In this document: positions 1-32,000 of the stretch, one piece after another
How the letters are laid out: every line of letters begins with the position of its first letter
Position numbering within the stretch: the stretch's first letter is position 1
Program-made: the position numbers and the translations under genes
Source of the DNA: Candidatus Methanoperedens sp.
Lineage (GTDB): Archaea > Halobacteriota > Methanosarcinia > Methanosarcinales > Methanoperedenaceae
Assembly: GCA_027460535.1 (NCBI GenBank)
Contig: JAPZAR010000025.1
Coordinates: 60,001 to 92,000, forward strand
Length of the DNA stretch: 32,000 nucleotides
Direction of reading: 5' to 3'
The notes under the pieces: generated by a model
The model's database searches: none
The model's input: only the letters and a program-made list of their open reading frames with translations
What the model was told of the DNA's origin: nothing

Positions 1-13
1 TTCCCCCGCATAT

Positions 14-1012
14 TCATGACTCAAACAGCACGTTCTGGGATCCGCATTCACAGCATACTGCCGAGTCTATGAGCCCCCTGTTATCGCTGAACACTCCCAC
101 TGCATAGTGCTCTATATCATATTGCTCTTTCATGATCTTATCAAGCCATTCTTCTTCATCCCTGGATTCCGGGCATCTTGATAAAATAAAAAACCTTTCC
201 GTGAATTCCTTCTCGTTTCCACATTCCTGGCATGTTCTCGGGCCAAAAAATTTCCACGAATCTTCGAGTTCCTTTGAGTCACTGAGTTCCTTAATAGATA
301 CTTCTCTTATCTCTATGGGTTTCGTGGCTTTTATCTCTTCTACCTTCTGTGCTGCCACGATAGCTTTTCTTGCCTCCTCATGGCGCTTCTCAAGCAGGCA
401 GATCTCACCGCATGCGCGAAGCATATCCCGGGTCGGGGTCCTTTTGGCCAATGCGTAGGCTTCAAGGCCTGGAGTGGTTTGTCCCATACTGAAACACCTG
501 TTACCGCATATTATAAGCAAGGATTCCGGTGGAGTCTTGTTCGCTAATTTGTAGGCTTCTAAACCAGGATGGAGTTGCCCTTCCTTAAAGCACAGGTTGC
601 CGCATATAATGAGTTCTTCTTCCGGCGGCGCCTCTTCAACAAGCTTGTAGGCTTCCAGGGCAGGAACGAGTTTTCCTTTAAGCAGGCAATCCTTTCCGAT
701 CATGACGATTTTTTCCTTAGGAAGCGGCATCCCGATCAATTTAGATGCCTCTATGGCGGAGTATATCCGTCCTTCGTCAAGATATTTATTAACATAACCT
801 TCAAGGATTTTTTTTGGAATCTCTATATCGGCAGCTTTGGAGCCTTTTAAAGCTTTGGACATCCACCCTTTCTGAAGATACCTGTAAATGCAACTTCTGA
901 GTTCCTCATTTGAAAGCGGCATTCCAGTGACTCTGGATGTTTCTATGGCTTCAGACATCCGCCCTTCTTCAAGGCATTTTTTTATATATGCATTAACTTT
1001 TTCCTGGCTCAT
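14..1012 (-). CDS. Hypothetical repeat protein: about seven tandem 32-35 aa helical repeats plus a C-terminal Cys-knuckle (zinc-ribbon-like) domain
   Basis: 332-aa ORF with ATG at 1012-1010. Near-identical repeat units are KDCLLKGKLVPALEAYKLVEEAPPEEELIICG, NLCFKEGQLHPGLEAYKLANKTPPESLLIICG and NRCFSMGQTTPGLEAYALAKRTPTRDMLRACG. The C-terminus carries CQECG and CCECG knuckles. No family recognised. Confidence 0.7.
   Translation of the reverse strand: MSQEKVNAYIKKCLEEGRMSEAIETSRVTGMPLSNEELRSCIYRYLQKGWMSKALKGSKAADIEIPKKILEGYVNKYLDEGRIYSAIEASKLIGMPLPKEKIVMIGKDCLLKGKLVPALEAYKLVEEAPPEEELIICGNLCFKEGQLHPGLEAYKLANKTPPESLLIICGNRCFSMGQTTPGLEAYALAKRTPTRDMLRACGEICLLEKRHEEARKAIVAAQKVEEIKATKPIEIREVSIKELSDSKELEDSWKFFGPRTCQECGNEKEFTERFFILSRCPESRDEEEWLDKIMKEQYDIEHYAVGVFSDNRGLIDSAVCCECGSQNVLFES
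407..694 (-). repeat. Intragenic tandem repeat, three 96-bp units (best-conserved core of a longer 341-994 periodic region)
   Basis: Recurring DNA blocks gtaggcttc-N-a-R-R-cc-W-gg ... ccgcatatWat about 96 bp apart. They correspond to protein residues 107-202. Confidence 0.7.
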
Positions 1013-1250
1013 TTTCCATTTATTCTTAAATGTACGACTTCAAGTCAGTGCTGGTTATAATATATTATTAATCCGGCATATAGTGATAAAGTTTATGCAT
1101 GGCAAACACCTCCCAGAATTATTATGCATGTAGAGAGCTGATTAAGTGACGCAAATGGAAAAAGAAAGCCTGAATTTTCTTGATTGCGGGAATTGTCGCT
1201 TGGCGGATGGCATGAATCGATTTACAAACTACTCCCGGAACAATCTAAAT

Positions 1251-1259
1251 GGAGGTGAT
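1251..1259 (+). promoter_or_regulatory. Shine-Dalgarno site GGAGGTGAT for the downstream gene
   Basis: ggaggtgat lies 5-6 nt upstream of ATG 1265, a full match to the usual archaeal/bacterial SD consensus. Confidence 0.7.
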
Positions 1260-1264
1260 TTCGC

Positions 1265-2221
1265 ATGGACGATGAACAATTCAGGATAAAAGATCTCGGG
1301 GTCATTATCAACCCTGCGGCAGGTGCTGGTAAGGCGGTCATTGAAAATGTGGCAGGCAAAGCCATTGAAATTTTCAGAGACTGTAATATTGTCCATCCAG
1401 CTCCCGGAAATGGGAGGGAAACCACGATACGCCTTGCAGGAGAGATCGCCACGAGGGTCGATGCTATTCTTGTGGTAGGAGGTGATGGAACGATGTCAGA
1501 CGTGGCTTACGGTCTTTTCATTGCAGGCGCACCCGTGCCCATCATTGGCATCGGGGCGGGCAGTACCAATGTCGGCCCTCTCATCTCTGTAAGACCACAT
1601 GAAATGGAAAGGCTTGATCCGTATGCACTCAAAATGCACGGGGTCGGAGGGATACAGGCAAGCCTGAATAAGGCCCGGATCGGACTTGGTTTTAATGATG
1701 TCGTTCTCGGCGATACCGTCCTTACAACTCTTGAAGGCCGCGTGATGCAGGTGAGCGCCGTAGAATTCATAAAAGGCAAAAAGAAACCTGCTGCTCCATT
1801 GAAATCGGGCAAAAAGGACTCTGAAATATGCATTGAGCGCCGGGATGAAGTTGTTGAAATTCATAAGGGGATTTTTGGTCAGATGTTCGCCGCCCCACTT
1901 GAGGAAAGGTATCTGGGTAAGGGACTTGCCGGCGGGACGTCGCTTGCAGCAGCCCTTGGTCTCCCGGCAGGTATTGCCATAACCAGCGAACCGATTATAA
2001 ATTACAGCATAGGGCCCGAGGATTTCCTGGCGAAAGAGCCAATTGTTACCAAGACCGCCAGCTTCAGGAAAAGTGATGAAGTGATAGTCAAAGGTCTCAG
2101 GGAAGGCACATGCCTGATAGTTGACGGGAATCCGCTTGTTATCCTCAGAGATGACGATGAGGTAAGGCTGCGTTACCTTCCTGACGTAGCATGGGTTTTG
2201 AGACCGCATATTTCCAGGTGA
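1265..2221 (+). CDS. ATP-NAD kinase / diacylglycerol-kinase-fold family protein
   Basis: 318 aa. N-terminal LGVIINPAAGAGK and the ILVVGGDGTMSDV (GGDGT) motif are typical of the NAD kinase/DAGK catalytic fold. Strong SD upstream. Confidence 0.75.
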   Translation: MDDEQFRIKDLGVIINPAAGAGKAVIENVAGKAIEIFRDCNIVHPAPGNGRETTIRLAGEIATRVDAILVVGGDGTMSDVAYGLFIAGAPVPIIGIGAGSTNVGPLISVRPHEMERLDPYALKMHGVGGIQASLNKARIGLGFNDVVLGDTVLTTLEGRVMQVSAVEFIKGKKKPAAPLKSGKKDSEICIERRDEVVEIHKGIFGQMFAAPLEERYLGKGLAGGTSLAAALGLPAGIAITSEPIINYSIGPEDFLAKEPIVTKTASFRKSDEVIVKGLREGTCLIVDGNPLVILRDDDEVRLRYLPDVAWVLRPHISR

Positions 2222-2238
2222 TCATAATATCTATTTGT

Positions 2239-2979
2239 TCACCGCACTATTGGCGAGGCATCATGGTCGAAAGGGTTTTTCCGCATGGCTAGAGAAAAGA
2301 GGTATGGATAATTCTTTCTCAGGTAATTCATATAATCCAGCCACTGGGACACGAGCAGAGTATAGGCACGTTGAATGTCACCTGCGAGATGAGCATAATC
2401 GGATTCCGGCAAGTTGATCAATTCATCCCTGCTATCAAGCTCTTCGGTGAGATGGAAGACGGCGCGGAGGAGTTCTGTGAATGCAGTGTGCTCAAGGAGG
2501 GAAGGGTTCTCGAGCAGACGCAAAAGAAAATCACGCTGATTCGTAAGGAATTCCCCAAGCTGCGTGAAATCCATCTTCTTGATATCCACTGTATAGTTAT
2601 ACCGCTTAAGCTCCACATGAACACGGCTGAATTCTTCATCCGACCAGCCATTGTTCACTATAAGTCGATTTCGAATTTTTTCGAGATTGGGATCTGCATC
2701 CGAGAAAAGTGACAGGAGCTTTGTCCCTGCCTCGCTAAAAAATGTCCCAATGACCATATTCAGCTTTTCCAGTTTCTCTTTCCTGGAACGCATGATCAGG
2801 AGCTGGTTCAGGATAATTGTAACAAGAAGTACATTGATGGGAAGAAAACCCAGAGCATTGAAGACATAGAAATAACTATTCTGCGGGTCGCCGAGAAATA
2901 AAAATTTGATTGCATAGATTGCGATTGAAAATAAAATCAATGCAACGCCCAGTTTGAATTCCCAGCTTGGCTTTTTCAT
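2239..2979 (-). CDS. Hypothetical membrane protein (two N-terminal TM helices plus a helical cytoplasmic domain)
   Basis: 246 aa with an ATG start. Hydrophobic stretches LGVALILFSIAIYAIKFLFL and GFLPINVLLVTIILNQLLIM. No family recognised. Confidence 0.7.
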   Translation of the reverse strand: MKKPSWEFKLGVALILFSIAIYAIKFLFLGDPQNSYFYVFNALGFLPINVLLVTIILNQLLIMRSRKEKLEKLNMVIGTFFSEAGTKLLSLFSDADPNLEKIRNRLIVNNGWSDEEFSRVHVELKRYNYTVDIKKMDFTQLGEFLTNQRDFLLRLLENPSLLEHTAFTELLRAVFHLTEELDSRDELINLPESDYAHLAGDIQRAYTLLVSQWLDYMNYLRKNYPYLFSLAMRKNPFDHDASPIVR

Positions 2980-3165
2980 AAGAAAATCGTTTCTCCGATA
3001 TCAATTCCGACCTACATAAATTCATTCATCTTTTATGTTTTGGAAAATCTTCCTTTCCAGGCATCTTGATTGCACAGGTATGCTACTGCCCATTCTGAAT
3101 TCTTTTCCGATATCAGCCATTCTATTTGAGACCTTTTTCAAGGGTTTTTGATAATCCTGAGAATC

Positions 3166-3723
3166 TTATCTCCCGTATTTGCCTATCAGTTCGCCTTTTG
3201 CCAGTATATGCCCTTTCATGGCATCCTCCACCTGTTTCTTGGAGGCACCAGGCCCCAGGCTGAGTTTTTGGTCAAGGGCGTATATTTTAAAATAATACCT
3301 GTGGGGTTTTCCGGGTGGGGGACACGGACCGCCGTATCCTGCGCGGCCGAAGTCGGTCATTCCTTGAATACTTCCATCGCTAATGGTTTCGCTTCTCGGC
3401 ATTCCCTTTGCCAGTTTCTGAACTTTGGCAGGAATGTTGAAAATAACCCAGTGAACGAATGTCTTCCCCGGACAGTCAGGATCATCCATTATCAGTGCCA
3501 GGCTTTCAGATTCTGGCGGTATTCCTTTCCAGGCTAATGCTGGCGAAAGATCCTCACCCTCACATGTATATTCATCCGGGATAAAACCCCCGTCCTGAAA
3601 TGCCTCTGCTGAAATTGAAATGTTCTGCATACTTACCTCCTTTGTATCTCTGCTCTCTTTATTGGCTACACATCCTGCGATAATTGCTAGAAGGAAAACC
3701 GATAGATAGAGCTTCGATCCCAT
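3166..3723 (-). CDS. YbhB/YbcL (PEBP, Raf-kinase-inhibitor-like) family lipoprotein
   Basis: 185 aa. Signature LALIMDDPDCP...FVHWVIFNIP...GYGGPCPPPGKPHRYYFKIYALD. N-terminal signal with lipobox-like LAIIAGC. Confidence 0.85.
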   Translation of the reverse strand: MGSKLYLSVFLLAIIAGCVANKESRDTKEVSMQNISISAEAFQDGGFIPDEYTCEGEDLSPALAWKGIPPESESLALIMDDPDCPGKTFVHWVIFNIPAKVQKLAKGMPRSETISDGSIQGMTDFGRAGYGGPCPPPGKPHRYYFKIYALDQKLSLGPGASKKQVEDAMKGHILAKGELIGKYGR

Positions 3724-3765
3724 ACTGTTCCCGGTAAGAACCAGTTAAGTTTAAATGGTGAAACT

Positions 3766-3797
3766 GGGTACCACCATAATGGTGCTGACCAAAGCAC
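3766..3797. repeat. Left copy of a 32-37 nt imperfect direct repeat with palindromic core GGTGCTGACCAAAGCAC
   Basis: gggtaccaccataatGGTGCTGACCAAAGCAC. The core at 3781-3797 matches 4709-4725 at 16 of 17 positions, and GTGCT/AGCAC form inverted arms. Confidence 0.65.
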
Positions 3798-3893
3798 TTC
3801 AGTTAATCCAAATCCAATTATCTTAGACCGGCTGAGAGCCGATGTTTACGGGGCTTGATCCGTTGAGCCGACGTTGAAACTCTTTGGCGTTCC

Positions 3894-4589
3894 TTAACTT
3901 ATCCCGCCCATTTTTATCTTTCCTCCCTCAATGGAGAGTTTTGTGTCTTTTGAAATATTAAGCCCGACCCCGATATTGCCGTCAATATCCATACCCACTT
4001 TGATGTTTGTTTTTATTGTTCCGCCGTTTATTTTGACATTTGCTTTGGAACTTACATCCACGTCAGCTTTCTCTCTTGTTTCTAATTTAACGACAGGAGC
4101 AAAGATATAATCTCCATTTCCTGTTACATGCAATGATTCGTCTGCAATAAAGTCAAACGTTGCGGTTGATGTTGAGCTTTCGTTGACTGTTAATTCCCCA
4201 ACAATTTTCAATTCTCCAGAAGGCAGTTTAGCCTCATGATCGCCTGACATATCTGTGACGACAACTTTTGAAGTCATCAGGCGAACTTGCTGGTATGTTC
4301 CCGTTTTCAGGTTGACATCTGCAAGAAGCGCCTGGCTTCCTTCTGCTTTGAGCTTGAGAAGATCATAAGTCTGCGGTGTTGACGATACAGTTACCCATCC
4401 TTCGGCTGCGCTTTGCACCTGTACGCTATCGATAGTCACTTTAACACTGCTAACAGTACCCATGTCTGGAGCGGCATCTTTTATGGTAAATACAGCTCTT
4501 CCTTGTGTTGTGGTAGGTGCTTGGACGCACCCTGCCAAGAGCACCACAGCAACAAGGGCAAAAACAGCAAGTAGTTTTGTTCGATTCAT
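3894..4589 (-). CDS. DUF4382-type lipoprotein
   Basis: 231 aa. Signal peptide with LLAGC lipobox. Body matches the DUF4382 pattern as I recall it: FTIKDAAPD...VKVTIDSVQVQS...GWVTV...YDLLKLK...GTYQQVRL...KLPSGELKIVG...TFDFIADESL. Confidence 0.8.
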   Translation of the reverse strand: MNRTKLLAVFALVAVVLLAGCVQAPTTTQGRAVFTIKDAAPDMGTVSSVKVTIDSVQVQSAAEGWVTVSSTPQTYDLLKLKAEGSQALLADVNLKTGTYQQVRLMTSKVVVTDMSGDHEAKLPSGELKIVGELTVNESSTSTATFDFIADESLHVTGNGDYIFAPVVKLETREKADVDVSSKANVKINGGTIKTNIKVGMDIDGNIGVGLNISKDTKLSIEGGKIKMGGIS

Positions 4590-4688
4590 ACTTTCACCAT
4601 CTTAATCAATCTTTTTCTAATGTTCCCCCGAAGATACAATAGAAAACAACTGTAATTATTACATCCCTTTGTCGATATATAAATTTGT

Positions 4689-4725
4689 TGGTTACCAACA
4701 TGATAGAGGGTGCTTACCAAAGCAC
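4689..4725. repeat. Right copy of the 32-37 nt imperfect direct repeat, core GGTGCTTACCAAAGCAC
   Basis: tggttaccaacatgatagagGGTGCTTACCAAAGCAC. It lies 27 bp beyond the stop of the transposase-like relic. Confidence 0.65.
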
Positions 4726-4751
4726 ATATAAAACCATTGGTAATTTTTTTC

Positions 4752-5163
4752 TCACCTCTTAAAATAAGCCACTGAAGAAAGATTTTCTTTTATCCCTTTC
4801 TGTAATCGTCTCAAAGCAACCGCAAGAAGTATTATACAACATTTCGTTACATGGAGGTCAAGATTTTTCAAACCTCTTCCATTTACATGCGTCTCCACTT
4901 CCAGATGGTCCTTCAGATAGCTATTGATACCGTTGCAGTTTCTCAAATGGTAAGCATCAAGAACTCCCTCGGGGCATTGTTCATTTTGCCGCATATAGGT
5001 ATTTCTGAAATGCATGGCAACTGGCTCATAAATTCCTATTTTGATAAGAAATTGCATCATGTATTCGAGAGAGAGCCATCTTGAACAGACCGGAATAACC
5101 ATAATTCAGAAGCGCAATCCCAAGCGATTCGAGCATGGATACGAAATAGGCAGGCCTGTATAA
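4752..5163 (-). pseudogene. Relic of an IS4/IS5-like DDE transposase (C-terminal part only, frameshifted)
   Basis: The 116-aa ORF ends with AYHLRNCNGINSYLKDHLEVETHVNGRGLKNLDLHVTKCCIILLAVALRRL. This resembles the Y-x2-R-x3-E-x6-K / RGL...H...L tail of DDE_Tnp_1 transposases, but Gly sits where the catalytic Glu is expected. An upstream piece in another frame (ESLGIALLNYGYSG, 5040-5163) weakly resembles the D-x-G-Y-x-S block. No N-terminal half is present. Confidence 0.4.
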
Positions 5164-5237
5164 CTAACGAGCATAAAGATTAATACTAATCACTCTATAA
5201 ATGTCTTGTGGAGGAGTAAAACCTGGAAAAGGAAGAA

Positions 5238-5630
5238 ATGGTCCAGATATTGAACGAGGATTTTGTTCTCGAGGTCGAAGCTTCATTGATTTATGTGAGA
5301 AACGCTTTCATTATGCCTAAGTGCGTTCCCAGCAGGGTCACAGAGGCAATAGCCGTTGACGAGATGAGGCACATGAACTGGCTTGCCGACCTGATCGTGA
5401 AAAGGGGTGGTAAGCCGAGCATGGATCACAGGGAACTTGATTTCGGAGGAGATGACCTGCGCGGTCAATTAGAAAGGCAAATGACTCTTGAATCCGAAGC
5501 AGTGGAGAGGTACAAGAAGCATATAGAAATGATTGACGACGCGGAAGTAGCGGGCGTCCTGAGACATATCCTTGATGAGGAAAAAAGGCACAGGAAAGAA
5601 TTCAGGATGAGGCTTGAGAGTATTAAATAG
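5238..5630 (+). CDS. Ferritin-like diiron protein (bacterioferritin/rubrerythrin-like four-helix bundle)
   Basis: 130 aa. Ligand pattern E...ExxH twice: LEVEASL, AVDEMRHMNWL, LESEAVERY, LDEEKRHRKEF. Confidence 0.8.
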   Translation: MVQILNEDFVLEVEASLIYVRNAFIMPKCVPSRVTEAIAVDEMRHMNWLADLIVKRGGKPSMDHRELDFGGDDLRGQLERQMTLESEAVERYKKHIEMIDDAEVAGVLRHILDEEKRHRKEFRMRLESIK

Positions 5631-5696
5631 TTTTTAATATTTATGCAAAAATCTGTACGTTAAATTTATATTTCAATAATAGGTAATAAACACGTT

Positions 5697-6266
5697 ATGG
5701 GGATTGTATCTACAATAATCGTGGTTGTTGCAATAATCGTTATCGTATTGCTGATATTATATTTGATTTCTATTTATAACAGATTTCAGACCCTGAAGAA
5801 TGGGTCACTCGCTACGCTTGGTCAGATAAGGGTGGCGCTGAAAAAAAGGCTTGACATGATTTCTCAACTTGTGGAATCCGTGCAGAGCTATGCAAAATTT
5901 GAAAAAGGCACATTCGAAAAAATCACTGAGATGAGGGCGAATGTGATGAAAGCCGATACAAGCGCGATTCAGAATATTGAAGCAGAGTCAAGAAAAATCC
6001 TTGGCAATATTCTTGTCTCCGTGGAAAATTACCCTAATCTGAAAACATCTGAAACAGTTAAGCCGCTCATGGATGCGGTGAAGGAAATTGAGGATGAGAT
6101 CGCAAGACACAGGTACACTTACAATAACATAGTCCAGGAATTCAACACGATGACGGACGTCGTTCCATCCAATATGGTTGCATCATTTTTCAGATTCGCA
6201 AAGTTGACATACCTTGAATTCGAGGAAGAAATCGCAAAGCGCCCCGATCTCAAGTGGCAGATATGA
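5697..6266 (+). CDS. lemA: LemA family membrane protein
   Basis: 189 aa. One N-terminal TM helix, then YNRFQTLKN...[28 protein letters not shown]...[10 protein letters not shown]...[13 protein letters not shown], typical of LemA. Confidence 0.9.
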
Positions 6267-7867
6267 GTGAGACAAGGCAGCTAGTAGCTTCTTTTGTTGT
6301 TGTTATTCTCATCGGGATTGCTGGATACCTTGCATCGGGTTATATCCAATATTCAGGCGATCTTGTTGTTGACAGATATGAGGCAGTCTTTTCACCTGAT
6401 GGTACTTTAACCGAAACGTATGTTTACGATGTCAGCACCTCTGGAAAGTACACGATGTTGTTCAGGACCTGGAAGGTCCCTCTTATTGATCCGGAAGAGC
6501 CGGATCTGAACAGCCCATACATTCAGGCTACTGATGTAAACTGCCCTTCAGGATTTACTTCATATATCAAAAATTATGCTGGAACGGTTGTGACATCAGA
6601 TGAATCGAAAAAATTCGCGATTGATTCCATGGCATACCTGAACGAAGCCGGCTGCTATCTTCCATGGTTTGATAAGGGTAAATACACCATCACCTTCAGG
6701 TACCATGTGTATCCGCCCATGGAATGCGATGAGTCGTTCTGCCATTTGAATCTCATGCTCTCGGATGAACATGTTCCCTACAGGGATGTCAGGATTGTTC
6801 TGAAAGATCCATCCAGCTATGTCCAGAAAATCTTCCAGCATCCCCCCGATTTCAGTGTTTCAAGAAGTGATAATGATTGGATCATTGCAGGCAAAAGCCC
6901 GCAGAATGGGCTCATAGAAGTGGAAATGCTAGTTAATCCGGCTGCATCGGATAAATTCATAACGAGATCGAGGAATATAGAAAATAAAACGGGATCTGTC
7001 AACTCACTATACTCAATATTTTATCTCCTCCTTTCAGGGTTCAAATATGGTTTGATCGCTGCTGTTCTGGGATTTCCTCTGATCCTCTATTTCCTATACC
7101 TCAAATACGGAAAGGAAACGGAGTTCACAGTGCCCCGGTATCTCAGCTATATCCCCGGTAAGAGAAAACCATGGTTTGTCAACATGGTATTCAAGGGGGA
7201 TGCTTTTGATTTTGATGAGAACGGCTTCTTCGCAACACTGCTCGACCTGCACAGGAGGGAGTTCATAAAAATAGAACAGGATGAGAAAAAAGATGACGTA
7301 AGAATCAAGCTTTTGAAAGAACCCGGAGATGCGGAAGATCCTTACGAAAAAGATGTATTGTCATTTTTATTACATTGGTCAGATTATGGCACCTTTGACA
7401 CGGATAAATTCAAAGGCAAAGTGAAATCGCTTGCAGGAAAACAGGACCAAATATCTTCCCTGAAGATGCGGATGGATCGCATAATGAAAAAGGCATACCC
7501 CGAAATCGCAGAAAATTTTGCTGTCGGCGGGAGAGGAAAATTCCTAATATTATCAGCAGTTCTCATAGGCCTGACAATTGTTCTGCTTGCAAGTCAGTCT
7601 TATACTTATCCCATACTCGGGGAGAGCGCCGTATATTCGGCGACTCTTGCCCTGCAATCCCTTTTCATAGGAGCATTTACCACTTCAACGCTCTTTGGCA
7701 GGTGGAAGGGCGAGTACTATAAGGAAAAAATGGAGTGGGATGCATTTCGCAATTTCCTTTCGGATATGGCAATGATAGAGAAATATTCAACAAGCGGAGG
7801 ACATGGTGGTGGTGGAGGATTTGGTGGAGGAGGAGGGTTTGGAGGAGGTGGGGCAGGTGGAAGATGA
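6263..7867 (+). CDS. DUF2207 family membrane protein with Gly-rich C-terminal tail
   Basis: ATG 6263 overlaps the lemA TGA (ATGA); the track start at 6254 is a GTG. N-terminal TM helix, large extracytoplasmic domain, several C-terminal TM helices and the tail [23 protein letters not shown]. This is the usual partner of LemA. Confidence 0.85.
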
Positions 7868-7883
7868 ACACACTAACACTGAA

Positions 7884-9830
7884 TCATTCCCTTTCCTTCA
7901 CTAATATCTCCACAACCGAAGGGTCAGCGAGGGTTGTGGTATCCCCAAGCTGGTCTATATCTCCAGATGCTATTTTCCTGAGTATCCGCCTCATGATTTT
8001 TCCCGATCTTGTCTTGGGAAGGGCATCGGCAAACTGCAATTTTTCAGGTTTTGCTATTGGACCTATCTCATTCCTGACATGGTTAACGAGTTCTTGCTTC
8101 AATTCCTTGTTCTTCCAGACACCTTCTTTAAGCGTGACAAAGGCATAGATCGCTTCCCCTTTTATCTCGTGAGGATATCCTACCACGGCAGCCTCTGCCA
8201 CTGCAGAATGTGATACAAGAGAACTTTCTATCTCTGCCGGCCCGAGCCTGTGCCCTGAGACCTTTATTACATCATCTATCCTTCCCATGATCCAGAAATA
8301 CCCGTCCTCGTCTTTTCTGGCGCTGTCACCGGTATTGTACATTCCGGGGAACTGTGTGAAATATGTCTCCTTGAATCGCGCATGGTTGCCGTAGACCGTC
8401 CGCATCATTCCCGGCCACGGTTTCCTTATCACGAGCAGACCACCTTCGTTAACGTTCGCTTCATTGCCATCCGGCCGCAGAACCACGGGCTCAATCCCCG
8501 GGAAAGGGACAGTGGCCGAGCTGGGCTTGAGAGGAATGGCACCCGGAAGAGGTGAAATCAGGATGCCGCCGGTCTCGGTCTGCCACCATGTGTCAACGAT
8601 CGGGCATTTACTATTCCCGATGACATTGTAATACCACATCCAGGCTTCCGGATTTATCGGTTCACCAACAGTTCCGAGAAGACGGAGGCTTGAAAGATCT
8701 CTTCCTTTCGGCCAATTATCACCGCATCTTTCTATTGCTCTGATGGCAGTGGGAGATGTATAGAAGATCGTGACCTTGTATTTTTCCACGAGTTCCCAGT
8801 ATCTGTCAGGCTGCGGATAATTCGGCACCCCCTCAAACATCAGACTCGTAGCACCCGATGCAAGTGGTCCATACACCAGATAGCTGTGACCTGTTATCCA
8901 GCCGCAATCCGCCGTGCACCAGTATAAATCCTCTTCGCGATAATCGAAAATCCATTTAAACGTCAGCATTACATACAGCAAGTAACCGCCTGTTGTATGC
9001 AGCACACCTTTTGGCTTGCCTGTGCTTCCGCTTGTGTAAAGGATAAATAGCGGGTCTTCGGCATCCATGATCTCGGGTTCGCATTCCCCGGAAGCGGTAT
9101 TCATCTCCTCATGCCACCAGAAATCCCTGCCCTGTTTCATGCCGATCTCTATTCCAGCGCGGTTGTAAACAATCACGCTCTCCATAGTGTTATCAATTGC
9201 CCTATCAACGTTCTCTTTAAGAGGTATAGTCTTTCCCGACCTGAAACTCGCGTCCGCAGTGATCACCATTTTACAGGAACTATCCTGTATTCGTCCGCGA
9301 AGCGATTCAGCGCTGAATCCCGCAAAAATAACATTGTGGATGGCGCCTATTCTCGCGCATGCAAGCATCGAGATAACAAGTTGTGGTATCATAGGTAAAT
9401 AAATTGCAACCCTGTCGCCTTTTTTAATACCTCTTTTTTTCAGGACATTTGCGAACCTGCATACTTCATGATATAATTTTCTGTAAGTGTACGTTTCAGT
9501 GTCTCCCGGCTCACCCTCCCAGAGAAGAGCAAGTCTATCCCCACGCGTTGAAAGATGCCTGTCGAGGCAGTTATAGGATGCATTTAACTTTCCGCCTTCG
9601 AACCACCTGCATATCACGTTCTCGTGATCCCAGAAATAGACTCTATCCCATTTTTTAAACCAGGAAAGTTCTTGCGCTTTTTGACTCCAGAAAAAAGCTG
9701 GGTCTTTAATGGAGCTGTCATATATCCGTCTATAGTCATCGATGCTATTTATATGGGCTTTTTTCCCGAATTCCGCGGGTGGATAGAATAAACGCTTTTC
9801 TTCCAGTAATGATTCGATAGTTTCATCCAT
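7884..9830 (-). CDS. acs: Acetyl-CoA synthetase (acetate--CoA ligase, AMP-forming)
   Basis: Motifs [24 protein letters not shown] and [11 protein letters not shown]. The first ATG at 9830 gives the usual N-terminus MDETIESLL...YPP...; the track start at 9857 is a GTG without an SD. Confidence 0.95.
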
Positions 9831-9898
9831 TTTCAGGCTCACATAGCATAATTTCACATGGTAATTAAAATAGGTTGTGAAAAGAAAAAGTCAATCTA

Positions 9899-12481
9899 TC
9901 AACCTAAATCAAGAGTCAATGTATGGCCCTCAAGAACATCCAGTTCACTGACTCCTATTTGTTTTGACACATTGCCTGTTGTCAATGTATATGGACCGGT
10001 AGGTTGGGTATCAAACTGAGTGTCTCCTTTATCCCCCGGGAAAAAGCAGCCAGTACATTCAAAACTTCCGGAGATCATGTCCTTTGTCGAATATGGGACT
10101 GTAAAGGCGTATGTGCCATTGGACGATGTCGTTTGTGAATATTGAATTGTTCTTCCTATATTGGTCTTTATGGTATTTGTCAGGGTAATCGTTGTATCAG
10201 GGGGTGCCCTTCCTGTGATTATCGCACCTTTGACATATTCAAATATCTTGGCATACCCTGAATTCTCTACAGGTATATTGCCCTTGTATAAGAGATTATA
10301 CATGTTCTTATATTGTGCTTCCTGATTCCCTCCTGAAGAATACGGGTTGGGTGTGGATTCGTGCACCAGCCGGTAATGGCTTAAACCATTTGTATCAAAT
10401 ATGTGGAGTTTAGCTTCCATCGTGTTGAAATATTTCATCGAGGGGGCGTATATGGTGCCCTGGGACGATTGAACTGGTATATAGTAATCCTGATCTGTAT
10501 TATCCCATTCCGCAAAAACGGTGAGGATCGCATATGCCATATAGGCATTGCTCACCACATATCTCGCTCCTGGCTCTCCGTTGATTCCCAGTTTGTCAAG
10601 GACTTCATTTGCTTTTTCTTCGGTAGGTGCAATCAAAAAAGTAGATGCTCCGGGATTGTGTGCTGATCCGCCACCGATTCCTGCCTGGAATGGGTTTGCG
10701 TTCGGGATCCTGTGTGCCCAGTACGTGATGATATGTCCATAATCCCACCAGCTCATGACCCCGTAATCGTTGCTGGAATAATTATATAGCTGGCTGTCAG
10801 GCGGTCGGGTGTAAATCGAATTATAGGGCAGATCGGGCGCTGGCGTATTATATCTCATCCAGTTAAGCGCATCATACCATTCATAATATCCGGAGGAAAC
10901 GGCTCCCCACTGGGAAGTTTGCATAGTGACCTCATATGGAGAAGATCCCAGAGGCAGGAATCCGATCACTGCAATGATAATAAATAAAGATAAAATATGC
11001 TGTATCCTTATTTTTTTCAAGCCTTCTATAACGTCGTTCGTGCCGAAGTTTTTCCAGTCACCAAAGTCAAGGACTTTCGACCCTATGAAACCTAAAAGTA
11101 TCGCAACATTCACCGCATAATAGTATGCAAATCTGTTCTGAGCCAGCATTATGGACAGGACGAAAATACTCCAGACAGCCAATAATGTGTGCTCGGCCCT
11201 GGAATTCCTGAATATATAATAGCAAAGGGCCAGAATTGCAAAATATGAGAGATAATAATTATAACCGAAATTTCCCTGCGCCATTTCCGGCGTCAAGGGC
11301 GAAGCTTCTGCTATAGTCAATCCCCCACCGGCTCTTCCTTGAAATATAAAATTCAGGCTGCCTATCGTAGAACCATAAAGATTCGGCAGAAATATTTTTG
11401 TAAAAATTATTAAAATTAGAATCAGGCCAATAACAAATACTAAATAATTCAGTCCGCTATATTCCCGTTTGTTCATTTCCCTGGAAACAAGACTCAAAAA
11501 GCCGAATATTAATGCACCTCCACCTGTTACTGTGAGATGCAAAAGAGAATAATGCCCTGAGTCAAATCCATTGCTCAATTCAACATACGGCAACACCATT
11601 ATCATTGCGACCAAATAAGCGATAATTCCAACAATACCAAGGTATTCTGTGGACCTCCCTTTGAAATGGTCAATAATATATTGAACAATAACAAAAATGC
11701 CAAAAACAACGGCAAAAAACACACCATTTGACCAGTTGAGAAGATATGCTCCGAAGGATATGCCGGCAAGAAGAGAATATAATATGGGTGTTTTAAGAGC
11801 CGCCCAGTCCTTTTTCAGCCAGTGGTCGAAAGTAATGTTCTCTGATTTTTTGATAGCGAATACGAAAAACATCATCATCAATGATAAATAGAAAACCTCG
11901 GCCACATGGTTATCAGTAAACCCAAGAACCGATCTTGAAAGCCATTGTCCGGGCAGTATTGCTATTAAAAAAGCTCCAAGCAGTCCTGCCTTTTCATCAA
12001 GTAGTTCCTTGCCTATGAAATATACCGGGAATACCGTGAGAGCGCCCAGCACAGCAGGAAAGAATGCGCCGACCGTATCGATAGTTGATTGAGGCGGCAT
12101 TCCTCCGTGCATGATGAGACCGGCCATGATGGCAAGAAAGGCTATCATTTGGTCAAATAGTGGGCCCCAGTGTAAATGAAACCCGTTTGGATAGTAAGTG
12201 AATGCATCATAAAAAATTCGATGCGGGAAGAACTGGATCGTGTTCTCCACGAGCCTCATATGGAAAACCGAATCGTCAGCGGCAAAACCCACTATCCCTC
12301 TCTGGAAAACAGTTTTTATGGGAGTTATCCCTCTTATATAAAATGAGAATAGGAATATCCCGAAGAGTATGACATAGGAAAGATGTTTTGCAGTGAACCT
12401 GCCACTCTCAATTATTTTTGTTTCGTTTCTTTTTTCAAGGGTTTTTTCCTTATACTTTTTGTTCGGTTTTGCTTTGGCCAA
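9899..12481 (-). CDS. aglB: Archaeal oligosaccharyltransferase AglB (STT3 family)
   Basis: 860 aa, about 13 TM helices, catalytic WWDYG motif (VMSWWDYGHIITYW). The only canonical start upstream of TM1 is TTG at 12481-12479, preceded by GAGGTG (12491-12486) at 4 nt. Confidence 0.93.
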   Translation of the reverse strand: MAKAKPNKKYKEKTLEKRNETKIIESGRFTAKHLSYVILFGIFLFSFYIRGITPIKTVFQRGIVGFAADDSVFHMRLVENTIQFFPHRIFYDAFTYYPNGFHLHWGPLFDQMIAFLAIMAGLIMHGGMPPQSTIDTVGAFFPAVLGALTVFPVYFIGKELLDEKAGLLGAFLIAILPGQWLSRSVLGFTDNHVAEVFYLSLMMMFFVFAIKKSENITFDHWLKKDWAALKTPILYSLLAGISFGAYLLNWSNGVFFAVVFGIFVIVQYIIDHFKGRSTEYLGIVGIIAYLVAMIMVLPYVELSNGFDSGHYSLLHLTVTGGGALIFGFLSLVSREMNKREYSGLNYLVFVIGLILILIIFTKIFLPNLYGSTIGSLNFIFQGRAGGGLTIAEASPLTPEMAQGNFGYNYYLSYFAILALCYYIFRNSRAEHTLLAVWSIFVLSIMLAQNRFAYYYAVNVAILLGFIGSKVLDFGDWKNFGTNDVIEGLKKIRIQHILSLFIIIAVIGFLPLGSSPYEVTMQTSQWGAVSSGYYEWYDALNWMRYNTPAPDLPYNSIYTRPPDSQLYNYSSNDYGVMSWWDYGHIITYWAHRIPNANPFQAGIGGGSAHNPGASTFLIAPTEEKANEVLDKLGINGEPGARYVVSNAYMAYAILTVFAEWDNTDQDYYIPVQSSQGTIYAPSMKYFNTMEAKLHIFDTNGLSHYRLVHESTPNPYSSGGNQEAQYKNMYNLLYKGNIPVENSGYAKIFEYVKGAIITGRAPPDTTITLTNTIKTNIGRTIQYSQTTSSNGTYAFTVPYSTKDMISGSFECTGCFFPGDKGDTQFDTQPTGPYTLTTGNVSKQIGVSELDVLEGHTLTLDLG

Positions 12482-12653
12482 AGTACACCTCAGGGCTTGG
12501 TTATAAGTGGATGTCGCGATTAATAAAGATTATGGAAATTGGAATTTCAGAACATTTTCTGTTATCAGCCAAAATTGAACAAGTAACAACGGATATTTAT
12601 ATTTTGTAATCATTGGATTGAAAATGACACAAATGTTTGAAAAGGCAACTTAA

Positions 12654-13055
12654 ATGATTAAACTATCAGCCCACATCGTCTCCCGGGGAAGAGCCGAAGG
12701 AGAAGCACTTGTCACTTTTCAGCCAATCTCGTTTCTGGGCAGCATCGATCCAAAAACAGGCATTGTGACAGAAAAAGGCCATGAACTTGAAGGAAAGAGC
12801 ATAGAAGGTAAAGTGCTGGTATTCCCGGGGGGAAAAGGCTCAACCGTAGGGTCCTATGTGATATACCAGCTGAAAAAGAACGGCCATGCACCATCTGCCA
12901 TGATAAATGTCAGGACAGAGCCTATCGTGGCCGTGGGAGCCATTATATCCGATATACCTCTTGTGGACAGGCTGGAAAAGAATCCCATCACTACTATAAA
13001 GACGGGGGATAAGGTTTTAGTGAATGCGATTGTAGGGAGTGTGGAGATACTATGA
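12654..13055 (+). CDS. DUF126 / aconitase-X swivel-domain protein (small subunit type, as in phosphomevalonate dehydratase)
   Basis: 133 aa. GRAEGEALV...ISFLGSIDPKTGIV...GKVLVFPGGKGSTVGSYVIYQLKKNGHAPSAMI is typical of DUF126. Confidence 0.8.
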   Translation: MIKLSAHIVSRGRAEGEALVTFQPISFLGSIDPKTGIVTEKGHELEGKSIEGKVLVFPGGKGSTVGSYVIYQLKKNGHAPSAMINVRTEPIVAVGAIISDIPLVDRLEKNPITTIKTGDKVLVNAIVGSVEIL

Positions 13056-13270
13056 ACGATGAGAAAGGTTTTATGGAAATAAAAATGAGCTCTGGCTGGT
13101 TCATGACAATATCGCTTCAGAAAAGCGACAGGTTCGAAGAAGAGAAGGAATATGTGGAAATTGCCAAGGAAAGGGGCGGTCAGAAGCAGCGAAGGTTCAA
13201 TATAAACCCCAAGTATGTAAGGGCGCTGGGCGAAGCGCTTGTAAAATTCGCGGATGAGAATAAACTCTAA
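13052..13270 (+). CDS. Small hypothetical protein (72 aa), translationally coupled to the DUF126 gene
   Basis: ATGA start/stop overlap at 13052-13055. Charged, plausible coding composition. No family recognised. Confidence 0.5.
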   Translation: MNDEKGFMEIKMSSGWFMTISLQKSDRFEEEKEYVEIAKERGGQKQRRFNINPKYVRALGEALVKFADENKL

Positions 13271-13347
13271 TACATTCTGCCTCATGCCTAACATCGACTT
13301 ATTCTTTATGAAGTGCGACGGCTGGGCGTGGTGATGTACCTGTGCTT

Positions 13348-15051
13348 TCAGTTTACACTCGCCATGACATCATAGCGGGTGATATAGAGGTACATCATAG
13401 TGGTATCTGAAGTCATTTCTGTGTAGTTCTGTAAGGCTTCATCATAGTGGATCGCCTGATTGTTCTTGAGTTTGAACTCCTTTCCGACTATTGCGCCAAA
13501 TACTTCCATATCATTCTCAAGCTCTATTTTAGAATACGGTGCCCATATAAAACCCCGGTAATCCACATTATTATGGATGGTTATATCCTGGGATGATGAA
13601 GTGATGACTTGGAATAGATATGATTTGTCATTGTTGGTGGGATTTATTAATGCATTATTATTTAAATCTAATTTCTCGTTCAGGTATATTCTTACATGAT
13701 AACTGCCTCTCACATTGATATTTGCATTATTTGACACTTTTAAATCGTGAGACTCAATCGCCATATTAACTGCACCTGAGGTTGTATCAAGTATCAGGAC
13801 ACTCTTGTCACCCAGATCAAATTTCTCGAGATAATAGTTTCCGGTGTAAATTACGCATTCAGGATTATTATCGCTATTTTTTTTCCAGTCAGAATTATTC
13901 GAGTATTTACCATCTAATGTTCTGTTCCCTGCATCCCTGAGACAAGTTGATGCAAGATTATTGTTTGTGGCTTGGTACTCATTTAACTTGCTCTGCACAA
14001 GGCTTGTTGTGCTCCCGAGACTTAATCCTTCCACAGGTCCATATTCCATTCCCAATACATCGACATAGTCAAAGCTATTGGCATAGGCATCTTTTGTTAT
14101 CGTGCCTTTCCCTGTAATATCGCCGTGGGTCATAGCATTCCCTTTCACAATTGCATGGTCATCCATTTTTATTTCAGCGGTTGCACGGATGCTTCCATTT
14201 TCGGATTTGCTGGAACTGTAAGGCCCTTTGGAGGAATTATAGCTGTCTGATATTGCATTATTTTTCATTTCTATCTTCTTTGAGGCAAGTGCCCCATAGA
14301 AAAAGTTGGTGACAACCGGCTGGGTTTGAAGAGACAAAACCACTTTTTTTTCATCCGGAACCTCTTTTACTGTTGCCAAAGTTATGCTCCTGAAATAATC
14401 TGCCCATCCATCATAATACTCACTCTTCAGAGTGATAGTAACCTGCGTTACGTTCTTAGAAAGGGGATTCGGGAAAGTGGCGTTTGGACATATTATCTGT
14501 GCCTCTCCTCTCTTCTCTACATTAAGGGTTGAAGTTCCCTTGCCCCCCGAAGAATAATTCCCAGTAATATTCACAATAGGAAAAGTCAGGGTGACTCCGT
14601 TATAATTAAACTCAGGTGGGGAGAGCATAACGCTTCCTGCCGGATATTTGCTCCAGACACCGCCTCCTTCGTATGCGACTTCTCTATCTCCATTCCTGTA
14701 GACTATTTTCCCCATGGGTATTGTTACTGGGATTATTGCGCCTGTGTCCATCTTGAATTCAATTAAGACATAGCTCTGCGCAGATGATGAATTAGGTTGA
14801 ATAGACACAGAACCTCCGCCCGGATTAACGTCAATGATCTGCCTCGGTGCTTCCCCCAATGCCACCCTGCTTACGCGTGAGTCCAGCATCGTATATGTCT
14901 GCTCCATATTTTGCACATTTGCCCTCTCCTCAAGTTGGTAGATCACAGGAACACCCACAAGTGTTATCATGGATATTCCTGTAACAGTTATGCCTAATAT
15001 GATGACATGGCCTACAACCTCTACTGCTGCCTTTTCCGATCCGGGGAACAT
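13348..15051 (-). CDS. Large type IV pilin-like protein (pilin-like 8) with a C-terminal beta-solenoid-like extension; candidate tip or adhesin subunit
   Basis: 567 aa. N-terminus MFPGSEKA|AVEVVGHVIILGITVTGISMITLV is a class III signal. The N-domain is paralogous to the upstream gene. The C-terminal roughly 300 aa are Asn/Ser/Gly-rich and end IWAPYSKIELENDMEVFGAIVGKEFKLKNNQAIHYDEAL. GGAGA SD; the ATG overlaps the upstream TAA by 1 nt. Confidence 0.8.
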   Translation of the reverse strand: MFPGSEKAAVEVVGHVIILGITVTGISMITLVGVPVIYQLEERANVQNMEQTYTMLDSRVSRVALGEAPRQIIDVNPGGGSVSIQPNSSSAQSYVLIEFKMDTGAIIPVTIPMGKIVYRNGDREVAYEGGGVWSKYPAGSVMLSPPEFNYNGVTLTFPIVNITGNYSSGGKGTSTLNVEKRGEAQIICPNATFPNPLSKNVTQVTITLKSEYYDGWADYFRSITLATVKEVPDEKKVVLSLQTQPVVTNFFYGALASKKIEMKNNAISDSYNSSKGPYSSSKSENGSIRATAEIKMDDHAIVKGNAMTHGDITGKGTITKDAYANSFDYVDVLGMEYGPVEGLSLGSTTSLVQSKLNEYQATNNNLASTCLRDAGNRTLDGKYSNNSDWKKNSDNNPECVIYTGNYYLEKFDLGDKSVLILDTTSGAVNMAIESHDLKVSNNANINVRGSYHVRIYLNEKLDLNNNALINPTNNDKSYLFQVITSSSQDITIHNNVDYRGFIWAPYSKIELENDMEVFGAIVGKEFKLKNNQAIHYDEALQNYTEMTSDTTMMYLYITRYDVMASVN

Positions 15052-15836
15052 TATTCAATCTCCGTTACCATATCAGTATTCAGTATATAGACATCCAGAT
15101 TTGGCGTGGCATTTAACCGGGCAGTATAAGGGCCTCCAATTTGAATATCCCATTTCATCGTGTTATTGAGGTAATTCCTCCATCCAGAAACATAATCTCC
15201 CGTGATAGTAATGGTAACGCTGCTCACATTGCTCCAAAAAGTGACACCGGGCTCCCCTTCTGCCCTGATCCTGCTCAAACCGTTGCCGCCAACACTGTAA
15301 TTTCCGTTTATCCTGACAACAGGTATGACAAGCTTATTGTTCTGTTTATTAATCATCGGCTTGTAAGCATTCAAAACAACGCCATTGGGATATTTTATCC
15401 AGACGCCGGTGCTTTCGTACGCAACAATAGTATCTCCTATGGAATTTTGGATGTTGCCCATCTGCTCGGAATACAGGGTTGTTTCTTCATTACCGGGTTT
15501 GGTCAAATTGTACCATGTCACATTGATTTTAATAGTACTTCCCCTTCCAACGCTCAGCCGCCCCCCATATAGCTTCAGTTCCAGCATCCTGGAAGGGGCC
15601 TGTCCGAGCGCAACCTTATTTAAGTTCTCACCCACTACAACAAAACTCTGCCTGGTATTTTCAACGTAACTGCTTTCCTGGGCATTTCTCAATACGGGAT
15701 ATCCAGCTACACCTATAATACTCAACGAAAGCAGAATGATCCCGGTGATCGATATGTAATCCAAAACCTCAGCTACTGCATCCTCCGACTTCAGGAAATA
15801 CTCGTTTTTGGATATATCTCTTGCTGATGGCATCAT
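15051..15836 (-). CDS. Type IV pilin-like protein (pilin-like 7), paralog of the N-domain of the 567-aa protein
   Basis: 261 aa. Class III signal KSEDA|VAEVLDYISITGIILLSLSIIGVAGY. Shared blocks with 13348-15051: KVALGQAPSR / RVALGEAPRQ and VAYESTGVWIKYPNG / VAYEGGGVWSKYPAG, plus the NGNYSVGG/TGNYSSGG regions. Confidence 0.8.
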   Translation of the reverse strand: MMPSARDISKNEYFLKSEDAVAEVLDYISITGIILLSLSIIGVAGYPVLRNAQESSYVENTRQSFVVVGENLNKVALGQAPSRMLELKLYGGRLSVGRGSTIKINVTWYNLTKPGNEETTLYSEQMGNIQNSIGDTIVAYESTGVWIKYPNGVVLNAYKPMINKQNNKLVIPVVRINGNYSVGGNGLSRIRAEGEPGVTFWSNVSSVTITITGDYVSGWRNYLNNTMKWDIQIGGPYTARLNATPNLDVYILNTDMVTEIE

Positions 15837-15874
15837 TCATCCAAAAATAATGGAACTCTCAGATCGTGCTTTTC

Positions 15875-16351
15875 CTATTGTTCCTCTATATTAATGCTAT
15901 CAGTGCTACTATTGTAGTAAAGTATATAATTTTCGGCACCACTGTATATTTTTCTTCCAATAAAATTCACAGATGTATTGAAAGGAATCACTACTTTAGC
16001 CCCGTTTTCCGCTTCAATGATTATCTCATAAGAAGAATTGGTTATATTCATCGCATAGCTTTTACCTGCTATCGATTGTGATACTGGAAACTCATATTCA
16101 AGTGAATTAACACTTCCACCATAGGATTTGGTCACATTGACCATGGTATCCATGTTAGTAATCTTGATGGCAAGCCCACTTCCTATTATCCTGAAGCTCT
16201 CCGTCATGGCAGACTTTTCAGTACGCTGTGAAAGGGTGTAGAAAGAGATAATAAGTGCAGAAAATATCAAGACAGTAATTGCAAGCATAAGCATGAAACC
16301 AATTGAAATTGATACGGCATCATTATTTTTAAGAATCTTCCTAAATATCAT
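15875..16351 (-). CDS. Type IV pilin-like protein (pilin-like 6)
   Basis: 158 aa. MIFRKILKNNDA|VSISIGFMLMLAITVLIFSALII. GGTGA SD 4 nt upstream of the ATG. Confidence 0.8.
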   Translation of the reverse strand: MIFRKILKNNDAVSISIGFMLMLAITVLIFSALIISFYTLSQRTEKSAMTESFRIIGSGLAIKITNMDTMVNVTKSYGGSVNSLEYEFPVSQSIAGKSYAMNITNSSYEIIIEAENGAKVVIPFNTSVNFIGRKIYSGAENYILYYNSSTDSINIEEQ

Positions 16352-16355
16352 GACT

Positions 16356-17177
16356 TCACCACGGCACTGAAATTGGAATCGTAATATTGGCGCGTATTTT
16401 GCTTGTGGAAAGAATTACCGTGGCATTCAGAATATAATCGCGGGCTCTGGTGAAATTTCTGCCGTAAGAGGTATTGCCTATGATTTTGAACCTGCCCCCG
16501 GCGTTCGAGCCATTCAAGAACGTGATCCTGGTAATATTGGCACCAACATTTGTAGTGAAGTTGTATGAACCATTTAGTAGACTGATATTGGAATAATTCA
16601 CGCCATAGTAACGGACAAAGCCGCTTGCATTTTTTATGCTTATATTGTTGGGAGAATTCAATTTCATGGACCATAGAAATACGCTTGTTGATTGATTGCT
16701 TACATTCACCTCGAAATATGAACCTGAAACATTTCTTAATTCAAATACATATATTCCTCTGGCGCTCTCCATTATGGTCCAGTTTGTCGCGCCGCTCGCA
16801 GTCCCATTATCTGTGAAATTGGCAAGGCGACTATTATTCCAATTGCTTATATCCTGGCTTAAGTTTACGATCTCCCCGTGAAGCACATAACTCTTTTGCA
16901 GGTTTGCACTGAAATTTCGGATTTGATTACTGAAATTCATCTGGCTATCATTTCCCCCTAATTCGGTTGCATTTCTGTATGCGCTTCTTACCCCATCTTT
17001 TGAAACAATCATCAGATTTACCATATCGTTCTTTGAAAACTCATTTCCTGCTCCAATTGCCATGTTGAACTCGAATATGACACTGCCGAGCATCACCGTG
17101 GTTATAACCAGGCCAATAGCTATGATGAAAGACGCCAGAAGCATGAATTGGGCATCGCGGTTTTCTATTATCCCCAT
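16356..17177 (-). CDS. Type IV pilin-like protein (pilin-like 5), hyper-rich in N-glycosylation sequons
   Basis: MGIIENRDA|QFMLLASFIIAIGLVITTVML. GGAGGA at 17187-17182 favours ATG 17177 over the ORF-track ATG 17189. I count about 24 N-x-S/T sequons by hand. Confidence 0.8.
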   Translation of the reverse strand: MGIIENRDAQFMLLASFIIAIGLVITTVMLGSVIFEFNMAIGAGNEFSKNDMVNLMIVSKDGVRSAYRNATELGGNDSQMNFSNQIRNFSANLQKSYVLHGEIVNLSQDISNWNNSRLANFTDNGTASGATNWTIMESARGIYVFELRNVSGSYFEVNVSNQSTSVFLWSMKLNSPNNISIKNASGFVRYYGVNYSNISLLNGSYNFTTNVGANITRITFLNGSNAGGRFKIIGNTSYGRNFTRARDYILNATVILSTSKIRANITIPISVPW

Positions 17178-17770
17178 CACGTCCTCCATAGAAAAAGCCT
17201 GATATCCACTATATTTTTAAGATTGGTGGAGGGATCAATATCCTTTATCGGATTGGCAGGATTAAAAACATCACTGTTGTGCAATACGATTTTCCTGGAT
17301 ACTATTACAACGTTATTCGATGGGACACCTGCGTATATCCATTCTTCCGGGGCCGATGATACTGTAATGTTATCTGAAATAAAGAGAGAAGAGATCTCCA
17401 CCTTGTGGGCTATGCCCTGCCTGCCTAACGTCGCGCTCAAGATCCCTGTCAGGTTATTTACAAGGCTGGTTGCATTACGTGGATCGTTGGTATTTTCCAA
17501 ATACTTTGTACCATTCCACACATATTGCTCTCCAGTCCAATTTAAGATATCATTTTTGAGATTTGAATTATACCCAGGCTCTGTATAATCCAGCGTGTTC
17601 AAAATATCCTGGCCCATTACTGCAAGCTCAGTGTCCATATGCACATTTGAGGTTGACGAGGTCAGAGGCGTCATCGAGGTCGCATCTATTGCATATATAA
17701 TTACCATAAGCAGGAGCGTTGTGGCAACCACTCCCTCGAGTGTATGCATCTGGGCTTTTTCATCTAACAT
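17177..17770 (-). CDS. Type IV pilin-like protein (pilin-like 4)
   Basis: MLDEKA|QMHTLEGVVATTLLLMVIIYAI. A GAGG SD favours ATG 17770 (1-nt overlap, TAATG, with the upstream stop) over 17776. Confidence 0.8.
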   Translation of the reverse strand: MLDEKAQMHTLEGVVATTLLLMVIIYAIDATSMTPLTSSTSNVHMDTELAVMGQDILNTLDYTEPGYNSNLKNDILNWTGEQYVWNGTKYLENTNDPRNATSLVNNLTGILSATLGRQGIAHKVEISSLFISDNITVSSAPEEWIYAGVPSNNVVIVSRKIVLHNSDVFNPANPIKDIDPSTNLKNIVDIRLFLWRT

Positions 17771-18375
17771 TACCATACCCTCACTGAAATGATAGCTGAT
17801 TCATTATAGCCTGTGGATGAATTTACGATTAAGACAAGCCTCTTGCTCTGGCCGATATTTATGTTTTCAGGAAGTTCTGGGCCACTCTGGTTCATTATAC
17901 TGCCATCAAGACGTGTTGCCGAGATATTCACATCAAAAATGATTTCATTGCTTAACAGTCCAAGTTCACCAAGTTCATTATTGTAATAGGTCTGGTTAGA
18001 ATGGTTCAACTTCATGTTATTGAAGTAATACAATTTGCCCTGGTCTATAATATTCATAGCCCCTGCTTTATCAGCAACCAGCAGTCGCTCCACCAGCACT
18101 GTGCTGACTCTGTCCGCAGCCAGTACAACTTCATCCGATCCCGACTGGAAAGGAATGAACAATCCATAAATGAACTGGAACACAAAGGCTACAGCAAGGA
18201 GAAAAATGCCCATGCCTGCGGCATAGTCAATCGTCATCTGGGCCTTATCATCTTTCACAGTGCCAATCTTGTTTTGGATTGTATTAAGATTAATGAACAA
18301 CAATTGCCGCCCATAGCATGGAAATAGACCAGAGCTCATATGTGAAAAATAATCTTTTAGCACCATTATACTCAT
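17770..18375 (-). CDS. Type IV pilin-like protein (pilin-like 3), start uncertain
   Basis: Class III-type motif KDDKA|QMTIDYAAGMGIFLLAVAFVFQFIYGL begins at residue 41 of the longest ORF. GTG at 18258 would give the typical short leader MKDDKA. No SD is seen for any candidate start (18375, 18366, 18339, 18258). Confidence 0.7.
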   Translation of the reverse strand: MSIMVLKDYFSHMSSGLFPCYGRQLLFINLNTIQNKIGTVKDDKAQMTIDYAAGMGIFLLAVAFVFQFIYGLFIPFQSGSDEVVLAADRVSTVLVERLLVADKAGAMNIIDQGKLYYFNNMKLNHSNQTYYNNELGELGLLSNEIIFDVNISATRLDGSIMNQSGPELPENINIGQSKRLVLIVNSSTGYNESAIISVRVW

Positions 18376-18426
18376 AATGATATGCTGCTATTACAAAAAC
18401 CTTCTGGCCTGATATAGCCGTTATAT

Positions 18427-18906
18427 TTATCTCACTTCGACCACCGTATCAAGCACCATGGTCTTGAAAGGATACAAAATTATTTTGACATCATACTTTT
18501 CACCCGATAACATAACCCCGGCTGTACCATCGGTATAGACCGAACGATTGGTAACGGTATAGTTTCCAGCGCCGCTGGTCAGATTGTAGGTTATTATCTG
18601 GTCTCCAGCCCTGAGGTCGCTTCCCGGATTTGAGATTTTATAAACAGGCGGCTCTCCGGCCGGAACGATGGATATCTGCCAGTCCGTTCCAACTAATCTA
18701 TCCCCGGCTTTGTGCTGTATCTTGATATCGATTCCAGTAGTATCAGTATCGCTCGAAACTACAATAGCAGCCGTAGGTCCTTTCTGGTCAGGTTTTCCCA
18801 TTCCAAATACGAACATTAAAACCAATGAAGCCAGCATTACGGTAACCGCCACCATCAAAATGACTCCTATGACAGGCGATACCGCCTCATCATTCCCTTT
18901 CTCCAT
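18427..18906 (-). CDS. Archaeal type IV pilin (DUF1628-type N-terminus), paralog 2
   Basis: 159 aa. MEKGNDEA|VSPVIGVILMVAVTVMLASLVLMFVFG. The C-terminus ...YDVKIILYPFKTMVLDTVVEVR parallels the upstream paralog. Confidence 0.88.
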   Translation of the reverse strand: MEKGNDEAVSPVIGVILMVAVTVMLASLVLMFVFGMGKPDQKGPTAAIVVSSDTDTTGIDIKIQHKAGDRLVGTDWQISIVPAGEPPVYKISNPGSDLRAGDQIITYNLTSGAGNYTVTNRSVYTDGTAGVMLSGEKYDVKIILYPFKTMVLDTVVEVR

Positions 18907-18916
18907 TCTCTATATC

Positions 18917-18961
18917 CTTAAAAAAAAATAAAAAATGCCCCTCAAAAAAAGTAAAAGGGGC
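18917..18961 (-). terminator. Hairpin plus long oligo-T tracts between the two pilin paralogs (internal operon terminator/attenuator)
   Basis: Minus-strand RNA reads GCCCCU-UUUACUUUUUUUG-AGGGGC (stem 18961-18956 / 18942-18937), followed by AUUUUUUAUUUUUUUUU. Confidence 0.6.
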
Positions 18962-18972
18962 TGGTATTTCAG

Positions 18973-19446
18973 TTACCTTACATCTACTACTGTATCAAGC
19001 AACATGGCATTGGACGGGATGTGAACTAATTTAACATCGTATTTGCCAACCAACATGGCGGTACCACCCATTACACTTTGGTTTGTTACAATAGGGGCTG
19101 AAGCATCTGTTGTCGTGTTAGCGATGATTTGACTTCCAACTGAAAATGTGCCCAATGATGAGTTTGAAGTCACAAATACAGGGGGATTGCCAGCAACGAC
19201 TACGGATAACTTCCAGTCCCCGCCTTTCAGTGTATCTCCGCCTTTGTGCTGTACCTTCAGATCAGGTGCTGTTGTATCAGGGTTGTTCGCTCCGGTTATA
19301 CTTGCTGTCGGCGCGGCTACCTGCTGGCCACCTAATCCGAACACGAATGCAGCTATCACGGCTGCCAATATCACAGTTATCGCCACCATGAGGATAACAC
19401 CTATGACAGGCGACACTGCATCTTCATTTCTTCTAAACATTTTCAT
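18973..19446 (-). CDS. Archaeal type IV pilin (DUF1628-type N-terminus), paralog 1; probable major subunit
   Basis: MKMFRRNEDA|VSPVIGVILMVAITVILAAVIAAFVFG. The longest ORF starts at 19461, but its first codons (ATGGAGGAT) contain GGAGGA 7 nt upstream of ATG 19446. The terminator immediately downstream suggests the highest expression in the operon. Confidence 0.88.
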   Translation of the reverse strand: MKMFRRNEDAVSPVIGVILMVAITVILAAVIAAFVFGLGGQQVAAPTASITGANNPDTTAPDLKVQHKGGDTLKGGDWKLSVVVAGNPPVFVTSNSSLGTFSVGSQIIANTTTDASAPIVTNQSVMGGTAMLVGKYDVKLVHIPSNAMLLDTVVDVR

Positions 19447-19462
19447 ATACATATCCTCCATT

Positions 19463-19666
19463 TTAAATTGCTTCTTTTTTACGTTTGACCACTTTTTCGA
19501 GCTTTTTAGCCCACATATCCTCTACCTGCGTATATTCGCAATCGAGGTAATGATGAACAGCTTTGGCGAGCGCGTCCTTAGTACTACTCTCACCCGTCTT
19601 TACTTTCAGGGCTTCGAGGTCGTCCACCACAAGAACTGTCTGCACATGCACAATCTTCGCCATCAT
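19463..19666 (-). CDS. Small ribbon-helix-helix-like protein, first gene of the pilin-like operon (putative regulator)
   Basis: 67 aa. VQTVLVVDDLEALKVKTGESSTKDALAKAVHHYL fits a strand-helix-helix (CopG/RHH) pattern. AGGAGA SD. Its stop abuts the pilin gene. Confidence 0.6.
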   Translation of the reverse strand: MMAKIVHVQTVLVVDDLEALKVKTGESSTKDALAKAVHHYLDCEYTQVEDMWAKKLEKVVKRKKEAI

Positions 19667-19688
19667 TCATCTCCTTGAACAGGTCAAA

Positions 19689-19707
19689 CCGCAATATATA
19701 TTTGCGG
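19689..19707 (-). promoter_or_regulatory. Palindrome CCGCAA-TATATAT-TTGCGG: candidate TATA box embedded in an operator
   Basis: Perfect 6-bp inverted arms flank an AT core centred about 32 nt upstream of ATG 19666. An alternative TATA-like ATTTAAAT lies at 19747-19754. Confidence 0.4.
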
Positions 19708-19927
19708 GTACCATTTTTTGGTAGTGTATCATTATTATCATAATGTATTTAAATGTTACGTATAGGGGGGTTCAATGAAAAAAGTTTGTTAATCGACATG
19801 CTGAAACATATTTTTAATGATTATTTTGAAAAAACGCTCTTTTTGTGAGGGCTGGTTTTCACGGAAATATCTATCGAATAACAATATATATTATCTGCAT
19901 ATATATATATATTCAAAGGCGTTGCGG

Positions 19928-19948
19928 GTGAAAACATCGGGTTTTCAC
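19928..19948. repeat. Inverted repeat GTGAAAAC-N5-GTTTTCAC
   Basis: 8-bp perfect arms. The right arm is part of a direct repeat, GGTTTTCACGGAAATATCT (19854-19872) and GGTTTTCACGAGAAATCT (19940-19957). An (AT)n run lies between them, around 19899-19912. Confidence 0.6.
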
Positions 19949-20026
19949 GAGAAATCTGGTAAAGAACAAGAGGAGCATGATTATATAATTCCATCGCTCC
20001 GGAGCCTTTCGTTGAAATCGAATGTA

Positions 20027-20701
20027 TCAGAACCCATCCTTTATAATTGCCAACACCTCATGTTCATCCAGGTCATGCCATTCTTTATAGGCATCTGCCA
20101 CAGCGAACATGGTTGTTTCCCTTATATTCAGGCAAATCAGTTCATCAACATGAGGGCTAACAGTCTCGATCGCATTCTTTGAAGCCGTGGGGACAGCGAC
20201 TATTATTCTGGCAGGAGAGTACTTTCTGATGGAGCTTATAGCTGAAAGCATGGTATAACCTGAAGCCAGCCCATCGTCCACGATTATTACGGTCCGGTCT
20301 TTTAATTCAGGAAATGTTCTTTTACCCCTGAATTTTACTATTCTTTTATTAAGTTCGCGTTTGGCCTCAGAAATAGCAGATTCAATCTCAGCTTTCGTCA
20401 GGCCAAGCTGGCGCAATAGCATTCTGTTAATGAGCACTTCCCCATCCCAGCTTACAGAGCCAAAACCTGCCTCGGTGTTAAATGGAATTGGGATTTTCCT
20501 GACGATAACCATATCCATCGGGAGGTCAAGTTGTTTTGCAATCATCGCCCCCACGGGAACACCCCCGGATGGTATGGCCAGGACTATGGGGGATTGCGAG
20601 TATGTCTTGAGTTTTCGGGCAAGCAGTTCTCCCGCATGAGCTCTGTTCTTGAAGACGTAATTCTTGTTCCGCAGGTCAGTTTCTTCAACTATTTTTGCCA
20701 T
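20027..20701 (-). CDS. Type I phosphoribosyltransferase-fold protein of unknown substrate (COG1926-like predicted PRTase)
   Basis: 224 aa. PRPP-binding loop TVIIVDDGLASGYTM. N-terminal FKNRAHAGELLARKL...VLAIPSGGVPVG. Confidence 0.8.
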   Translation of the reverse strand: MAKIVEETDLRNKNYVFKNRAHAGELLARKLKTYSQSPIVLAIPSGGVPVGAMIAKQLDLPMDMVIVRKIPIPFNTEAGFGSVSWDGEVLINRMLLRQLGLTKAEIESAISEAKRELNKRIVKFRGKRTFPELKDRTVIIVDDGLASGYTMLSAISSIRKYSPARIIVAVPTASKNAIETVSPHVDELICLNIRETTMFAVADAYKEWHDLDEHEVLAIIKDGF

Positions 20702-20719
20702 GAACTCCCCCCGGGTATG

Positions 20720-22078
20720 CTATTTGGCTCTAATTTCTTCTTTTCTGATTTTTTCAACAATTTTTTTTCGAAGATCGATCAATCCTTTACTGAACTCAAC
20801 CGGATACACCGAAGCAGACTCAAGTTTCCTGCAACTGTCAGGCAATCTCGAAAAGTTTTCGGCTGCGGTTAGCCTTATCTCCTCAAGCGAAGGCCTACTG
20901 CAGACGATTTTCCCTTTTCTGACCGCCTGTTCCAGCAAAGGCTCCGCATTATCCACAGTTTCATCTTCCAGCGCTATAATATCTTTTAGAAATTTTCCCT
21001 TTTCAATGATGCGCCAGACAAGTTTTCTTCCGGGAAGCGTCGCCTTTACAGTCTCTTCAGAAAGTTTCATCTTGGGTATATGTTTCCCCTCCCGCATAAC
21101 GTCAGATAGCTTGTATATACCGTCAAGAGCAGGGGTCGGGCGCCCTGTTATAAGTTCAGTACCTACACCGAACATATCGATACTTGCACCTTTCCTCATA
21201 AGCTCATCTATTTTCCATTCATTAAGATCGCCGCTGGCTACTATCTTAACATAATCAAGACCAGAGTCATCAAGTATTCTGCGCACCTGTTTTGAGAGTT
21301 CTGCCAGATCCCCGCTGTCAAGCCTGACCCCCAGGAGCCTCTCTCCCCTCTCCTCAAGCTCCTTTCCTACGATCACTGCTTTTTTGGCGCCTTCTATGCT
21401 ATTGTAGGTGTCAATCAACAGGAAGCACCGCTTCGGGAACGCTCTGGCATAGGCGCGGTAGGAATCTATCTCATGGTCGAAGCTCGTTACGAAGGAATGC
21501 GCCATGGTACCTGAAACAGGTATACCCAGCTTCTTCCCGGCAAGCACATTGGACGTTGAGGAACATCCCCCTATGTAAGTGGCGCGTGTCGCCTCAAGAT
21601 GCCCGTCGCCCTGGGCCCTGCGCAGTCCGAACTCCGCAATTGACCTGCCTCTTGCTGCATAGACCACTCGAGAGGCTTTGGTTGCGATGAGTGTCGAGAA
21701 GTTCATCTTGTTGAGTATGAATGTCTCCACAAGCTGTGCTTCGATTATTGGGGCTGTCACCCGGATGATGGGTTCGAGAGGAAAAGCGATGCTCCCCTCC
21801 GGCATCGCAAGGATGTCCCCTCCAAACCTGAAATCCCGAATGTGTTCAAGAAATTCGTCATCAAAACCCTGGGTTCTTAAGTATTCGATGTCATCTTCCT
21901 CGAAACGCAGGTTCCCGATGTAGTCAAGAACATAGCTCAACCCTGCGGTAACAAGGTATGATCCAAAGGGTATTTTCCTTACAAAATAATCAAATGTGGC
22001 TTCGGGATTATGCCCGGACTTCCAGTATGCCTGCATCATGGTGAGCTGATACAGATCGGTCCGGAGTGCTTCGCTCAT
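20720..22078 (-). CDS. pncB: Nicotinate phosphoribosyltransferase
   Basis: 452 aa. LRTDLYQLTMMQAYWKSGH..., EFGLRRAQG, GTMAHSFV, RLDSGDL and GVGT blocks are typical of NAPRTase. Confidence 0.9.
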   Translation of the reverse strand: MSEALRTDLYQLTMMQAYWKSGHNPEATFDYFVRKIPFGSYLVTAGLSYVLDYIGNLRFEEDDIEYLRTQGFDDEFLEHIRDFRFGGDILAMPEGSIAFPLEPIIRVTAPIIEAQLVETFILNKMNFSTLIATKASRVVYAARGRSIAEFGLRRAQGDGHLEATRATYIGGCSSTSNVLAGKKLGIPVSGTMAHSFVTSFDHEIDSYRAYARAFPKRCFLLIDTYNSIEGAKKAVIVGKELEERGERLLGVRLDSGDLAELSKQVRRILDDSGLDYVKIVASGDLNEWKIDELMRKGASIDMFGVGTELITGRPTPALDGIYKLSDVMREGKHIPKMKLSEETVKATLPGRKLVWRIIEKGKFLKDIIALEDETVDNAEPLLEQAVRKGKIVCSRPSLEEIRLTAAENFSRLPDSCRKLESASVYPVEFSKGLIDLRKKIVEKIRKEEIRAK

Positions 22079-22167
22079 ATGTTTATTATTGAGACCGCTG
22101 TTAGATTAAAATTATCTGAAATGCTCTTAGAAAATAATTAATAGATTGGAAGCTCTTGTTCAACCCA

Positions 22168-22530
22168 ATGAAAGCAAAACTCAGAGGCCATCACCTTATA
22201 TGCCTGAATTTTTTTAGAGGAGAGGGCTATTCAGAAGATTTTATCAAAAATATTTATTCGGTTATATCTAAAGAAAAAGTGGACATAGTAAAAGGACCGG
22301 ATGAGGTTTGCGCCAGATGCCCGTATCTGAAGGATAATAAATGTTCAAGTGGAGAATATACCGATGAAAAAATCCTGCTACAGGATAAAGAAGCGTTACG
22401 GCTCCTCGGGTTCAGACCGGGCGAGACCGTTGACTGGAAGATAATTGAGGCCAGGCTACCAAAAATTATAGAAGAATGGAAGACTGAATTCTGCCAGGAC
22501 TGCGGATATCTGAAAGTCTGTTTTGGCTAG
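22168..22530 (+). CDS. DUF1284 family protein (Cys-rich, putative metal/Fe-S binding)
   Basis: MKAKLRGHHLICLNFFRGEGYSEDF... plus CARCPY...C and CQDCGYLKVC. ATG at 22168; the track start at 22156 is a TTG. Confidence 0.8.
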   Translation: MKAKLRGHHLICLNFFRGEGYSEDFIKNIYSVISKEKVDIVKGPDEVCARCPYLKDNKCSSGEYTDEKILLQDKEALRLLGFRPGETVDWKIIEARLPKIIEEWKTEFCQDCGYLKVCFG

Positions 22531-23117
22531 ACCGTTTGCTGTGAGAACATTAAATATCCTCCAAAACCAATTGCCCATAGTAATATGGGATATGCCATCA
22601 TCCTCTCCATTCCCCCGGCACCGAATCCGAGATAAATCTCAAATGCAAATAAAATAAGAGCTACCAGGCTCGTTATACCCATCAACACAGAGAAATAAGA
22701 GAACGGTGCTTTCGCCAGATTGATGGATAAGATCGTAGATAATCCTCCGAAAAGGAAAACTATCAGGGATACAACTAAATGAATCACTCCAGCAGTTTCA
22801 GGGAACAATCCGACTCCTATAGCCCCGATCCCGGTGAGAGCGAAAAATATTGAAACCATGGTGCTATGAAATTCACCCCAGATGAAATACGAACCCAGCA
22901 GGATAAGCAGTCCAAGGAGAGTTGCGGAGGTGTTAAAGATGATGGCAGAGGGTTGATGTACCGTACACGTCGTCCCGCTGCAGGTAGCCCCCAGGTCGCT
23001 TATGAAATTACTTGAAACACTATATCCGGGATACAGGAATTCCGCCACCTGCATCGCCATGATAAACTGAACCGCACCTATGAAAAATAACATCCCCGCC
23101 GCATTTTTTTTGTCCAT
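22527..23117 (-). CDS. DUF998 family integral membrane protein
   Basis: MDKKNAAGMLFFIGAVQFIMAMQVAEFLYPGYSVSSNFISDLG followed by about 6 TM helices. ATG 23117 avoids the 70-nt overlap with the upstream gene that the longest ORF (23225) implies. Confidence 0.8.
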   Translation of the reverse strand: MDKKNAAGMLFFIGAVQFIMAMQVAEFLYPGYSVSSNFISDLGATCSGTTCTVHQPSAIIFNTSATLLGLLILLGSYFIWGEFHSTMVSIFFALTGIGAIGVGLFPETAGVIHLVVSLIVFLFGGLSTILSINLAKAPFSYFSVLMGITSLVALILFAFEIYLGFGAGGMERMMAYPILLWAIGFGGYLMFSQQTV

Positions 23118-23154
23118 CTGATTAACTAATCTGTCCGCCAGTATAAAGAATTTA

Positions 23155-23868
23155 TTAACGACATCGAGATGGATTTCGGATAAGGTGCACGGGTATTGCC
23201 CCGTTGTGCACTGCCGTTGCCACAAGTGCCCCGCTCACTCCAATTTTTTCCAGAGACTCTATGTCGTGCATATCCCTGATCCCGCCTCCCACCAGAACAT
23301 TGTGGTTTGATACTCCAACTATCGTTTTCAAGAATTCTGTATCAATCCCAGCGCCTGTTCCAACCCTGCTTAGCTCCAGGATGATAATATCCTCTATTTC
23401 AACCCCATTTAACGATTTTACAAGCTCCTCCGGATTCATGTCCATCTTCCTGTCTTTTGTCAAGACCATTCCATTTTTCATGTCTATGCTCACGTTAATC
23501 CTGCCTGTAGAACGTTTGCTTGCATTTTTGATCAGGTCATATGAAGCAGTCTCAGTTCCCATGATGACAATATCGGCAATCTCTGCACATTTTTCTACGT
23601 CATCCATATTTTCCACGCCAATATCCACCATTGTCCTTGTTTTTTTGGATATTTCCTTTATCAGCCCAAAATTGTCCCCTTGATGCTGTAATCGGTCAAG
23701 GTCGGCGATATAGACCTCTTTCGGCGAAAGCGCAGATATTATATCACGTGGATTGGATGAATCGCATATCTTGCTGCCCTTTATCGGCTGATACTTGGCC
23801 CTCTCCCCCCTTACGGCGTGGACTGCATTACCATTGAGTATGTCCAGCACGAAAATAATTCGAAACAT
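23155..23868 (-). CDS. HisA/HisF-family (beta/alpha)8-barrel paralog
   Basis: 237 aa. IFVLDILNGNAVHAVRG...YIADLDRL..., VLVGGGIRD...GVSGALVATAVH. It resembles the extra HisA-like proteins of methanogens, not the canonical HisA/HisF pair. Confidence 0.75.
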   Translation of the reverse strand: MFRIIFVLDILNGNAVHAVRGERAKYQPIKGSKICDSSNPRDIISALSPKEVYIADLDRLQHQGDNFGLIKEISKKTRTMVDIGVENMDDVEKCAEIADIVIMGTETASYDLIKNASKRSTGRINVSIDMKNGMVLTKDRKMDMNPEELVKSLNGVEIEDIIILELSRVGTGAGIDTEFLKTIVGVSNHNVLVGGGIRDMHDIESLEKIGVSGALVATAVHNGAIPVHLIRNPSRCR

Positions 23869-23898
23869 TTCGTATCAATTCCCACATCCAATTTTCGA

Positions 23899-24153
23899 CT
23901 ATCTATCATAGATATTTTTCCTGTACCCAACTTTTAAAATTAATATCCTAAGTATTTTGTTATCGATATCCATTATGACCCTATAATCACCCACTCGCAG
24001 CTTATAACCCGGATCTCCCACAAGTTTAGTCACATAAGCTTCAGGTCTTACTCTAATCCTTTCCAATACTGCAATTATTCTTTCCTGGACATTTCTTTCC
24101 AGTTTCTTAAGCTGTCTGAGAGCTTTGTCCGAAAAGATGATCTCATAAGTCAT
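23899..24153 (-). CDS. RelE/ParE family type II toxin
   Basis: 84 aa. ...LRQLKKL...YKLRVGDYRVIMDIDNKILRILILKVGYRKNIY. ATGA overlap with the upstream antitoxin gene. Confidence 0.88.
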   Translation of the reverse strand: MTYEIIFSDKALRQLKKLERNVQERIIAVLERIRVRPEAYVTKLVGDPGYKLRVGDYRVIMDIDNKILRILILKVGYRKNIYDR

Positions 24154-24368
24154 AGACCAAGCTCTTTCTTGACCTCAGCTAAGGAATGGAATTTGCCTTC
24201 TTTTATCTCGGCACGAGCAAGGGCTATTTCTTTTCTTGTCTCCTCACCAAGTTCCTGGGAATCCTCCACCAAATTCCAGATTACTTCCTCATAGGTCTCT
24301 TTGTCAGAGATCTTCCTCTTAATTAACTCTTTTTGTAAGCCTTCACTTATCTGAATGGAAGTTGCCAT
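24150..24368 (-). CDS. Cognate antitoxin (family not resolved)
   Basis: 72 aa from ATG 24368 (MATSIQISEGLQKELIKRK...); the track start at 24377 is a GTG. The 4-nt overlap with the toxin gene and the small acidic protein fit a type II antitoxin. Confidence 0.75.
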   Translation of the reverse strand: MATSIQISEGLQKELIKRKISDKETYEEVIWNLVEDSQELGEETRKEIALARAEIKEGKFHSLAEVKKELGL

Positions 24369-24375
24369 TAATATC

Positions 24376-24403
24376 ACTATAATCTACTATAATCTATTAT
24401 AGT
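24376..24403 (-). promoter_or_regulatory. Tandem 10-bp direct repeats ACTATAATCT x2 plus a partial third; candidate TATA/operator of the toxin-antitoxin pair
   Basis: actataatct actataatct attatagt begins 8 nt upstream of ATG 24368. The spacing is compatible with a leaderless transcript. Confidence 0.45.
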
Positions 24404-24536
24404 ATTAAGTTTTTTCTTCCCCGATACCCGTGCAGTGGACAGGTCTTACAGGGTAATCACTGACCAATACTGTCGCTGTGAAGCAGACCCATAACAAATT
24501 CGAAACATAAATGTATTAGTGCATCAATCTGATTCA

Positions 24537-25244
24537 ATGATTATGAAATTACTTGTAAGCCCGATCAACGTTGAAGAAGCAAACATCTGCAGACTCGGTG
24601 GAGCGGATATCATAGACGTGAAAAACCCCAGGGAAGGTTCCCTTGGTGCTAATTTCCCATGGATGATACGCGCTGTGAAAAAAGCCGCGGGCAAGGTGCC
24701 GGTGAGTGCAACAATTGGCGATTTTAATTATAAACCCGGTACTGCATCACTGGCAGCGCTGGGGGCAGCAGTGGCGGGGGCAGAATACATCAAAGTGGGA
24801 TTGTATGATATCCAGACAAAGGAGCAGGCTCTGGACATGCTGACCAATATTGTTCGCTCGGTTAAGGACTTTGATAAGAATAAGAAAGTGGTGGCATCCG
24901 GTTATTCAGATTTCAAGCGGATCAATTCTATCTCGCCTTTTGAACTACCTGCAGTTGGGGCAAAGGCTGGTGTGGATGTAGTAATGATGGATACGGGCAT
25001 CAAAGATGGACGCTCAACCTTCGAATTCCTCCAGGAACAAGAGCTTACTGAATTCGTTAAGAGCGCGCAAAAGCACGGACTTCAAACAGCCATTGCAGGA
25101 ACGATCACGTTTGTGGACATCCCGGCGTTAAAACGCATTTCACCAGACATCATTGGAGTAAGGGGCTGCGTGTGCGGAGGGGACCGTAATTCAGCCATCC
25201 AGAAGGAACTTGTGGAACGATTGAAAACTGAGATTCAAGAGTAA
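24537..25244 (+). CDS. mfnB: (5-formylfuran-3-yl)methyl phosphate synthase (4-HFC-P synthase, methanofuran biosynthesis)
   Basis: M(IM)KLLVSPINVEEANICRLGGADIIDVKNPREGSLGANFPWMIRAVK matches the MfnB (MJ1099 family) N-terminus as I recall it. Start is ATG 24537 or 24543; the track start at 24519 is a GTG. Confidence 0.88.
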   Translation: MIMKLLVSPINVEEANICRLGGADIIDVKNPREGSLGANFPWMIRAVKKAAGKVPVSATIGDFNYKPGTASLAALGAAVAGAEYIKVGLYDIQTKEQALDMLTNIVRSVKDFDKNKKVVASGYSDFKRINSISPFELPAVGAKAGVDVVMMDTGIKDGRSTFEFLQEQELTEFVKSAQKHGLQTAIAGTITFVDIPALKRISPDIIGVRGCVCGGDRNSAIQKELVERLKTEIQE

Positions 25245-25257
25245 TAAAACCGCATAC

Positions 25258-26352
25258 TCAATTATATTCCTTTATCACTTTATAATTTGTAGTCCTTTCC
25301 ACCGGTATCCTGCCTGCATTCTTGATCAAATGTATAAGCCTCTCTTTAGGCATATACTCCGGCGATACGCTCCCTGCAGCATGTGTTATGCGCTCTTCCA
25401 TTACGGTACCGTCGATATCATTCGCACCGTAATGCAGCGCGATTTGAGCTATCTTCTCCCCAGCCATCACCCAATAGGTTTTGATGTTATTGACATAACC
25501 GTTCAACAAAAGCCGCGAGACTGCGATTGTCTTCAAGTCGTCAAACCCTGTGGGACTGAACTTAACAATACCTCTCTTTTGAAGGTCGGTATTATCAGGG
25601 TGGAATCTTAAAGGTATGAATGCCTGGAATCCCCGGGTCTTTTTCTGAAGTTCTCTTATCCTCAGAATATGGTCCACAATATCTTCTGGTGTTTCGATGT
25701 GACCATAGAGCATAGTGGCATTGCTCCTTACGCCCAATTCATGTGCTTTCTCCATGACCTCAAGCCACCTTTCACCGCTAACCTTGTGAGGACAGACCTT
25801 TTGTCTCGTCTTTTCATTGAATATCTCTCCTCCGCCTCCAGGGAGACTGGTGAGCCCTGCGTTTTTCAGGCGCAAGAGCACCTCGCTTGCGCTCATTCCA
25901 GTCGTTTCAGCAAGATACCCTATCTCCACTGCGGTGTAAGCCTTCAATGACATATCAGGATATTTTTCATGGAGCCTGGCAAGCACTTCTTCATAGTATT
26001 CGAAAGGTAGTTTCGGGTTGAGAGAACCCACGATGTGCAATTCAGTGGCGCCCATTTGTGAGGCTTTTTCAGCTTTTTCCATTATCTCATCTATGCTGAG
26101 AGTAAAAGCGCCCTTCTGTCCCTCTTCCCTGAAATATGCGCAAAAACTGCATTTTGAGATGCAGATATTGGTGTAGTTTATGTGACAGTTAGTTACGAAC
26201 ATGACATTGTCACCAACAGTTTTTCTGCGCACGTGATCTGCAAGTGACCCGATAAGTGAGAGGTTCCTTGACTCCAGAAGACTCATGCCATCCCCGAAAT
26301 CAAGTTCTTCCGAAGCCTGTATTTTTTCTATTATTGAAGAGAGGTCTTCCAT
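25258..26352 (-). CDS. Radical SAM enzyme of the CofH / MqnC / MqnE family
   Basis: CISKCSFCAYF (CxxxCxxC) cluster motif, TELHIVGSLNP, LPGGGGEIF, NATMLYGHIET and GFQAFIPLRF. ATG 26352 (MEDLSSIIEKI...) fits family N-termini. An alternative ATG at 26415 would overlap the upstream gene by 23 nt. Confidence 0.85.
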   Translation of the reverse strand: MEDLSSIIEKIQASEELDFGDGMSLLESRNLSLIGSLADHVRRKTVGDNVMFVTNCHINYTNICISKCSFCAYFREEGQKGAFTLSIDEIMEKAEKASQMGATELHIVGSLNPKLPFEYYEEVLARLHEKYPDMSLKAYTAVEIGYLAETTGMSASEVLLRLKNAGLTSLPGGGGEIFNEKTRQKVCPHKVSGERWLEVMEKAHELGVRSNATMLYGHIETPEDIVDHILRIRELQKKTRGFQAFIPLRFHPDNTDLQKRGIVKFSPTGFDDLKTIAVSRLLLNGYVNNIKTYWVMAGEKIAQIALHYGANDIDGTVMEERITHAAGSVSPEYMPKERLIHLIKNAGRIPVERTTNYKVIKEYN

Positions 26353-26392
26353 CGGATTGTTCTTATACGCAGATAGTAAATAAGGGCATCGT

Positions 26393-27226
26393 TCAGCGTT
26401 GCTTCTTGAGTTCATCAAATTCTCTTTTCAAAAGCAATGCATCCTTCTCCAGATTCGGGCTCTCGCATATCACCATCCCCTTGATATCAAGATCAATAAA
26501 AGCCTGTGCAAGCTCTTTATATTTGAAATCGGATTCTGCAAATTCGAGGTGCCTTTTCTCCCCTTTATCCGAATATTCGATCCCGGAGACGTGGATATGT
26601 ATATTATCAAGCCCATCACGTCCAAGTTTATCTTCAACGCGCCCCAGGATGGATGCAAACTCCCCCCTTGAATTATTTTTCCCCGTTACGGCATGCAGGT
26701 GGGAGAAATCAATGCAAGGCAGAACTCCTTCTACTTCGGTTATGTCAAGAACTTCATCCAGGCTTCCGAACTTCGAGTTCCTTCCCATAGTCTCGATACG
26801 CAGCGTTATGTTCACACCTTCGCTTTTTAGGCGCTCCAGAATCTCGATCAACTGCTTTCTTATTTTTTGATACACGTCCTTACGCGATGCTCCCTGGCCA
26901 AAACCAGCATGGATTATAACGCTTCTGGCGCCACAGATATTTCCAATTCTTGCTGAATTCAGGATTCTTTCTCTACTCTTGATGAGTGTTTCACCATCGC
27001 CATTGAGGTTTATATAATAGGGAGCATGCACACTCAATTTTATATCAAGTCGTTTTGCTATTTCGTTCACTTTGTGTGCAGTCTCTTCTCCCATCTTGAC
27101 GCCGCGAACAAACTCAAGCTCCATGCAGCCAAGACCGAGTTCATGAACCCGTTCGATGCCGGAGATACTATCGTTGCCTTTTGAGCTGATCGGTGTGCCT
27201 GCTGTGCCAAAGAGCAAGCCTTCCAT
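26393..27226 (-). CDS. Endonuclease IV-like (AP endonuclease family 2 / xylose-isomerase-like) TIM-barrel protein
   Basis: 277 aa. Blocks line up with Nfo metal-ligand regions: SVHAPYYINL, VIIHAGF, LRIETMG, CIDFSHLHA, HIHVSG, KRHLEF, ICESP. Confidence 0.75.
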   Translation of the reverse strand: MEGLLFGTAGTPISSKGNDSISGIERVHELGLGCMELEFVRGVKMGEETAHKVNEIAKRLDIKLSVHAPYYINLNGDGETLIKSRERILNSARIGNICGARSVIIHAGFGQGASRKDVYQKIRKQLIEILERLKSEGVNITLRIETMGRNSKFGSLDEVLDITEVEGVLPCIDFSHLHAVTGKNNSRGEFASILGRVEDKLGRDGLDNIHIHVSGIEYSDKGEKRHLEFAESDFKYKELAQAFIDLDIKGMVICESPNLEKDALLLKREFDELKKQR

Positions 27227-27742
27227 TCAACCCTCTATCGTTGGAGGGGAGTAACCATACCACGAGCCCTCCTGATTGAGGTAATACAGAGCATCTTCGA
27301 GCGTTCTCTTATGTTCTTCCTCAAAATGTACCAGTTTCAAAAACAGGTCCTTACTTGATTCAATCTCCGTTCTCTGAGCGCTGTTTGAATATAATTCAAT
27401 AGATCTCTTTTCTGTCCTGATCCCCAGCTCGAGGACATCCTTTGTCTCTGCTATACCTAAAGGCTCGAGGGATTCTGGAAATATGCGGCGAGCTTTTTCC
27501 CTGTTCTCTTTGTCCAAAACCTTGATATCGATGGATGCTCCTGAGATTTTCTTGTATTCTTTCTCAAGCAATTCCCTGTGTTCCCCTTCATCCCGTGCCA
27601 GTCCCCTGAAAATCCCCTTTGCGCTATCACCTTCAACGAGTTCGCTAAATATCGAATAGTACTCTTTCCCAAAGACCTCGATCGATATCGACTCTTTTAA
27701 AATTTCAAGAAGTATCCTCTTTTGATCGTTCGTAGTATTCAC
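27227..27742 (-). CDS. Rubrerythrin/ferritin-like diiron protein
   Basis: Ligand helices SIEVFGKEYY, ARDEGEHRELL, IRTEKRSIELY and VHFEEEHKRTL. GTG at 27742 gives MNTTNDQKRILLEIL..., a family-typical length of 171 aa. The longest ORF (to 27946) would overlap the divergent CBS gene. The stop abuts the downstream ATG 27226. Confidence 0.7.
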   Translation of the reverse strand: MNTTNDQKRILLEILKESISIEVFGKEYYSIFSELVEGDSAKGIFRGLARDEGEHRELLEKEYKKISGASIDIKVLDKENREKARRIFPESLEPLGIAETKDVLELGIRTEKRSIELYSNSAQRTEIESSKDLFLKLVHFEEEHKRTLEDALYYLNQEGSWYGYSPPTIEG

Positions 27743-27838
27743 CCAATAGAGGTTGATTTCAATAGATAATAAAGTTTGGTATGCGACATGTTTAATGGGG
27801 GCAAAACCATTTACGTTAGATAGCCAATAGATGCCACC

Positions 27839-28654
27839 ATGACAGACCATCCAAAAGTCAAGGACTATATGACACAGGAAGTGGACACCGTTTCTCCTGA
27901 AAATACGGTCAAGGATGTCATAAATCTTATAAGAAGGACGGGCCATGATGGTTTTCCGGTCGTTGAGGATAACAGGGTCACCGGATATGTATCTGCTGCA
28001 GGATTGCTGGAAAAAGGGCTCGGTGAGAAGATCGCCAACGTTATGAGCCGGGATATACTTGCGGCAGATACCGAGATGGATATGAGCGATGTAGCAAGGG
28101 TGATATTCAGGTCAGGAAAATCCAAATTACCTGTGGTGGATCAAGGCGGGCATCTGCGGGGTATAATCACAAATTCCGATGTGATACGCTCACACATTGA
28201 AAGAACAAGCCCGCAAAAGGTATGGACGCTCAAGAAGACCCTTGAAGCCATCCATAATATCCATGTTGACGTCGTTCGCGAGACTGTCAATATAGATGAA
28301 CTTGTGCCAACGCAACCTAAGGTTTATGCAGATGAACTCGACGGGAGGATATACGAATTGAAAAAAGGGTTGGCTGAGCCCATAGTTGTAATAAAAAAAT
28401 CCAACAAACTCATACTTGTTGATGGTCATCATAGGGTGATAGCGGCAAAGAAACTTGGCATAAAAAGCATGGACGCTTATGTCATTCCGCTGGGTGATAA
28501 TGTGCAACTGGGGATGGAAAAAACCGCCGCATCCGCAGGGCTCCATACCCTTTCGGATGTCAAGATACTCGATTATGCAAAGCATCCATTGATCGAGATT
28601 ACAAAAAGATTAAAAAAGAATGATGAGAATGGTTTGACCGATATAGCTCAATAA
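27839..28654 (+). CDS. CBS-pair domain fused to a ParB/Srx-like N-terminal (nuclease/NTPase-fold) domain
   Basis: 271 aa. Two CBS motifs (VKDYMTQEVDTVSP..., IANVMSRDILAAD...GIITNSDV), then LVPTQPKVYADEL...EPIVVIKKSNKLILVDGHHRVIAAKKLG, the ParB-type DGHHR box. Confidence 0.8.
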   Translation: MTDHPKVKDYMTQEVDTVSPENTVKDVINLIRRTGHDGFPVVEDNRVTGYVSAAGLLEKGLGEKIANVMSRDILAADTEMDMSDVARVIFRSGKSKLPVVDQGGHLRGIITNSDVIRSHIERTSPQKVWTLKKTLEAIHNIHVDVVRETVNIDELVPTQPKVYADELDGRIYELKKGLAEPIVVIKKSNKLILVDGHHRVIAAKKLGIKSMDAYVIPLGDNVQLGMEKTAASAGLHTLSDVKILDYAKHPLIEITKRLKKNDENGLTDIAQ

Positions 28655-29523
28655 GCAGAGAGTCGATCCAGGATATCCGTTTTTGAAATAAGCCCTACGA
28701 ATTCCCCGTTGACCTTTACCAGAAGACGTCCCACTTTCTCTTTATTGAAGACTTTTACAACCTCATAAAGTGGGGTTTCACCATCTACGGATATTATTTT
28801 CTTCGTCATTATATCCTTTATCTTAAGGCTGGTTCTTCCTTCAGCAAGTGTTTTCCCGATATCTGTGAGGGTGACTATACCTACGATGACATTCTTGTCC
28901 CTTACAGGCGCACCATGGATCTTATTCTCAACAAGTATCCTCGAGGCTTCCTGAATTGTCGCTATCGACGGGATCGTGATAGGTTGTTCATTAATATAAT
29001 GTTTGACAGGTTTCTTGGGAAGGGAAATCATTTCCTGTATAACGAACAATACGGTATTCTGCGTATCATCCCTTCCAATCACTTCTCCACGGATCACCAA
29101 CTTATTGACAGGTGTGGGGCCTATTGTTATTGCGTCTCCTATATCGATCTTTTTAATGTCCCCGATAACATGCACTGTGGCATTGCACAGGTCGGGATGT
29201 CTTACCGTTGTAAAACTGATCTCCGCAGCAGTTGCATTAGGAATAACTTCTTCATTGCGTTTTATAGGTACTACTGTTTCCTTTTCAAGTTCATACAAGC
29301 AGAGGGCACGATAGGTTTCTCCCGTGGCTTTATATCCTCCCTTCGGTCCGGGTACCCCTTCCACCAACCCAAGTGCTTTGAGCGACTGCATTTGATTCCT
29401 GACCGTTCCCGGGTTCCTGTTTATTATTTCAGCGATATCTTCCCCTTTAATGGCCTGTTTCCTTTCCCTATATAAACTGATCAGGGCCGTTAGAATTTCT
29501 TTCTGAATGGGCGTAAGTTCCAT
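28648..29523 (-). CDS. Winged-helix (HrcA-like N-terminal) DNA-binding domain fused to a central domain and a C-terminal CBS pair; putative ligand-sensing regulator
   Basis: 291 aa. TPIQKEILTALISLYRERKQAIKGEDIAEIINRNPGTVRNQMQSLKALGLVEGVPGPKGGYKAT, and C-terminal CBS motifs (VKHYINEQPITIP..., IKDIMTKKIISVD...). Confidence 0.8.
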   Translation of the reverse strand: MELTPIQKEILTALISLYRERKQAIKGEDIAEIINRNPGTVRNQMQSLKALGLVEGVPGPKGGYKATGETYRALCLYELEKETVVPIKRNEEVIPNATAAEISFTTVRHPDLCNATVHVIGDIKKIDIGDAITIGPTPVNKLVIRGEVIGRDDTQNTVLFVIQEMISLPKKPVKHYINEQPITIPSIATIQEASRILVENKIHGAPVRDKNVIVGIVTLTDIGKTLAEGRTSLKIKDIMTKKIISVDGETPLYEVVKVFNKEKVGRLLVKVNGEFVGLISKTDILDRLSAY

Positions 29524-29651
29524 AAAGTCTCCTTAATTGTTATTATTATCAGTTATGTATGTAATCTATAATACTTATATATGTATTTATTGACGCTGAG
29601 TCATTCATTTTACAATAAAAAATATATTTTTATATATTTAAATTCTGTTTT

Positions 29652-30854
29652 TTATCTTTTCTCCCATTTTTCAAGCTGTAATACCTCGGAAAGCGTCTTT
29701 CCCATCTTGATCTCATGGCGGATTCTGCTCTCGTTTTTTTCCACTTCGATCGCACGCCTTGCGATCTCGTATCCCCTTTCTTTAGGTATGACCACAACGC
29801 CGCAATCATCCCCAGCGATCAGATCACCGGGTTTAACTGTCTGTCCTCCGCATTGTATTTCGGCATTGATCTCTCCTAATCCTTTGGGTTCCCCCGCGTT
29901 CGGCACTATGGAGACCGCAAAAACAGGAAAGTTAAGGCACCTTATGTCATCCACGTCCCTGACCGCACCATCGATTACCACTCCTGCAATGCCTTTATTT
30001 ATGCAGCTTAAGGTCGCCAGCTCTCCCCATGGGGCGACGTGTGGGCTGCCGTTATAGATTACGATAACGTCCCCCTCTTCTGCAATATCGATTGCCTCCA
30101 CGGTCTTTGCCCAGTCCCCTTCAAAGGTCTGTACCGTGACAGCCCTTCCCACCATCTTAATGCCCGGACAAATGGAATGGATGTTTTTCATAGCACCTTT
30201 CCTGTGCATGGCATCAGATATGTTGGGCGTAGAAACTCGTTTGAGCAGCTCGATCGTTTTCTCGTGCAAGGATTTTTCAGGTTCTATAGAGATATGCGGG
30301 GCATCAATACTCTGCCGGATAGCTCTCGCTGAAGCCGTTACACTGGATGAGCGAACGATATTTCCTCCCACGATAACAATGCCAGCACCTGATAATATCG
30401 CATCAGCGGCACTTTGCGCGTCAAGACCCCCCGCCACCGCGACAGGCACACTGAGCTTGAGTTTTTTCAGTATCCTGACAGGGTCTTCTCCCATCATCTG
30501 CTGGTCAATGCCGACATGGATATTGATGTAATCGATGCCAAGCTCTACTAATTCTTTGGCCCTTTGTGCCGGGTCCTCTGAAGAGATCAGGTCGGCCATG
30601 AGCTTTACACCATATTTTCGTGCCGCTCTGGCAGCATCCTGAATTGTTGAGTTATCCGAATTTCCAAGAAGTATGATGATATCCGCACCTGCTTTTGCTG
30701 CCATCTCTATCTCCATAGCGCCTGTGTCAACGGTTTTCATGTCCGCGAGGATGACATGTCCCGGGAATGCCGCTTTGAGCTGTCTGATCGCATCCATGCC
30801 TTCGCTCTTGATCAAAGGCGTACCTGCTTCTATCCAGTCAGCTCCCCCTTCCAC
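29652..30854 (-). CDS. Bifunctional-type fusion: 3-hexulose-6-phosphate synthase (OMPDC-family barrel) plus RraA-like domain; true start probably upstream of 30854
   Basis: [25 protein letters not shown]...[11 protein letters not shown]...VAVAGGL (HPS), then [11 protein letters not shown]...[24 protein letters not shown] (RraA/aldolase-like). The track start is GTG 30854. Twenty-four more in-frame, stop-free codons upstream ([24 protein letters not shown], through the ATA at 30926) encode the conserved first strand. Confidence 0.85.
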
Positions 30855-31042
30855 TGCCTCTTTAGCGATCTGGATGGCACGCTCTGTCTCTAAAACATCA
30901 AGCGCGACCTGAAGTATAGGTCTTATAAAATCACCATTGGATAAATTCGTGTATGTGATTAAAGCTTTAATGGTTAAATTTCATTAATCCGTGATACGAC
31001 AAAATATTAAGAGAAAATATAAAGCTTGAATGTGTTTATTTA

Positions 31043-31771
31043 GTGAAAGCAGGAGAAATCGATATAATATCCATTGAGAACCTTTCAAAGACATTCGGCA
31101 CCAACATTGTTCTGAGAAATATCAATCTTCGCATTGAAAGAGGTGAATTCCTGACGATCTTTGGCCCCAACGGCGCCGGAAAAACCACCCTCATCAAAAT
31201 AATCTCCACCCTGGTAAATCCCACCTATGGCAGAGTCGTTATAGATGGGATCGATATCAAAGAAAATCCCATCGAGATCAGAAAAAAGATAGGGGTCATC
31301 TCTCACGATACCTTCCTGTACCATGAACTGACAGCGGCCGAGAACCTGCGCTTCTTCGGGAAGATGTACGGCACATCGGATATAGAGGCTCGAATAAACG
31401 ACCTGATAAAACAGGTCGGATTGAGCTACAGGAGAAATGACAGGGTGAGGACTTTTTCAAGGGGTATGAAACAGCGCCTTTCGATCGCAAGAGCTTTGAT
31501 CCACGATCCACCGGTGCTTTTGCTCGATGAACCTTACACAGGGCTGGATCAGCATGCCAGCGCCACTTTTGACAGGATACTTTCAGGGACGAACGCAAAT
31601 GACAAGACACGAGTTCTTATTTCTCATGACATCGAACGAGGGATCTCATTGTGCGACAGGGCTGTCATCCTTACTGATGGTCATATTGTCCATGAAATGA
31701 GCAAGAGTGAGATCCGCGACCTCCTGCAGTGCAGGGCAATATACGAAAGATACGTGGCGGAGCGCACATGA
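31043..31771 (+). CDS. ccmA: ABC transporter ATP-binding protein, CcmA-like (heme exporter)
   Basis: Walker A GPNGAGKTTL, signature FSRGMKQRLSIA, Walker B VLLLDEPYTGLD. GTG start. ATGA coupling to the ccmB-like gene. Confidence 0.8.
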   Translation: MKAGEIDIISIENLSKTFGTNIVLRNINLRIERGEFLTIFGPNGAGKTTLIKIISTLVNPTYGRVVIDGIDIKENPIEIRKKIGVISHDTFLYHELTAAENLRFFGKMYGTSDIEARINDLIKQVGLSYRRNDRVRTFSRGMKQRLSIARALIHDPPVLLLDEPYTGLDQHASATFDRILSGTNANDKTRVLISHDIERGISLCDRAVILTDGHIVHEMSKSEIRDLLQCRAIYERYVAERT

Positions 31772-32000
31772 AGTTCCTTGAGATAGCCAGAAAGGACCTT
31801 AAAGCAGAGTTCCGCACCAAGCAGATGCTCAATTCAATGATGATATTCGCGCTGCTCGTCATTGTTATATTCAGTTTCGCTTTCGGGAGCGAGGCTTCCA
31901 TATATATCAAGGACATTAATAAGAAAGTAGTGGATTTACTTGCCCCGGGAATTCTCTGGATAGCATTCACTTTTGCTGGGATGCTTGGTCTTTCAAGGTC
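31768..32000 (+). CDS. ccmB: Heme exporter permease CcmB-like, 5' part only (runs off the window)
   Basis: Not in the ORF track because no stop is reached. MKFLEIARKDLKAEFRTKQMLNSMMIFALLVIVIFSFAFG...LAPGILWIAFTFAGMLGLSR parallels E. coli CcmB as recalled (ELRVAFR...FFLIVITLFPLSIG...IAPGIIWVAALLSSLLALER). Confidence 0.7.
   Translation, partial: MKFLEIARKDLKAEFRTKQMLNSMMIFALLVIVIFSFAFGSEASIYIKDINKKVVDLLAPGILWIAFTFAGMLGLSR

Follow-up and report, generated by a model that had tools for sequence, protein, structure and literature searches.

Pilins of a Methanoperedens locus probably belong to a catalogued type of euryarchaeal type IV pilus and are encoded apart from its assembly motor

Eight consecutive genes for type IV pilin-like proteins, standing on a contig of the methane-oxidising archaeon Candidatus Methanoperedens, raise the question of which surface structure they serve. 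The initial annotation of this 32,000-nucleotide stretch of DNA (the window) described an orphan operon, made up of an RHH-like gene and the eight pilin-like genes (here g1 to g9, in transcription order), that could not be assigned to any characterised archaeal pilus. We find that the region is two conserved modules side by side and not an unassignable orphan operon. It probably represents the full pilin complement of the euryarchaeal "clade 2" or "system 2" type IV pilus, with g2 and g3 as PilA-type major pilins and g4 to g9 as the accessory set. Its pilins would thus belong to an already catalogued type of pilus, here separated from the assembly motor.

Two modules on one strand

All nine ORFs were confirmed at their coordinates on the minus strand (positions 13348-19666; Table 1). 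The stop/start overlaps first described (TAATG at 15051 and 17770, TGATG at 17177) are all present, and a GGAG, GGAGG, GAGG or GGTGA Shine-Dalgarno motif lies 5-9 nt upstream of most starts, as claimed. The flanks had also been read correctly, with genes for NAPRTase and a phosphoribosyltransferase at one end and for the AcnX swivel subunit and AglB at the other. The aglB gene lies about 0.9 kb from the pilin region.

Table 1. Features of the pilin region, in transcription order (window positions)
Feature	Position	Strand	Profile match or other basis
g1, small DUF5371 protein, 67 aa, no signal peptide	19463..19666	-	Pfam DUF5371 4.8e-31
g2, PilA-type pilin	18973..19461	-	Pilin_N 8e-24, TIGR02537 7e-13; signal NEDA, then VSPVIGVILMVAITV
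g2/g3 intergenic tract	18907..18972	-	GCCCC...GGGGC hairpin and long T-runs, sequence read directly
g3, second PilA-type pilin, g2 paralogue	18427..18906	-	Pilin_N 6e-20, TIGR02537 5e-9; signal NDEA, then VSPVIGVILMVAVTV
g4, DUF7287 pilin-like, first cassette gene	17770..18375	-	DUF7287 3.6e-32
g5, DUF7288 pilin-like	17177..17776	-	DUF7288 1.4e-37
g6, pilin-like protein	16356..17189	-	weak DUF7261 match, 0.023
g7, DUF7266 pilin, 158 aa	15875..16351	-	DUF7266 1.3e-6, Pilin_N 1e-4
g8, DUF7289 pilin-like	15051..15836	-	DUF7289 6e-20
g9, DUF7289 head and C-terminal DUF7305 beta-solenoid	13348..15051	-	DUF7289 2e-22, DUF7305 4e-33

The view of these genes as one translationally coupled nine-gene unit had to be given up, since they form two modules that are found separately in other Methanoperedens genomes. 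Module 1 is a DUF5371 gene with two PilA-type pilins (Pfam Pilin_N), and module 2 is a colinear set of six genes encoding DUF7287, DUF7288, a weak DUF7261, DUF7266, DUF7289 and DUF7289 fused to DUF7305. Module 1, with one or two pilins, occurs without the six-gene cassette in L069, L070 and L075-77, and the cassette is found by itself at most of the 59 loci compared in Methanoperedens, Methanosarcinaceae and Methanocella (with up to 10 kb on each side). Gene order within the cassette is the same in the 59 loci, and its detached arrangement is kept across at least three orders; the six accessory genes are an ancient colinear cassette. Furthermore, coupling is not uniform across the nine genes, with a gap of 66 nt between g2 and g3 and one of 51-168 nt before the six-gene block. 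The tract between g2 and g3 is likely to act as a terminator or attenuator of archaeal type downstream of g2, and possibly contains a promoter for g3.

Pilin signals and individual subunits

The class III signal architecture was verified in all eight pilin-like proteins, where the leaders originally quoted, ending in D, E or K followed by A, are present and precede 20-residue stretches with a mean Kyte-Doolittle hydropathy of 1.4-2.7. These signals are not a product of chance, because among 568 unrelated ORFs in the comparison loci only 59 have a loose form of the motif, and here eight genes in a row carry it. Across these loci each family also retains the motif, and Pfam and NCBIfam profiles independently support the pilin calls. 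Moreover, N-glycosylation sequons are enriched 4- to 18-fold in the pilin-like proteins; g6 alone carries 24 (8.7 per 100 aa, versus 0.48 in other window proteins).

The division into two paralogous small pilins and six divergent larger pilin-like proteins was likewise correct, g2 and g3 being 52% identical. Likely translated from the ATG at 19446, behind a GGAGG motif, g2 is the predicted major subunit; on a haloarchaeal plasmid, a gene upstream of pilB encodes a pilin that shares 48% identity with the N-terminal half of g2 and has the same hydrophobic domain. In contrast, the RHH-like label of g1 found no support, as the protein is a DUF5371 member and neither its sequence nor its profile matched a solved structure. 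Homologue searches with DUF5371 returned matches from Methanoperedens-type archaea, and g1 homologues are 76-93% identical across Methanoperedens. One or two Pilin_N genes come after it in the window and in L073, L069/L070 and L075-77; in L071/72 and L078 it lies without pilins beside a tRNA-splicing endonuclease gene. Judging from these neighbourhoods, g1 accompanies the PilA-type pilin genes of Methanoperedens as a conserved partner.

Within the cassette, g4 probably starts at the GTG at 18258, which yields the leader MKDDKA and agrees with a separate 162-aa gene call; a start at the ATG at 18375 would make the leader 44 residues long. Probable starts of g5 and g6 are the ATGs at 17770 and 17177, respectively. 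The mature N-termini of g4 (Q-x-T-I-D-Y, across loci) and g8 (V-S-E-V-V-D) are conserved, and Q9 and E14 of g5 are invariant in 60 diverse homologues. An AlphaFold model of g5 (pLDDT 81) combines a long N-terminal helix with a beta-sheet, and comparison with PDB structures returned no significant structural neighbour. For g6, a family HMM built from the loci detected a homologue at the equivalent position in almost all loci and also on a haloarchaeal plasmid. The next-to-last protein, g8, shares 34% identity with the first 220 residues of g9 and corresponds to arCOG02911 by position and size.

The large pilin g9 was modelled with a pLDDT of 87 as a helix (residues 6-64), a beta head (70-241) and a beta-solenoid (254-566). 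Its best Foldseek match was the competence pilin ComZ (6qvi, E 3e-4; weak, with a TM of 0.24-0.31), followed by ice-binding-protein beta-helices, and the ComZ match probably reflects a common beta-solenoid shape and not shared descent. Orthologues in other cassettes carry DUF7308 in place of the C-terminal DUF7305, a swapping expected if g9 is a surface-exposed tip element.

Assembly genes and the clade 2 pilus

As first noted, no assembly genes lie nearby: neither the window nor 52 kb of this single MAG contig contains a match to T2SSE, T2SSF or peptidase A24, that is, a pilB, pilC or prepilin peptidase gene of the same genome. Assembly in trans was therefore a sensible suggestion, and it appears to be the rule in this lineage, because pilB and pilC are also absent from 58 of the 59 cassette loci, over up to 10 kb on each side. 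The remaining locus, Methanoperedens contig L073, encodes PilB, PilC, hisD, DUF5371 and Pilin_N in that order, in convergent orientation to the cassette and no more than 8 kb away; over 378 residues, this PilB is 53% identical to haloarchaeal PilB. All five Methanoperedens MAGs from Lake Cadagno are reported to encode type IV pilus assembly proteins.

The view that the genes cannot be assigned to a known archaeal pilus is not supported by comparison with haloarchaea. On a Halobaculum plasmid, a Pilin_N gene precedes PilB (T2SSE with PilB3_N/C) and PilC (T2SSF), which are followed by DUF7287, DUF7288, a weak DUF7261, DUF7266 and DUF7289 genes and lastly by a DUF7289+DUF7308 gene on the opposite strand; the arrangement on Haloferax mediterranei pHME505 is the same. 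Family HMMs derived from relatives of the window matched these pilB-pilC plasmid genes one-to-one and in order, g4 mapping to the first gene after pilC. The cassette also has the gene count and layout of the "clade 2" pilin set, arCOG06117 through two copies of arCOG02911 (Makarova et al. 2016), and the same layout is listed for Archaeoglobus (Table S4 of that study). In A. profundus the six genes are followed by TadC (arCOG01808), and the convergent gene of TadC-like size that follows them in A. sulfaticallidus suggests the same there; in A. fulgidus they adjoin ribosomal protein genes instead. Moreover, in a published ATPase tree the Methanocella and Methanosarcinaceae ATPases are sister to an Archaeoglobus group whose members include the ATPases that come next in gene numbering after the cassette-TadC blocks of A. 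profundus and A. sulfaticallidus. That ATPase/TadC modules serve pilin sets in trans was already stated by Makarova et al. (2016).

The initial annotation had also considered a relocated copy of an already characterised system. Relatives do carry the cassette beside ATPase and platform genes (haloarchaea, Archaeoglobus and, among Methanoperedens, L073), but the clade 2 type has been catalogued and never characterised experimentally. Under the clade 2 reading, the pilin-like proteins would be inserted in the membrane, heavily N-glycosylated, and cut by a PibD/FlaK-type prepilin peptidase, and a PilB3/PilB4-like ATPase with a PilC platform, both from genes located elsewhere, would assemble them. 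The filament would consist mainly of PilA-type subunits and, by analogy, the six accessory pilins would probably form a priming or tip complex. A comparison with bacterial minor pilins and ComZ/PilY1 places g9 probably at the distal end, as a candidate tip adhesin or receptor.

Filament models and known systems

Makarova et al. (2016, Fig. 4B) proposed, to the contrary, a system independent of PilA with arCOG03926, which maps to g7 by position only, as its dedicated "predicted major pilin". The cassette would then build its own filament, with g7 as shaft and the rest as minor pilins, and the PilA-type neighbours would come from another pilus, brought alongside by rearrangement. The small size of g7, its Pilin_N match and its PilA-like N-terminus (DA, then VSISIGF) are in keeping with this model, as is the lack of linkage between the cassette and the DUF5371-PilA module in most genomes. 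However, g7 lies mid-operon without a terminator or strong signals of its own, unlike typical highly expressed major pilin genes, and in three lineage variants (L058, L060 and L064) its homologue has about 500-600 aa, odd for a shaft subunit. Pilin_N genes are also found with the locus on the two haloarchaeal plasmids, as well as in L073 and the window. We regard this model as unlikely.

More improbable still is a short membrane-anchored pseudopilus or surface complex (serving, for example, to secrete proteins, anchor the S-layer or capture substrates), similar to the T2SS pseudopilus or the Sulfolobus bindosome. It would fit the literature, in which no filament of the clade 2 type has been observed in any organism: in H. 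volcanii, expression of PilB4-C4 is reported, with neither function nor filament, and visible pili come from pilB3C3 only. A 2026 preprint also argues that TFF machineries are platforms for non-filament functions. Nevertheless, a domain search of the six proteins detected no substrate-binding or enzymatic domain, a pilin with a beta-solenoid looks more like an adhesin, and the haloarchaeal cassette-linked PilB/PilC genes carry PilB3_N and PilB3_C, named for the adhesion-pilus ATPase PilB3. Finally, an unassembled remnant left by loss of the ATPase and platform genes, for which the lack of assembly genes within 52 kb would speak, is scarcely credible given nine intact ORFs with ribosome-binding sites, a detached layout and family-specific signals preserved in at least three orders, and matching PilB/PilC genes retained in relatives.

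The clade 2 reading, which we retain, can be set against several known systems. Bacterial minor-pilin complexes (GspH-I-J-K; FimU-PilV-W-X with PilY1; Thermus ComZ-PilA2) are likewise encoded by compact operons of divergent pilin-like proteins beside a major pilin, with one much larger member bearing a beta-solenoid domain and with acidic residues conserved near the mature N-terminus (four of the six cassette proteins); they share no detectable sequence homology with the cassette, the ComZ match being weak and the role assigned by analogy. To our knowledge, no archaeal tip complex has been demonstrated. The Methanococcus maripaludis Epd pilus (clade 1) also needs several minor pilins for piliation and has its major pilin encoded elsewhere, but it differs in ATPase clade and pilin families, has a dedicated EppA peptidase and clusters its genes with two pilC paralogues. 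Like the H. volcanii adhesion pilins PilA1-6, which are assembled by PilB3-PilC3, g2 and g3 are Pilin_N members encoded away from ATPase and platform genes, and their near-invariant hydrophobic domain VSPVIGVILMVAITVILAAVI recurs in a haloarchaeal Pilin_N pilin; the globular domains of g2 and g3 are unrelated in sequence to those of PilA1-6, and DUF5371 precedes the two pilins. Closest is the clade 2 or H. volcanii "PilB4-type" locus (Makarova, Koonin and Albers 2016, Fig. 4B; "system 2" of the 2026 TFF preprint), with the same six families in the same order, a class III signal on each, a duplicated arCOG02911-type large pilin and a PilA-type gene nearby. In contrast to that locus, the set here, like nearly all those of Methanosarcinales, Methanocellales and Methanoperedens, is detached from pilB-pilC, its last pilin carries DUF7305 rather than DUF7308, and a DUF5371-PilA-PilA module is joined upstream.

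Pilin signals and two gene modules

The cluster comprises nine minus-strand ORFs (g1 to g9), eight of which encode pilin-like proteins with a class III signal, in which a short charged leader ends in [D/E/K]-A and is directly followed by a hydrophobic 20-mer (mean hydropathy 1.4-2.7, n = 8). This motif was kept family by family across the comparison loci, and the mature N-termini are listed in the table. The pilins g2 and g3 scored above the curated cut-offs of pilin N-terminal models (Pfam Pilin_N and TIGR02537) and g7 scored under it (23.5 versus 25.2 bits), while g4-g6, g8, and g9 matched haloarchaeal pilin-like DUF families instead. As ORFs, leaders, hydropathy, and curated models agree, the eight class III pilin-like genes reported in the initial annotation are real and had been correctly seen, and the stop/start overlaps and Shine-Dalgarno-like motifs that it listed were also found in the sequence. 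The g5 protein (DUF7288) has a counterpart with 100% identity in the Candidatus Methanoperedens MAG GCA_027460495.1, encoded on contig JAPZAT010000038. The window gave no match in Rfam or in a tRNA search, and a literature search recovered no paper naming DUF7287, DUF7288, DUF7289, DUF7305, DUF7266, or DUF5371.

A conserved acidic residue lies near the mature N-terminus in four of the six cassette families, both in the window and in the comparison loci: D5 in DUF7287, E6 in DUF7288, E3 and D6 in g8, and E3 in g9. Such a residue is absent from g6, g7, and the PilA-type pilins. These positions bring to mind the Glu5 residue of bacterial pilins, a trait not general among archaea.

The same annotation had read the nine genes as a single operon, a view that did not hold, since two modules can be separated in the comparative data. 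Genes g4 to g9, hereafter the cassette, are one unit, with spacings of -1, -1, +4, +38, and -1 nt at the best-supported starts. Spacing is looser upstream, with a gap of 51-168 nt ahead of g4, and in the 66-nt gap between g2 and g3, a GC hairpin precedes long T-runs, an arrangement resembling an archaeal terminator. A scan for sigma-70 promoters and bacterial terminators was uninformative for an archaeon and overlooked this hairpin and T-run, the loop exceeding its limit. The DUF5371-Pilin_N-Pilin_N triad formed by g1 to g3 stands alone in other Methanoperedens (L069, L070, and L075-77), beside SecDF and PIN/MazE genes, and most loci carry the six-gene cassette without the triad. In one of these stand-alone cases (L075), a gene for a 1135-aa protein with CarboxypepD_reg domains and faint multihaem cytochrome matches lies directly upstream of the triad.

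Coordinates and features of the pilin-like cluster and of associated genes (counted from the start of the window unless a comparison locus is named)
Feature	Location	Strand	Family or product	Mature N-terminus in comparison loci	Remark
g1-g9	13348-19666	minus			nine ORFs
g4-g9 (cassette)	13348 to about 18258	minus			six genes
g4		minus	DUF7287	Q-x-T-I-D-Y	
g5		minus	DUF7288	Q-M-H-T-L-E-G	
g6	16356-17189	minus	DUF7261 (weak)	Q-F-M-L-L	
g7		minus	DUF7266	V-S-I-S-I-G-F	
g8		minus	DUF7289	V-S-E-V-V-D	
g9	13348-15051	minus	DUF7289 + DUF7305	V-S-E-V-V-G	
aglB	9899-12481	same as cassette	oligosaccharyltransferase AglB		0.9 kb past g9
ParE-toxin gene and upstream 72-aa partner	about 23.9-24.5 kb (L001:3403-3872)				
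Gene for 1135-aa protein	L075:4001-7408				another Methanoperedens genome
Coiled-coil gene (Methanosarcinaceae)	L039:7385-9412; also L037, L038, L046, L047, L042, L054				opposite strand in L040, L045

The only family matched by g1 was DUF5371, and searches against the PDB by phmmer and with a 42-sequence profile returned nothing significant, which leaves the ribbon-helix-helix (RHH; CopG/Arc/MetJ) character given to g1 in the initial annotation a putative one. A second DUF5371 paralogue, pilin-free, is conserved beside tRNA-splicing endonuclease and SUI1 genes (L071/L072 and L078); DUF5371 is thus not exclusively tied to pilins. The two PilA-type pilins g2 and g3 are paralogues sharing 52% identity, and their hydrophobic domain is the same, residue for residue, as in a PilA-type pilin that haloarchaea encode upstream of pilB. 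Because Methanoperedens performs extracellular electron transfer, a role as conductive e-pilins was considered for both and rejected, as their unremarkable content of F+W+Y+H over the whole protein (6.2% in g2 and 6.9% in g3) is too low for the usual e-pilin cut-off of about 9% or more.

N-X-S/T sequons are enriched in all eight pilin-like proteins, at 1.8-8.7 per 100 aa versus 0.48 in other proteins of the window, and g6 carries 24 of them in 277 residues. Adjacency of the cassette to aglB was seen in the window-type context only. Elsewhere in the window, a small ParE-toxin gene and its upstream partner are located between a His_biosynth gene and the 4-HFC-P synthase gene.

The AlphaFold model of g5 (pLDDT 81) shows a pilin-like helix and a sheet, and Foldseek returned just chance-level matches to ribosomal proteins for it, with no significant structural neighbour. 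The model of g9 (pLDDT 87) comprises a 59-residue N-terminal helix, an all-beta head, and a C-terminal beta-solenoid (residues 254-566). Its best PDB neighbours in Foldseek were the Thermus competence pilin ComZ (E 3e-4, weak at a TM of 0.24-0.31) and ice-binding proteins of the DUF3494 beta-helix type (target-normalised TM of 0.44-0.50, weak at 6-12% identity); this weak likeness to the predicted solenoid is taken as shared architecture and not as evidence of homology. Homologues of g9 come in two forms that differ by their C-terminus, namely, DUF7305 (about 567 aa) or DUF7308 (about 460 aa). Within the solenoid region, two cysteines (C370 and C399) do not vary among 47 homologues (alignment A4), which suggests a putative disulfide or metal site.

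A colinear cassette across archaea

GTDB species representatives were scanned with a 10-sequence DUF7288 alignment, the working alignments A1 and A2 being too divergent for this use. The single search pattern derived from it misses the window's own sequence, so that the species of the window, and perhaps certain second copies, are not among the 59 loci recovered. These loci came from Methanoperedens, Methanocella, and Methanosarcinaceae, the latter represented by Methanococcoides, Methanohalophilus, Methanomethylovorans, Methanolobus, and Methanosalsum. Once the ORFs had been labelled with window-derived HMMs, essentially all complete loci showed one constant order, g4-g5-g6-g7-g8-g9, and by this comparison of sequences the cassette is ancient as well as colinear.

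Genomic surroundings differed between lineages. In a dozen Methanoperedens species, the cassette lies between EF-1alpha/rpS10 and rpL11/NusG/SecE, with EF-2/EF-1alpha/rpS10 on one flank and rpL11/NusG/SecE convergent (L004, L012, L015, L016, L018, L019, L026, L028, L031, L033, L036, and L064). In A. fulgidus, it abuts rpL7Ae/rpS28e/rpL24e and adjoins TFIIE (Makarova Table S4), so that association with translation-gene clusters recurs in Methanoperedens species and A. fulgidus. Methanosarcinaceae cassettes directly follow the A-type ATP synthase A, B, and D genes; the adjacent 578-, 460-, and 205-aa genes, considered as ATPase or platform candidates, are these three subunits. After the same ATP synthase genes and directly ahead of the cassette, whose first gene it often abuts, comes a gene for a coiled-coil protein of ~650-730 aa that carries the archaellum-type domains FlaC_arch and Arch_fla_DE (ArlC/D/E-like).

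Several departures from the standard form were observed. A variant cassette in which the third gene (~552 aa) and the fourth (~500-600 aa) are far larger than usual is found in L058, L060, L064, and the second cassette of L020. Some genomes hold two cassettes, as a divergent pair (L020) or, in Methanocella, a tandem pair (L063), and L062 has a partial extra copy. Finally, three short contigs filed as Bacteroidota, Ignavibacteria, and Anaerolineales MAGs (L010, L022, and L059) carry Methanoperedens-like cassettes at 32-63% identity, most likely through binning contamination.

Motor linkage and assembly

Genes for a secretion ATPase, a platform protein, or a prepilin peptidase are absent from the window and from 52 kb of the contig, in agreement with the original observation that assembly machinery is missing nearby. 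In 79 loci (1.12 Mb), PilB and PilC were sought with phmmer and tblastn, using queries from haloarchaea and Methanoperedens. These searches superseded a Walker A pattern (G..G[SA]GK[TS]) that found nothing and is invalid for this class, the PilB motif here being GGTASGKT. Matches were restricted to a single Methanoperedens contig (L025/L073, isolate SO_2017_SWC_14) and two haloarchaeal plasmids (L065 and L066). The Methanoperedens contig encodes PilB (PilB3_N, T2SSE, and PilB3_C), PilC, hisD, DUF5371, and Pilin_N in a block convergent with the cassette and less than 8 kb from it, and its PilB shares 53% identity with Halobaculum PilB over 378 residues. Methanoperedens thus has a matching motor, and the three modules are neighbours in one lineage. 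Toxin-antitoxin pairs stand between this cassette and the pilB-pilC block.

A cassette detached from its motor is the norm among Methanoperedens, Methanosarcinaceae, and Methanocella. The orphan state described for the cluster is typical for the lineage and had been anticipated in the literature; the motor is linked in L073 and on the haloarchaeal plasmids. Linkage to the ATPase and platform genes is frequent and not obligatory, and pilins encoded in trans are partners of ATPase/TadC modules, whose evolution is independent of that of the pilin sets (Makarova, Koonin and Albers, 2016), the in-trans interaction being supported by cross-complementation in H. volcanii. In the published ATPase tree, a clade of Methanocella and Methanosarcinaceae is sister to an Archaeoglobus group, which includes two ATPases with GI numbers directly after the cassette-TadC block (A. 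profundus and A. sulfaticallidus). Three clade-2 ATPases are listed for Methanococcoides burtonii (Table S3). For the genome of the window, we infer assembly in trans by a motor presumably encoded elsewhere.

The best-supported reading, for which signals, family membership, colinearity, and pilB-pilC linkage in relatives were directly observed, is a type IV pilus with all its subunits encoded here and its motor elsewhere. The pilin-like proteins would be processed at their leaders, glycosylated, and assembled by a PilB3/PilB4-like motor, with a division of labour in which PilA-type proteins would build the shaft. By analogy with bacterial minor pilins, the six accessory pilins may constitute a priming or tip complex, and g9 could act as a distal adhesin. 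The main rival, proposed in 2016, makes the DUF7266/arCOG03926 protein a dedicated major pilin of a PilA-independent filament.

We consider it possible, if rather unlikely, that the cassette does in archaea what the minor-pilin priming/tip complex does in bacteria: portable, it would dock onto PilB/PilC motors wherever these are encoded in the genome, and a terminal exchangeable beta-solenoid (DUF7305 or DUF7308) would set what the pilus binds. If so, Methanoperedens might use it to bind partner cells, DNA, or mineral electron acceptors, placement in housekeeping operons (rpS10/rpL11 and A-type ATP synthase) would reflect constitutive expression of the primer, and motors and major pilins would be regulated separately from it. 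Current views are not overturned by these results. As the cassette is widespread and strictly colinear, and its largest member carries a swappable beta-solenoid domain, the orthologous Haloferax locus offers a tractable entry to the question of whether archaea, like bacteria, employ minor-pilin tip complexes. Furthermore, since the pilin complement is routinely split from the motor, pilus-detection tools based on clustering will miss the cassette.

Relation to the PilB4-type pilus

Searching plasmids by tblastn with DUF7288 gave matches on megaplasmids of Halobaculum halophilum and Haloferax mediterranei, where the genes are annotated, in sequence, as encoding a type IV pilin N-terminal protein, a type II/IV secretion ATPase, a T2SS F-family protein, and five 'hypothetical' products. 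By Pfam, these genes encode PilB (T2SSE with PilB3_N/C), PilC (T2SSF), DUF7287, DUF7288, a weak DUF7261, DUF7266, and DUF7289, and a convergent gene encodes DUF7289+DUF7308. HMMs derived from the window matched the plasmid cassette genes one-to-one and in the same order. Such an arrangement is, in the scheme of Makarova, Koonin and Albers (2016), the second type of euryarchaeal T4P in clade 2, with the H. volcanii PilB4 locus as its type case and a pilin set of its own that includes arCOG02911 proteins of 250-550 aa. In Archaeoglobus, their Table S4 gives the set as arCOG06117, 04652, 07777/06552, 03926, 02911, and 02911, followed by TadC (arCOG01808) in A. profundus and by a convergent gene of similar size in A. 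sulfaticallidus.

The window cassette matches these Archaeoglobus rows in gene count, order, and sizes, the arCOG identities being assigned from position and not scored. The signature of arCOG02911 (about 250-550 aa, beta-rich, and prone to duplication) is seen in g8 (261 aa) and g9 (567 aa), both DUF7289 proteins with 34% identity to each other. The role of PilB4-type loci was still described as unestablished as of 2025-2026. In this environmentally important methane oxidiser, nine genes so far called 'hypothetical' can be annotated as the pilin complement belonging to a euryarchaeal pilus that is already catalogued. Taken together, the window shares with the PilB4-type multi-pilin set its families and their fixed order, whereas the linkage to a clade-2 VirB11/PilB ATPase and TadC/PilC is not present in the window, and the region belongs to a known kind, a pilus system that is computationally catalogued and experimentally uncharacterised.
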